Shown: piece by piece, positions 1-64,000 of the stretch
How positions within the stretch are numbered: the first letter of the stretch is position 1
How the letters are laid out: every line of letters begins with the position of its first letter
Program-made: the position numbers and the translations under genes
Source: Escherichia coli
GTDB lineage: Bacteria; Pseudomonadota; Gammaproteobacteria; Enterobacterales; Enterobacteriaceae
DNA: 64,000 bases
Direction: 5' to 3' (one strand)
NCBI RefSeq assembly: GCF_003334315.1
Contig: NZ_QOWR01000012.1
Notes under the pieces: model-generated
Database searches by the model: none
What the model was told of the DNA's origin: nothing
What the model saw: the letters and a program-made list of their open reading frames with translations, nothing else

Positions 1-372
1 TTACGCGCGCTTGAACAACAGGCTGACTGGGTGTTAGTGGAAGGTGCTGGCGGCTGGTTTACGCCGCTTTCTGACACTTTCACTTTTGCAGATTGGGTAA
101 CACAGGAACAACTGCCGGTGATACTGGTAGTTGGTGTGAAACTCGGCTGTATTAATCACGCGATGTTGACTGCACAGGTAATACAACACGCCGGACTGAC
201 TCTGGCGGGTTGGGTGGCGAACGATGTTACGCCTCCGGGAAAACGTCACGCTGAATATATGACCACGCTCACCCGCATGATTCCCGCGCCGCTGCTGGGA
301 GAGATCCCCTGGCTTGCAGAAAATCCAGAAAATGCGGCAACCGGAAAGTACATAAACCTTGCCTTGTTGTAG
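1..372 (+). CDS. bioD: Dethiobiotin synthetase BioD, 3' partial (5' end outside window)
   Basis: Frame 1 reads through from window start to stop at 372; translation ...LVEGAGGWFTPLSDTFTFADWV... recognised as BioD C-terminus; lies just upstream of uvrB as in K-12. Confidence 0.85.
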   Translation, partial: LRALEQQADWVLVEGAGGWFTPLSDTFTFADWVTQEQLPVILVVGVKLGCINHAMLTAQVIQHAGLTLAGWVANDVTPPGKRHAEYMTTLTRMIPAPLLGEIPWLAENPENAATGKYINLALL

Positions 373-531
373 CCATTCTGTATTTGGTTAAATTGCGAGC
401 GAGATCGCGTCTTCGATTGACTGCAATTTAACCAATTAAATTCTAAAATAATCACGAAAAAAATTTTACTTCCGCCTCATGCGGCGAATGTGGGAATTGC
501 CCAGGCGGCGGGGGATAGGGGCTGCAGACAG

Positions 532-554
532 TTATCCACTATTCCTGTGGATAA
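532..554. promoter_or_regulatory. Pair of inverted DnaA-box-like 9-mers (TTATCCACT / TGTGGATAA) in the uvrB upstream region
   Basis: ttatccact at 532-540 and tgtggataa at 546-554; the second is a perfect match to DnaA box TTATCCACA on the opposite strand. Confidence 0.5.
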
Positions 555-856
555 CCATGTGTATTAGAGTTAGAAAACACGAGGCAAGCGAGAGAATACG
601 CGGCTTGCACGCGAATTGGCGTTAAAGACGGCTCAAAGAAATATCTTTTATTTTTTAACTGGTTAGATAAATGCAATGGCAGTCACTGAACAGGCATCTC
701 TTGCCATAAAACTGTCATCACTCATCTTGACAAATGTTAAAAAAGCCGTTGCTTTGGGGATAACCCGGTAAGGCCGGAGTTTTATCTCGCCACAGAGTAA
801 ATTTTGCTCATGATTGACAGCGGAGTTTACGCTGTATCAGAAATATTATGGTGATG

Positions 857-876
857 AACTGTTTTTTTATCCAGTA
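857..876 (+). promoter_or_regulatory. LexA (SOS) box of uvrB
   Basis: aaCTGtttttttatcCAGta, CTG-N10-CAG architecture, about 75 nt upstream of the uvrB start codon. Confidence 0.8.
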
Positions 877-950
877 TAATTTGTTGGCATAATTAAGTAC
901 GACGAGTAAAATTACATACCTGCCCGCCCAACTCCTTCAGGTAGCGACTC

Positions 951-2972
<2,022 letters not shown>

Positions 2973-3010
2973 CAGGATAGCGAAGAAGACTGATGACAAA
3001 CGGAAAACAG

Positions 3011-3108
3011 CCTGATGCGCTACGCTTATCAGGCCTACATTTTCTCCGCAATATATTGAATTTGCGCGGTTTGTAGGCCGGATAAGGCGTTCACGCCGCA
3101 TCCGGCAT
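3011..3108. repeat. REP/BIME cluster downstream of uvrB
   Basis: gcctgatgcgctacgcttatcaggcctac ... gtaggccggataaggcgttcacgccgcatccggca; canonical REP palindromes in inverted orientation. Confidence 0.85.
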
Positions 3109-3163
3109 AAACAACGCGCACTTTGTCTTCAATAGGAAGCCGGAATTTTCCTTCGGATTTCCG

Positions 3164-4132
<969 letters not shown>

Positions 4133-4269
4133 TTAACCTGCCAATATTGAGGATACAAACTATTTTCTTCTACCTCTAAAGGACGATGCACGCTATGCCT
4201 CCCTGATGATGTATATCAAAGTAAAACCGCCATTTTCCCTTATTCTGTAGCGAAATAGCACGATCATGA

Positions 4270-4293
4270 CGCTATATACATGATTACATAGCG
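4270..4293. promoter_or_regulatory. ModE-type operator palindrome upstream of moaA
   Basis: CGCTATATAcatgatTACATAGCG, near-perfect inverted repeat resembling the ModE consensus half-sites. Confidence 0.6.
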
Positions 4294-4334
4294 AAAGTGT
4301 GGATGGTAAAAATCTCATTTACACGCTAGTATCG

Positions 4335-4468
4335 GCATAACCACTAAACACTCTAGCCTCTGCACCTGGGTCAACTGATACGGTGCTTTGGCCGTGACAA
4401 TGCTCGTAAAGATTGCCACCAGGGCGAAGGAAGAAATGACTTCGCCTCCCGTATCTGGAAAGGTGTAC
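4335..4468 (+). promoter_or_regulatory. moaA 5' leader containing the molybdenum-cofactor (Moco) riboswitch; boundaries approximate
   Basis: Long structured leader immediately 5' of moaA ending in the RBS ggaaagg; placement from established knowledge of the moaA leader, structure not folded here. Confidence 0.5.
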
Positions 4469-5458
4469 ATGGCTTCACAACTGACTGATGCATTTGCGCG
4501 TAAGTTTTACTACTTGCGCCTGTCGATTACCGATGTGTGTAACTTTCGTTGCACCTACTGCCTGCCGGATGGCTACAAACCGAGCGGCGTCACCAATAAA
4601 GGCTTTCTTACCGTCGATGAAATTCGCCGGGTTACGCGCGCCTTCGCCAGTCTGGGCACCGAAAAAGTGCGCCTGACAGGAGGAGAGCCGTCTTTACGCC
4701 GCGACTTTACCGATATCATCGCCGCTGTGCGGGAAAACGACGCTATCCGCCAGATTGCGGTCACAACCAATGGTTACCGTCTGGAACGCGATGTGGCGAG
4801 CTGGCGCGATGCGGGACTTACTGGCATTAACGTCAGTGTCGACAGTCTGGACGCCCGCCAGTTTCACGCTATTACCGGGCAGGATAAATTCAACCAGGTC
4901 ATGGCAGGGATTGATGCTGCATTTGAGGCCGGTTTTGAGAAGGTCAAAGTCAATACCGTGCTGATGCGTGATGTTAATCATCACCAGCTCGACACCTTTC
5001 TGAACTGGATCCAGCATCGCCCTATCCAGCTGCGTTTCATCGAACTGATGGAAACGGGCGAGGGCAGCGAGCTCTTCCGTAAGCATCACATCTCTGGTCA
5101 GGTTCTGCGTGACGAGCTACTGCGTCGCGGCTGGATCCACCAATTACGTCAACGCAGCGACGGTCCCGCGCAAGTCTTTTGCCATCCAGATTACGCCGGA
5201 GAGATTGGCCTTATCATGCCGTATGAAAAAGACTTCTGCGCCACTTGCAACCGCCTGCGCGTTTCCTCCATTGGTAAACTCCATCTCTGCCTGTTTGGTG
5301 AAGGCGGCGTTAACCTGCGCGATCTGCTGGAAGACGATACCCAGCAACAGGCGCTGGAAGCGCGTATTTCAGCGGCGCTGCGGGAGAAGAAACAGACCCA
5401 TTTCCTGCATCAAAACAACACCGGTATTACGCAAAACTTATCGTACATTGGCGGCTAA
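4469..5458 (+). CDS. moaA: GTP 3',8-cyclase MoaA (radical SAM)
   Basis: MASQLTDAF...; CxxxCxxC radical-SAM motif (CNFRCTYC); 329 aa. Confidence 0.95.
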
Positions 5459-5479
5459 AACGTCAAAAGGAGAGATCAG

Positions 5480-5992
5480 ATGAGTCAGGTAAGCACTGAA
5501 TTTATCCCGACCCGTATTGCTATTCTTACGGTTTCTAATCGTCGCGGTGAAGAAGACGATACCTCCGGTCACTATCTGCGCGATTCGGCGCAAGAAGCGG
5601 GCCATCACGTTGTCGATAAAGCCATTGTGAAAGAAAACCGCTACGCTATTCGCGCTCAGGTATCTGCGTGGATCGCCAGCGACGATGTACAAGTGGTATT
5701 GATTACGGGTGGTACTGGCCTGACGGAAGGTGATCAGGCTCCCGAAGCATTGCTGCCGTTGTTCGACCGTGAAGTTGAAGGTTTTGGTGAAGTGTTCCGG
5801 ATGTTGTCGTTTGAAGAGATTGGCACTTCCACGTTGCAATCTCGTGCGGTAGCGGGCGTCGCCAACAAAACGCTGATTTTCGCCATGCCGGGTTCGACCA
5901 AAGCGTGCCGTACCGCATGGGAAAATATCATCGCGCCGCAGCTGGATGCCCGTACGCGTCCGTGTAATTTCCATCCACATTTGAAGAAATAA
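5480..5992 (+). CDS. moaB: Molybdenum cofactor biosynthesis protein MoaB
   Basis: 170-aa ORF; MogA/MoaB fold; operon position. Confidence 0.95.
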
Positions 5993-5994
5993 GT

Positions 5995-6480
5995 ATGTCG
6001 CAACTGACCCATATCAACGCCGCTGGCGAAGCGCACATGGTGGATGTCTCCGCCAAAGCGGAAACCGTGCGTGAAGCGCGGGCGGAAGCCTTTGTCACCA
6101 TGCGCAGCGAGACGCTGGCGATGATTATTGATGGTCGCCACCACAAAGGCGACGTATTTGCCACTGCGCGTATTGCCGGTATTCAGGCGGCAAAACGCAC
6201 CTGGGATCTGATCCCGCTCTGTCATCCGCTGATGCTCAGCAAAGTTGAAGTCAATTTACAGGCCGAGCCGGAGCACAATCGGGTGCGTATAGAAACCTTA
6301 TGCCGCCTGACCGGGAAAACCGGTGTCGAAATGGAAGCATTAACCGCGGCCTCCGTGGCGGCGCTGACCATTTATGACATGTGCAAAGCGGTGCAAAAAG
6401 ATATGGTGATTGGTCCGGTACGTTTGCTGGCGAAGAGCGGCGGCAAGTCGGGTGACTTTAAGGTGGAAGCGGATGATTAA
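5995..6480 (+). CDS. moaC: Cyclic pyranopterin monophosphate synthase MoaC
   Basis: 161-aa ORF directly after moaB. Confidence 0.95.
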
Positions 6481-6718
6481 AGTTCTTTTTTTCGCCCAGG
6501 TGCGCGAGTTGGTGGGAACAGATGCAACCGAAGTGGCTGCGGATTTCCCAACTGTTGAAGCGTTACGCCAGCACATGGCTGCGCAGAGCGATCGCTGGGC
6601 GCTGGCGCTGGAAGATGGCAAATTACTGGCTGCCGTCAACCAGACGCTGGTGAGTTTTGACCATCCGCTGACTGACGGCGACGAAGTAGCTTTCTTCCCG
6701 CCGGTAACCGGAGGTTAA
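6473..6718 (+). CDS. moaD: Molybdopterin synthase sulfur-carrier subunit MoaD
   Basis: 81 aa, [12 protein letters not shown]... ending in GG; overlaps moaC by 8 nt. Confidence 0.93.
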
Positions 6719-6719
6719 G

Positions 6720-7172
6720 ATGGCAGAAACCAAAATTGTTGTTGGTCCGCAGCCGTTCAGCGTAGGAGAAGAGTACCCGTGGCTGGCGGAGCGTGACGAA
6801 GACGGTGCGGTAGTCACCTTTACTGGTAAGGTGCGCAACCATAACCTGGGCGACAGCGTCAACGCATTAACCCTCGAACACTATCCGGGGATGACTGAAA
6901 AAGCACTGGCAGAAATTGTTGATGAAGCGCGTAACCGCTGGCCGCTGGGGCGCGTCACGGTGATTCACCGCATCGGGGAATTATGGCCGGGCGATGAAAT
7001 CGTTTTTGTCGGTGTCACCAGTGCGCATCGCAGCAGTGCGTTTGAAGCCGGGCAGTTTATTATGGATTATCTCAAAACCCGCGCACCGTTCTGGAAGCGC
7101 GAAGCCACGCCGGAAGGCGACCGCTGGGTTGAAGCCCGGGAGAGCGATCAGCAGGCGGCAAAACGCTGGTAG
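6720..7172 (+). CDS. moaE: Molybdopterin synthase catalytic subunit MoaE
   Basis: 150-aa ORF, start 2 nt after the moaD stop. Confidence 0.95.
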   Translation: MAETKIVVGPQPFSVGEEYPWLAERDEDGAVVTFTGKVRNHNLGDSVNALTLEHYPGMTEKALAEIVDEARNRWPLGRVTVIHRIGELWPGDEIVFVGVTSAHRSSAFEAGQFIMDYLKTRAPFWKREATPEGDRWVEARESDQQAAKRW

Positions 7173-7307
7173 TTTTTGTTAGCCGGATAAGGCACCGCTG
7201 CGTCCGGCAATTTCACCGCTCAGTACATGCGTTTACGCTGCGTCGATGCACAGCCTCATCATTTTGCAGTATCCTTAAGATATTCCTTATATCTTCAGGA
7301 GATCGTC

Positions 7308-8012
7308 ATGGACAGATTCCCACGTTCTGATTCAATCGTACAACCCCGGGCTGGCTTGCAAACTTATATGGCGCAAGTCTATGGCTGGATGACCGTTGGC
7401 TTGTTGCTGACCGCATTTGTTGCCTGGTATGCGGCTAATTCCGCGGCCGTGATGGAGCTGTTGTTCACTAACCGTGTCTTTTTAATCGGTCTGATCATCG
7501 CGCAATTAGCATTGGTTATTGTGTTATCAGCGATGATTCAAAAGCTGAGCGCAGGTGTAACGACGATGCTCTTTATGCTTTATTCGGCGCTGACGGGTCT
7601 TACGCTTTCCAGTATATTCATTGTCTATACCGCTGCTTCTATCGCCAGTACTTTCGTCGTTACTGCCGGGATGTTCGGCGCAATGAGCCTGTACGGTTAC
7701 ACCACGAAGCGCGATTTAAGTGGCTTTGGCAATATGCTGTTTATGGCGTTAATCGGCATTGTGCTGGCATCGCTGGTCAACTTCTGGTTGAAAAGCGAAG
7801 CATTGATGTGGGCAGTTACCTACATCGGCGTGATTGTCTTTGTCGGATTGACGGCGTATGACACGCAGAAACTGAAAAATATGGGTGAGCAGATTGATAC
7901 CCGCGACACGTCGAACCTGCGCAAATATTCCATTCTTGGCGCGTTAACCTTGTATCTGGACTTCATCAACCTGTTCCTGATGTTGCTGCGAATTTTTGGC
8001 AACCGCCGTTAA
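7308..8012 (+). CDS. ybhL: BAX inhibitor-1 / YccA family inner-membrane protein YbhL
   Basis: ORF 7227-8012; likely start MDRFPRSDSIVQ (234 aa); seven hydrophobic segments. Confidence 0.88.
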   Translation: MDRFPRSDSIVQPRAGLQTYMAQVYGWMTVGLLLTAFVAWYAANSAAVMELLFTNRVFLIGLIIAQLALVIVLSAMIQKLSAGVTTMLFMLYSALTGLTLSSIFIVYTAASIASTFVVTAGMFGAMSLYGYTTKRDLSGFGNMLFMALIGIVLASLVNFWLKSEALMWAVTYIGVIVFVGLTAYDTQKLKNMGEQIDTRDTSNLRKYSILGALTLYLDFINLFLMLLRIFGNRR

Positions 8013-8031
8013 TTCTTTTTCACCATCAATA

Positions 8032-8059
8032 TCCCGGCCATGTGTCGGGATTTTTTTTC
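8032..8059 (+). terminator. Putative intrinsic terminator after ybhL
   Basis: Short GC stem (cccgg...tcggg) followed by a T8 run. Confidence 0.5.
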
Positions 8060-8216
8060 TTACTAAAAACGACACTTAACAAGTACCAGGTATAAAATAC
8101 GCCTTATGGCGAGCGGAAGCGTTTTCCGTATCCATAAATACAAAAGTATTTTGTATGCGTGGTTTTAAATTTATTGATGGTGAATATTAATATTTTTTCT
8201 AAGGACAACTAAAAGA

Positions 8217-8930
8217 ATGGAATCATACTCGCAAAACAGCAATAAATTAGATTTTCAGCACGAGGCCAGGATATTAAACGGTATATGGCTCATTACCGCT
8301 TTAGGTTTGGTGGCAACCGCAGGACTGGCCTGGGGAGCTAAGTATCTCGAAATTACGGCAACCAAATATGATTCACCACCAATGTATGTCGCCATAGGGT
8401 TATTATTACTTTGTATGTATGGCTTAAGTAAGGATATCAACAAGATAAATGCCGCCATCGCAGGCGTAATATATCTGTTTTTACTCTCTTTGGTGGCGAT
8501 TGTCGTTGCAAGTTTAGTTCCTGTATATGCCATTATCATCGTGTTCAGCACTGCGGGCGCGATGTTTTTAATCAGTATGCTGGCCGGTTTATTATTTAAT
8601 GTTGATCCTGGTTCTCACCGTTTTATCATTATGATGACGTTGACAGGGTTGGCCCTGGTAATCATCGTGAATGCGGCATTAATGAGTGAACGGCCCATTT
8701 GGGTAATAAGTTGCTTAATGATTGTGTTATGGTCAGGCATTATCTCGCATGGACGAAATAAGCTCCTTGAATTGGCGGGGAAATGCCATAGTGAAGAGTT
8801 GTGGAGTCCGGTTCGTTGCGCTTTTACAGGTGCATTAACACTCTATTACTATTTTATCGGCTTCTTTGGGATACTTGCCGCGATAGCTATAACGCTTGTC
8901 TGGCAAAGGCATACGCGTTTTTTTCATTAG
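8217..8930 (+). CDS. ybhM: Inner-membrane protein YbhM (BI-1-like)
   Basis: 237-aa polytopic membrane ORF adjacent to ybhL. Confidence 0.85.
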   Translation: MESYSQNSNKLDFQHEARILNGIWLITALGLVATAGLAWGAKYLEITATKYDSPPMYVAIGLLLLCMYGLSKDINKINAAIAGVIYLFLLSLVAIVVASLVPVYAIIIVFSTAGAMFLISMLAGLLFNVDPGSHRFIIMMTLTGLALVIIVNAALMSERPIWVISCLMIVLWSGIISHGRNKLLELAGKCHSEELWSPVRCAFTGALTLYYYFIGFFGILAAIAITLVWQRHTRFFH

Positions 8931-8965
8931 CCGTAAATGCACATACTAAAGAACTTAACTAAACT

Positions 8966-9922
8966 TCACATCGCCGCTTCATTTTTCGCCCGTAGCTTCT
9001 TCGCCTGGCTTTCCAGCAACAGGTAACAGATCAGCGCCAGCAGCAGTGGGATAAAGTAATACAGCACACGGTAAGCGAGTAGGGCGGCGATAATTGTACC
9101 TTTGGAGGTATGCTCCCCAGCCAGTAGTGCGATAAACACCGCTTCCAGCACACCGATCCCCGCCGGAATATGCACGATGACGCCAGCAATACTACTAACC
9201 AGTAACACGCCCAGTACAAAGAAATAGTTCACGCTTTGACCAAGTAACAGCCAGATAATCGCCCCCATTACCATCCAGTTAACGCTGGAAATCAGCATCT
9301 GAGCGAGGGCGAATTTCCATGAAGGCAGCACCAGCTTTTGCCCTTTGATGGTCATATGGCGGTGCTTCGCGAAAGCGCAAAACCACAAATAAACCGCGAT
9401 AATCATCAGTAAGCCAATGCCGAGAATACGCAGCGTAGTTTGATCGACATACCAGTGATCCGGCAACTCCACCACGCCTGCGGTAAAGATAATCCCTGCC
9501 AGTAAAATGTAGCCCAGCCAGTTGGTGGTAATACTGAGCGAGAAAATCCGCGTAATAGTGCTACCGGGCAACCCCAGACGAGAGTACAAACGATAGCGCA
9601 TACCAATGCCGCCGACCCAGGTACTGAGCGTCAGGTTGAAGGCGTAGCAGATAAACGACACCAGCATCACCTGGCGCTTCGCCAGTTTGTGACCGCAGTA
9701 AAAGCGGGCGAGCAGGTCATAGCAGCCGTAAATCAGATAGCTGACGACCACCAGCCCGACCGCACTAAGCAGCGCAACGCGATTGTAGTCGCGGATGACC
9801 TTCCAGACCTCTTCCCAGTCCACTTTTTTGGCGTAGACCACCAGCAACACAATCACCGCGATAAAAAACAGCCAGGTGAGGATCTTCTTTGCTAAGCGCC
9901 AGCGCGGGTGTGATTTACTCAT
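8966..9922 (-). CDS. ybhN: Inner-membrane protein YbhN (UPF0104, lysylphosphatidylglycerol-synthase TM-region-like)
   Basis: 318-aa membrane ORF; start of clsB-ybhN co-directional cluster. Confidence 0.88.
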   Translation of the reverse strand: MSKSHPRWRLAKKILTWLFFIAVIVLLVVYAKKVDWEEVWKVIRDYNRVALLSAVGLVVVSYLIYGCYDLLARFYCGHKLAKRQVMLVSFICYAFNLTLSTWVGGIGMRYRLYSRLGLPGSTITRIFSLSITTNWLGYILLAGIIFTAGVVELPDHWYVDQTTLRILGIGLLMIIAVYLWFCAFAKHRHMTIKGQKLVLPSWKFALAQMLISSVNWMVMGAIIWLLLGQSVNYFFVLGVLLVSSIAGVIVHIPAGIGVLEAVFIALLAGEHTSKGTIIAALLAYRVLYYFIPLLLALICYLLLESQAKKLRAKNEAAM

Positions 9923-11163
9923 CAGGGTTTTACCCCCGTGTTTTCAGTTTCTACCCGATCCTGCGTTTCCATTGTCGGTTGTGCGGGCGGATCAACCTGC
10001 GCCAGACGTGGCGTGTGTGCCGGAAGCCAGCCAACCAGCGCCGGGAAGTGGCGTAAAAAGTGGAACGCCAGCACGCTTTTGGTCAGGTTCCACCAGGTGC
10101 GTTTGGGCAGCATGGTTTCATCCACCTGCTGACAATCTGCGGCGATAATGCCGTTCAGATTATCGCGCAGCGTCTGGTTAAAATTACGATCGTGGATGAT
10201 GACATTTGCTTCGAGATTCAGTGACAAACTGAGCGGATCGAGATTACTGGACCCTACTGTCGCCCAGTGATCGTCCATCAATGCTACTTTGCCGTGGAGC
10301 GGGCGGCGGCGGTACTCAAACACCTGAACGCCGCCTTTAACCAGATAGTTATACAGCAAGCGCGCGCCGACTCTGACAATCGGCATATCCGGTTCGCCCT
10401 GAATGATCAGTTTGATCCGCACCCCGCGGCGTGCCGCTTTACGCAAGGCGTGTAAAAATCGATAGCCGGGGAAGAAGTAGGCGTTGGCGATAATGACTTC
10501 CCGCCGCGCCTGAGTGAGCATTTTCAGATAGTGGCGTTCTATATCATCGCGGTGTTCTTCGTTATCGCGCCAGACCAGCAATACCTGCGCTTCTCCCGGC
10601 TGGCGATTTTCTTCCGCTTTGTGATGACGTCGCCACCAGCGTCGTGCCGCGCTCTGTCCAGGCAGGTTTTCCAGCTCAAACTGGAGAATATCTTCGACAA
10701 TCGGCCCTTCAAGGCGTACCGCGTAATCCTGTTTAGCCTCTGGACCGTAGCTGGACATATGCTCGGCGGAGTAATTCAGCCCGCCAATAAAGGCGATACG
10801 CGCGTCGATCACCACAATTTTGCGATGCATCCGGCGAAACACATTGGTGCGCATACCAAAAAGGCGAGGGCGGGGATCGTAGTAGCGAAATACCACGCCA
10901 GCTGCCGTCAGTTCATTGACAAACTCATCGCTGAGATCCGGCGAACCGTAGCCATCCAGCAAGACTTCCGCTTTAACCCCGCGTTGCGCTGCTGCCAGTA
11001 GTGCCGCATGCAGCTGTTTGCCGACGTCATCCTCAAACCAGATAAACGTTTCAAGAATGATGCGTTCTTGTGCCTCGCCAATCGCCTTAAACACCGCGGG
11101 ATAATATTGCTCGCCGTTTTCCAGCAACTCGATCTTATTGCCTTCACGCCAGCTACATTTCAT
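9922..11163 (-). CDS. clsB: Cardiolipin synthase B (phospholipase D superfamily)
   Basis: 413 aa; two HxK(x)4D (HKD) motifs visible ([16 protein letters not shown]). Confidence 0.93.
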
Positions 11164-11921
11164 AAATGAATCTCCGCACTTAAAGGGGCATGATCAGAAA
11201 GGTGTCGCCATGTCTGCAGCGGCAACGCGGTTGGCGCGCTGGCGCTGGCATTTTTGACGTAGATCCTGTCCAGACGTAGTAGAGGAAATTGCACCGGAAA
11301 CGTGCGCGCCGGGCGTCCGTGGGCGCGGGTAAATATCTCATCCAGTCCGGCCTGCACTTTTAACGGATGATTAGCTTTTTGCCGCCAGTCATTGAAATCA
11401 CCCGCCACCAATACCGGTTCGCCGTCCGGTAGCTCATTCACCCATTCGGCGAGCATCGCAAGCTGCGCCTGACGGTGCGCCTCACGCAGGCCCAGATGTA
11501 CGCACATCACATGAATCGCTTTTCCGGTCATCGGCGGCACAATGCGGCAGTAGAGCACGCCGCGCTTTTCCGCACCATCGACCGAAACATCGCGATTCTC
11601 ATAATGTTCAATGGGATAACGCGACAGTACGGCGTTGCCGTGATGCCCTTCCGGGTATACGGCATTGCGACCGTAGGCAAAATCGCTCCACATGGTGTCG
11701 GCGAGAAACTCGTAGTGCGAGGTATCGGGCCAGTTTTCCACATGCAGCGGATGAACTTCGTGCGCGCCCATCACTTCCTGCAGGCAAACAATATCGGCGC
11801 TGACGGTACGCACGGCATCGCGAAGTTCCGGCAAAATGAAGCGTCGGTTAAACGCGGTAAAGCCTTTGTGAATGTTGATGGTGAGCACCTTGAACGAAAA
11901 TTGTTGTGTTTGATCGGGCAT
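11160..11921 (-). CDS. ybhP: Endonuclease/exonuclease/phosphatase family protein YbhP
   Basis: 253-aa ORF; 4-nt overlap with clsB. Confidence 0.88.
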
Positions 11922-12053
11922 AATTTTCCTGTCTTTGCCTCTTATCTCATTGAAATAGTGTAGTCGGCGTCACAAAAAGGTGCGGTCTTACGGAATTTTC
12001 CGTAAAGTTCGGTACTCTGAGTAAGTAGAGATAAATTCTTCAGGAGAGAAGCC

Positions 12054-12464
12054 ATGAAGTGGCAACAACGTGTTCGTGTCGCAACGGGTCTAAGTTGCTG
12101 GCAGATTATGTTGCATTTACTGGTAGTGGCGCTGCTGGTGGTGGGCTGGATGAGTAAGACTCTGGTTCACGTCGGCGTGGGATTATGCGCACTGTATTGT
12201 GTCACGGTAGTGATGATGCTGGTGTTTCAGCGCCACCCCGAGCAACGCTGGCGTGAGGTGGCAGACGTGCTGGAAGAGCTGACCACGACCTGGTATTTTG
12301 GCGCAGCGCTGATTGTGCTGTGGCTGTTGTCCCGCGTTCTGGAAAACAACTTTTTGCTGGCAATTGCAGGGCTGGCAATCCTTGCCGGCCCGGCGGTAGT
12401 GTCTTTGCTGGCGAAAGATAAGAAGTTACATCACCTTACGTCTAAACATCGCGTACGCCGCTGA
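12054..12464 (+). CDS. ybhQ: Inner-membrane protein YbhQ
   Basis: 136-aa hydrophobic ORF. Confidence 0.8.
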
Positions 12465-13532
12465 CCCTGTCGTGGCCGTTATCACCAGTAGCGGCCACAA
12501 ACTATTCCACACAATATCCAGACTCGCATCCTTCAAATAAATCTGCTTGGTAATGTCCGTAAAGTGGCGAATAGGGTTAATCCACGTCAGGTTTTGCAGC
12601 CAAACTGGCATGTTTTCCACCGGCGAAACGTAACCGGAAAGGAGAATGGCGGGCATCATAAAGACAAACACGCCGATAAACGCCTGCTGTTGTGTCGAGC
12701 AGAGTGATGAAATCAACAGACCGAATCCCACCAGCGATAAACCGTAAATCACCATCGTAAAGTAGAACAGCGCCAGCGATCCGGCGAAGGGGATTTGATA
12801 CGCCCAGATACCAATCGCCAGCACAATGGTGGCCTGGAAGGTGGCGACAATTAACGCCGGTACGGCTTTGCCGATGAAGATCTGCCAGGTGGTGAGCGGC
12901 GAAACCAGTAGCTGATCGAGCGTACCTTGTTCACGTTCGCGGGCGACGGAAAGTGAAGTGACGATCATTACGCCGATAGTGGTGATCATGGCGATCAGCG
13001 ACGGCACCACAAACCATTTGTAGTCGAGATTCGGGTTATACCAGTTGCGTACTACCAGCTCGCTGTTGTTAGGTTTCGGTTTTCCTTCCAGCAGCTCCTG
13101 CTGATAATTTTTGACGATCTGTTGCAGGTAGTTGGCGGCAATCTGCGCACTGTTGGAGTTACGCCCGTCGAGGATCAACTGCAAAGGCGCGGTCTGGAAG
13201 GTATCCAGTTTGCGCGAGAAGTCAGCCGGGAAACGCACCAGTAGTAACGCCTTTTGTGTGTCGATGGTTGGGCGGATCTCCTGTGGGCTTTTCAGCAGCA
13301 GCACATGAGTAAAGGCGCTGGCGCGGGCAAAACGTTGGGTCAGCTCCACCGAATGCTCGCCGTTATCTTCATCGTAGATGGCGATGGTGGCGTTAGTCAC
13401 TTCCAGCGTGGCGGCGAACGGGAACAGGATCACCTGAATTAGCACGGGTAAAATCAGAATCGCGCGGGTTTGTGGTTCGCGCAGCAACGACTGCAACTCT
13501 TTGCGGATTAACGTCCATAAGCGATGAAACAT
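12426..13532 (-). CDS. ybhR: ABC-2 family exporter permease YbhR
   Basis: 368-aa membrane ORF. Confidence 0.9.
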
Positions 13533-13542
13533 GCTCTTCTCC

Positions 13543-14668
13543 CTAATCCAGCCGACGTTTGGTTTTCAGCCACGTCAGGCCGATAAACATCACCGCCGAA
13601 GCGATCAAAAACAGCACGTTTACCACCAGCACCACTGGAATATTCCCGGCGAGGAACAGGCTTTGCAGGGTGCTGACGAAATAACGAGCGGGAATAATGT
13701 ACGTCACCGCGCGGATCACCGCGGGCATACTGTCGATCTGAAAAATAAAGCCGGAAAGCATAATCGACGGCAGAAAAGCCGCGTTCAGAGCGACCTGAGC
13801 GGCATTGAACTGGTTGCGGGTTATCGTGGAAATCAGCAGCCCCATCCCCAGGGTACTGAGTAAAAACAGGCTGGAGATAAAAAACAGAATCAGCAGCGAC
13901 CCGCGATACGGCACGCCGAGAATAAACACTGACACCAGCATACACAGCAACATCGCCAGCATCCCGAGAAAGTAATAAGGGATCAGCTTACACAGCAGCA
14001 GTTCCGTGCGGGTAATCTCCGTAGAGAGCAGAGCCTCCATGGTGCCGCGTTCCCATTCTCGCGCCACCACCAGCGAGGTGAGAATCGCGCCGATGACCGT
14101 CATGATGATGGTCACCGCACCCGGGATAATAAAGTGCTGGCTTATCGCCGCCGGGTTAAACCAGTAGCGGGTTTGTACATCAATAAGCGGTTCAAAAGTC
14201 TGCCCGTTGTCCTCCGCTCGCTGCATTTGCCAGATCTGCCAGATCCCTTCGACATACCCCTGCACAAAGTTAGCGGTATTCGGCTCACTGCCGTCGGTGA
14301 TCACCTGAATCGGTGCGGTGGCGTTGGCGCGCTCCATCTGTTCCGCAAAATCCACCGGAATAACCACCAGACCGCGAATTTTCCCCGCCTGCATTTTGGC
14401 GATCAGTTCCTGACGGTTATCGCTGATGGTGGCGTCGATGTAGGGCGAACCGGTCATGGTGTGGGTGAAATCCAGCGCCGCTTCGCTACGCTGTTCCAGT
14501 AAAATCCCGACCCGCAGCTTGCTGGAGTCGAGGTTAATGCCGTAACCAAAAATAAACAGCAGTAGCAGCGGGATCACTACCGCAATCAGCCAGCTACTCG
14601 GATCGCGAACGATCTGCCGCGTCTCTTTAACGCACAGCGCCCGTACGCGACGCCAGGACAGGATCGGG

Positions 14669-14676
<8 letters not shown>
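13543..14676 (-). CDS. ybhS: ABC-2 family exporter permease YbhS
   Basis: 377-aa membrane ORF, paralogous to YbhR. Confidence 0.9.
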
Positions 14677-18067
<3,391 letters not shown>

Positions 18068-18080
18068 CGCACAGTCCATT

Positions 18081-18102
18081 CTTAATCAAATGATTGATTA
18101 AG
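18081..18102. promoter_or_regulatory. Perfect 9-bp-arm palindrome, candidate CecR (TetR-type) operator
   Basis: CTTAATCAAatgaTTGATTAAG, 14 nt upstream of the cecR start codon. Confidence 0.5.
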
Positions 18103-18295
18103 ATTATGACTCCATAGGGGAGTTGTCCAGTATGGCTAAGAATTTTAGCAACGCCAGTCACAGGGATAATTTATGCGCTGCGTCACAAAAACTGCTACAC
18201 TCCGCTCCCTCATGACATTGTGGTTTTTGTCATTTTCCTTTTCAGTATCTCCCTGAAAACTACACCGGTAACGGTCGGGGCGGTTCGGAGTAGTT

Positions 18296-19660
18296 ATGTC
18301 TTTCGATTCTTTGGGTTTAAGCCCTGATATCCTGCGCGCCGTTGCCGAGCAGGGTTACCGTGAACCCACCCCTATTCAGCAGCAGGCGATCCCTGCGGTG
18401 CTGGAAGGCCGCGACCTGATGGCTAGCGCCCAGACCGGCACCGGCAAAACAGCGGGCTTTACGCTGCCGCTGTTGCAACACCTGATCACTCGCCAGCCGC
18501 ACGCCAAAGGGCGTCGTCCGGTACGTGCGCTCATTCTTACCCCGACCCGTGAACTGGCGGCGCAGATTGGCGAAAACGTCCGTGATTACAGCAAATACCT
18601 GAACATTCGTTCGCTGGTGGTGTTTGGTGGTGTGAGTATTAACCCGCAGATGATGAAACTGCGTGGCGGCGTTGATGTGCTGGTGGCAACCCCGGGACGT
18701 TTGCTGGACCTGGAACATCAGAATGCAGTGAAGCTGGATCAGGTTGAAATCCTCGTCCTCGATGAAGCTGACCGCATGCTCGACATGGGCTTTATCCACG
18801 ATATCCGTCGCGTGTTAACAAAACTACCTGCGAAGCGCCAGAACCTGTTATTCTCCGCGACCTTCTCTGACGATATTAAAGCCCTGGCGGAAAAACTGTT
18901 GCACAACCCGCTGGAAATCGAAGTGGCACGCCGCAATACCGCGTCTGATCAGGTGACCCAGCACGTTCACTTTGTCGATAAGAAACGCAAACGCGAATTG
19001 CTGTCGCACATGATTGGGAAAGGGAACTGGCAGCAGGTGCTGGTGTTTACCCGTACCAAACACGGCGCTAACCATCTGGCTGAACAGCTCAATAAAGATG
19101 GCATCCGTAGTGCGGCGATCCACGGCAATAAATCGCAAGGTGCGCGTACTCGTGCGCTGGCTGATTTTAAATCGGGCGATATTCGTGTACTGGTGGCAAC
19201 TGACATCGCTGCGCGCGGCCTGGATATTGAAGAGCTGCCGCACGTCGTCAACTATGAACTGCCAAACGTACCGGAAGATTATGTCCACCGTATCGGGCGT
19301 ACCGGTCGCGCGGCTGCTACCGGTGAAGCGTTGTCGCTGGTGTGTGTTGATGAACACAAACTGCTGCGTGATATCGAAAAACTGCTGAAAAAAGAGATCC
19401 CGCGCATTGCGATTCCGGGCTATGAGCCGGACCCGTCAATCAAAGCCGAACCGATCCAGAACGGTCGCCAGCAACGTGGCGGCGGCGGTCGTGGGCAAGG
19501 TGGTGGTCGCGGTCAACAGCAACCACGCCGTGGGGAAGGTGGCGCAAAATCTGCAAGCGCGAAACCTGCAGAAAAACCGTCTCGCCGCCTCGGCGATGCC
19601 AAACCGGCAGGCGAACAACAACGTCGCCGCCGTCCGCGTAAACCTGCCGCTGCGCAGTAA
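18296..19660 (+). CDS. rhlE: ATP-dependent DEAD-box RNA helicase RhlE
   Basis: Q-motif, Walker [13 protein letters not shown] box, SAT; RG-rich basic C-terminal tail; 454 aa. Confidence 0.95.
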
Positions 19661-19715
19661 TCTTTTATGCCGGGCTATGCCCGGCATCAGGCTGATGAAC
19701 AAACGCAAAACTGTC

Positions 19716-19815
<100 letters not shown>

Positions 19816-19891
19816 ACAACAAGCACTTGTCAGCAATTTGAGAACACGGGAAAAAATTTATCTGTTTTACCGCCCATAAGCCACCGAGACG

Positions 19892-20374
19892 TTACTTCTC
19901 TATAGCCAATTGTTCGCGCAACTCCATTAAAAGGTAGCCCAGTCGATTCTTGCCCTTACCATTACCACCGTCTCCCCAGTAAGCATCGTTTTCCGTATGC
20001 TCAACCAGTTTTGCGGGCGCGGTTGCCTGCAAGAGCGCACGCAGTTCTGCATGCTGTTCGAATTTAGCGCGAAGTGCTTTTCGCATCACCTGTTCTTTGA
20101 CCGACTCCCAGTTTTTACGCAGAGGCTTAGAACGATCGCGCCCCATGCGTGCGGCGACCATAGGGGAAGAAACCCGACGGATCTCTTCGCGGTATTTTTC
20201 ATCAAGGAATTTTTGTGCCTGAAAATAGTGTTCTGAGGTGGGCCAGGTTTTCCCGTCAACCTTGATGGGCCAGGCGGCAAAGTTAGAAAAATCACCGTAG
20301 TCATCGCTGGTGCTGTAGAAATTTATGATGGTGTCTTGCATGACGTGTTGGATCCTTTGTGCTCGAACGGGCAT
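19892..20374 (-). CDS. ybiA: NADAR/DUF1768-family N-glycosidase YbiA
   Basis: 160-aa ORF, sequence recognised. Confidence 0.88.
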   Translation of the reverse strand: MPVRAQRIQHVMQDTIINFYSTSDDYGDFSNFAAWPIKVDGKTWPTSEHYFQAQKFLDEKYREEIRRVSSPMVAARMGRDRSKPLRKNWESVKEQVMRKALRAKFEQHAELRALLQATAPAKLVEHTENDAYWGDGGNGKGKNRLGYLLMELREQLAIEK

Positions 20375-20459
20375 TAAACCGCATTATGTTGGTGGTTATT
20401 GCGAGCCGCTTTCCAGAAACAGAAAAACCATTACCCCTGAAAACCGAAAAATGCCACAA

Positions 20460-20479
20460 TATTGGCTGTTTATACAGTA
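20460..20479 (+). promoter_or_regulatory. LexA box of dinG (non-canonical left half-site)
   Basis: tattggctgtttatACAGta; right half matches the SOS consensus; directly upstream of the dinG start. Confidence 0.75.
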
Positions 20480-20493
20480 TTTCAGGTTTTCTC

Positions 20494-22644
20494 ATGGCAT
20501 TAACCGCCGCGCTTAAAGCGCAAATTGCCGCCTGGTATAAGGCGCTTCAGGAACAGATCCCCGACTTTATTCCCCGTGCGCCGCAGCGGCAGATGATTGC
20601 GGACGTCGCCAAAACGCTGGCCGGAGAAGAAGGGCGGCATCTGGCGATTGAAGCCCCCACCGGCGTTGGGAAAACGCTCTCCTATTTGATCCCCGGCATC
20701 GCCATTGCCCGCGAAGAGCAAAAAACGCTGGTGGTGAGTACCGCCAACGTGGCGTTGCAGGATCAGATTTACAGCAAAGATTTACCGCTGCTGAAAAAGA
20801 TCATTCCCGATCTTAAATTCACTGCCGCTTTTGGGCGTGGGCGCTACGTTTGCCCGCGTAATCTGACGGCGCTCGCCAGCACTGAGCCCACGCAACAGGA
20901 TCTGCTGGCGTTTCTTGACGACGAACTGACGCCAAATAATCAGGAAGAGCAAAAACGTTGTGCGAAGCTGAAGGGCGATCTCGACACTTATAAATGGGAT
21001 GGTCTGCGCGATCATACTGATATCGCTATAGATGACGATCTCTGGCGTCGTTTAAGTACCGACAAAGCCAGCTGCCTCAACCGCAACTGTTACTACTATC
21101 GTGAATGCCCGTTTTTTGTTGCTCGTCGGGAGATTCAGGAAGCGGAAGTGGTGGTGGCAAACCATGCGCTGGTGATGGCGGCGATGGAAAGCGAAGCGGT
21201 ATTGCCTGACCCGAAAAATTTACTGCTGGTGCTGGACGAAGGCCATCACCTGCCGGATGTGGCGCGGGATGCGCTTGAGATGAGCGCCGAAATCACCGCG
21301 CCGTGGTATCGGCTACAGCTGGACTTGTTCACGAAACTGGTCGCTACCTGCATGGAGCAGTTTCGCCCGAAGACCATCCCACCGCTGGCGATCCCTGAAC
21401 GTTTGAATGCGCATTGTGAAGAGTTGTATGAGCTTATCGCCTCGTTAAACAACATTCTCAATCTCTACATGCCTGCCGGGCAGGAGGCAGAGCACCGTTT
21501 TGCGATGGGCGAACTGCCAGATGAAGTGCTGGAGATCTGCCAGCGGCTGGCAAAACTCACCGAGATGCTGCGTGGCCTGGCGGAGTTATTTCTTAACGAT
21601 TTAAGTGAGAAAACCGGCAGCCATGACATTGTACGTCTGCATCGGTTGATTTTGCAGATGAACCGCGCGTTGGGGATGTTCGAGGCGCAAAGCAAACTCT
21701 GGCGGCTGGCTTCGCTGGCGCAATCTTCCGGTGCACCGGTGACCAAATGGGCGACGCGGGAAGAGCGCGAAGGGCAGCTACACCTCTGGTTTCACTGCGT
21801 GGGAATACGTGTCAGCGATCAGCTGGAAAGGCTGCTGTGGCGCAGTATTCCGCACATTATTGTCACCTCCGCAACCTTGCGTTCGCTGAACAGTTTTTCG
21901 CGTTTGCAGGAGATGAGTGGTCTGAAAGAGAAAGCGGGCGACCGTTTTGTGGCGCTGGATTCCCCCTTTAACCACTGCGAACAGGGCAAAATTGTTATTC
22001 CCCGGATGCGCGTTGAGCCTTCCATCGACAACGAAGAGCAGCATATTGCCGAAATGGCGGCCTTTTTCCGTAAGCAGGTGGAGAGCAAAAAACATCTCGG
22101 TATGTTGGTACTGTTTGCCAGCGGACGGGCGATGCAGCGCTTTCTCGACTATGTGACGGATTTACGTCTGATGTTGCTGGTTCAGGGCGATCAGCCGCGT
22201 TACCGTTTAGTTGAACTGCACCGCAAACGCGTCGCCAACGGTGAGCGCAGCGTGCTGGTGGGCTTACAGTCATTTGCCGAAGGGCTTGATTTGAAAGGTG
22301 ATCTGCTCAGCCAGGTGCATATCCACAAAATCGCTTTTCCGCCCATCGACAGCCCGGTGGTGATCACCGAAGGGGAATGGCTGAAAAGCCTCAACCGCTA
22401 TCCGTTTGAGGTGCAAAGCCTGCCGAGCGCCTCGTTTAACCTGATTCAGCAGGTTGGGCGACTGATTCGAAGCCACGGTTGCTGGGGCGAAGTGGTTATC
22501 TACGACAAACGCTTGCTGACCAAAAATTATGGCAAGCGACTACTGGATGCATTACCGGTATTTCCGATAGAGCAACCGGAAGTCCCTGAAGGTATAGTTA
22601 AAAAGAAAGAAAAAACGAAATCCCCACGCCGTCGGCGGCGTTAA
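20494..22644 (+). CDS. dinG: ATP-dependent DNA helicase DinG (Fe-S, XPD-like)
   Basis: Start MALTAALKAQ (716 aa); Walker A APTGVGKT; DEGH motif. Confidence 0.93.
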   Translation: MALTAALKAQIAAWYKALQEQIPDFIPRAPQRQMIADVAKTLAGEEGRHLAIEAPTGVGKTLSYLIPGIAIAREEQKTLVVSTANVALQDQIYSKDLPLLKKIIPDLKFTAAFGRGRYVCPRNLTALASTEPTQQDLLAFLDDELTPNNQEEQKRCAKLKGDLDTYKWDGLRDHTDIAIDDDLWRRLSTDKASCLNRNCYYYRECPFFVARREIQEAEVVVANHALVMAAMESEAVLPDPKNLLLVLDEGHHLPDVARDALEMSAEITAPWYRLQLDLFTKLVATCMEQFRPKTIPPLAIPERLNAHCEELYELIASLNNILNLYMPAGQEAEHRFAMGELPDEVLEICQRLAKLTEMLRGLAELFLNDLSEKTGSHDIVRLHRLILQMNRALGMFEAQSKLWRLASLAQSSGAPVTKWATREEREGQLHLWFHCVGIRVSDQLERLLWRSIPHIIVTSATLRSLNSFSRLQEMSGLKEKAGDRFVALDSPFNHCEQGKIVIPRMRVEPSIDNEEQHIAEMAAFFRKQVESKKHLGMLVLFASGRAMQRFLDYVTDLRLMLLVQGDQPRYRLVELHRKRVANGERSVLVGLQSFAEGLDLKGDLLSQVHIHKIAFPPIDSPVVITEGEWLKSLNRYPFEVQSLPSASFNLIQQVGRLIRSHGCWGEVVIYDKRLLTKNYGKRLLDALPVFPIEQPEVPEGIVKKKEKTKSPRRRRR

Positions 22645-22671
22645 TGATGTGAGTCAGGTAAGGAGTCGTAA

Positions 22672-23634
<963 letters not shown>

Positions 23635-23640
23635 TTCTTT

Positions 23641-23717
<77 letters not shown>

Positions 23718-23762
23718 ACGCCCGGCGTGCAGCATAAAAATACAACAAACACATAACATAAA

Positions 23763-24860
<1,098 letters not shown>

Positions 24861-24964
24861 AAAAAGCCCGTCCAGTGGCGGACGGGCAAACAAGGGTAAC
24901 ATAGGATCAATGAGGGTTAGAGCATATGCGTCTGTCGGCAAACAGACAGGGAAATACTTGTGCT

Positions 24965-25085
24965 GGACGTAGCGTAAACGCCTGATCCGTCCAACGGTTC
25001 GGATTTTGTAGGCCTGATAAGACGCGGTAGCGTCGCATCAGGCATCTGTTGCCGGATGCGGCGTAAACGCCTTATCCGTCCTACG
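24965..25085. repeat. REP/BIME cluster downstream of hcxB
   Basis: Multiple REP units (gcctgataagacgcggtagcgtcgcatcaggc, gccggatgcggcgtaaacgccttatccg). Confidence 0.85.
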
Positions 25086-25087
25086 AA

Positions 25088-25348
25088 TTACTTATAAATT
25101 ACCGCAGTACCGCTTAATTTATTGTTGTTGGTGGCGGAAGTGATGCTGTATCCACTGGCACCGGCTGCCGCGGCTTTCTCAGCCAGTTTCGCTTCCAGGG
25201 CATCGAGGGTGGATGCGCCATCGGCAGAAACCACGCCGATTTTATTCATGTTCTGTGCCTGGGATGCCGTTACCGGTTCCGCCGCGAACACGCCAAATGA
25301 CAGAGTTGAAAGAGCCATAGCAGCAACAACAGTATTGATAGTTTTCAT
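25088..25348 (-). CDS. ybiJ: DUF1471 (YhcN/BhsA family) secreted protein YbiJ
   Basis: 86 aa with signal peptide; paralogous to McbA. Confidence 0.88.
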   Translation of the reverse strand: MKTINTVVAAMALSTLSFGVFAAEPVTASQAQNMNKIGVVSADGASTLDALEAKLAEKAAAAGASGYSITSATNNNKLSGTAVIYK

Positions 25349-25612
25349 AATTAATCTCTCGCAGGTGATTTTTGTATAAGTGACGTTGTTTCGTCGATGT
25401 GATGAGTATCACGTTTTTTTACGAGAGATAAAATCGAAGAGAATTGACCGCCTTGTTCAAATAAATTGATTGATATCTAACCTACTGATAAACCATTTAT
25501 TTGTTGTACTTATGAACTTGTTTTATACCGCGTGGCAGTCACAGCAGCGTTAAAGGCACGGAATGACACGCAAAATACAAATTATACTCGCTATGCATCT
25601 CGCCAGTTGTAG

Positions 25613-25879
25613 TTAACGTAACTGGCTGTCTTTCGAACCTCTGCGATTATATCCTGTATAAGCTGGTTTTTGTAAATCTTTCTCCTGCTGACAATGAATA
25701 CATAAGCGCACGCCAGGAATGGCTTCCCGACGGGCCTGCGGGATGGGGGCACCGCACTCTTCACATTCATCCAAGCTTTCGCCGCGCGGAATTTCACCCC
25801 GAGCGCGGGCAATCGCATCTTCAATTGTACTGTTGATCTGTTCGTTGACGGCGTCATCGTTAGCCCAACCGGATGCCAT
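25613..25879 (-). CDS. ybiI: DksA/TraR-family C4 zinc-finger protein YbiI
   Basis: 88 aa; CxxC...CxxC motif (CEECG...CIHCQ). Confidence 0.88.
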   Translation of the reverse strand: MASGWANDDAVNEQINSTIEDAIARARGEIPRGESLDECEECGAPIPQARREAIPGVRLCIHCQQEKDLQKPAYTGYNRRGSKDSQLR

Positions 25880-25952
25880 ATCGACCTCCCCATATCAATA
25901 CTTGTACAGTTAAGTGTAGCTAATCCAGGGACGAACTCGGGCAGTTCAAGCA

Positions 25953-26630
25953 TCAGATCTCCGACCATTCCCGCAGCAGATTATGATAAAGATTAAGCAG
26001 CGACAGGATCTCTTCACTTTCGCCGTAGCGGCTTTTCAGCGACTGAATATTGTTGTCCAGTTCAAACAGCATGGCGCGCTTTTTATCATCGCGGATCATC
26101 GACTGGATCCACATAAATGATGCCACTCGTACGCCGCGGGTTACGGGTGTCACGCAATGCAGGCTGCTGGAGGGATACAACACGAGATCGCCTGCCGGGA
26201 GTTTTACCCGATGTTGTCCGAAGGTGTCATTAACGACCAGTTCGCCGCCGTCGTAGCTTTGTGGATCGCTTAAAAACAGCGTGGCAGAAAGGTCAGTACG
26301 CATCCAGCCGTTTTGTGGATGGCTGCGTACTGCGCCATCCACATGGAAACCATAGGTTTCATTGTTCTGATAGCGATTAAACAGCGGCGTGGAAAGGGTA
26401 CGCGGCAAGGCCGCGGCAAAGAATAAAGCATGTTGGTTAACCGCGTTCAGCACCTCATTTTGCAGGGCGGCGTATAACGTGCTGCGGGTGTCGACCTGTT
26501 GATTGTTCTTAACTTGCGCACCTTGTGCGCCGGTGGTGACGCGTCCATCCACCCATTCGGCTTGTTCCAGTTGTTCGCGAAAACGAGCGACGTCCTGTGG
26601 CGATAACACGCCGGGAATGTGGTACATCAT
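25953..26630 (-). CDS. ybiX: PKHD-type Fe(II)/2-oxoglutarate hydroxylase YbiX
   Basis: ORF 25953-26666; likely start [10 protein letters not shown] (225 aa). Confidence 0.85.
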
Positions 26631-26671
26631 ACAATTTCTCCAAAAAGTGGGGCCTGCGCCCCACATCTGAA

Positions 26672-28954
26672 TCAGAAATGCATATTGGCTGTGAGCAAGA
26701 AGGTTCTTGGCTCGCCCGGGTGATAACGGTAGCCGCTCTTGTTGATTGAGGCGACGTAATCGGTATCAAACAGGTTGTAAACGTTTAGCTGGAAGTCGAG
26801 ATTGCGATTAACTCGATACCCCAGTTTGGCATCGGCGACCCAGTAACCTTCGGTAAACGCTGGCGTTCCCACCGCGCCGTCTGAACCTTTATGCATACTG
26901 CCGATATAGCGTGCGCCCGCGCCAACAGAGATATCGTCGGTTGCCTGATATTGGCTCCATAAGGTGAAGGCGTGCTCCGGGGTATACGGCAGCGATGAGG
27001 AACCATCCTGGGCAACATCTTTGCCGTTTTTGATGGTTGCTTTTTGCTGGGTATAGCCGCCAATCACCTGCCACGCGGGAGTGATATTCCCGGCCACGGA
27101 TATCTCATAGCCTTCGACGCGTTTCTTACCGTATTGCGAGTAAGTTCCGTCATCATTTTGCTCAACTTCATTTTCGATATCAGTGCGGAACAGCGCGGCG
27201 GTGAGCAACAGACGTTTATCCAGAACCTGCCATTTGGTGCCAATCTCGCTGGTGTTGGCTTTTTGCGGTTTAAAATCGGTGCGGTTGGCACTGTTACCGC
27301 TGCCAGACTGCGCAAGGGCGAAGTTGTTGCCGCCCGGAGGCTGCTGGGAAACGGCATAGTTAATATAGACATTGCCGTTTTCCGTCAGGTGATACAGCGC
27401 CCCGGCTTTCCAGTTCATCAGATTGCCCGACTTGGCGGTGTCGACGGTGGTGACCGGAGAACCTTTTGCCACACCAGTTGGGCAGGTGATGGCACCGCGT
27501 CCGCTGCCGCCGCAGGCGGTGGCACTGTCATATTCAGTATGATAATTATCCAGACGGATCCCGCCGTTCAGCTCAAAATCACGGGTGATTTGCAGCGTAT
27601 CAAAGGCGTAAATTGCGAAGGTATCCGTCTGACCATTGGCGTTTGCGCCGTTGCGCGTCAGGCCGCCGGGATGAATGCTGCTGTCAGGATGATAAATATT
27701 TACCGCGGGTAACGTCACCGGATTAACGCCGTAGTTAGTCTGCGTTTCACGGGTAAATTCCACGCCGGTACTGACATCATGACCGATAGAACCGGTATAG
27801 AACGTCGAGGTCAGGTTGGTCTGGTTGGTGAGAATTTTATTACTCACATCTTTGGTATTCGCCGTGCGTGACCAGGTCCAGCTATTCACATCGCTGGTGG
27901 GCTGAGTAATATTCGACGCCCCGCCCATAATCGCCGTCATCAGGTAATCCTGCTTTACGCGCGACCAACGGGTAGTATTGCGAATGGTGGTGTTATCGTT
28001 GATGTCGTGCTCAAAACGCATGGTGGCGGTGTCGGTGGTCGAATCGTCGTAATCGGAATCCGTGCCGTAAAAGTTATGAGTATCAACTTTTCCGGAATGA
28101 TTCAGGGCCGCCGTTCCCGCAGATGGGGCAGAATAGCCCGGCAAACCGATGGTCGGAATGCCGCCGTCTGGCGTGTTGTGCTGGGTGACATGCAGATAAT
28201 TAAGATACAAACGATTCGCTGTACCAAGGCCAAAAGCGACAGAAGGGGCGACGCCGTAACGCTCATTTTTGACTTTGTCGCGTCAGGCATCGTGCGTTTT
28301 TTCGCCCATTACATTCAGGCGCACCGCGGTGGTATCACCAATGACCTGATTGACGTCCAGCGTGCCGCGGCGGAACCAGGCGCTGCCAATACTGGCGGAG
28401 GCGTCAATGCCGGAATCATTGCGCGGCTGCTTGCTGATCATATTGATCGAGCCTGTCGGTGCGCTGCGCCCGTAGTCGGTGCCGGACGGCCCTTTAATCA
28501 CTTCGACCTGCTCGGTATTGAAGGTGTCGCGCGAGACGCTGCCGATATCGCGAATGCCATCAATATAAATACTGTTAGAGGTATCGGCACCACGCATATA
28601 AATGGCGTCGCCAGTGGTGGAGTTACCGTTCTCACCCGCAAAAAACGCACCCACGCCGGGGACGTTTTTGAGCGCGTCGGTAAGGTTGGTTGCGCCCTGA
28701 TCTTTAATCACTTGTTCAGAAATTACCGTCATCGTGCGGGTAGTATCCGCTACCGGACGCGAGAATTTCGGATCGGCAGATTGTTGTGGCGCATAAAGCG
28801 AAGGCGTTGATGCTTCGACAACCAGCGTGTCATCCGCGTTAGTTTGCTCTTCGGCGGCGAGTGCCTGAGCCACAGGCGTGATGCCAATACAAAGACCGGC
28901 AAAGAACGTGAGCGAATGAAATTGTCTGGCAGGGAAATTGCGATTGTTTTCCAT
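26672..28954 (-). pseudogene. fiu: TonB-dependent catecholate siderophore receptor Fiu, interrupted by an in-frame TGA at 28283-28285
   Basis: Two same-frame ORFs (28283-28954 and 26672-28210) separated only by a TGA codon; the total span equals one 760-codon reading frame; signal peptide and plug domain lie in the upstream piece, the beta-barrel in the downstream piece. Confidence 0.85.
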
Positions 28955-29057
28955 TTTGCAGGTGACTTTTTCTTATATGTTGAAATTTTCACTGCCACGA
29001 GAAAGCCTCTCTGCGGATGCGATGCCACTGTTAATCCCGTGATAGTGCTCGTGAAAG

Positions 29058-29082
29058 TGATAATAATTTTGATAAGCATTAT
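29058..29082. promoter_or_regulatory. Fur box in the fiu promoter
   Basis: gataataattttgataagcattatc, close match to the GATAATGATAATCATTATC iron box. Confidence 0.8.
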
Positions 29083-29218
29083 CACTTGGAGCGATTTTCT
29101 ATCACCCATTGCGCGAAAAAGAAATACATTTATTTACATTGAGTTCATATTTGATGTTTTTTGATTACAAAACAGACGAAAACTGCATCCAGAGGCGAAT
29201 GCAGTTACGTTGGTGGGG

Positions 29219-29479
29219 TTATTTGTAGATGGTTGCAGTACCGAACATCTGGTCATTTCCGCCTGCGGAATTAATGACATAACCTTTCGCGCCTTGTTCG
29301 CGCGCTTTTTCTGCCAGTTTATCCTCCAGATCGCTTAGGTTTGATGCGCCAGTTGCCGAAACGGTACCGGCGGGCCGTAGCTGACCGCTGTCCAGGTTAC
29401 TCATCGGTTGCGCGGCATAAGCCGTGAGAGAGATTCCGCTCAGGACGGTGGCAATCAGTAGTGTGAGGCACTTTTTCAT
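29219..29479 (-). CDS. mcbA: DUF1471 periplasmic protein McbA (YbiM)
   Basis: Start MKKCLTLLIATVLSG (86 aa); signal peptide. Confidence 0.85.
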   Translation of the reverse strand: MKKCLTLLIATVLSGISLTAYAAQPMSNLDSGQLRPAGTVSATGASNLSDLEDKLAEKAREQGAKGYVINSAGGNDQMFGTATIYK

Positions 29480-29751
29480 AATGACATCCTCATAAATACA
29501 ACGGGTAGTGCCTGATAAGTGTAGGTCGCCTGCGCGATGCAAATGACGCAAAAAATTGACAGAGATGTGCTTATTTTTTGAACGATATATTTTTACAAAA
29601 TAAGACAAATCAATGACATGCATAATGCTGATTTTTATGATGAATTGCCATAAACCATAGCCATGTTAAGGTTTTGGGGAATGATAAACGCAGCCAGATA
29701 TTTACCCTGTCGCGTTATGCGGGTATCTTACGCCGCTGCTTAAAGGAGAAT

Positions 29752-30681
29752 GCTATGTCCGCCCAGAAACCGGGGTTGCATCCGCGCAACCGTCATCACA
29801 GCCGCTACGATCTCGCCACGCTTTGTCAGGTCAATCCTGAACTCAGGCAATTCCTCACGCTTACACCCGCCGGGGAGCAAAGCGTAGACTTTGCCAATCC
29901 GCTGGCGGTGAAGGCGCTCAATAAGGCGTTGCTGGCCCATTTTTACGCCGTAGCGAACTGGGATATCCCCGACGGTTTTCTCTGCCCACCAGTACCGGGC
30001 CGGGCGGATTATATTCATCACCTTGCCGATTTACTGGCAGAAGCAAGCGGAACAATTCCAGCGAATGCCAGCATTCTGGATATCGGCGTTGGTGCGAACT
30101 GTATTTATCCGCTGATTGGCGTACATGAATATGGCTGGCGTTTTACCGGTAGTGAAACCAGCAGCCAGGCGTTAAGCAGTGCGCAGGCGATTATCAGTTC
30201 TAATCCGGGGCTTAACCGCGCCATTCGTCTGCGTCGGCAAAAAGAGAGTGGGGCGATTTTTAACGGCATCATCCATAAAAACGAGCAATACGACGCGACC
30301 TTGTGTAACCCGCCATTCCACGATTCCGCCGCTGCGGCACGGGCAGGTAGTGAGCGTAAACGCCGTAACCTGGGGCTGAACAAAGACGATGCACTGAACT
30401 TTGGCGGCCAGCAACAGGAGTTGTGGTGTGAAGGCGGTGAAGTCACCTTTATCAAAAAGATGATTGAAGAGAGCAAAGGCTTCGCGAAGCAGGTGATGTG
30501 GTTTACATCACTGGTATCTCGTGGTGAAAACTTACCGCCGTTGTATCGTGCCCTGACGGACGTGGGCGCGGTGAAGGTGGTTAAAAAAGAGATGGCCCAG
30601 GGGCAAAAGCAGAGTCGCTTTATTGCCTGGACCTTTATGAACGACGAGCAGCGCCGCCGTTTTGTCAATCGCCAGCGTTAA
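29752..30681 (+). CDS. rlmF: 23S rRNA m6A1618 methyltransferase RlmF (YbiN)
   Basis: Start [15 protein letters not shown] (308 aa); SAM-MTase motifs; NPPF motif (CNPPFH). Confidence 0.9.
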
Positions 30682-32903
30682 AGCGTTGGTTCCCCCGGCG
30701 GTAACGGTTCAGCCGGGGTCGCGCCCGGAGCAGGCAGCACCTGATAAGTCTGCACTGGCGCGCGAACGCCCGCCAGGTCGAAATGTTTTTTCACCTGGCT
30801 GTCGAGGGCAAAGCGTACCGTCCACTGTTTGAGTGGCAGCGTGGTGAACGAAACACGCAGTGTAAACGCGGTATTGCTTAAGCCGACAATCCCGGCAAAA
30901 TTCGGTTCACCAATAATCAGCCCGCGAATTTCTTCGTTTTCCATTAATTCCGCTACCGCATCTTTCAGTGCCTGATTGGCTTTATCAGCATCTTCATGGC
31001 GATCAACATCATAATTTGCCACCACCGAACCAATGCCGCGGACAAAGTTAGCAAAGGTGGTTATCGAAGACCACGGAATGATGTGATACGCCCCGGTATC
31101 CTGTCGTACGCCCACGGAGCGAATCGACATCCGTTCCACTGTGCCGGTCAACGGCCCGATAGTCACCAAATCTCCAGTGTTCATGCCGTTTTCAAACTGA
31201 ATAAATACCCCGGTGATAATATCTTTCACCAGCGTTTGCGAACCAAACGAGATAGCCAGACCTAATGCCCCGGCACCTGCCAGCAATGGCGCGATATTGA
31301 CGCCGATTTCCGACAACACAATCATGATGGTGATGGTACTGATAATCACCGCCAGCGCGTTACGAAACAGCGTAAGCAGGGTACGCGTGCGGGCGCTGGG
31401 TAGCGGGCGGCCATGAATATCCGAAGCCAGCCGGTTTTCGATCAAACTGGCGAGCACCGTCCAGCCAACCGCCGAGAAGAAAAGAATGAGTGCGATACGG
31501 ATCAGGATATCTACGGTTTTCTGCCCCGCGCCGTTTTGCAGCCAGTTCCAGAAATCGAACAATCCCCATGCGCTCAACAGCAACATTACCGCCACGCAGA
31601 CTGTCAGAATACGCGCCGTTTTCAGCGCCGCCGACAGCCAGCCATTCAACCGTTTTTGCAGCTCCGGATAGTTACGCTGAGTATGTGGCGAGAGAGTGAT
31701 GGTTTTCGCCAGCCAGCGGGAAAACATACCGGAAACAAACGCTGCGATACCAATAATCGCCAGGCTGCGCACCGTTGCACCCATCATAAATTTCAGGCTG
31801 TTGCCCGGATCGAACAACGAAAAGAAAAACAGCACGATAAAATAGGCGCTTGCCAGCCAGTGCCACACCAGCGCAAAGGCGCGGATAAACAGGCTGAAAA
31901 AGGCCAGCGAATGCTCCGCGAAGTTGAGCAAATGCTGGGTAATCTCTTTTTTATTACGAAAGATCAGGTACAACGCCCAGACGGTCATGCACAGCATAAT
32001 GATGACGTTCGCCAGCGCACCTATCTGTACATTCACCTGATTAGAGATAATCGGCACGGCCACAATCAGGCCATAACCTATCAAACTGCTTAACCAGCTC
32101 AGGCGACGACTCCAGTAACGGGCGCTCTCGTCCTGAATCGTGAACGGGCGCAGCTCCGCCACGTTTGGGCAAAAAATCAGGCGTAGTACGGCTTTGAAAA
32201 ATTCAATGAGGGCAAAGGCGTTGAGAAACAAACTTTGTTGGAAAGCGATGGTGCGACTGCCTGCATTCAGGTTGTCGCTTAATACCTGGCCGACAAATAA
32301 TGTCAGGGCCAGTAACAGCAGGTCGATAATAAACGCCCCGATAATCATCGCCGGAAGCTGCAACCAGTTGCTGCGCTCACGATTTTTTTGCCGCGCCCAC
32401 TGACCCATTTTGCGATACAGCGGCAGTGCGCACAGGCGAATCAGCCAGTAAAAACCAAACACTAATACCGCTAACATTGAAAAATGGGTCAGCGCATTGC
32501 TGAAGGTTTGTGGATTAAACGGCTTATGCGGGGAGCCGGTGATATTGCGATAAAGTTGCCCGAAGCGGGCGGAAAGGGCTTCACCATAATGGCGGCTGAC
32601 TTCGGTGACCTTTTGCAGCACGGTTTGCTCTTCGACCAGCGTCGGCGGCACTATTTTTGGTACCGGTTCAGCAGGGGGCGTAGCGGCAACGGTGCGCAAC
32701 TGGTCGATCAACTCTTTACGCGAGGTGTCATTATCCAGCACATCCGCCAGTGCGCCATAGGCCGCTTTTTTTTGTTCGATATCCGGTTCCGGGGCCGGTT
32801 CAGTCGTTGAGTCCGTTGTCGTTGTGGTTGTAACGCCGGGTATGGATACCGCGTGGGCAGGTGCGCCCAGCAGGCAGAAGAGGATGAACAGGATCCACCG
32901 CAT
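30678..32903 (-). CDS. ybiO: MscS-family mechanosensitive channel YbiO
   Basis: Start [18 protein letters not shown] (741 aa); signal peptide, multi-TM region, MscS C-terminal domain. Confidence 0.9.
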
Positions 32904-33053
32904 GACTCCTCCAGTGAGAAAATAGAGCAAAAAGATAAGTATAGATGCTGGAGGAGGGGCGATTTTAAATGAGAGGAATCTGGTGTGCCTCCCTTTCGGG
33001 TGAAAGGGAGGAAGGGATATTAAGCAGGTTGCTGACAACGTGCGGGCTTTTTT

Positions 33054-33153
33054 GCCGGATGCGGCGTGAACGCCTTATCCGTCCTACAAGTTCATGCAAT
33101 TTTAATAAGTTGCCAGATATCCTGTAGGCCTGATAAGCGTAGCGCATCAGGCA
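33054..33153. repeat. REP/BIME cluster between ybiO and glnQ
   Basis: gccggatgcggcgtgaacgccttatccg ... gtaggcctgataagcgtagcgcatcaggc. Confidence 0.85.
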
Positions 33154-33163
33154 ATGTGTCTTA

Positions 33164-33886
33164 TTAAGAGACGTGCTGCAAAAATTCCTGCAAGCGCTGG
33201 CTCGGCGGGTTCTTGATCAACACCTGCGGATTGCCATCTTCCGCAATCCGGCCTTTGTCGATAAAGATCAGCCGCGAAGCTACTTTCTCGGCAAAACCGA
33301 TTTCGTGGGTCACGATCACCATCGTCATCCCTTCTTCAGCCAGATCCTGCATAACCTTCAGCACTTCATGGCGCAGTTCCGGGTCAAGAGCGGAAGTCGG
33401 TTCATCAAACAGCATCATTTTCGGCTTCACCGCCAGCGCGCGGGCAATCGCCACACGCTGCTGTTGACCACCAGAAAGTTCGGAAGGGTAGTGATGTGCA
33501 CGTTCTGCCAGACCGACTTTCGCCAGCAGCTCACGTGCCAGTTTTTCCGCCTCTTCTTTGTTCGCGCCACGCACGCGTAGCGGGCCAAACATGACGTTTT
33601 CCAGCGCCGTCAGATGCGGGAAGAGGTAAAACTGCTGGAACACCATACCTGCTTCCTGGCGAATCAGGCGCTCGTCAACTTTCGGATCGTTAACCTTCAG
33701 GCCATCGACAATCAGATCGCCGGAGGTGATTTCTTCCAGTTTGTTGATGCAGCGCAGCAGGGTCGATTTACCGGAACCGGACGGCCCGATAATCACCACG
33801 ACTTCGCCCTGGGCAATGTTCAAATCGATATTGTGCAGCACCTGGGTTGGGCCAAAGTGCTTGGAGACGTTTTTAAATTCAATCAC
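33164..33886 (-). CDS. glnQ: Glutamine ABC transporter ATPase GlnQ
   Basis: 240 aa; Walker [18 protein letters not shown]. Confidence 0.95.
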
Positions 33887-34542
33887 AGGATTTTCATCCT
33901 TCTTTCCAGACGACGCAGAATAAAGCTCAGCACCAGGGTAATAATCAGATAGAACACCGCCACGGCGCTCCAGATCTCAAGGGCGCGGAAGTTACCGGCA
34001 ATAATTTCTTGCCCCTGACGGGTCAGTTCCGCCACGCCGATCACAATAAACAGCGAGGTGTCTTTAATGCTGATGATCCACTGGTTACCCAGCGGCGGCA
34101 GCATACGACGCAGTGCCAGCGGTAAAATGACGTAGCGAATGGTTTCCCAACGTGAAAGACCGAGCGCCAGTCCTGCTTCACGAAAACCTTTGTGGATAGA
34201 CAGCACCGCACCACGCGTGATTTCCGCAATATACGCGCCGGAGTTGATCATGATGGTGACCACCGCCGCAGTAAATGGGTCGATGCGTAAGTCGTTAAAC
34301 GCCATCGGCAGGGCGAAATAAATAAACATCACCTGGACGACGATAGGTGTGCCGCGGATCACTTCAATAAAGACCAGCGCGACGTGGTTGGCTATCCAAC
34401 CTCCGAAGGTGCGTGCAAAACCTGCCAGCAATCCGATTACCAGACCGCCTGCCAGACCGAGGACCGAAATCCACAGGGTCATTTTGGCACCTTCAATCAG
34501 AAGCGGAATGGCAGGCCAGATGGCACTCCAGTCAAACTGCAT
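33883..34542 (-). CDS. glnP: Glutamine ABC transporter permease GlnP
   Basis: 219-aa polytopic ORF; 4-nt overlap with glnQ. Confidence 0.95.
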
Positions 34543-34590
34543 ATGTTGTTCCTGTTACCGTGGTGTAAATAATCAAATTCAGGGTAATTA

Positions 34591-34660
34591 ATGGCCCCGG
34601 AGCGGGTTTGCGCCCCTCACCCTAATCCTCTCCCCATAGGGGAGAGGGAACTGCCAGTGC
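34591..34660. repeat. BoxC-type intergenic repeat between glnP and glnH
   Basis: ggccccggagcgggtttgcgcccctcaccctaatcctctccccataggggagagggaactgcc; matches the BoxC family as I recall it. Confidence 0.7.
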
Positions 34661-34680
34661 GTTTTACAGGTGTAGCGTTA

Positions 34681-35442
<762 letters not shown>

Positions 35443-35480
35443 CTATCCACGGGACGATCCCCTGCGTGACATTCACATAT

Positions 35481-35497
35481 ATGAAAAAATCGTGCCA
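35481..35497 (-). promoter_or_regulatory. glnHp2 sigma-54 promoter (-24/-12)
   Basis: Minus strand reads TGGCACgatttTTTCA (GG-N10-TC spacing). Confidence 0.75.
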
Positions 35498-35570
35498 GTT
35501 TTGCAACTCCTTGATTTTTCGAGATGCGGCAAAAACGTGATGCACGATTTATAGGGCAATACCCTGAAGA

Positions 35571-35600
35571 TGCACCATTCTGGGGCACCAATCTGGTGCG
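35571..35600. promoter_or_regulatory. Overlapping NtrC enhancer sites upstream of glnHp2
   Basis: TGCACCAttcTGGGGCA and GCACCAatcTGGTGC, about 100-130 nt upstream of the sigma-54 promoter. Confidence 0.75.
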
Positions 35601-35830
35601 CTAAAATTGTGCACTCAACACAGTGATTATTTAGCGTAAAACCTGATGAAAAAACAATCTTTATGTAACGATTGTGTGATGATGTGGATACAAAAAATTT
35701 ACTTAATCAGCTGGAGATAGCAGATGGATGCACTAAATAAGTGCGTTGAGGTGGGCTGCAAAACAAAACGGCCTCCTGTCAGGAAGCCGCTTTTATCGGG
35801 TACTAAAGTTCTGCACCATCAGCGATGGAT

Positions 35831-36478
<648 letters not shown>

Positions 36479-36594
36479 TTAGATATATTGATAAGAACAA
36501 TTCTTATTTATCTGCTCGCCAGGAATTTTCGGAATAAATATGCTTTTGCATAATTCGATATATAAAGACGGTGTAGAGGAAAAGTAGCGAGAAA

Positions 36595-36624
36595 TTCTGC
36601 ATGGTTATGCATAACCATGCAGAA
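36595..36624. terminator. Perfect 30-bp palindrome downstream of rhtA (putative terminator or binding site)
   Basis: ttctgcatggttatgcataaccatgcagaa, 13-bp arms, 9 nt past the rhtA stop. Confidence 0.5.
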
Positions 36625-36632
36625 ATGTAAAT

Positions 36633-37520
36633 TTAATTAATGTCTAATTCTTTTATTTTGCTCTCTTTGCGTACTGTCAGCGTAGACCCCATTGAAGCGG
36701 CGATAATCGCGCCGAGCGCCAGTAGCTGTATGGGTGTCAGTGTTTCTCCGAGGAAAATCATCCCGGAAACGGCAGCCAGCGCCGGTTCCATGCTCATCAG
36801 CGTACCAAATGTCCGTGTTGGCAAACGGGTGAGGGCAATCATTTCCAGCGAATAAGGCAGAGCGGTCGAGAGAATAGCGACAGCCAGACCCAATGGAATA
36901 ACCGACCAGTGCCAGAGTGCTTCACCAGCCTGAAGCGCTCCAATTGGCACGAAAATTAACGCTGCAATCAACGAACCAATTGCCACCGTCGCAGGGCCAT
37001 GTTCCGCTCCTGCGCGTTGCCCACTTAAAATGTAAATAGCCCAACAAGCCCCGGCCCCCAGTGCCAGCGCACAGCCGGTTAAATCGACATGGGAAACGTC
37101 TTGCCCCAGCGGTAGCAGGAACCACAGACCAAGAACCGCCAGCACAACCCAGACGAAATCTACCGGGCGACGAGAAGAGAACAGCGCCACCGCCAGTGGT
37201 CCGGTGAACTCCAGCGCCACCGCAATACCCAGCGGTACTGTCTGAATAGAAAGATAAAAAAGATAATTCATCCCACCCAGCGAAACGCCGTAAAACAACA
37301 GCGGTAACCGTTGCTCTTTGGCAAAGCGCAGTCGCCATGGCTTAAAGAACGCGATGAGGATCAGCGTTCCTAATGCCAGACGCAGCGCAGTGACACCCGG
37401 TGCGCCCACCAGAGGAAAAAGTGACTTAGCTAACGAGGCTCCACCCTGAATAGACGCCATGGCAACGAGCAATATGACTATTGGTAACCAGACCGGCATT
37501 TTACGTAATGAACCAGGCAT
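36633..37520 (-). CDS. rhtA: Threonine/homoserine exporter RhtA (DMT family)
   Basis: Start MPGSLRKMPVWLPIV (295 aa); 10 TM segments. Confidence 0.9.
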   Translation of the reverse strand: MPGSLRKMPVWLPIVILLVAMASIQGGASLAKSLFPLVGAPGVTALRLALGTLILIAFFKPWRLRFAKEQRLPLLFYGVSLGGMNYLFYLSIQTVPLGIAVALEFTGPLAVALFSSRRPVDFVWVVLAVLGLWFLLPLGQDVSHVDLTGCALALGAGACWAIYILSGQRAGAEHGPATVAIGSLIAALIFVPIGALQAGEALWHWSVIPLGLAVAILSTALPYSLEMIALTRLPTRTFGTLMSMEPALAAVSGMIFLGETLTPIQLLALGAIIAASMGSTLTVRKESKIKELDIN

Positions 37521-37872
37521 CCTTTCTCCCACAAATATCTAGACTTAAGTAAAGCGTGGAGTGTACTGGATATACCCAATGCTGGTTGAGCATTTGTTGA
37601 AAAAATTTTCCCCCGTTTTGACTAAAATGCGCCAGGATTGATGGAATCATTAGTCTGGTGATTAGGAATAATCTGGATGAATGACAGGGAAAACATGCGT
37701 AATACTTACGCAGTTCTCTGAAAAAGTGATTTAAATTTAGATGGATAGCGGTGTATGGAAACGTTCTGTTACATGAAATGGCCCGTTAGACATCACAAAT
37801 CGCGAAGAGTTTCCCATTAATTTTTGATATATTTAAAACTTAGGACTTATTTGAATCACATTTGAGGTGGTT

Positions 37873-38388
37873 ATGAAAAAAATTGCATGTCTTTCAGCAC
37901 TGGCCGCAGTTCTGGCTTTCACCGCAGGTACTTCCGTAGCTGCGACTTCTACTGTAACTGGCGGTTACGCACAGAGCGACGCTCAGGGCCAAATGAACAA
38001 AATGGGCGGTTTCAACCTGAAATACCGCTATGAAGAAGACAACAGCCCGCTGGGTGTGATCGGTTCTTTCACTTACACCGAGAAAAGCCGTACTGCAAGC
38101 TCTGGTGACTACAACAAAAACCAGTACTACGGCATCACTGCTGGTCCGGCTTACCGCATTAACGACTGGGCAAGCATCTACGGTGTAGTGGGTGTGGGTT
38201 ATGGTAAATTCCAGACCACTGAATACCCGACCTACAAACACGACACCAGCGACTACGGTTTCTCCTACGGTGCGGGTCTGCAGTTCAACCCGATGGAAAA
38301 CGTTGCTCTGGACTTCTCTTACGAGCAGAGCCGTATTCGTAGCGTTGACGTAGGCACCTGGATTGCCGGTGTTGGTTACCGCTTCTAA
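37873..38388 (+). CDS. ompX: Outer-membrane protein OmpX
   Basis: MKKIACLSALAAVLAFTAGTSVA signal peptide; C-terminal GYRF; 171 aa. Confidence 0.95.
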   Translation: MKKIACLSALAAVLAFTAGTSVAATSTVTGGYAQSDAQGQMNKMGGFNLKYRYEEDNSPLGVIGSFTYTEKSRTASSGDYNKNQYYGITAGPAYRINDWASIYGVVGVGYGKFQTTEYPTYKHDTSDYGFSYGAGLQFNPMENVALDFSYEQSRIRSVDVGTWIAGVGYRF

Positions 38389-38403
38389 TCACTTTGGTGA
38401 TAT

Positions 38404-38436
38404 AAAAAATCCGCCTCTCGGGGCGGATTTTTGTTT
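38404..38436. terminator. Bidirectional intrinsic terminator between ompX and opgE
   Basis: aaaaaATCCGCCtctcgGGGCGGATttttgttttt; GC stem flanked by A and T runs. Confidence 0.8.
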
Positions 38437-40020
38437 TTAAGGTTTCGGGTCGAAAATATCGGTTCCGAGATGGTTGTAATCCACCTTCTGTAACTGGAAG
38501 TTGGTGATGTATATCGGCCCGGCTTTCTTCTCAGATATAAACGGGTATTTGATGTTAATTTCCTTCGCTTTAATCCCCGTCCACTGGGAGAAAAAGCCTA
38601 AGAAGTCATTGGCTGAGCGGCGGGCTTTAATCACACGATGCGCTTTATCGTCGCTGGAAATGACCATAAAAGGCACCTGGAAATTTTGCTGATATTTATC
38701 ATCATGGGCAAGGTATTGCACGTCTTTACCGCGCTCTTTAAAGGCCAGACCGTGGTCAGAAAAGTAAACCAGCGAGAAGCTGCTGCCGCTGTTGCGTAAC
38801 TGATCGTACAGCTTGCGCAGTAAATCGTCCGTTTGCGTCATGGTATAGAGATAGCACGACGTTTCTTTCGATTGCACAAAGGTTTCGTATTTTCCTTGTG
38901 TCCTGTCGCAGGCCTGCGGATGTGAGCCCATCAGATGTAGAACAATCAGCTGCGGTTGCGAGTGCTCTTGCGCCAGCACTTGAGCGGTCATATCCAGTAA
39001 CGCTTCGTCTTTGGTGTTTTTATCTGCTTCAAAATTACCTTCTTTCAGGAAGTACACTTCATCTGCTCGTTTGGCGATGCTGGCGATAGCGGTATCGTAT
39101 TCGCCGATTTGACCCTGGTTGGAAAACCACCAGGTCTGGAAGCCCGCGCGATTTGCCAGGGTGACAAAGTTATCCTGAAACTGTGGTTTGCCATCGACAA
39201 CGCGATTGAGCGTTAAGCCAAGCGATTTCTGCGTGGAGCCACTGGCGGCAATGTAGTCAGCAAATATCAAACCGTTAACGCTGCTGGCAAACGGGGTATT
39301 GTCCCAGTGACCGCCAAAGGCACCGAGGGCATCGCGACGCGCGCTTTCACCGATCACCACCACATAGGTCTGATACTTCGGCTTAACGGCAGTGACCGTC
39401 CAGGTATCTTTCATTCCGGAAAGTTTTGCCATCCGTTCTTGCTCTTCAATCACCTCGTTATTATTGACGATGACATCCTTAGCAAAACGAAATACCGGAT
39501 AGCCAGTATCTTTCAGTTTAAATACGCCACCCCAGGCCAGGTTTTGCACGGGAGCAACAAAAAATGTCGCCACACTGAATACCAGACACAGGCTGTCGAA
39601 GGTATTCCAGCGCGCTTTTTCATTCTCTTTTTTTCGCCTGATTGCTATTACGCCGAGCGCAAAAATAAATAAGCCGACCAGGTAGCTGTACCACGGAAAA
39701 ATCGTCAGGATTTCGGTCGACTCTTCCATATTGGTGGAGTGCAATGCCAGCAATGTATTGAAATTAGGCGCGCCGTAGGCCTGAGCAAAAGGGAAATAAC
39801 AAGCCGCCACCAGCGAACTGACACCGACCAGAACTTTTTGTACGCGAGGCAATGTTCGCCATAGCAAAAGCAAAATAGCCGTAAACGCAGCGGTGTAGAG
39901 CAAACTGAAGGGGTAACCTAAGCCGAGGTTAATTAATAGCGACTGTAAAAAGTAGAACGCAGTCCACGGGCTAAATACCCGGCTACGGGTAACAAGCGAT
40001 TCTTTGAGGGTTAAATTCAT
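38437..40020 (-). CDS. opgE: Phosphoethanolamine transferase OpgE (YbiP)
   Basis: 527 aa; N-terminal TM region and sulfatase-like domain. Confidence 0.9.
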   Translation of the reverse strand: MNLTLKESLVTRSRVFSPWTAFYFLQSLLINLGLGYPFSLLYTAAFTAILLLLWRTLPRVQKVLVGVSSLVAACYFPFAQAYGAPNFNTLLALHSTNMEESTEILTIFPWYSYLVGLFIFALGVIAIRRKKENEKARWNTFDSLCLVFSVATFFVAPVQNLAWGGVFKLKDTGYPVFRFAKDVIVNNNEVIEEQERMAKLSGMKDTWTVTAVKPKYQTYVVVIGESARRDALGAFGGHWDNTPFASSVNGLIFADYIAASGSTQKSLGLTLNRVVDGKPQFQDNFVTLANRAGFQTWWFSNQGQIGEYDTAIASIAKRADEVYFLKEGNFEADKNTKDEALLDMTAQVLAQEHSQPQLIVLHLMGSHPQACDRTQGKYETFVQSKETSCYLYTMTQTDDLLRKLYDQLRNSGSSFSLVYFSDHGLAFKERGKDVQYLAHDDKYQQNFQVPFMVISSDDKAHRVIKARRSANDFLGFFSQWTGIKAKEINIKYPFISEKKAGPIYITNFQLQKVDYNHLGTDIFDPKP

Positions 40021-40291
40021 ATGCCACTATCGTAACAAACGCCATGTGCTTACCCTGGCGTCAAGGGTCAATACCTGCAAGAGTGCGTGAAGAGTGGAAA
40101 GGGGTCCGCATCCGCGAGCCGCAATATACGCAGGGCTGCAAGAAGATAGAGCGAGCCGCCGTTCAGGTCAACTACTGACGAACAAATCTTTTGCGAAGGG
40201 GATTGCAAATCCGACAAAAAGTGGGGTTTTTCAGACCAAAACGCGTTATGCCTGCATGAAAGCAGGAGTGAAGCGGCGTACCGCGACGCCG

Positions 40292-40420
40292 CTATTTATC
40301 GGAAGGTTTATCTTGCTGCGGTTTGTTGTTGACCATATCGCACAACATAGAGAGCAGCATTAACCGTACTTTAAAGGGAGAATGACTAAACACGCGCATA
40401 CACCTCTTGAACTCATTCAT
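40292..40420 (-). CDS. mntS: Small protein MntS (42 aa), within the rybA sRNA locus
   Basis: Minus-strand translation MNEFKRCMRVFSHSPFKVRLMLLSMLCDMVNNKPQQDKPSDK with SD ggagg upstream; not in the supplied ORF track (below its size cutoff). Confidence 0.85.
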   Translation of the reverse strand: MNEFKRCMRVFSHSPFKVRLMLLSMLCDMVNNKPQQDKPSDK

Positions 40421-40477
40421 AAGACCTCCTGACTTGCTAATCCCGTCGATCCTTGAGGGATGATTGCATTACATACA

Positions 40478-40515
40478 GATATAGCACAGGCTATATTATA
40501 TAGCTATTGCTAAAA
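40478..40515. promoter_or_regulatory. Tandem MntR-type operators upstream of mntS
   Basis: ATAGCacagGCTAT followed by ATAGCtattGCTA; matches the MntR inverted-repeat core. Confidence 0.6.
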
Positions 40516-40605
40516 CGTTAATTTTTTGTACCTTCGCAACTCTGGTTTACAATGTGCGCACGAAATGAGAACGCTATGTATGCGTCACCATAATGAGGAA
40601 GCACA

Positions 40606-41073
40606 ATGAGTCGTCGCGCAGGTACGCCAACAGCAAAAAAAGTGACGCAGTTAGTGAACGTGGAAGAGCACGTTGAAGGGTTCCGCCAGGTCAGAGAGGC
40701 GCATCGGCGCGAGCTTATTGATGATTACGTTGAGCTGATTTCTGACTTGATCAGGGAAGTGGGGGAAGCTCGTCAGGTGGACATGGCTGCTCGTCTGGGA
40801 GTTTCGCAACCGACGGTGGCTAAAATGCTTAAGCGGCTGGCAACCATGGGGCTGATTGAAATGATCCCCTGGCGTGGCGTGTTTTTAACGGCAGAAGGAG
40901 AGAAGCTGGCGCAGGAAAGCCGCGAGCGACATCAGATAGTCGAAAATTTCTTGTTGGTGTTGGGCGTCAGTCCGGAAATCGCCCGTCGCGACGCGGAAGG
41001 CATGGAGCACCATGTTAGTGAAGAGACGCTCGACGCTTTTCGTTTGTTTACCCAGAAACACGGTGCCAAATGA
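40606..41073 (+). CDS. mntR: Manganese-responsive regulator MntR (DtxR family)
   Basis: 155-aa ORF with DtxR-type HTH. Confidence 0.93.
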
Positions 41074-42188
41074 GTCTGCCTTTTTTACGCACGCTGCAAG
41101 GCGATCGTTTTTTTCAGTTATTAATTCTTGTTGGTATCGGATTAAGCTTTTTCGTGCCCTTTGCACCGAAATCCTGGCCTGCTGCTATCGACTGGCACAC
41201 CATCATCACCTTAAGCGGCCTGATGCTGCTGACCAAAGGTGTGGAGTTAAGCGGTTATTTTGATGTGCTGGGGCGCAAAATGGTGCGCCGCTTTGCTACG
41301 GAGCGTCGGCTGGCGATGTTTATGGTGCTGGCGGCGGCGCTGCTTTCTACCTTTCTGACCAACGATGTCGCGCTGTTTATTGTTGTTCCGCTGACTATCA
41401 CGCTAAAAAGACTGTGTGAGATCCCGGTTAATCGGCTGATTATTTTTGAGGCGCTGGCAGTCAACGCTGGTTCGCTACTGACGCCAATTGGCAACCCGCA
41501 AAATATTCTTATCTGGGGACGTTCTGGTCTTTCGTTTGCCGGATTTATTGCCCAAATGGCACCGCTGGCTGGCGCAATGATGCTGACGCTCCTGCTCCTG
41601 TGCTGGTGTTGTTTCCCTGGAAAGGCGCTGCAATACCATACGGGGGTGCAAACACCGGAGTGGAAACCGCGGCTGGTGTGGAGTTGTCTGGGGCTGTATA
41701 TCGTCTTTCTGACGGCGCTGGAGTTCAAACAAGAGCTGTGGGGACTGGTGATTGTGGCGGCAGGCTTTGCGCTGCTGGCACGTCGCGTGGTGCTCAGTGT
41801 GGACTGGACGCTGCTGCTGGTGTTTATGGCGATGTTTATCGACGTCCATTTACTGACCCAGCTTCCAGCGTTGCAAGGCGTGTTGGGTAACGTGAGTCAT
41901 CTATCTGAACCCGGGTTATGGTTAACGGCAATCGGTTTATCGCAGGTGATCAGTAACGTGCCGAGTACCATATTGTTGCTGAACTATGTGCCGCCGTCTT
42001 TATTACTGGTATGGGCGGTAAACGTAGGTGGCTTTGGGTTATTACCCGGATCGCTGGCAAATTTGATTGCGCTACGTATGGCGAACGATCGCCGCATCTG
42101 GTGGCGTTTCCATCTCTATTCAATACCGATGCTGTTGTGGGCGGCGTTGGTGGGATATGTTTTGTTAGTTATACTCCCGGCCAACTAG
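41070..42188 (+). CDS. ybiR: Inner-membrane transporter YbiR (ArsB/NhaD-like)
   Basis: 372-aa polytopic ORF; 4-nt overlap with mntR. Confidence 0.88.
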
Positions 42189-42201
42189 GGTCTGGCAAAT
42201 A

Positions 42202-42235
42202 AAAAAGGCGGATTATGAGTCCGCCTTTTGCTTTA
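42202..42235. terminator. Bidirectional intrinsic terminator between ybiR and ldtB
   Basis: aaaaaAGGCGGAttatgagTCCGCCTtttgcttt. Confidence 0.8.
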
Positions 42236-42246
42236 AGTTTTGAAGA

Positions 42247-43167
42247 TTAATTCAGACGAACCGGCATCCCGGAGCGGTTTTTAATCGCTTCATCAAGAAC
42301 AACCTGGTCAACATCTGGCTGACCGGTCACTGTCTGCACGCTCTTCGTCAGGGTAATTGGCACAATTTCCTGACCTTCAAACTGGGCTTCGGTGGTAGAC
42401 AGCGGGTTATGGACTTCAATATAACGGCTGCCGTCTGGCTCGGTGGTCGCTTTTACCGGCTCATCAATAAACTGTACGCGGGTACCGACCGGTACTTTCT
42501 CGAACAGGAATTTGATGTCTTCGTTACGCAGACGCACACAACCATGACTTACACGCAGGCCGATACCGAAGTTGGCGTTGGTGCCATGGATAGCATACAG
42601 GCGACCGATATAGAGTGCATACAGCCCCATCGGGTTATCCGGACCTGCCGGAACGACAGCCGGAAGCGGTTCGCCCGCAGCGCGGTACTCTGCGTGCATT
42701 TTGGCGGTCGGCGTCCAGGTCGGGCCTGCTTTTTTACGCTCAACTTTGGTGGTCCAGTTGATAGGCGTATCTTTGCCTAACTGACCAATGCCGATCGGCA
42801 GCACGATAACGGTGTTGGTCCCTTTCGGATAGTAATAAAGACGCATCTCAGCACTGTTAATGACGATGCCTTCATGAACGGTATCCGGCAGGATCAGCTG
42901 CTGCGGAATGTTCAGTACAGTACCGCCTTTCGGCAGGAAGGTATCCACACCCGGGTTCGCTTCCATCATATTGGAAAGCCCCATCTGGTACTCGGCGGCA
43001 AAATACTCCAGCGGCTGAGTGTTACCTTCAGGAATGGTGATCACCTGATTCTGACCAACCAGGCGACTCCCGTCGGTTGGCAGAGGATAAGTTACCGCAG
43101 AGGCGGTACTGCAAAAGCCGACAACAGCGAAGGCCGCTGCGAATAATGTTTTCAATTTCATATTCAT
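42247..43167 (-). CDS. ldtB: L,D-transpeptidase LdtB (YbiS)
   Basis: 306 aa; signal peptide; YkuD domain with catalytic SHGCVR. Confidence 0.92.
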
Positions 43168-43385
43168 GTTAAGCGAGATTTTGTGCCTGGCAGGCCATTG
43201 GGTTGAGAATATTAGAGTATTGGAAGCGCATTATAAGTTCATTCCAGCTCACAGTGAAATCAGATGTGTACGAAATCACATTTTTTGCCTTTGGCTTGAG
43301 TGTAGACCTTAAGCGAGGAGCAGGATCTTCTTTCAGACTTATGGCATAATGCGCGGTTTGTCATATCTCTTTTCAGGATACGCCT

Positions 43386-44978
43386 GTGTTAGTTTCCAGT
43401 AACGTCACCATGCAGTTCGGCAGTAAGCCGTTGTTTGAAAACATTTCCGTCAAATTTGGCGGCGGCAACCGTTACGGCCTGATTGGCGCGAACGGTAGTG
43501 GTAAATCCACCTTTATGAAGATCCTCGGCGGCGACCTTGAGCCGACGCTGGGTAACGTTTCCCTCGATCCCAACGAGCGCATTGGTAAACTGCGTCAGGA
43601 TCAGTTTGCCTTTGAAGAGTTCACTGTGCTGGATACGGTGATCATGGGGCATAAAGAGTTGTGGGAAGTGAAGCAGGAGCGCGACCGCATCTATGCTTTG
43701 CCGGAAATGAGTGAAGAAGACGGCTATAAAGTGGCCGATCTGGAAGTTAAATACGGCGAAATGGACGGTTACTCTGCGGAAGCTCGCGCCGGTGAACTGT
43801 TGCTTGGCGTGGGAATTCCAGTGGAACAGCACTACGGCCCGATGAGTGAAGTTGCTCCTGGCTGGAAGCTGCGTGTGCTTCTGGCGCAGGCGCTGTTTGC
43901 TGATCCGGATATTCTCCTGCTCGACGAACCGACCAACAACCTCGACATCGACACCATTCGCTGGCTGGAACAGGTGCTGAACGAGCGTGACAGCACCATG
44001 ATCATCATCTCGCACGACCGTCACTTCCTTAACATGGTCTGTACCCACATGGCGGATCTGGATTACGGCGAGCTGCGCGTTTATCCGGGTAACTACGATG
44101 AGTACATGACGGCGGCGACCCAGGCGCGTGAACGTCTGCTGGCCGATAACGCCAAGAAGAAAGCGCAGATTGCTGAGTTGCAATCTTTCGTTAGCCGCTT
44201 TAGCGCCAACGCCTCGAAATCTCGCCAGGCAACTTCGCGCGCGCGCCAGATTGATAAAATCAAACTGGAAGAGGTGAAAGCCTCCAGCCGTCAGAACCCG
44301 TTCATCCGTTTTGAACAGGATAAGAAACTGTTCCGTAACGCGCTGGAAGTGGAAGGTCTGACCAAAGGGTTTGATAACGGTCCGCTGTTTAAAAATCTCA
44401 ACCTGCTGCTGGAAGTGGGTGAAAAACTGGCGGTACTGGGTACCAACGGCGTCGGTAAATCAACGCTGCTGAAAACGCTGGTGGGCGATCTGCAACCGGA
44501 CAGCGGCACCGTAAAATGGTCTGAGAACGCGCGCATTGGTTACTATGCTCAGGACCACGAATATGAGTTTGAAAATGATCTGACCGTGTTCGAATGGATG
44601 AGCCAGTGGAAGCAGGAAGGCGATGACGAGCAGGCGGTACGCAGTATTCTCGGTCGTTTGCTGTTCAGCCAGGACGACATCAAAAAGCCAGCTAAAGTGC
44701 TTTCCGGTGGGGAAAAAGGGCGGATGCTGTTTGGTAAGTTAATGATGCAGAAGCCGAACATTCTGATCATGGACGAACCGACCAACCACCTGGATATGGA
44801 ATCCATTGAGTCGCTGAACATGGCACTGGAACTGTATCAGGGCACGCTGATCTTTGTTTCACACGACCGTGAGTTCGTAAGCTCCCTGGCGACCCGCATT
44901 CTGGAAATCACCCCGGAACGCGTGATCGACTTTAGCGGTAATTACGAAGATTACCTGCGTAGTAAAGGGATCGAGTAA
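43386..44978 (+). CDS. ybiT: ABC-F family ATPase YbiT
   Basis: GTG start; two Walker A motifs ([18 protein letters not shown]); 530 aa; hairpin tcaccccgatactgtcggggtga follows the stop. Confidence 0.92.
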
Positions 44979-45038
44979 GTGATTATCCGTCACCCCGATA
45001 CTGTCGGGGTGACGGCGGCTGATGACAAATGCAAAATA

Positions 45039-45144
45039 GCCTGATGCGCTAGGCTTATCAGGCCTACGCAGTACCTGCAATATATTGAATCTGCAGGACT
45101 TTGTAGGCCGGATAAGGCGTTAACGCCGCATCAGGCATTAACAA
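45039..45144. repeat. REP/BIME cluster downstream of ybiT
   Basis: gcctgatgcgctaggcttatcaggcctac ... gtaggccggataaggcgttaacgccgcatcaggca. Confidence 0.85.
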
Positions 45145-45218
45145 AGCGCATTTGTCAGCAATCTGAGTAACGTCGAATCGATTTTCTTAATCCCACATCA
45201 ATTCACTTCCATTAATTC

Positions 45219-46484
45219 TCAAACATCCATGCCCAACGCTCGCTTACCGTGAATGTTGAGGTCGGCAAGCGTAAAGCGTCCTTCCCAGTTTGTTTCATAG
45301 TCCTCGCGCGGGAAGTCGCCCGGCGATGCGCCTTTTTCCAGTGCGGCCTTCACCTTGTGCGCGTAGGCAAGATTTTTCTCGCACATCGGTGCCGCAGGAA
45401 TGTACATCACGTTGCCCCAACCTTGTTGATTTTCAACGGGGGCAACGGAATGGATGACGTCGCAGTGCCACCAGACGGAGTCTCCGGCTTCGAGTTTTGG
45501 AATGCTGGTTAACGCCTCAATCAACAGTGGATGCCATTGCTCTGATACCGGCAATACTCTTCCGGGCGCTACGCCGCACAGTTCATCCTCCGGCACATCA
45601 TCAAGCAGCGGACGTAACAGTACGTACGCCATAGCTTCAGGAATGGGCACGACGTGCAGCAGCCCCTGACAAGGCAGCATATCAGAGAGCGCTGTCCAGC
45701 CCTGGAATGTCCGAAACACGGAACATTTGGTGGTGTTGTCCACCGTGTACTCTTCAACTTCCGTACGATGTGCCGCATGCCAGGGATCATATTGCGCCAG
45801 ATTGCCATTAAAGACGTTGACGAAAACGCGCTGATACGCTGGAAGCAGCCAGCGTTCCAGTGCCCCGGAGTCGGTATGCGCTCCAAGACCTTTGGAGGTC
45901 GTTCCGGGCGGACGGCGGCGGATACGGTCAGGGTAGATGACGCTCACATCCGGGTTAAACCATTGCTTTCCATCACTTTCAAATGTCCACAGACGATTGA
46001 GAAACGACTGCGCATTCGCCATTTCTTCACTCTGGCGGGCCTGCATTTGCGCCTGCGACCAGTAGATGGGGTAAATCTCGGGACGTGAAGCGCTGAGCGT
46101 CCCGAAGAAATTATCGCCGGGGCCTTTGTAGACCTCGTCAAAGCGGTTGCGGTCCAGATAGTCCAGCATCGACTGATCCCAGCCTAGCGCTTGTTCGCGG
46201 GGGAAATGGCCTTTTATCACCGCACAACCGCGACGTTTAATCTGTTCGCGCTGCTCTGCAGTAACATGACCTGCTTTGATATCGGCATAAGACAGCACCG
46301 GCCAGACGGCATCGCCCTGTGCTTTGAGTGCGTTGATTTCAGCCACTCGCGTGGCAATGTCATCGCTTAGCTGATTAAAGATCTGCTGGACGTCGCCAAG
46401 CTGCGCCCGCAGCGCGTGCTTCATCTGACGGATAGCTGCTTTGTGATCGGCAGGCAATGTGTCGCTGGTAAAAGTAGAAGCCAT
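45219..46484 (-). CDS. ybiU: DUF1479 family protein YbiU
   Basis: Start MASTFTSDTLPADHK (421 aa). Confidence 0.88.
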   Translation of the reverse strand: MASTFTSDTLPADHKAAIRQMKHALRAQLGDVQQIFNQLSDDIATRVAEINALKAQGDAVWPVLSYADIKAGHVTAEQREQIKRRGCAVIKGHFPREQALGWDQSMLDYLDRNRFDEVYKGPGDNFFGTLSASRPEIYPIYWSQAQMQARQSEEMANAQSFLNRLWTFESDGKQWFNPDVSVIYPDRIRRRPPGTTSKGLGAHTDSGALERWLLPAYQRVFVNVFNGNLAQYDPWHAAHRTEVEEYTVDNTTKCSVFRTFQGWTALSDMLPCQGLLHVVPIPEAMAYVLLRPLLDDVPEDELCGVAPGRVLPVSEQWHPLLIEALTSIPKLEAGDSVWWHCDVIHSVAPVENQQGWGNVMYIPAAPMCEKNLAYAHKVKAALEKGASPGDFPREDYETNWEGRFTLADLNIHGKRALGMDV

Positions 46485-46499
46485 AACCACCTCTCATTA

Positions 46500-46513
46500 A
46501 CTTTCATTCGAAA
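46500..46513 (-). promoter_or_regulatory. Copy A of the 14-bp motif TTTCGAATGAAAGT, 16 nt upstream of the ybiU ATG
   Basis: Plus strand actttcattcgaaa is the reverse complement of TTTCGAATGAAAGT; followed on the ybiU strand by SD gagaggtgg. Confidence 0.6.
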
Positions 46514-46635
46514 CCATTCTGATTTGCATGTGACAATATAAGTTATAAATAAGTTAATGCAAGTTTAATGATTTGATGTGATGTACAGGATGTAAAAAGA
46601 AGGGAAAACCGGAGCGCACGGCTCCGGTAGAGAGG

Positions 46636-47451
46636 TCAGCTGTTAAAAGGGGATGTGTTATCCAGCACCGCCTGAATCACATTCAGCGCGCCTTCATGAT
46701 TATTATCATCGGTAGCGTAACGGGCGATTTGTTTAATGTTTTCCGCAGCATTGCCCATCGCAAAGGAATAACGCGCCATTTTCAGCATCTCCGCATCGTT
46801 ACCGCTGTCGCCAATCGCTACCACATTTTGCGGTGACAGATCCCAGCGTTTCAGTAACCGCGAAATACCGTTTGCTTTATGTAGACCGGGAATAATCAGG
46901 TCGATAAAGCCAAAACCACTGGTGACGGGTTTCATAATGCCATCGAGCGCTAGGTGCAGTTTGTCGATCACTAACGGGATTTGTTCATCCGGCAGGTTGA
47001 GCGAAAACTTGAACAGTACGTCGTCAATCTCCTGATAATCTTTTACAGGTTTCAGGCGATGGTAGTGTTTTGCCATCAGTGCGACAAATGCTTCGGGGGC
47101 ATTTTCGCTGACATATGCACTTTGCAGACCGCAGGCGACAAAATTGAGTTGCTTATCTTTTAGCAACTCGCCAATAACAATCCGCGATTCATGTCGGGTC
47201 AGTTCGCCGTGGAACAGTTGCTTGCCATGTTCGTAAACCAGCGCGCCGTTTTCCGCGACAAAAGAGATCTCATCTTTTAGCTCAGGAAAGAACGAAATAA
47301 GCTGGTAATACTGATTACCGCTGGCGACAACGAACTCAATGCCGCGCTTTTTCAGTTCCTGATATTGCGCCATAAAACGTGGTTGGTTGTACGTTTTGGC
47401 GTCGTTAAGAAAAGTACCGTCCATGTCTGTGACGATAACTTTTACGCTCAT
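46636..47451 (-). CDS. ybiV: HAD-family sugar phosphatase YbiV
   Basis: 271 aa; N-terminal DxDGT (VTDMDGTFL) motif. Confidence 0.9.
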
Positions 47452-47521
47452 AGATGTGCTCCTGGCTCGAAAATGAAACCGTAACAGTGTAATAACAATG
47501 TGACACAGAGCACAAATTATA

Positions 47522-47535
47522 TTTCGAATGAAAGT
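47522..47535 (+). promoter_or_regulatory. Copy B of the 14-bp motif TTTCGAATGAAAGT, in the ybiW-ybiV intergenic region
   Basis: Exact 14-mer; about 70 nt upstream of the ybiV start; a CRP-like TGTGAcacagaGCACA lies at 47499-47514. Confidence 0.6.
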
Positions 47536-47596
47536 AGGGGTGGAATTGATGATGTGAATGATTTGGCCCGGCGACGCCGCCGCCGGGCCGAGGAGA

Positions 47597-50029
47597 TTAC
47601 AGCATATGTTCAGTACGGGCGATGATATCGTCCTGAGCGTCTGGAGAGAGCGCGGTGAAGAAGGCGGAATAGCCCGCGACGCGCACTACCAGATCGCGAT
47701 ACTGATCGGGATGTTTTTTCGCCTCCAGCAGCGTCTCGCGGGAAACGATGTTGTACTGAATATGCCAGCCTTTATGCACTTCAAAGAAGGTACGCAGCAG
47801 GATCATCAGTTTCTGCTTGTCAGATTCGTTCTCCAGCGTTGCCGGATTCAGTTTCTGGTTGAGCAACACGCCGCCGAGAATCGCTGCCGTAGGCAGTTTA
47901 CCCACTGAGCCAATGACCGCAGTAGGGCCAAGATGGTCAGTACCGGAAGCCGGACTTGCGCCTTCTGCCAGCGGGGTGTGGGCTTTACGCCCGTCCGGTG
48001 TTGCCATAGTCTGCGCGCCAAACGGTACGTTAGCGGAGATAGACGACGTACCCGCGTAATAGTTGCCGCCAACCGGACCACGACCATAGCGTGGGTTATG
48101 GTACTGTTTCAGTTCGTCGATATAGGTCTGATAAGCGCGAGCCAGCAGCGTATCGACGGTATCATCGTCGTTGCCGTACTTCGGCGCACCGTTAATCAGC
48201 CGCTGACGCAGTTGCTCATGAGTCAGGCCATCGAAGTCATCCGCCAGTGCGGCAGCCAGCTGTTGCTGACCAATCGCACCCTGTTCAAACACCAGTTTCT
48301 TCACTGCCGCCAGGCTGTTGCCGAGGTTGGCAATGCCAACCTGCAGGCCAGAAACCCAGTCATATTTCGCGCCGCCTTGCTTGATACTTTTCGCTCGCTC
48401 AATACAGTCATCCACCAGCGCCGAGCAGAGAATATCGTGTACGTTCTCTTCCAGCATGGTGTCGACGACATATTCGATTTCGATTGATTTACGCGTGTAA
48501 TAACGGATTTGCGTATCCCACGCGTCCATTACTTCATCGAAATTGTTAAAGTTGCCTGCCGACAACGCTTTTTCTTGTGGCAGGAACACTTTGCCGCTGG
48601 TGGCATCACGCCCGCCTTCCAGCGCCGCCAGCATCACGCGGGCGAAGTTGATAAAGCTCATGCCGGTACAGCGATAGCCCCATTTGCCACCGACGGCGGT
48701 TTCGATACAACCAATCGCTGCGTAGTCGTAAGCGTCCTGCGGTTCAATACCGAGTTTAATAAATTCCGGGATCACGATTTCGTCGTTGTTGAACGCCGGC
48801 ATCCCGAAGCCGCAACGGATCACCTGTACGCAGGCGTCGAGGAAATCATTACTCATTCCTGCATGGTAACGCACGCTGAGGTTAGGCTGAGTGGAACGCA
48901 GGCGACCGCAGGATTCGAGGATCGCGTAAGAGAGGGGATTCACTGCATCCATTGGTTGACCATCAACCAGATTTTGTCCGCCAATGGTAACGTTCTGATA
49001 CAGCGGACTTCCCGCAGAGGCTTTTGAGTGTGAGCCGGAGCGGATCTTGTTCACTTCCAGCAGTTTCAGCCAGCAGCTATGCAGCATCTCGATGGCGTGT
49101 TCGCGATCCAGCGTCTGGTTGAGTTCAACGTCGCGGCGATAGTACGGGTAGAGATACTGGTCCATACGACCAAACGATACCGAGTGACCGTTAGATTCGA
49201 TCTGCAAAATCAATTGGATGAAGTAACACAGTTGCAGCGCCTGCCAGAAAGTCTGCGGCGGCTGGTGGGCGATAAGATCGCAGTTTTCTGCCATCGTCAG
49301 CAGTTCATCGCGACGGCTTTCGCGAGTTTCGGTAGCAGCCATTTCACGCGCCAGGGCAGCGAAACGTTCAATGTGTTCACTGACTGCCACCAGCACGATA
49401 TCAATCGCTTTCAGGAATTGTTCGCCATGTAAATCTTCCAGCACCGTCAGATTGATGCGCGAGCGACGTTCCGCTACTTTCTCACGCAGACCATCAAGAC
49501 CTTTTTCCAGCAGCAGCGGGAAATTCACCGCCAGGTGCGCATCGCCGGAGGTCATATTGCCTTCCGCTTTAATGATTCCGGTCGCCAGCAGACCTTTTTG
49601 CTCATCGGTAAACATGCCGTAGCAGCGATCCTGTACGGTCTGACCGCGCCACCACGGGCACACTTCATGCAGAACGCGTTTGTTCTCTTCGCTCACCGCA
49701 AAGCCAGCACCGGGACGATCTGCCAGATCATCAATCTCTTTTTCGATCCACGAGACAGTATATTCCGGGAAGATCGGCGCGGCGCGAACTTCGCTTGCCT
49801 GGTTGCCAATGATCAACTCATCGTGTTTGATCCAGATGGTGCGATTCGCCAGGTGATGCGCCAGTGCCAGCGCGCGACGTACCGGGATCGGCTTATCGAG
49901 ATGTTGTTGATACATCTCGGTATAGTGCTGCGCGCGCTCGGTACAGACTGGCGGTTTCACAATATGCACCAGCGCATTTTTGTGCGCTTTAATGCGGTCG
50001 CTGAGCGTGTCCAGTTTCAGTGTGGTCAT
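47597..50029 (-). CDS. ybiW: Glycyl-radical enzyme (pyruvate formate-lyase-like) YbiW
   Basis: 810 aa; C-terminal glycyl-radical signature RVAGYSAFF. Confidence 0.92.
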
Positions 50030-50034
50030 GGTTG

Positions 50035-50934
50035 TTATCCTCGTAAGGTCGCGGTTAACCCTTTCTGGCAGGCATACTGCTGGGCAAAGTCGAGCAGTTC
50101 TGGCGCATCAAGCGGTTTTTCCGGGGCGTCATAGGGCAGATTAAGTAAGTGATATTTGTTGATGCCCAGCGTGTGGTAGGGCAGAAAATGAATTTCGCCA
50201 ACGTGCAGCTCGTCGGCGGCAAAATCGGTAATGGCTTTTACAGAGGTTTCGTCGGCATTAAAGCCCTGAATCAGCGGCACGCGGATAATGATTTTTTTGC
50301 CCGCTGCGGCGAGTTTTTTCAGGTTATCCAGCACTCTGGCGGCGTTACCGTCGGTCCACTGTTTAAACGGCGCGTCGGCAACGTGTTTTAAATCGGCAAG
50401 AAACAGATCGATATAGGGCAGAGAAGGGGCGATATATTTCCACGGCACATGCAGACAGGTTTCTACCGCAGTATGAATGCCTGCCTCGTGGCTGGCTTGC
50501 AGTAGCGCCATCGCCATTTCCGGCTGCATAAAGGGCTCACCACCCGAAAGCGTTAAACCGCCGCCGCTGCGATCGTAAAACGGTTTATCGCGCAGAACGG
50601 TCGTCATGATCTCCTCAACGCTTTTCACTTCACCACACACGGTTAATGCCTGTGTCGGACAGCAGTCGGTTAACGCCGTCAGATGCTCCGGGGTTAACTT
50701 TTCCCGATGAATAAGCAAACCATTCAGCGCGCGCTCAATCACTTCCGACGCGGCCTTAGCGCACAGCTCGCAGCCTTCCAGACACAGTCGTGCGTCATAC
50801 AGCAGATCCTGCGTGCGGGCGCGGCTTTCCGGGTTCTGACACCAGCGGCAGCCCAGCGAACAGCCTTTAAGAAATACGACCGTGCGGATACCGGGGCCAT
50901 CATGGGTCGAGTAGCGCTGAATATTGAAAATCAT
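50035..50934 (-). CDS. ybiY: Glycyl-radical enzyme activating protein YbiY (radical SAM)
   Basis: CxxxCxxC (CSLGCRWC) near the N-terminus; start taken at [10 protein letters not shown] (299 aa); the ORF extends to 50961 if the upstream ATG is used. Confidence 0.88.
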
Positions 50935-50969
50935 AGTTGCCTCTCTGTTTCGTTCAAACATTAAAATAC

Positions 50970-50983
50970 TTTCGAATGAAAGT
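50970..50983 (+). promoter_or_regulatory. Copy C of the 14-bp motif TTTCGAATGAAAGT, in the ybiY-fsaA divergent region
   Basis: Exact 14-mer; here it is a perfect palindrome in context (ACTTTCgaatGAAAGT). Confidence 0.6.
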
Positions 50984-50987
50984 TAGA

Positions 50988-51001
50988 TTGATGTGCGTCA
51001 A
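50988..51001. promoter_or_regulatory. FNR-like box (TTGATgtgcGTCAA) in the ybiY-fsaA intergenic region
   Basis: One mismatch to TTGAT-N4-ATCAA; centred about 41 bp upstream of a plausible ybiY transcription start. Confidence 0.45.
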
Positions 51002-51064
51002 CTGTTCAGAGAGTTTTCCCGTGATAGTCTACATTCAGACAAAAAGTACATTTTGAGGATGGTT

Positions 51065-51727
51065 ATGGAACTGTATCTGGATACTTCAGACGTTGTTGCG
51101 GTGAAGGCGCTGTCACGTATTTTTCCGCTGGCGGGTGTGACCACTAACCCAAGCATTATCGCCGCGGGTAAAAAACCGCTGGATGTTGTGCTTCCGCAAC
51201 TTCATGAAGCGATGGGCGGTCAGGGGCGTCTGTTTGCCCAGGTAATGGCTACCACTGCTGAAGGGATGGTGAATGACGCACGTAAATTGCGTTCTATTAT
51301 TGCGGATATCGTGGTGAAAGTTCCGGTGACCGCCGAGGGGCTGGCAGCTATTAAGATGTTAAAAGCGGAAGGGATTCCAACGCTGGGAACCGCGGTATAT
51401 GGCGCAGCACAAGGGCTGCTGTCGGCGCTGGCAGGTGCGGAATATGTTGCGCCTTACGTTAATCGTATTGATGCTCAGGGCGGTAGCGGCATTCAGACTG
51501 TGACCGACTTACACCAGTTATTGAAAATGCATGCGCCGCAGGCGAAAGTGCTGGCAGCGAGTTTCAAAACCCCGCGTCAGGCGCTGGACTGCTTACTGGC
51601 AGGATGTGAATCAATTACGCTGCCACTGGATGTGGCACAACAGATGATTAGCTATCCGGCGGTGGAAGCCGCTGTGGCGAAGTTTGAACAGGACTGGCTG
51701 GGAGCGTTTGGCAGAACGTCGATTTAA
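51065..51727 (+). CDS. fsaA: Fructose-6-phosphate aldolase 1 (FsaA)
   Basis: Start [20 protein letters not shown] (220 aa); transaldolase-like fold. Confidence 0.92.
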
Positions 51728-51812
51728 CCGGACGTTCTGCATCCTCATAAATTGCTGATGACGTGGCGGAGTGCACCGATGCCTGCCGCGCTTGGAAATC
51801 TGTGCCCGAACC

Positions 51813-51895
51813 GTAGGCCAGATAAGGCGTTCACGCCGCATCTGGCGTCTGGAGCAAATGCCTGATGCGACGCTTGTCGCGTCTTATCAGGCCTG
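51813..51895. repeat. REP/BIME cluster downstream of fsaA
   Basis: gtaggccagataaggcgttcacgccgcatctggc ... gcctgatgcgacgcttgtcgcgtcttatcaggcc. Confidence 0.8.
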
Positions 51896-51905
51896 AAGGT
51901 GGCAA

Positions 51906-52655
51906 TTACTGCCCGCACACCTCACACCCCGGATTGCGCATCAGTTTCATTTCGCGAAACTGACAGGTCATCGCATCGTACATGACGATTTTCCCGCTGG
52001 CCGGTTTGCCATAACCTGCCAGCAGTTTGATCGCTTCCATTGCCTGCAACGAACCAATTACGCCGATCAACGGTGCCATCACGCCTGCTTCTACGCAGGT
52101 TAATGCGTTCTCGCCAAACAAACGGCTAAGGCAGCGATAGCACGGTTCGCCGTCCTGATAAGTGAAGACCGTGATTTGCCCTTCCATACGAATTGCCGCG
52201 CCGGAAACCAGCGGCACCTTCGCGGCAAAACAGCCTGCGTTCAGTTGATTACGTACCGCAACGTTATCCGTACAGTCGAGCACCAGATCGTGTTCAGCAA
52301 TCAATGCTGCAAGTTCTGCGTCATCTAGCAGTGCATTGACTGGCGTAATCGCGATATGTGGGTTGATCCGCGTCAGGGCGTAACGGGCGGATTCCACCTT
52401 CGGTTGCCCGACCGTGGCATCACTGTGCAGTGTCTGGCGTTGCAGATTCGAGAGCGAAACCGTGTCGAAGTCGAGCAGCGTCAGGTTGCCGACACCGGCG
52501 CTTGCCAGATACTGCGAAGCTGCGCAGCCGAGTCCACCGAGGCCGACTACCAGCACACGAGAATCTTTTAGCGCCTCCTGACCGTCAAAATCAAAACCGC
52601 GCAGAATGATTTGCCGGTTGTAGCGCAGCATCTCCTGATCGCTGAGTTCCGCCAT
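51906..52655 (-). CDS. moeB: Molybdopterin-synthase adenylyltransferase MoeB
   Basis: 249 aa; ThiF/MoeB fold with GxGxxG; C-terminal CxxC pair. Confidence 0.95.
   Translation of the reverse strand: MAELSDQEMLRYNRQIILRGFDFDGQEALKDSRVLVVGLGGLGCAASQYLASAGVGNLTLLDFDTVSLSNLQRQTLHSDATVGQPKVESARYALTRINPHIAITPVNALLDDAELAALIAEHDLVLDCTDNVAVRNQLNAGCFAAKVPLVSGAAIRMEGQITVFTYQDGEPCYRCLSRLFGENALTCVEAGVMAPLIGVIGSLQAMEAIKLLAGYGKPASGKIVMYDAMTCQFREMKLMRNPGCEVCGQ

Positions 52656-64000: not shown

Follow-up and report, generated by a model that had tools for sequence, protein, structure and literature searches.

The YciT regulon of Escherichia coli: an anhydroglucitol pathway with probable YciT and FNR control and candidate roles for YbiU and YbiV

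Five E. coli genes, located at positions 45219-51727 of the 64,000-nucleotide stretch of DNA that was analysed (the window), very likely make up the YciT regulon, which would combine a pathway for 1,5-anhydroglucitol breakdown, control by YciT and FNR, and roles that we propose here for YbiU and YbiV. We suggest that YciT recognises the palindrome ACTTTC-N4-GAAAGT, present once at each of three promoters, and that it represses all five genes from these sites. A sequence-only reading had described ybiU-ybiV-ybiW-ybiY-fsaA as a single anaerobic sugar-phosphate module, and this interpretation is partly supported by the analysis below.

Gene content and the catabolic core

The segment matches E. 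coli chromosomes at 100% identity, and part of it occurs in all 5426 complete E. coli genomes. Gene content, order and coordinates agree with the sequence-only reading, with four genes on the minus strand and fsaA on the plus strand:

45219..46484, minus strand: ybiU, Gig2-like/DUF1479 protein with a PhyH-type Fe(II)/2-oxoglutarate dioxygenase fold
46608..46628, minus strand: intrinsic terminator 3' of ybiV, stem-loop ACCGGAGCCGTGCGCTCCGGT followed by a T-rich tail
46636..47451, minus strand: ybiV (supH), Cof-type HAD-IIB sugar phosphatase
47597..50029, minus strand: ybiW, glycyl-radical enzyme, published as a 1,5-anhydroglucitol-6-phosphate ring-opening lyase
50035..50934, minus strand: ybiY, radical-SAM activase of YbiW, encoded 5 nt upstream of ybiW in one operon with it
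51065..51727, plus strand: fsaA, NF009296

The terminator probably divides ybiV from the ybiU transcription unit. Profile scores uphold the earlier family assignments of all five proteins, namely YbiW (1409 bits against TIGR01774), YbiY (370 bits against TIGR02494), YbiV (221 bits against TIGR00099, cut-off 137), FsaA (451 bits against NF009296, cut-off 306) and YbiU (E=2.7e-153 against Pfam PF07350, Gig2-like and formerly DUF1479). YbiW additionally matches the PDB entries 8ID7/8YJN, entitled 'YbiW', over its full length (1855 bits), and its deposited crystal structures are 8ID7, 8YJN and 8YJO. It carries the glycyl motif RVAGY at residue 783 and the Cys loop GCIE at residue 440, while YbiY has a CX3CX2C motif at residues 25-32. 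As a radical-SAM activase, YbiY installs the glycyl radical on YbiW. FsaA reportedly cleaves 1-deoxyfructose-6-phosphate to glyceraldehyde-3-phosphate and hydroxyacetone, and GldA is said to reduce the hydroxyacetone to 1,2-propanediol. This cleavage is consistent with the known donor activity of FSA, which accepts hydroxyacetone and whose physiological role was termed enigmatic in 2020 (PMC7767278); FsaA can reportedly handle the YbiW product, as had been suggested.

The step catalysed by YbiW has been published. A PTS imports and phosphorylates 1,5-anhydroglucitol, an analogue of dietary sugar. As summarised in PMC12441222, which cites Ma et al. (JACS 2024), the resulting 1,5-anhydroglucitol-6-phosphate (AG6P) undergoes ring opening by YbiW to give 1-deoxyfructose-6-phosphate. 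On that account AG6P is a phosphorylated anhydro-polyol and YbiW a ring-opening lyase, in line with the earlier expectation of a dehydratase or lyase acting on a phosphorylated sugar or polyol, with anhydro-sugars as candidates. The accompanying statement that the YbiW substrate is not firmly established had been overtaken by this 2024 work and by the structures above, and the idea of a five-gene pathway, together with its regulator, had already been proposed by Gao et al. in 2021. Since the core (YbiW, YbiY and FsaA) was shown in 2024 to degrade this dietary sugar analogue without oxygen, the earlier reading of the locus was largely correct but described what was already known.

The closest known system is the E. 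coli 'anhydroglycolysis' pathway (Ma et al., J Am Chem Soc 2024, 146:26187), which reportedly has a YbiW/YbiY plus FsaA core identical to the ybi system and a paralogous arm of PflD/PflC with FsaB, GldA and the Frw PTS. The paralogous frw-pflDC/ptsA-fsaB-gldA cluster contains its own transporter and gldA, where the ybi cluster instead has ybiV and ybiU, and no YciT-type operator was found at that cluster.

A shared operator and its regulator

Three exact copies of the 14-mer TTTCGAATGAAAGT occur in the window, at 46500-46513 (minus strand), 47522-47535 (plus) and 50970-50983 (plus), one in each promoter region, which bears out the motif that had been described as common to the five-gene cluster. 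Shuffled windows gave a mean of 0.01 matches and never reached three copies in 100 shuffles; no further copy with up to 2 mismatches was found elsewhere in the window. Sequence and cross-species comparison show the motif to be a 16-bp palindrome, with arms as given above, kept at all three promoters in about 75 enterobacterial species.

46500..46515: operator A, ACTTTCATTCGAAACC on the plus strand, 16 nt upstream of the ybiU start codon, with the exact 14-mer
47499..47514: CRP-like palindrome TGTGA-N6-GCACA, read from sequence, which separates operator B from the ybiV start
47520..47535: operator B, TATTTCGAATGAAAGT on the plus strand, directly next to a TATAAT hexamer of the ybiV strand, with the exact 14-mer
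50968..50983: operator C, ACTTTCGAATGAAAGT, palindrome with perfectly matching arms, flanked by the FNR box and the ybiY -10 hexamer, with the exact 14-mer

Allowing at most 1 mismatch, the core CTTTC-N4-GAAA precedes ybiU in 49 of 51 species and ybiY in 75 of 80, and the operator core stands ahead of ybiV in 53 of 53. At operator B the central 4 nt are ATTC in 21 species, GAAT in 22 and ATAT in 7, and this flipping of the centre between ATTC and GAAT with constant arms is as expected of a symmetric dimer site. The CRP-like palindrome is also found upstream of ybiV in other genera, with a variable N6.

Gao et al. (2021) found the DeoR-family repressor YciT bound at this locus. Deletion of yciT raised expression of all five genes in their study (log2 fold changes of +7.7 for ybiY, +7.0 for ybiU, +3.5 for ybiW, +2.2 for ybiV and +1.8 for fsaA), and the YciT ChIP-exo peaks at ybiY and ybiV rank 2 and 4 among 49. 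These two strong peaks lie 90-175 bp off copies A and C, and the peak list has none at copy B. Seven other YciT peaks (ybiO, ompX, pdeR, yfcV, sixA, rdcA and yjiT) fall exactly on TTTC-N4/5-GAAA palindromes after coordinate conversion. In a 2025 Reg-Seq preprint, DNA-affinity mass spectrometry showed enrichment of YciT on the ybiY promoter, and this promoter was active only under anaerobiosis; according to the same preprint, RegulonDB enters YciT as an activator. That the 14-mer is a chance or repeat-element sequence devoid of a regulatory role is thus scarcely credible, as the shuffles, the positions kept across species and the overlap with YciT binding data all speak against it. Nothing was found in its favour; the FNR pattern by itself is not enriched in the window.

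After its own family, YciT best matches the NCBIfam models of AgaR, GlpR and SrlR. Effectors of DeoR-family regulators are typically phosphorylated sugars. Like the sugar-phosphate repressors GlpR, AgaR, SrlR, UlaR and DeoR, YciT represses catabolic genes, apparently through promoter-overlapping palindromes, and its inducer may well be a sugar phosphate, with AG6P the likeliest candidate.

The genomic position of yciT varies. In E. coli it lies about 480 kb from its main targets and adjoins osmB, and no operator was found at yciT itself. In 15 loci, from genera that include Buttiauxella, Serratia, Atlantibacter, Brenneria, Pantoea and Rouxiella, a YciT homologue directly adjoins ybiW or fsaA; the Buttiauxella regulator scores 491.6 bits against the NCBI curated YciT model (cut-off 450). 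This arrangement bears on an alternative put forward by Gao et al., in which YciT chiefly regulates osmotic stress; the ybi genes would then belong to an osmolarity response rather than a carbon-source pathway. The poorer growth of a yciT deletion in 0.5 M NaCl with sorbitol (Gao et al.), the osmB neighbour and a weak YciT peak on a matching palindrome at the mechanosensitive-channel gene ybiO all point that way. However, transcription in the deletion changes most at these five genes, yciT stands beside ybiW in several genera, the Reg-Seq authors could not confirm regulation by osmolarity, and the enzyme function of YbiW is catabolic as described in PMC12441222, making the osmotic explanation improbable.

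The FNR site and the divergent promoters

FNR-like patterns with at most 1 mismatch number 6 in the window against 2.6 expected, so that the bare pattern is unremarkable. The copy beside operator C, which the sequence-only reading had noticed, is distinguished by published binding and by conservation. All start sites used below are predicted from sequence.

46535..46562, minus strand: predicted sigma-70 promoter of ybiU, with -35 TTGCAT at 46557-46562, a 16-nt spacer and -10 TATATT at 46535-46540
50960..50965, minus strand: predicted ybiYW -10 hexamer TTTAAT, with the start site near 50953
50988..51001: FNR site TTGATGTGCGTCAA, 4 nt from operator C, identified by a published ChIP peak and cross-genus conservation
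51023..51028, plus strand: predicted fsaA -10 hexamer GATAGT, 21 nt from the FNR box

Myers et al. (2013) reported an FNR ChIP peak, 'ybiY/fsaA', with a predicted site identical to this sequence. Of 80 species, 71 have a block of TTGAY-N4-RTCAA, 4 nt and the operator, in which N4 takes 31 different sequences; most of the 71 have [ATC]ATTTAAT 3' of the operator. At the fsaA -10 position, Atlantibacter, Buttiauxella and Serratia have TATACT, TATGAT or TATTAT. The ybiU promoter block AACTTGCATTAACTT..TAACTTA[TA]A[GT]T is likewise kept across genera.

The FNR box is located at about -41.5 from the predicted starts of both divergent promoters, ybiYW and fsaA. Operator C would take up the space that separates the FNR site from the ybiYW -10 hexamer, operator B would abut the ybiV -10 hexamer, and operator A, at about +13 to +28 relative to the predicted ybiU promoter, would sit just 3' of that promoter and ahead of the ribosome-binding site. 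Given one FNR site at this distance from both starts, full expression of the oxygen-sensitive branch should require both anaerobiosis and relief from YciT. In glucose medium, Myers et al. observed no FNR-dependent change in expression at ybiY/fsaA, which is compatible with YciT repression but does not in itself speak for activation by FNR. The arrangement resembles FNR class II promoters under a substrate-specific repressor in that a near-consensus site at about -41.5 is bound in vivo and the genes are silent until a second condition is met, and differs in that one FNR site appears to be shared by two divergent promoters, which lie about 84 bp from each other. For the paralogous ptsA-fsaB-gldA operon, Myers et al. 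(2013) report activation by FNR.

The Reg-Seq preprint reports anaerobic expression of ybiYW from an anaerobically active start site at the ybiY promoter, and places YciT at about -5 and an activator without assigned identity at about -20. With the start site predicted here, operator C falls at about -22 and the FNR box at -41.5, which differs from the Reg-Seq placement. Relative to published work, the operator palindrome and its conservation, the dual -41.5 FNR placement and the occurrence of yciT beside ybiW in other genera appear to be new.

YbiU and YbiV within the regulon

The description of a single anaerobic module holds insofar as a common operator and derepression of every gene in the yciT deletion indicate one regulon. 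It fails in that control is not uniformly anaerobic, for the FNR box is confined to the ybiYW/fsaA promoter pair and ybiU's own promoter has none, and in that ybiU and ybiV are inconstant partners. YbiU has the fold and conserved metal-binding triad of an O2-dependent Fe(II)/2-oxoglutarate dioxygenase, ybiU is about 4.1-fold higher aerobically, and 1095 of 5426 E. coli genomes (20%) lack the gene, so the module description is only partly right. Expression of yciT is about 2-fold higher anaerobically.

Matches of the YbiU sequence are weak and only to PhyH-type dioxygenases (best E=7.6e-4). Its closest known counterparts are characterised PhyH-type enzymes (PhyH, EctD, AsqJ and three that act on sugars, EvdO1, HygX and KanJ) and Candida albicans Gig2. 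The similarity to the characterised dioxygenases is marginal, and YbiU differs from them in its long N-terminal helical extension. The accessible literature, which does not take in the full text of Ma et al. 2024, assigns no role to YbiU or YbiV and reports no substrate for any DUF1479/Gig2-like protein. YbiV is identical to PDB 1RLM/2HF2 and has its DMDGT motif at residue 9.

The pathway could consist of ybiY-ybiW and fsaA only, with ybiV and ybiU simply under the same repressor, YbiV serving as a general sugar-phosphate relief phosphatase and YbiU as an oxygenase for another sugar. This is a possibility of some weight, though an unlikely one. Besides its absence from part of E. coli, ybiU is also missing from E. 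albertii and E. whittamii, and Buttiauxella, Serratia, Yersinia and others lack both ybiV and ybiU beside ybiYW. NCBIfam holds no function model for YbiU, and the neighbourhoods of distant DUF1479 homologues vary, two lying in sugar ABC-transporter clusters and others among unrelated genes. Against this, the operator is kept at ybiU and ybiV in nearly all species that have them, ybiU is among the two most derepressed genes in the yciT deletion, and unrelated enzymes are rarely under one dedicated local repressor. Additionally, Rouxiella ybiU lies between a yciT homologue and fsaA, in a cluster of YciT-like regulators, YbiU, FsaA and YbiYW with a ROK kinase, a GldA-type dehydrogenase, a GluP/FucP-type transporter and PtsG.

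We retain the five-gene regulon as the preferred reading, in which YbiU as oxygenase and YbiV as sugar phosphatase would process the same or a related phosphorylated anhydro-sugar, presumably when oxygen stops YbiW. In humans, AG6P is a dead-end analogue of glucose-6-phosphate that is removed by a phosphatase (G6PC3/G6PT; PMC12441222). By analogy, YbiV, a sugar phosphatase in an AG6P regulon, could act on AG6P as G6PC3 does, the two enzymes belonging to unrelated families.

Gene content and the published AG6P pathway

The segment at 45219-51727 is E. coli chromosome: several complete genomes match it at 100% identity, and every complete E. coli genome searched (5426 of 5426) contains part of it. 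It contains the following genes:

45219-46484, minus strand: ybiU, Gig2-like/DUF1479 protein
46636-47451, minus strand: ybiV, Cof-type HAD phosphatase (HAD-IIB)
47597-50029, minus strand: ybiW, PFL2/glycerol-dehydratase-type glycyl-radical enzyme
50035-50934, minus strand: ybiY, radical-SAM activase of YbiW
51065-51727, plus strand, divergent: fsaA, fructose-6-phosphate aldolase

The gene content and family assignments proposed in a sequence-only reading of this DNA hold when judged by family models scoring above their cut-offs, by motifs and by PDB identity. YbiW scores 1409 bits against TIGR01774 (cut-off 678) and 1855 bits across residues 1-810 against the crystallised enzyme (8ID7/8YJN). 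It carries the C-terminal glycyl-radical motif RVxG[FWY] as RVAGY at residues 783-787 and the Cys loop GCxE of the eliminase/lyase subgroup as GCIE at residues 440-443. YbiY scores 370 bits against TIGR02494 (cut-off 174) and has the CX3CX2C cluster motif as CSLGCRWC (residues 25-32); its gene adjoins that of its glycyl-radical enzyme across a gap of 5 nt. FsaA scores 451 bits against NF009296 (cut-off 306) and 280 bits against TIGR00875 (cut-off 246), and YbiV, which scores 221 bits against TIGR00099 (cut-off 137) and has the DxDxT nucleophile motif as DMDGT at residue 9, is identical in sequence to PDB 1RLM/2HF2. A terminator lies between ybiV and ybiU, and REP-like palindromic units (for example GCCTGATGCG...CTTATCAGGCCTAC) occur on both sides of the module, at ~45030-45140 in the ybiT-ybiU gap and at ~51810-51895 in the fsaA-moeB gap.

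The substrate of YbiW had been regarded as not firmly established. This is no longer so, as the lyase reaction on 1,5-anhydroglucitol-6-phosphate (AG6P) was published in 2024 (Ma et al. 2024, as cited in PMC12441222). In the form in which that work is cited there, a PTS phosphorylates both anhydroglucitol and anhydromannitol, YbiW and PflD convert the resulting 6-phosphates to 1-deoxyfructose-6-phosphate, and this route lets E. coli grow on anhydroglucitol. Structures are available in the PDB for YbiW (8ID7, 8YJN) and for PflD (8YJO). In the scheme of Ma et al., FsaA and FsaB reportedly cleave 1-deoxyfructose-6-phosphate to glyceraldehyde-3-phosphate and hydroxyacetone, and GldA is said to produce 1,2-propanediol. 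Such a cleavage step agrees with the documented use of hydroxyacetone as a donor by FSA, an enzyme whose physiological role was called "enigmatic" as late as 2020 (PMC7767278).

The core of the module (YbiW, YbiY and FsaA) is already known: the YbiW substrate from 2024, the regulator and the five-gene idea from 2021, FNR binding from 2013 and anaerobic ybiYW expression from a 2025 preprint. An uncharacterised pathway of exactly these five genes was explicitly put forward by Gao et al. 2021 (PMC8464067). Because it is already in print, the main claim of the sequence-only reading has little weight as a discovery. The added value of our analysis is that these four published sources are tied to exact bases, with a putative palindromic YciT operator for each promoter and one FNR box placed for two divergent promoters.

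A shared operator and its probable regulator YciT

The 14-mer TTTCGAATGAAAGT is present in three exact copies, one in each of three intergenic regions of the module:

46500-46513, minus strand: operator A, exact TTTCGAATGAAAGT, intergenic region upstream of ybiU
47522-47535, plus strand: operator B, exact TTTCGAATGAAAGT, intergenic region upstream of ybiV
50970-50983, plus strand: operator C, exact TTTCGAATGAAAGT, intergenic region upstream of ybiY

The sequence could in principle recur by chance, an explanation that is excluded by a mean of 0.01 matches in shuffled sequence, by the recovery of three copies in 0 of 100 shuffles, and by conservation of the motif across genera. The shared motif of the sequence-only reading is real. 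Together with its flanks it forms a 16-bp palindrome, ACTTTC-N4-GAAAGT, and an operator-like palindrome is found at the promoters of all members of the proposed YciT regulon, where it is conserved across genera. For comparison, we mapped the neighbouring genes in 80 loci from different enterobacterial species in which YbiW is 85-99% identical. The operator core precedes ybiV in all 53 species and ybiU in 49 of 51. At ybiV the centre of the operator varies (ATTC in 21 species, GAAT in 22, ATAT in 7) while the arms are kept constant, a pattern characteristic of sites that bind a symmetric dimer. In E. coli, neither yciT nor the frw-pflDC/ptsA-fsaB-gldA cluster was found to have the operator close to a promoter; the sole good match in those 36 kb lies upstream of pdeR and coincides with a YciT ChIP-exo peak.

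Binding of the DeoR-family repressor YciT, and derepression when it is deleted, have been described by Gao et al. 2021, who reported ChIP-exo peaks at ybiV and ybiY as well as RNA-seq log2 fold changes upon yciT deletion of +7.7 for ybiY, +7.0 for ybiU, +3.5 for ybiW, +2.2 for ybiV and +1.8 for fsaA (PMC8464067). YciT was also enriched on the ybiYW promoter by DNA-affinity mass spectrometry in the 2025 Reg-Seq preprint. When the peak coordinates of Gao et al. are converted from U00096.2 to NC_000913.3, seven other YciT peaks (ybiO, ompX, pdeR, yfcV, sixA, rdcA and yjiT) fall exactly on TTTC-N4/5-GAAA palindromes. Conversion does not, however, cure the mismatch between peak and motif at the ybi locus, where two strong peaks stay 90-175 bp off copies A and C. 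These peaks map to 46655-46688 (the ybiV 3' end) and 51073-51100 (the first fsaA codons), with no operator-like sequence under either, and operator B has no peak in the ChIP-exo list published by Gao et al. The same discrepancy at this locus was remarked on by the Reg-Seq authors (2025 preprint).

Two further palindromes in the window coincide with published YciT peaks. Upstream of ybiO, at 32989-33010, the perfect hairpin-palindrome CCTCCCTTTC-GGGT-GAAAGGGAGG contains the operator core CTTTC-N4-GAAAG and lies exactly under a weak ChIP-exo peak (S/N 2.7, converted coordinates). Directly past the ompX terminator, at 38436-38463, GGTTTCGGGTCGAAAAT (TTTC...GAAA with a 5-nt spacer) corresponds to a peak with S/N 14.9.

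In E. coli, yciT is located ~480 kb from the module, adjoining osmB. Among the 80 fetched loci there are 15 in which a YciT homologue is directly beside ybiW or fsaA, in genera that include Buttiauxella, Serratia, Atlantibacter, Brenneria, Pantoea, Rouxiella, Prodigiosinella and others. The Buttiauxella regulator scores 491.6 bits against the NCBI curated YciT model (threshold 450), and the Buttiauxella yciT neighbourhood, yciH-pyrF-lapB-lapA, is the same as that of E. coli yciT. A fuller cluster in Rouxiella aceris (L065, 3074-17107) contains two YciT-like regulators, YbiU, FsaA and YbiY-YbiW along with a ROK-family kinase, a GldA-type dehydrogenase, a GluP/FucP-type MFS transporter and PtsG. 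These neighbourhoods provide independent genomic support for YciT as the dedicated regulator of the pathway; the reading of Gao et al., that YciT is chiefly an osmotic regulator, is weakly supported.

One FNR box between divergent promoters

The FNR-like box that had been noticed beside copy C is present 4 nt away from it, as TTGATGTGCGTCAA at 50988-51001, and matches TTGAT-N4-ATCAA at 9 of 10 positions. It coincides with the FNR ChIP peak "ybiY/fsaA" of Myers et al. 2013, for which TTGATGTGCGTCAA is the predicted site and which those authors placed among the peaks without an FNR-dependent change in expression in glucose medium (PMC3688515). Upstream of ybiY, a block composed of TTGAY-N4-RTCAA, 4 nt and ACTTTC[AT]TTCGAAAGT is conserved in 71 of the 80 species, most of which continue with [ATC]ATTTAAT. 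The spacer of the FNR box takes 31 different sequences across species, and its arms are fixed.

If TTTAAT is taken as the -10 hexamer, the FNR site would be centred at -41.5 from the predicted ybiY start site, with the operator located between the FNR site and the -10. On the fsaA side, a -10-like hexamer (GATAGT in E. coli; TATACT, TATGAT or TATTAT in Atlantibacter, Buttiauxella and Serratia) occurs at a fixed 21 nt from the box, so that the spacing to conserved hexamers fits -41.5 from the predicted start sites in both directions. This fixed spacing suggests that one FNR dimer may be placed to serve both divergent promoters. Operator C would then be on the upstream side of the fsaA promoter, in agreement with the smaller derepression seen for this gene.

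The 2025 Reg-Seq preprint found that the ybiYW promoter is active anaerobically only and that, ~15 nt upstream of where YciT binds, an unidentified activator acts. The FNR box is probably the site of this activator. Among the papers searched, none names both "ybiY" and "FNR" in its main text. A second documented FNR site in the window is ATGATGTATATCAA at 4206-4219, which Myers et al. gave for ybhK/moaA.

In Yersinia alsatica, Y. proxima and Y. artesiana (L081, L083 and L084; ~5300-10433), ybiY-ybiW directly adjoin sgrR, the sugar-phosphate stress regulator, and fsaA, the FNR box and the YciT operator are all missing from these loci. The small RNA candidate SgrS was rejected at this position, as the gap has no Rfam match for it.

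YbiU, YbiV and a possible oxygen-dependent branch

YbiU is probably not an anaerobic enzyme, which corrects the picture of five genes forming a single anaerobic sugar-phosphate module: that interpretation is partly supported, and its core is already known. YbiU is a predicted Fe(II)/2-oxoglutarate dioxygenase with the double-stranded beta-helix fold of the PhyH-like enzymes, and the sole matches of its family profile below the family itself are PhyH-type Fe(II)/2-oxoglutarate dioxygenases. Among 15 diverse homologues, H203 of the iron-binding triad HxD/E...H is invariant and D205, H340 and H345 are each retained in at least 90%; several arginines (R150, R191 and R240) are also invariant and may include the basic residue that binds 2-oxoglutarate. 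Expression of ybiU is 4.1-fold up aerobically and that of yciT ~2-fold up anaerobically, with the direction of the ratio deduced from the cyo and dms values (Myers et al., Table S12; PMC3688515). The gene has its own conserved promoter, which contains no FNR box. In this promoter region (46535-46580), three AACTT repeats ~11 bp apart (AACTTGCATTAACTTATTTATAACTTA, gene strand) are conserved across genera and may constitute a further protein-binding site.

As an accessory and dimorphic gene in E. coli, ybiU is found in 4331 of the 5426 complete genomes and missing from 1095; 242 of the 4331 carry an allele that is only 60-80% identical in DNA. YbiU of the representative E. coli genome of the species collection is 82% identical in protein, and E. 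albertii and E. whittamii lack the gene. Additionally, ybiV and ybiU are both missing next to the core genes in many genera.

Between operator B and the ybiV start, at 47499-47514, there is a CRP-like palindrome (TGTGA-CACAGA-GCACA, 9/10 to consensus), conserved across genera as TGTGA-N6-GCACA with a variable N6. CRP control of ybiV was set aside, as the site is at a non-standard activating distance from both candidate -10s.

A YciT-repressed regulon is the account with the best support. The FNR-dependent branch (ybiYW and fsaA) would catabolise AG6P anaerobically, and ybiU and ybiV would be FNR-independent members. DeoR-family effectors are usually sugar phosphates, which makes AG6P the likely inducer of YciT. 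YbiU may be the counterpart that works when oxygen is present, with hydroxylation of AG6P at C1 to glucose-6-phosphate as its simplest reaction, and YbiV may relieve a build-up of AG6P, by analogy with human G6PC3. We consider it improbable, as a whole, that the regulon is an oxygen-adaptive two-branch system for AG6P as one toxic dead-end metabolite. In such a system FNR would turn on the radical lyase YbiW together with FsaA when oxygen is lacking, and YbiU would hydroxylate AG6P at C1 in its presence. As C1 is next to the ring oxygen, the hydroxylated product would be a hemiacetal, namely glucose-6-phosphate. YbiV would dephosphorylate any AG6P in excess. In the main rival explanation, ybiU and ybiV share the regulation of the core yet act on something else.

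If the two-branch reading were true, it would provide a first substrate for DUF1479/Gig2-like proteins and an aerobic 1,5-anhydroglucitol route in E. coli. 1,5-Anhydroglucitol is a clinical marker of glycaemia, and AG6P has toxic effects on human neutrophils; given these roles, a second, oxygen-dependent bacterial route and a first DUF1479/Gig2 function would be of moderate interest.

The neighbourhoods of six distant DUF1479 homologues were too mixed to suggest a substrate: two are sugar ABC-transporter/dehydrogenase clusters, one is beside a GH38 mannosidase and three are uninformative. In Enterobacter asburiae (L005, 11254-16298), genes for a LacI-family regulator, an MFS transporter and a GH31 glycosidase are located between ybiU and ybiT. 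The GH31 family includes glucan lyases that make anhydrofructose; the best scores of this GH31 protein are to alpha-glucosidase or alpha-xylosidase, below cut-offs. A LacI-family gene also abuts ybiU in some E. coli (hits H15 and H16).

Follow-up and report, generated by a model that had tools for sequence, protein, structure and literature searches.

Within a 64-kb stretch of Escherichia coli DNA, hereafter referred to as the window, three exact copies of the 14-mer TTTCGAATGAAAGT lie in the promoter regions of ybiU, ybiV, ybiY-ybiW and fsaA, and are very probably high-affinity operators of the DeoR-family repressor YciT. Each operator would be a 16-bp near-palindrome, AC-TTTC-GAAT-GAAA-GT, whose half-site centres are about 10 bp apart, a spacing that would suit a dimer of winged-helix domains bound to one face of the DNA. 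The control of ybiU, ybiV, ybiW, ybiY and fsaA by YciT is an already known regulon and, since it has been published, the finding adds little: regulator, targets and direction are all those of the published system, and the two are the same thing, but the 16-bp operator, its conservation and the link to 1,5-anhydroglucitol are not spelled out there (PMC8464067; 10.1101/2025.05.13.653802). The initial annotation of this DNA had proposed that a common repressor joins ybiU, ybiV, ybiW-ybiY and fsaA, and this part stands, whereas the idea of an undescribed regulon does not, as the YciT regulon was published in 2021 and 2025. Nor is the motif without a named regulator, as had been supposed, given that YciT is known from ChIP-exo, deletion data and pull-down.

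Three conserved copies of one motif

The exact copies are located at 46500-46513 on the minus strand and at 47522-47535 and 50970-50983 on the plus strand, as the initial annotation had them, and the same three are present in MG1655. Its view that chance is a very unlikely cause holds as well, with 0.01 copies expected per window and none of 100 dinucleotide shuffles reaching three, and its statement that the motif occurs nowhere else in the 64 kb extends to versions with one or two mismatches, which are likewise absent; at three mismatches there are four matches in the 64 kb, equal to chance expectation. Copy C had been singled out as a perfect palindrome, and its 6-bp arms are indeed perfect. 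On the other hand, the blocks flanking B and C, and A and B, which had been taken for common elements, are either not conserved or parts of other elements: the blocks ATTGATGATGTG and AGGGGTGG adjoining B show an identity of about 0.25 to the E. coli base in 60 species, i.e., no conservation, AGAGGTGG adjoining A is the Shine-Dalgarno sequence of ybiU, and ATTGATG adjoining C forms one of the two arms of an FNR-like box, a distinct element that is itself conserved.

Table 1. Genes of the ybi cluster, putative operators A to C and further sites, in window coordinates.
Feature	Position	Strand	Remarks
ybiU (DUF1479 / PF07350)	45219..46484	-	regulon member
ybiV (sugar phosphatase)	46636..47451	-	regulon member
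ybiW (glycyl radical enzyme)	47597..50029	-	regulon member
ybiY (glycyl-radical activating enzyme)	50035..50934	-	regulon member
fsaA	51065..51727	+	
Putative operator A, GGTTTCGAATGAAAGT	46500..46515	-	15 nt upstream of ybiU ATG
Putative operator B, TATTTCGAATGAAAGT	47520..47535	+	70 nt upstream of ybiV ATG, past the ybiW terminator hairpin
Putative operator C, ACTTTC-GAAT-GAAAGT	50968..50983	+	perfect palindrome, ybiY/fsaA divergent promoter region
Weaker YciT site, TTTCGGGTCGAAA (5-bp spacer)	38444..38456		just downstream of ompX, ChIP-exo peak S/N 14.9
Weak YciT site, TTTCGGGTGAAAG	32994..33006		in a 10-bp-arm palindrome near ybiO, ChIP-exo peak S/N 2.7
FNR-like box, TTGAT-GTGC-GTCAA	50988..51001		6 bp from operator C core, outside the 14-mer motif
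CRP-like box, TGTGA-CACAGA-GCACA	47499..47514		between operator B and ybiV

When considered with respect to the neighbouring genes, site A probably lies in the 5' leader of ybiU or just downstream of its promoter, site B is directly adjoined by a TATAAT sequence (47516-47521, minus strand), and site C is found 33 nt from the start codon of ybiY and 81 nt from that of fsaA. A consensus promoter scan returned no convincing sigma-70 promoter at any of the three sites, and therefore the promoter geometry given here is one that we infer.

Phylogenetic footprinting, which the initial annotation had recommended, revealed conservation at all three intergenic positions: the 12-bp core is retained at each of them in 80 Enterobacteriaceae species, with the flanking intergenic DNA at an identity of about 0.5. 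The core of A is retained in 59 related loci and C in 77 of 81 sequences, and the arms of B in 54 loci, in which the orientation of the central GAAT/ATTC flips among genera. It is virtually inconceivable that the motif is a functionless duplication remnant or a small dispersed repeat: although three identical copies are packed inside 4.5 kb, just 12-16 bp are common to them, their flanks are unrelated, and the same three promoter positions are occupied across about 25 genera, no extra copy being found in 1.48 Mb of related loci (about 20 kb each, from 80 species). A dispersed repeat of the REP or MITE type was thus rejected, there being only three promoter-linked copies per locus and none extra in the window. 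Further regulon members were also considered in two species in which the spacing of the sites differs; the inserted genes, an Hcp/T6SS island in Citrobacter koseri and an M48-like peptidase in C. gillenii, both turned out to be unrelated insertions.

A role in RNA, with the motif acting as a 5'-leader hairpin, might be suggested by copy C, which can form a 6-bp hairpin of -4.9 kcal/mol (z = -5.5), and by the location of copy A in the probable ybiU leader. However, copies A (-3.1 kcal/mol) and B (-0.4 kcal/mol) fold no better than shuffled sequences, the arms of the motif are invariant and therefore offer no covariation, at B the orientation of the central 4 bp changes, copy C is situated in a divergent intergenic region, and protein ChIP peaks cover this very motif elsewhere. 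This explanation is extremely unlikely and was rejected.

The genomic position of the regulator gene differs among families. In E. coli, yciT is about 485 kb away from the ybi cluster. A gene for a YciT orthologue of 58-65% identity (E values from 1e-106 to 1e-111) adjoins the cluster in Yersinia, Mixta, Pantoea, Erwinia and Brenneria, with ACTTTC-TTTC-GAAAGT at the matching intergenic position.

YciT and its published binding peaks

YciT (b1284) carries the Pfam domains of the DeoR family, HTH_DeoR at its N-terminus (1.4e-15) and the DeoRC sensor domain at its C-terminus (7.7e-47). A check for ChIP data sets peaking at the cluster, proposed in the initial annotation, led to the YciT ChIP-exo peaks of Gao et al. 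2021 (NAR; PMC8464067), with S/N values of 24 and 45 at the ybi cluster, only those of yfcV and rdcA being higher among 49 peaks in all. In the same work, deletion of yciT changed the expression of ybiY by a log2 fold change of +7.7, ybiU by +7.0, ybiW by +3.5, ybiV by +2.2 and fsaA by +1.8 (PMC8464067, Dataset S6), and these deletion data show repression by YciT. More recently, the pull-down with mass spectrometry that had also been advised was reported for ybiY promoter DNA: in a Reg-Seq preprint of 2025, YciT was enriched on ybiY promoter baits and named as a repressor, with a site that coincides in part with the footprint of RNA polymerase and is some 100 bases distant from the ChIP-exo peak (bioRxiv 10.1101/2025.05.13.653802). 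The position of site C fits this Reg-Seq site. Additionally, a "YciT" iModulon has been named (PMC11748552), and the published YciT logo (Fig. 2C) is stated to be palindromic.

Annotation of the protein is less uniform, as RegulonDB reportedly lists YciT as an activator and RefSeq describes it as a transcriptional regulator and "dual regulator". An activating or dual action at these three sites could also be accommodated by site B, which lies upstream of the CRP-like box in a position also suiting activation. Such an action is nevertheless highly unlikely, given that the yciT deletion raises all five genes and that sites A and C overlap the leader or core promoter.

In order to relate the motif to binding, the published YciT peaks were converted from NC_000913.2 to sequence, and 15 peaks outside the ybi cluster were checked. 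TTTC-N4/5-GAAA stands at the centre of eight of them (yfcV, rdcA, yjiT, oppA, pdeR, sixA, ompX and ybiO), and a one-mismatch version is centred in two more (yjjI and yhgE), with the motif starting about 10 nt into each peak of about 30 bp. The site under the strongest peak, yfcV, is ACTTTCCGAATGAAAGT, which has CGAATGAAAGT in common with the ybi operators. A scan of 188 kb of MG1655 sequence gave just 12 occurrences of TTTC-N4-GAAA, eight of which are accounted for by the three ybi sites together with those found under a peak.

An exception is formed by the two peaks published for the ybi cluster. Unlike all other checked peaks having a motif, which are centred on it, they are displaced by 155 bp from A (at the ybiV 3' end) and by 103 bp from C (at the fsaA 5' end), and contain no TTTC-N4-GAAA; at operator B, the published table has no ChIP-exo peak. 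Numbering according to NC_000913.3 was rejected as the cause, because the peaks would then fall inside ybiU and ybiY, again without the motif, and no single offset brings both peaks onto motifs. This displacement favours another possibility, namely that the motif belongs to another transcription factor and that YciT binds 100-155 bp away, at the published peaks. Three observations make this very unlikely: the motif stands at the centre of eight YciT peaks outside the cluster, including the strongest with its CGAATGAAAGT; the Reg-Seq pull-down puts YciT some 100 bases away from the ChIP-exo peak, in a position that fits motif C; and in other families, too, YciT orthologues and the motif occur together. 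The 14-mer itself shows neither the FNR pattern TTGAT-N4-ATCAA nor the CRP pattern TGTGA-N6-TCACA. The putative operators can now be located to the base pair, at positions with which the published peak coordinates do not coincide, and the site at ybiV is an unreported one. The paralogous cluster pflD-pflC-fsaB was tried as a further part of the regulon; its promoters are devoid of TTTC-N4-GAAA and there is no YciT peak, and it is therefore placed outside the YciT regulon.

Neighbouring boxes and related repressors

The FNR-like box next to site C follows TTGAY-N4-RTCAA in 72 of 77 loci, in 71 of these 72 separated from the operator core by 6 bp; its arms are conserved and its spacer varies. 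It is also found in Yersinia, Mixta, Brenneria and Enterobacillus. The box is probably a site for an anaerobic activator, common to the ybiY and fsaA promoters, and may explain both the anaerobic activation and the Reg-Seq activator footprint to which no factor has been assigned; none of the papers covered by a literature search links FNR to ybiY or ybiW regulation. The CRP-like box, TGTG-N8-CACA, is present, with a spacer that varies, in 41 of 56 loci and forms a conserved block in the alignment.

A close parallel is the DeoR/deo system of E. coli, in which several operators, all 16-bp palindromes, are bound by an oligomer that represses by DNA looping, and in which repression is relieved by deoxyribose-5-phosphate. 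YciT has the same domain architecture as DeoR, and the likeness includes the 16-bp palindrome, three separated sites in one cluster and sugar-phosphate catabolism, but the operator sequence is not the same. GlpR, AgaR, UlaR, SrlR, GatR and FucR are local repressors of phosphosugar pathways, often together with CRP, and AgaR sites contain CTTTC-type repeats too. The E. coli genes for these six repressors are usually found beside their own targets, whereas yciT is far from the ybi cluster in Enterobacteriaceae and adjacent to it in Yersinia, Erwiniaceae and Brenneria.

A possible switch for 1,5-anhydroglucitol breakdown

Once bound, YciT would silence ybiU from a site in its leader, ybiV from a site beside the TATAAT sequence and the CRP-like box, and the divergent ybiY-ybiW and fsaA promoters from a site between the FNR-like box and ybiY. 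YbiW is reported to act on 1,5-anhydroglucitol-6-phosphate, and has recently been assigned a role in the gut breakdown of 1,5-anhydroglucitol (PMC12441222). Family and pathway suggest that YciT may be released, via its DeoRC sensor domain, by a phosphosugar of the anaerobic breakdown pathway of 1,5-anhydroglucitol-6-phosphate; from the pathway described in PMC12441222, 1,5-anhydroglucitol-6-phosphate and 1-deoxyfructose-6-phosphate would be the candidate inducers. FNR would add an anaerobic input and CRP one of carbon source.

A joint reading of these elements, which is put forward tentatively, is that YciT may be the sensor-repressor of an anaerobic "radical glycolysis" for 1,5-anhydroglucitol, released by one of the two candidate inducers. 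The three operators, the FNR-like box (corresponding to the Reg-Seq activator footprint) and the CRP-like box would then constitute a three-input switch for substrate, anaerobiosis and carbon status, and yciT would ancestrally have resided inside the cluster and moved in Enterobacteriaceae to the pdeR-yciT-osmB locus, where the YciT site upstream of pdeR may provide autoregulation. A connection can now be drawn from the regulator to the function of YbiW in 1,5-anhydroglucitol breakdown, and it is this connection that points to candidate inducers.

Three probable operators at the ybi-fsaA cluster

An exact search of the whole 64-kb window finds TTTCGAATGAAAGT at three places and no more (0.01 copies expected), a number reached by no shuffle; variants with one or two mismatches are absent from the same 64 kb. 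All three, referred to here as sites or operators A, B and C, lie in the E. coli ybiU-ybiV-ybiW-ybiY / fsaA cluster, as the initial annotation had reported, and its description of copy C as a perfect palindrome holds as well (ACTTTC-GAAT-GAAAGT). The window is not MG1655, but all three copies are present in that strain as well, at 859077, 860099 and 863547 of NC_000913.3.

Conservation was assessed in 80 loci fetched with YbiY as anchor, one genome per species, from about 25 genera of Enterobacteriaceae. Within these loci (~20 kb each, up to two mismatches), copies are confined to the three expected positions and none was found elsewhere, the consensus being tt-AC-TTTC-GAAT-GAAA-GT-ta. The arms and central GAAT persist against intergenic surroundings that drop to ~0.5 identity; the check on orthologous intergenic regions proposed with the original observation thus finds the cores retained at all three positions. 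At site B the centre flips between GAAT and ATTC among genera with unchanged arms, which fits a site for a symmetric protein and counts against an RNA element with a set orientation; an RNA hairpin at A and B was likewise rejected, folding there being no better than in shuffles. Two loci carry insertions, namely ~3.5 kb with an Hcp (TssD) gene from ybiW to operator B in Citrobacter koseri (L014 13400-17000) and a gene for a 655-aa M48/HtpX-like peptidase between ybiV and ybiU in C. gillenii (L008 14394-16361), and operators are kept on either side of both.

Sites, boxes and YciT peaks (window coordinates unless stated; L082 and L084 are fetched MG1655 sequences)
Feature	Position	Strand	Sequence	Remarks
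Site A	46500-46513	-	TTTCGAATGAAAGT	exact; ybiU ATG 15 nt downstream
Site B	47522-47535	+	TTTCGAATGAAAGT	exact; upstream of ybiV, ATG 70 nt away, past ybiW terminator
Site C	50970-50983	+	TTTCGAATGAAAGT	exact; between ybiY and fsaA
CRP-like box and perfect TATAAT (ybiV strand)	47499-47521		TGTGA-N6-GCACA	directly adjoining operator B
FNR-like box	50988-51001		TTGAT-GTGC-GTCAA	6 bp from operator C core
ybiO peak	32983-33014		TTTCGGGTGAAAG	converted peak exactly on TTTCG...GAAA palindrome
ompX peak	38435-38462		TTTCGGGTCGAAA	converted peak exactly on TTTCG...GAAA palindrome
yfcV peak			ACTTTCCGAATGAAAGT	S/N 69, strongest
rdcA peak			TTTCATTTGAAAG	S/N 30
yjiT peak			TTTCATTTGAAA	S/N 20
oppA peak			TTTCAAATGAAA	S/N 12
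sixA peak			TTTCATCTGAAA	S/N 11
pdeR upstream peak	L082 48381-48392 (NC_000913.3 1346880)		TTTCAAACGAAAGT	S/N 9.7
yjjI-yjjW upstream peak	L084 ~46148-46178 (NC_000913.3 4617147-4617177)		ATTCATTTGAAAGT	one-mismatch site

YciT as the published repressor

The proposal of a shared repressor tying ybiU, ybiV, ybiW-ybiY and fsaA together was sound functional reasoning; what does not stand is that the regulon is undescribed and its regulator unnamed. Gao et al. 2021 (PMC8464067) tagged the DeoR-family protein YciT (b1284) and obtained 49 ChIP-exo peaks, two of them at the cluster (S/N 24 and 45). Deletion of yciT raised all five genes, with log2 fold changes of +7.7 (ybiY), +7.0 (ybiU), +3.5 (ybiW), +2.2 (ybiV) and +1.8 (fsaA), and Supplementary Figure 17 of that study gives ybiV, ybiU, fsaA and ybiY as repressed by YciT. 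A 2025 Reg-Seq preprint (10.1101/2025.05.13.653802) found the ybiY promoter active anaerobically, recovered YciT from ybiY promoter baits by DNA-affinity mass spectrometry with an aerobic lysate, called it a repressor and placed its site over the RNA polymerase footprint; an iModulon is named 'YciT' in PMC11748552. Repression of the five genes by YciT, and its capture on DNA of the ybiY promoter, are thus shown by published data, and the experiments initially proposed, including pull-down with mass spectrometry, are already in print and name YciT.

The motif beneath YciT peaks and beside yciT homologues

Genome-wide, the motif is found beneath YciT peaks; it is also conserved and occurs together with the regulator. 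In the cluster region we take NC_000913.3 to equal NC_000913.2 + 777, a conversion supported by the peak-motif coincidences that followed from applying it, and the window here is NC_000913.3 - 812577. Among the peaks, given in NC_000913.2 (PMC8464067), those at ybiO and ompX are the weaker pair within the window; both are intergenic or terminator-proximal without an obvious target, the former coinciding with a 10-bp-arm palindrome (CCTCCCTTTCGGGTGAAAGGGAGG) and the latter lying just past the ompX terminator. MG1655 sequence was fetched beneath 13 further peaks: the motif begins ~10 nt inside the ~30-bp peak at yfcV, rdcA, yjiT, oppA, sixA and pdeR, one-mismatch versions lie beneath those at yjjI and yhgE, and it is absent from five weak peaks. 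TTTC-N4-GAAA occurs only 12 times in 188 kb of fetched MG1655 sequence; the three ybi sites and copies beneath peaks account for eight of these, and the remaining four, whose central bases differ, are unbound. Because of these peak-centred sites and this census, the YciT-peak motif is the one first noticed, with its best examples in the ybi copies, as predicted YciT sites.

The peak at pdeR lies 138 bp upstream of that gene, with yciZ and then yciT downstream on the same strand, and may reflect autoregulation. Several other weak peaks fall at c-di-GMP genes (rdcA, dgcT, pdeF and csgA), and yjjI-yjjW, adjoining deoC, putatively encodes a further glycyl-radical enzyme with its activase.

At the cluster itself, the published peaks convert to 46655-46688, 155 bp from A within the ybiV 3' end, and 51073-51100, 103 bp from C within the fsaA 5' end; neither contains the motif, which is central in every other motif-bearing peak inspected, and the published table lists no peak at B (PMC8464067). 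The offset at C agrees with the ~100 bases by which the Reg-Seq authors remarked that their own YciT site departs from the ChIP-exo peak (10.1101/2025.05.13.653802). The offsets at A and C might come from an artefact of peak pairing where sites are very strong, or from secondary cross-links of an oligomer.

Genomic context lends the YciT-operator link support of its own, apart from the E. coli experiments. YbiW homologues (87-90% identity) were found in Yersinia, Mixta, Pantoea alhagi, Erwinia, Brenneria and Enterobacillus, and in five of these six taxa a DeoR-type gene directly adjoins the cluster, its product being 58-65% identical to E. coli YciT (HTH_DeoR and DeoRC domains; E 1e-106 to 1e-111). 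All six carry ACTTTC-TTTC-GAAAGT at the same place in the fsa-ybiY intergenic region. TTTC-GAAT-GAAA precedes the ybiU-like gene in Pantoea and Erwinia and, with one mismatch, in Mixta; a second site precedes the regulator gene in Yersinia. Database protein P0007 (1047 aa) matches YbiW at 100% identity across 92% of the query and bears HAD phosphatase domains as well; a gene-call fusion of YbiW and YbiV or an annotation artefact is the probable explanation.

Promoter architecture and pathway

A YciT dimer would occupy two half-sites with centres ~10 bp apart, blocking transcription at the leader at site A, and site C would lie inside the ybiY core promoter. Beside C, 72 of 77 loci have TTGAY-N4-RTCAA at 6 bp from the core, its arms conserved and its spacer free, and the box recurs in the distant families of Yersinia, Mixta, Brenneria and Enterobacillus. 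Were this FNR-like box centred at -41.5 for both divergent promoters, transcription of ybiY would start at ~50953 and that of fsaA at ~51036, and operator C would fall between the ybiY -10 and -35 elements. Reg-Seq, which never mentions FNR, reports an activator footprint near -20 without a named factor and the YciT site near -5 (10.1101/2025.05.13.653802); the box, ~18 bp upstream of the operator C centre, matches this spacing and may be that footprint of the anaerobic ybiY promoter. Beside B, TGTG-N8-CACA is present in 41 of 56 species.

According to Ma et al. 2024, as relayed in PMC12441222, YbiW converts 1,5-anhydroglucitol-6-phosphate to 1-deoxyfructose-6-phosphate under strict anaerobiosis, and the inducer may be a phosphosugar of this pathway. 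The initial observation is correct, and the YciT regulon of this cluster had already been described; the residual value of the observation lies in the exact operator positions, the previously unreported ybiV site (B), the FNR-like box, the possibly ancestral position of yciT beside the cluster and the tie to the 1,5-anhydroglucitol pathway.

Follow-up and report, generated by a model that had tools for sequence, protein, structure and literature searches.

We detected a GC-rich RNA hairpin, GGCCCGGCGGC-GGC-GUCGCCGGGCC, at positions 47565..47589 (minus strand) of the 64-kb stretch of DNA analysed here (hereafter the window), directly downstream of the ybiW gene. The hairpin is real and non-random. 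Based on its position, its conservation and the composition of the flanking DNA, we tentatively propose that it may act as the protective 3' stem-loop of a Rho-terminated ybiY-ybiW message. It seems to be an unremarkable representative of a stem-loop class that is already known, and it has little significance beyond annotation. Should the proposal be confirmed, the hairpin would mark where the ybiYW transcript ends on its 3' side, and such a boundary would explain the separation of this operon from ybiV, a phosphatase gene under separate regulation.

The window derives from Escherichia coli, and its segment 47380-47700 matches every one of the 5,426 complete E. coli genomes compared, with an identity of 100% to strain CP53 and 97.2% to MG1655. 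On the minus strand, an open reading frame of 810 amino acids at 47597..50029 corresponds to ybiW, a glycyl radical protein named from the annotation of the matching E. coli genomes, and it is followed by ybiV (46636..47451) and ybiU (45219..46490), both assigned from the reading frames and the matching genomes. A review describes YbiW as the glycyl radical enzyme responsible for cleaving 1,5-anhydroglucitol-6-phosphate when conditions are strictly anaerobic (PMC12441222). Antisense reading frames on the plus strand over the hairpin site (47500..47625 and 47558..47908) were judged to be mechanical ORFs opposite ybiW and were rejected.

Structure of the hairpin and its terminator-like dimensions

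Direct reading of the plus strand at 47565-47589 gives ggcccggcg-acgccgc-cgccgggcc, and the RNA in the sense of ybiW (minus strand) is UAA-UCUCCUC-GGCCCGGCGGC-GGC-GUCGCCGGGCC-AAAUCAUUCACAUC. The ybiW stop codon UAA at the end of the reading frame (47597..47599) is thus separated from the hairpin by the pyrimidine-only spacer UCUCCUC of 7 nt (47590..47596). The stem consists of 9 perfect G-C pairs, to which RNAfold adds one G-U and one C-G pair for a total of 11 pairs around a 3-nt loop, with an energy of -23 to -25 kcal/mol; a stem of this length with a 3-nt loop at a gene end is terminator-like. When the whole 159-nt ybiW-ybiV intergenic RNA is folded, the hairpin persists in the MFE structure as well as in the centroid structure (z = -3.6). 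An earlier note on this DNA had described the 9-bp all-GC stem at 47565-47589 exactly as it reads, had placed it 8 nt past the ybiW stop, which holds in that the first stem base is the eighth nucleotide after the 7-nt spacer, and had located it just before a "motif copy B". The latter is the operator-like motif CTTTCATTCGAAAT at 47534..47521 (minus strand), 30 nt downstream of the hairpin, which marks the start of a conserved ybiV promoter block and forms a boundary outside the hairpin itself. The same note regarded the element as not a typical intrinsic terminator, with which the data below agree.

The hairpin is a statistical outlier in the window. One 9-bp all-GC perfect hairpin is present in the 64 kb against 0.005 expected from 200 dinucleotide-preserving shuffles, thus chance is no explanation for it. 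Among the 31-nt local folds of the window, it is the most stable on the minus strand (-25.1 kcal/mol) and the second on the plus strand, and the pattern GCCCGG-N8-16-CCGGGC occurs once. A 41-nt query comprising the hairpin and its flanks matched one place per genome (median 1) in 5,376 of the 5,426 complete E. coli genomes, and a repeat search at the site recovered only the two arms of the hairpin. The covariance models of Rfam 15 gave zero matches over 46000-49000 of the window on both strands (E<=10). The reference record NC_000913.3 holds no annotated feature between ybiV and ybiW, which is weak evidence since the record may lack REP features altogether. An RNase III substrate was also considered and rejected, as a stem of 11 bp is too short.

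Intrinsic terminators are commonly recognised by a stem of 5-14 bp, a loop of 3-8 nt and, typically, at least 5 U in the 8 nt after the stem. The stem-loop after ybiW lies within these dimensions, while the sequence AAAUCAUUC directly 3' of it has no U-tract: the downstream stretch AAAUCAUU contains 1 U in its first 4 bases and 3 U in its first 8. Besides, a consensus terminator scan made no call at the site, and there is no A-tract upstream of the hairpin. In E. coli, intrinsic termination requires a proximal U-tract for efficient release. It could nevertheless be argued that the hairpin is a non-canonical intrinsic terminator that alone ends a useful fraction of transcripts at AAAUCAUU, free of Rho. 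Its stem length, loop size and energy are all within the terminator range, and hairpins at the same position are followed by a real U-run in Citrobacter sp. Cu233, in FP75, in L014 and in an Enterobacter metagenome-assembled genome (L065), with GCAUUUUAGUUU, UAUUCUUCUUU and GCAUUUUUGCUUU, so that the ancestral element may have been a terminator. The paucity of U, the missing A-tract and the silent terminator scan speak against this explanation for E. coli, and we consider it distinctly unlikely. The hairpin resembles canonical intrinsic terminators in its GC-rich stem of 9-11 bp, its short loop and its location at a gene end, but differs from them in that the U-tract is absent in Escherichia. 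It also resembles the 'I-shaped' U-less terminators, in being placed at a gene end without a U trail; such terminators have been proposed for high-GC bacteria such as mycobacteria, and U-free termination is disputed.

The ybiW-ybiV spacer in the Enterobacteriaceae and its relationship to REPs

A scan of one genome per species provided 80 Enterobacteriaceae ybiW loci. At 73 of these ybiV follows ybiW, on the same strand except in Salmonella enterica subsp. diarizonae (L020), where ybiV lies on the opposite strand and the two genes are convergent. Approximately 95 nt adjoining ybiV are kept across genera and contain TTTC-N4-GAAA, a TTGTGC overlapping the palindrome TGTGC-N6-TCACA, a -10-like hexamer (TAGAAT in most genera, TACACT in the window) and a ribosome binding site. 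The stop-proximal part of the spacer is highly variable in length and content and nearly always carries GC-rich palindromes of differing families, namely REPs of the GCCCGGTGGCGCTnCGCTTACCGGGCCTAC type, which often form inverted BIME-like pairs, GCCGGATG...CATCCGGCCTAC REPs of the E. coli type, and CCCTCTCCC...GGGAGAGGG repeats. This part of the spacer holds a classical terminator, AACGGCAACnnnGGTTGCCGTTTTGCTTTT, in Enterobacter and Kosakonia, among others. A loose screen for a hairpin with a T-rich tail was positive in 40 of the 56 non-Escherichia spacers, some of the matches sitting in the promoter region or using the operator T-run as their tail, and a strict perfect-stem screen was positive in 14. 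In the Escherichia spacers, neither screen called anything terminator-like in the stretch from the ybiW stop to the ybiV promoter. A transcript boundary after ybiW appears to be general. The comparison illustrates a theme that is already known: across the Enterobacteriaceae, one stop-proximal site has been taken by REPs, by BIMEs, by further palindromic repeats or by genuine terminators, and the Escherichia remnant at the site is a unique hairpin beyond recognition by a REP profile.

The relationship of this hairpin to REPs was assessed with an nhmmer profile constructed from the GCCCGGTGGCGC... element, representing the canonical K/E/C-type REPs, and scored on the ybiW-ybiV spacers. This element is a genuine dispersed repeat, found on five unrelated contigs with no ybiW nearby and typically in BIME-like pairs. 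As an internal positive control, the Z-type REPs of the window, with GCGCTACGCTTATCAGGCCTAC tails (3017-3038, 19720-19741, 33124-33145 and 45046-45067), scored 11-15 bits. Canonical REPs of other genera, located 7-11 nt after the ybiW stop, scored 28-34 bits; at the same position, the single hairpins of the Citrobacter amalonaticus group scored approximately 15 bits, those of the loci L025 and L031 scored 3-4 bits, and the Escherichia hairpins -0.7 to -0.1 bits. A second profile, built from the intermediate Citrobacter forms, also missed the E. coli hairpin. Membership of the REP family was thus rejected, as two nhmmer profiles miss the hairpin and it is present as a single copy per genome. 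The graded series of scores at one fixed position makes descent of the hairpin from a REP plausible.

Like REPs and BIMEs, the element is an extragenic GC-rich palindrome right after a stop codon, and true REPs and BIMEs occupy this position in Citrobacter, Enterobacter, Klebsiella and others; unlike them, it is single-copy in E. coli and has neither a CTAC tail nor an internal bulge. An example of such a system is the malE-malF REP, a stabiliser of the upstream mRNA. [quoted passage not shown]

These observations bear on a neutral origin, in which the hairpin would be the functionless relic of a decayed REP, or of a REP-derived terminator, from an ancestral enterobacterial insertion, its symmetry being kept by DNA-level processes. 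Both the decay of the REP score at a single position (28-34, approximately 15, 3-4 and finally -0.7 bits) and the turnover of the stop-proximal spacer among at least three palindrome families would be expected from such a relic. However, a strong hairpin is found at the site in almost every genus despite the differing families, which a functionless relic would not readily predict. The variation within Escherichia, considered in the following section, cuts both ways, and overall we regard a neutral relic as possible but rather unlikely.

Sequence variation and conservation of the stem

Twelve E. coli alleles were taken across the identity range and compared with five other Escherichia lineages. 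The 7-bp core GCCCGGC/GCCGGGC is invariant in 12 of 12 E. coli alleles and in all five other lineages sampled, and no U-tract follows the hairpin in any Escherichia allele sampled. Among the E. coli alleles, the loop, the stem apex, the spacer and the outer pair are polymorphic; the outer pair is G-C, G-U, A-U or, once, A.C, and the eighth pair is broken in one other allele. This polymorphism, and the two alleles that each break a pair, agree with a neutral relic. Invariance of the core though adjacent bases vary, and the fact that even the weakest allele folds at -16.6 kcal/mol or better, argue against it. In the divergent allele of strain GmM062, GCCCGGUAAC-GGUU-GUUGCCGGGC, the stem is preserved via one double and two single changes. 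The GmM062 spacer between ybiV and ybiW resembles those of E. whittamii and Escherichia sp. E1V33, and an IS1X4 element (2288-2985 of its locus, L002) lies between the hairpin and ybiV, ybiU being absent from the neighbourhood. In two further strains, 142 (L004) and O157:H7 AC-5 (L092), ybiW is annotated as a frameshifted pseudogene; both carry the same hairpin allele, and the hairpin and the ybiV promoter are nonetheless kept.

An alignment of 18 alleles, drawn from E. coli, from five further Escherichia-lineage loci and from four loci of Citrobacter type, has 91.4% of its cells paired, in comparison with at most 53% when the partners are slid. Double changes occur at three stem pairs, e.g., G-C to A-U in GmM062 and L014, and RNAalifold independently predicted the same 9-bp stem. 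Quasi-palindrome template switching in DNA can yield compensatory-looking changes without RNA selection. The ybiW-sense fold is more stable than the antisense fold by 0.5-4.7 kcal/mol in 16 of 17 alleles, owing to G-U wobbles. This strand bias implicates the ybiW-strand RNA and is unexpected for a palindrome that is maintained in DNA only, as the neutral relic would be.

For so short a sequence, the 7 nt that separate the stop codon from the stem are unusually polymorphic among the E. coli alleles. The variants (UCUCCUC, UCCCCUC, UCUUCUC, UCUCUUC and UCUUUUC) differ by C-to-U or U-to-C changes only, and never include a purine. The short distance raises the question of a stop-proximal brake on translation of the Liang/Deutscher type, by which the hairpin would obstruct the ribosome at the ybiW UAA and lead to stalling, trans-translation and lower amounts of YbiW; such a brake could also add to any role of the hairpin at the 3' end. 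With the stem 7 nt past the UAA, the hairpin falls inside the limit of less than 16 nt reported for REPs (PMC12306157), it is stronger than typical REPs, and many genera have palindromes 7-11 nt past the stop. The published effect, on the other hand, concerns REPs, as which the ybiW hairpin is unrecognisable, and common descent from a single insertion would account for the constant distance just as well. In addition, judged from ribosome footprints, a spacer of 7 nt would allow the UAA to reach the A site with no more than the outermost one or two pairs melted. We therefore consider a translational brake quite improbable.

A candidate Rho-dependent 3' end and the control of ybiV

Directly after the hairpin, the RNA enters the tract AAAUCAUUCACAUCAUCAAUUCCACCCCUACUUUCAUUC at 47526..47564 (minus strand), 39 nt that lack any G. 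Over 40 nt, its C minus G value reaches 13, a value within the top 0.19% of such stretches, and it contains 11 YC dinucleotides; counting the last two bases of the stem, the G-free run extends to 41 nt, the second-longest in the window. The first 24 nt downstream of the stem (in most alleles AAATCATTCACATCATCAATTTCA, the copy in the window ending in TTCCA) are unchanged among the 12 E. coli alleles, while some alleles carry two G inside the tract. From this composition, the tract is a candidate Rho-loading (rut-like) region, and its invariance could alternatively be caused by a role upstream of the ybiV promoter. A similar layout is seen in the 3' flank of ybiT (44986-45230, plus strand), where a hairpin of approximately -25 kcal/mol at 44988-45014, 10 nt past the stop, is followed by the Z-type REP at 45046-45067. 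The longest G-free run of the window, 50 nt with 15 C (45181-45230), is located after that REP.

Rho-dependent transcripts of E. coli have been shown to end precisely at stable, U-less stem-loops of terminator-like dimensions (Dar and Sorek 2018, PMC6061677). At these ends, C is enriched over G just downstream, and the diffuse tails are trimmed back to the stem-loop by PNPase and RNase II (PMC6061677); annotated REPs account for only 24% of the stem-loops concerned, and 76% are not annotated as REPs (PMC6061677). The ybiW hairpin shares with this class its location at a gene end, its terminator-like dimensions, the absence of both a U-tract and an A-tract, and an excess of C over G downstream. 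It differs in that its C-rich tract, at 39 nt, is short and leads straight into the promoter of another gene. Since every sequence-level feature of the class is found at this site, including the stable U-less stem and the downstream enrichment of C over G, and since ybiV appears to have its own promoter, we read the hairpin as a candidate for a protected Rho-terminated 3' end, with the tentativeness stated at the outset.

According to this proposal, the hairpin would form in the RNA just past the ybiW stop codon and, having no U-run, would by itself release RNA polymerase inefficiently. The polymerase would then continue into the untranslated, G-free and C-rich 39 nt, where Rho could load and terminate transcription at scattered positions before or within the ybiV leader. 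The 3'-to-5' exonucleases PNPase and RNase II would trim the resulting tail to the foot of the hairpin, leaving a defined and protected 3' end near 47560-47565. In this way, ybiYW transcription would be kept out of the separately promoted, operator-controlled ybiV, and the ybiV promoter would be shielded from read-through. The hairpin itself might originate from a single decayed REP unit inherited at this position. Rho loading, exonuclease trimming, protection and REP descent are all steps that we infer for the ybiW hairpin.

The earlier note had suggested an RNA-stabilising 3' stem as one function of the hairpin. This is the best fit to the conservation, the compensatory changes, the strand bias and the C-rich, G-free tract, and the support for it is only comparative. 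What that note had missed is the positional link to the REPs of other genera and the Rho-type context. Counting against the participation of Rho, a C-rich tract of 39 nt is rather short to serve as a rut site, two G interrupt it in some E. coli alleles, and the window has a longer G-free run elsewhere. In addition, the hairpin lies only ~115 nt from the ybiV start codon, which leaves little untranslated RNA for Rho before ribosomes load at ybiV. The 3' end of ybiW has no entry in the tables that Adams et al. published in 2021. The probable reason is that YbiW is an anaerobic glycyl radical enzyme, whereas the mapped cultures were aerobic, a condition under which the operon is probably silent; no ybiW entry is present in the supplements of Dar and Sorek (PLoS Genet 2018), TERMITe or RepRanger.

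The separate control of ybiV is suggested by the conserved block upstream of it. A putative ybiV promoter core at 47486..47515 (minus strand), with TTGTGC at 47515..47510 and TACACT at 47491..47486 separated by an 18-nt spacer, is indicated by cross-genus conservation and overlaps the palindrome TGTGC-N6-TCACA (47514..47499). A consensus promoter scan made no call for this core, and we infer the assignment of TTGTGC/TACACT to ybiV only weakly. The palindrome itself (47499-47514, minus strand) has CRP-like half-sites, lies over the putative -35 of ybiV, and is present in essentially all of the 60 Enterobacteriaceae spacers examined. Its position, approximately 16-21 nt upstream of the -10-like hexamer, does not match that of CRP sites for class I or class II activation.

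The operator-like motif next to the C-rich tract belongs to a small set. With at most one mismatch, CTTTCATTCGAAA(T/C/G) occurs in three copies in the window, all other matches needing 3 mismatches: at 46501-46514 (plus strand) just upstream of ybiU, at 47521-47534 (minus strand) upstream of ybiV, and at 50969-50982 (minus strand) in the divergent ybiY-fsaA spacer. The motif has a palindromic outer TTTC...GAAA, is conserved across the Enterobacteriaceae, and is found in either orientation in other genera. YciT ChIP-exo peaks have been reported upstream of ybiV, ybiY and fsaA (PMC8464067), and this coincidence indicates that CTTTCATTCGAAA is probably the operator of YciT, a member of the DeoR family. 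While ybiUVWY is treated as an operon in the figure legend of one paper (PMC8464067), the conserved promoter/operator block of ybiV itself and the YciT peak make ybiW and ybiV look like separate transcription units. For the same reason, the suggestion in the earlier note that the hairpin is a processing site separating ybiW from ybiV is unsupported (PMC8464067 for the peak).

The proximity of this block also bears on two further explanations. The hairpin could be a protein-binding palindrome at the DNA level that contributes to the control of the ybiV promoter, in line with a perfect inverted repeat that precedes the putative ybiV -35 by ~75 bp and lies beside the operator-like motif. However, unrelated palindromes replace it in other genera while the downstream promoter block is conserved, the G-U strand asymmetry points to RNA, and the motif linked to YciT is the AT-rich TTTC-N4-GAAA and not a GC palindrome (PMC8464067), making such a role exceedingly improbable. 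Alternatively, the hairpin, the pyrimidine spacer and the C-rich tract might act together as an insulator gated by translation, coupling read-through of ybiYW into the YciT-controlled ybiV promoter to the translation of ybiW; a ribosome at the ybiW UAA would abut the foot of the stem, and ribosome traffic would set both stem formation and the access of Rho to the tract. We regard this coupling as very improbable.

Downstream, ybiV is followed by a canonical-looking terminator, ACCGGAGCCGTGCGCTCCGGT plus UUUCCCUUCU, at 46598-46628 (minus strand) of the window. The Rho table of Adams et al. (2021) lists MG1655 position 859177 (minus strand), corresponding to approximately 46600 of the window and thus inside the U-tract of the ybiV terminator, with a Rho score of 3.4; this Rho termination region lies 36 nt past ybiV.

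Follow-up and report, generated by a model that had tools for sequence, protein, structure and literature searches.

Gene content of the ybiY-fsaA locus

We analyzed a 64,000-nucleotide stretch of an Escherichia coli genome (contig NZ_QOWR01000012.1 of RefSeq assembly GCF_003334315.1), referred to here in its full length as the window, with a focus on a box resembling a binding site for the anaerobic regulator FNR. The box is located inside a 130-bp gap, flanked by the divergent genes ybiY on the minus strand and fsaA on the plus strand. The window is E. coli chromosome; a 301-base stretch around the box was matched in all of the complete E. coli genomes searched (5426/5426). The first flanking gene, ybiY (pflE), encodes a glycyl-radical enzyme activase and is followed in the same operon by ybiW (pflF), which encodes a glycyl-radical enzyme; the second, fsaA, encodes fructose-6-phosphate aldolase (Table 1).

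Ma et al. 2024 (as related in PMC12441222) describe YbiW as cleaving 1,5-anhydroglucitol-6-phosphate, with 1-deoxyfructose-6-phosphate as the product; the reaction follows a glycyl-radical mechanism and proceeds only in the absence of oxygen. The enzyme was recently reported to enable the fermentation of 1,5-anhydroglucitol by enterobacteria of the gut; the compound is a human metabolite of clinical interest. FsaA is said to act after YbiW in the pathway.

Table 1. Genes, regulatory elements and predicted promoter features at the ybiY-fsaA locus, with related palindrome copies elsewhere in the window
Feature	Position in window	Strand	Details	Basis
ybiO palindrome copy	32993-33006		CTTTCGGGTGAAAG, two mismatches, about 90 bp upstream of the likely ybiO start	
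ybiU palindrome copy	46501-46514		one mismatch, ends 17 nt before the ybiU ATG	
ybiV palindrome copy	47521-47534		one mismatch, abuts a perfect TATAAT (CTTTCATTCGAAAT-ATAAT)	
ybiW (pflF)	47597-50029	minus	glycyl-radical enzyme, downstream of ybiY in the same operon	ORF list, RefSeq
ybiY (pflE)	50035-50934	minus	glycyl-radical enzyme activase, 299 codons	RefSeq, tblastn (matches in 80 species span residues 1-299)
Shine-Dalgarno sequence of ybiY	50940-50945	minus	GAGAGG, for the 299-codon start	sequence
Predicted ybiY transcription start	50953	minus	A; 19-nt leader, box at -41.5	inferred from the -10 position only
Alternative ybiY -10	50963-50958	minus	TAATGT, box then at -43.5	TAnnnT bases conserved across 81 sequences
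Likeliest predicted ybiY -10	50960-50965	minus	TTTAAT, starts 29.5 bp from the box centre	conservation
Alternative ybiY -10	50968-50963	minus	TATTTT, box then at -38.5 (non-canonical)	A at -11, T at -7
Palindrome (motif copy C)	50969-50982		14 bp, CTTTCGAATGAAAG / CTTTCgaatGAAAG, at -16 to -29 if +1 is 50953	sequence
FNR-binding box	50988-51001		TTGATGTGCGTCAA (TTGACGCACATCAA read on the ybiY strand), centre 50994.5	sequence, weight matrix, ChIP-seq, conservation
Putative fsaA extended -10	51022-51030	plus	TGaTAGTCT (TGnTAnnnT), hexamer 30.5 bp from the box centre	conservation
Predicted fsaA transcription start	51036-51037	plus	CA; box then at -41.5 or -42.5	inferred
fsaA	51065-51727	plus	fructose-6-phosphate aldolase, ATG at 51065	RefSeq, translation

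The box matches known FNR sites and is bound by FNR

A sequence-only reading of the window had described the box as one base off the FNR consensus, and indeed it matches TTGAT-N4-ATCAA at nine of ten positions. Six one-mismatch matches to this consensus occur in the 64-kb window versus 2.58 expected, a count too weak to judge the box by, so we used a weight-matrix test instead. For this symmetric matrix, we used the ChIP-bound FNR sites of Myers et al. (2013) other than the box, 62 in total. With 15.86 bits, the box exceeds the training-site median of 15.56 and ranks second in the window; shuffles yield matches of its quality at 0.17 per 64 kb, and at about 0.0003 in the intergenic gap. The top match in the window is ATGATGTATATCAA (4206-4219), the known moaA FNR site, which is listed as the ybhK/moaA site at an FNR ChIP-seq peak (816004; Myers 2013, PMC3688515). 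Two of the window's six one-mismatch consensus matches are thereby ChIP-validated.

FNR binding at the box has already been published, by ChIP-seq and, independently, by ChIP-chip. The first study (Myers 2013, PMC3688515) lists TTGATGTGCGTCAA at 862788 for ybiY/fsaA, with a PatSer score of 14.54 and an ln p of -13.06, at an FNR ChIP-seq peak and without overlap with nucleoid-protein enrichment (its Table S6); the box is one of 63 predicted FNR sites in that study that coincide with a peak. The peak itself, at 862807, was obtained from all three ChIP-seq callers and is missing from both the ChIP-chip set of the same authors and an earlier ChIP-chip study (Table S5), and it remains in a Δhns/ΔstpA strain (Table S7). 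In the second study (Federowicz 2014, PMC3974632), Fnr ChIP-chip regions cover 862561-863006 in fermenting cultures and 862543-862976 in nitrate-grown ones; the signal is modest, at a signal-to-noise ratio (S/N) of about 4.

The accompanying expression data record no response of ybiY to FNR. Myers et al. (PMC3688515) gave ybiY as the estimated target of the peak, grouped it with peaks that have no FNR-dependent expression change in glucose minimal medium, and noted neither a known start site nor a known co-regulator (Table S9); ybiY is also not among the entries of their aerobic-versus-anaerobic differential list (Table S12). Expression of ybiWY and fsaA in Δfnr was likewise scored N/D in glucose medium (Federowicz 2014, PMC3974632). 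We nevertheless infer that ybiY transcription depends directly on FNR. A full-text literature search for ybiY together with FNR found nothing because the evidence sits in supplementary tables, and a search for pflF together with FNR found nothing useful.

An ArcA ChIP region was also reported over the ybiY/fsaA gap under nitrate growth (window 50564-51143), with fsaA annotated as 'activation' (Federowicz 2014, PMC3974632).

The FNR contact bases are invariant across genera

To examine the locus beyond E. coli, one genome per species was scanned, which yielded 80 ybiY loci, and 81 distinct upstream sequences were compared, window included. The genera covered are Escherichia, Citrobacter, Salmonella, Enterobacter, Klebsiella, Raoultella, Kluyvera, Kosakonia, Lelliottia, and others. 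Both half-sites, TTGA (51001-50998) and TCAA (50991-50988), are invariant in all 81 sequences. The six inner positions vary, with the E. coli base kept in 32-75% of the sequences, such that the half-sites across the whole set can be written TTGAY and RTCAA. The distance from the box centre to the ybiY ATG stays within 60-65 bp in every sequence. A functional class II FNR operator would be expected to show just this combination of constrained contact bases, an unconstrained central spacer, and a fixed spacing to the -10 element.

The gene on the other side of the box is less constant. fsaA is found upstream of ybiY in 63 of the 80 species and is absent from there in the remaining 17 (loci L017, L019, L022, L034, L037, L047-L049, L051, L056, L058, L059, L064, L065, L069, L071, and L076), 16 of which have a co-directional moeB at this place. 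The box, the neighbouring palindrome, and the -10 block are present in every one of these 17 species. Since the box is retained in these species, it serves ybiY, and a role as an fsaA-only site is ruled out. The fsaA-less loci include Salmonella enterica subspecies, Klebsiella, Raoultella, Phytobacter, Trabulsiella, and some others; where moeB is present, it lies 150-1256 bp upstream of ybiY. The presence of fsaA at the moeB-ybiY junction reflects either insertion or loss.

Geometry of the ybiY promoter and choice of start codon

The sequence-only reading had further proposed that the box is centred about 41 bp from a transcription start that would give ybiY a leader of roughly 19 nt. Arithmetically, this geometry holds: with TTTAAT (50965-50960) as the -10 element and the predicted +1 at 50953, the box centre falls at -41.5 and the leader is 19 nt long. 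The AT-rich block TATTTTAATGT holds three overlapping candidate -10 hexamers, TTTAAT, TATTTT, and TAATGT, of which TTTAAT is the likeliest. It matches the consensus at five of six positions and is the sole register conserved everywhere, being unchanged at a fixed offset in 70 of the 81 sequences with every position at least 95% conserved; at -11, however, where almost all promoters have an A, it carries a T. TATTTT is the best-scoring hexamer in E. coli by base frequencies (our own estimate), with its A at -11 conserved in 72% only and a distance that would need a spacer of ~14 bp. The third candidate, TAATGT, has lost its T in K-12, where the promoter is active and a C stands at -7 of this hexamer. 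The window strain departs from K-12 MG1655 at two bases in the leader and promoter of ybiY (plus strand, window base first: G to A at 50947, A to G at 50958), the second of which is responsible for the loss of the T at -7 of TAATGT in K-12.

The base 41.5 bp from the box centre (50953) is an A in all 81 sequences. Downstream of the -10 block, an AYGMAA element (ACGAAA, 50948-50953, minus strand) is conserved. Its sequence is similar to the palindrome's right half (TCGAAAG), and the two are 22 bp, or two helical turns, apart. The conserved A and AYGMAA could be an auxiliary half-site for the repressor YciT, discussed below, rather than a start signal. On sequence grounds, the placement of the box in the class II zone of ybiY appears robust, and the exact value of -41.5 is a prediction. 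A generic promoter scan returned only TTGAAC-16-TATGAT (50930-50957, minus strand), a match overlapping the start codon of ybiY; we regard it as probably due to chance because other genera do not conserve its -35.

Translation of ybiY very likely begins at the start codon of the 299-codon frame. The earlier preference for this start over the longer ORF is borne out by the Shine-Dalgarno sequence and by conservation, and it agrees with RefSeq. A Shine-Dalgarno-like sequence precedes the 299-codon ATG in all 81 sequences, and tblastn matches all begin at residue 1 of the 299-aa YbiY. In contrast, the ATG nine codons further upstream that would open the 308-aa ORF is found in four of the 81 sequences only (the window and three other Escherichia), and 62 of the 81 lack an in-frame ATG extension of any kind. 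If transcription starts at the predicted 50953, then the upstream ATG (50961) would be outside the transcript.

The palindrome between box and -10 is a probable YciT operator

A 14-bp repeat, named motif copy C in the sequence-only reading, had been placed between the box and the predicted -10. We find it there, at 50969-50982, with the box on one side (50988-51001) and the AT-rich -10 block beyond it on the other. In 70 of the 81 sequences, the palindrome CTTTCATTCGAAAG recurs without change at the same offset from the box. Its core is CTTTC-N4-GAAAG, and copies with at most one mismatch occur upstream of ybiY, ybiV, and ybiU, the ybiV copy directly next to a perfect -10 hexamer (Table 1). 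A fourth copy upstream of ybiO, CTTTCGGGTGAAAG, lies in the middle of the ybiO ChIP-exo interval of Gao et al. 2021 (844783-844814 in NC_000913.2, corresponding to window 32983-33014).

These copies match the targets of the DeoR-type regulator YciT, both those seen by ChIP-exo and the genes derepressed in a yciT deletion. YciT ChIP-exo sites were reported at ybiY (S/N 45), ybiV, and ybiO, and deletion of yciT raised expression of ybiY by log2 7.7, of ybiU by 7.0, and of fsaA by 1.8 (Gao et al. 2021, PMC8464067). Expression of ybiY in the deletion strain was still weak, with a baseMean of 24 versus 6489 for ybiU (Gao et al. 2021, PMC8464067). Provided that these cultures were aerobic, such weak expression is consistent with a promoter still lacking a required activator. 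Altogether, the recurrence of the motif at YciT targets, the ChIP-exo data, and the recovery of YciT by affinity mass spectrometry (see below) make the palindrome a probable YciT operator. If +1 is at 50953, a repressor bound to the palindrome, at -16 to -29, would block polymerase.

Some DeoR-family operators are built on CTTTC repeats, e.g., that of AgaR. The recurrence of CTTTC-N4-GAAAG within one sugar-phosphate regulon (ybiU, ybiV, and ybiY) resembles this arrangement; the difference is that the assignment to YciT is indirect, and that the published ChIP-exo interval lies ~100 bp off the palindrome. Specifically, the ybiY ChIP-exo site of Gao et al., given in NC_000913.2 coordinates, corresponds to window 51073-51100, 111 bp from the palindrome. 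The Gao ChIP-exo intervals are displaced by 100-170 bp to the high-coordinate side of both the ybiY copy and the nearest (ybiU-proximal) copy.

Upstream of ybiU (window about 46115-47199), there is a very strong ArcA ChIP region, with an S/N of 49.9 and annotated as repression (Federowicz 2014, PMC3974632). The YciT regulon may thus have two branches, one shut anaerobically by ArcA (ybiU, encoding a DUF1479 protein) and one activated by FNR (ybiYW).

The Reg-Seq promoter is anaerobic and has an unnamed activator

Anaerobic induction of ybiY, as had been expected of an operon for an oxygen-sensitive enzyme, is supported by a published reporter. Integrated into the genome, the ybiYp reporter was active only anaerobically, with or without nitrate (Reg-Seq preprint, 10.1101/2025.05.13.653802). 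In the same work, DNA-affinity mass spectrometry with ybiYp bait recovered YciT, from aerobic lysate only. YciT is described there as a repressor overlapping with the footprint of the polymerase; it is placed near '-5' of a start predicted by computation and 'about 100 bases' from the Gao ChIP-exo site. An activator is reported without a name 'around -20' of the same predicted start, and the word FNR appears nowhere in the preprint (10.1101/2025.05.13.653802).

The centres of the palindrome and the box are 19 bp apart, versus about 15 in the Reg-Seq wording. Taking the Reg-Seq positions as they are worded, this spacing and the distance to the Gao site place the activator footprint on the box. 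It is therefore likely that the unnamed ybiYp activator is FNR. The text of the Reg-Seq supplement was searched for a ybiY sequence or coordinates, and none were found.

A proposed class II FNR operator gated by YciT

With good but not complete confidence, we interpret the box as a genuine FNR operator of the ybiY-ybiW promoter, of class II and gated by YciT, which may also serve fsaA. Under anoxia, [4Fe-4S] FNR would dimerize and bind TTGA-N6-TCAA at a position centred ~41.5 bp ahead of the ybiY start. Bound in this way, FNR would take the place of the missing -35 element and recruit RNA polymerase to the weak -10 block, i.e., class II activation. YciT on the palindrome, at -16 to -29, would occlude RNA polymerase until a sugar phosphate of the pathway, presumably, releases it. 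FNR activation combined with the YciT block would make the ybiY promoter an AND gate that responds to the lack of oxygen together with the presumed sugar phosphate. Such a gate would suit an oxygen-labile glycyl-radical enzyme that degrades 1,5-anhydroglucitol-6-phosphate. The same FNR dimer may also serve the divergent promoter of fsaA, the next enzyme of the pathway, from about -42.

In E. coli, class II FNR-activated promoters such as narG, nirB, dmsA, and pflB P6 carry their site at -41.5. The ybiY promoter is like these in that the box sits over the -35 region, no -35 is recognizable, and the -10 block is ~29.5 bp from the box centre; its target, ybiYW, is an anaerobic, oxygen-labile enzyme system, and FNR occupancy is published. 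It is unlike them in that the ybiY start is predicted, the -10 has a T at -11, and there is no Δfnr effect in glucose medium.

This last difference may be explained by the repressor. YciT repression probably masks the effect of Δfnr in glucose medium, which would account for the unchanged ybiY expression in the two Δfnr transcriptome studies. There is precedent in Category 4 of Myers et al. (2013; PMC3688515), where FNR is bound and a second repressor hides the fnr phenotype, as Fur does at feoABC. The ybiY box is similarly bound by FNR without an fnr-deletion phenotype, and the masking repressor would be YciT. Unlike the Category 4 promoters, ybiY/fsaA was filed by Myers et al. under Category 5, with no known co-regulator, because YciT was unknown in 2013.

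The box itself is already known. What is added here is its phylogenetic footprint and promoter geometry, the assignment of the palindrome in the promoter spacer to YciT, the possible sharing with fsaA, and FNR as the likely Reg-Seq activator. We found no paper connecting the FNR ChIP peaks, the YciT ChIP-exo and RNA-seq data, and the anaerobic Reg-Seq promoter. A class II FNR box with a YciT operator in the spacer gives a simple, testable account of all three data sets. As such, this is an incremental clarification of a known FNR site and not a new kind of element, ordinary but sound.

Possible sharing with fsaA and other readings of the box

On the fsaA side of the box, an extended -10 element is conserved among the fsaA-bearing species (T51022 in 92%, G51023 in 95%, T51025 in 94%, A51026 in 97%, and T51030 in 100%). 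A CA dinucleotide, the predicted fsaA start, follows at a fixed offset in 57 of the 64 fsaA-bearing sequences. Between the box and this extended -10, indels are almost absent, while the fsaA ATG lies anywhere from 65 to 77 bp from the box centre.

These features raise the possibility that one FNR dimer is shared by back-to-back class II promoters, with the box at -41.5 for ybiY and at about -42.5 for fsaA. This would extend the YciT-gated ybiY operator rather than replace it, and we hold it tentatively, at somewhat below even chances. TGnTAnnnT recurs at its fixed offset in about 57 of the 64 fsaA-bearing sequences and is followed by the CA just as often; its spacing to the box is free of indels, whereas the segment from -10 to ATG varies by 12 bp. 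Mild derepression of fsaA in the yciT deletion (log2 1.8) and the reported position of FsaA after YbiW in the pathway point the same way. On the other hand, an extended -10 promoter can work without an activator, the effect of Fnr on fsaA was N/D in Federowicz et al. and Myers et al. assigned ybiY as the target, and the box is kept in the 17 species without fsaA.

A known arrangement of this kind is found at the divergent malX/malI promoters, where a single CRP site lies at about -41.5 and -43.5. The ybiY-fsaA gap is like malX/malI in having a symmetric site midway between back-to-back promoters, with -10 elements 29.5 and 30.5 bp to either side. It differs in that the activator is FNR, not CRP, that the fsaA extended -10 may not need an activator, and that both starts are predicted. 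The full combination, in which one FNR dimer drives both ybiYW (from -41.5) and fsaA (from about -42.5), YciT gates the ybiY side, and FNR is the Reg-Seq activator, is a shade more doubtful than sharing as such; if true, it would amount to an oxygen-AND-substrate switch controlling how 1,5-anhydroglucitol is broken down by radical chemistry.

Conversely, FNR might bind the box silently or architecturally in E. coli, with anaerobic induction coming solely from relief of YciT repression. The Reg-Seq authors ascribe the anaerobic activity to YciT alone, and a silent site would agree with ybiYW being unchanged in two Δfnr transcriptome studies. We consider this reading improbable, as selection on the eight FNR contact bases and the fixed -10 distance in all 81 sequences is hard to explain without function. 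The Reg-Seq data themselves include a footprint of the activator type that lies upstream of the YciT site, and YciT, which came from aerobic lysate only, is not known to sense oxygen.

Two further readings do not involve FNR. The box could be a plain sigma-70 -35 hexamer of ybiY with a coincidental likeness to FNR sites, given that TTGACG on the ybiY strand matches TTGACA at five of six positions (the sigma-70 model behind the Reg-Seq predicted start probably used this hexamer). We rejected TTGACG as a -35 and regard a merely coincidental FNR likeness as very improbable: the hexamers 16-18 bp downstream (CATTCG, TCATTC, or ATTCGA) fall within the palindrome and do not resemble a -10, a -35 element would leave the equal invariance of the symmetric TCAA half unexplained, position 5 varies between T and C as in FNR half-sites, and FNR occupies the box in vivo.

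CRP sites are distinguished from FNR sites by one base pair, GTGA/TCAC versus TTGA/TCAA, and the discriminator bases of the box are of the FNR type in the window and throughout the 81 species sequences. Recognition by CRP or another CRP/FNR-family protein instead of FNR is hence scarcely credible, even though the two kinds of site are alike in architecture and other genera have weak CRP-like motifs ~49 bp upstream of the box, since the half-sites are never GTGA/TCAC and the ChIP signal comes from FNR-specific immunoprecipitation with Δfnr controls (Myers 2013, PMC3688515).

The CRP-like motif, (T/C)GTGA-N6, has its centre 49-51 bp from that of the box on the upstream side and occurs in 36 of the 81 sequences, all from genera other than Escherichia (among loci L009-L081). 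It sits at about -90.5 for ybiY, an arrangement that resembles FNR-plus-CRP promoters such as ansB. Its E. coli counterpart is a degenerate TGTAC-N6-TCTGA (window 51035-51050).
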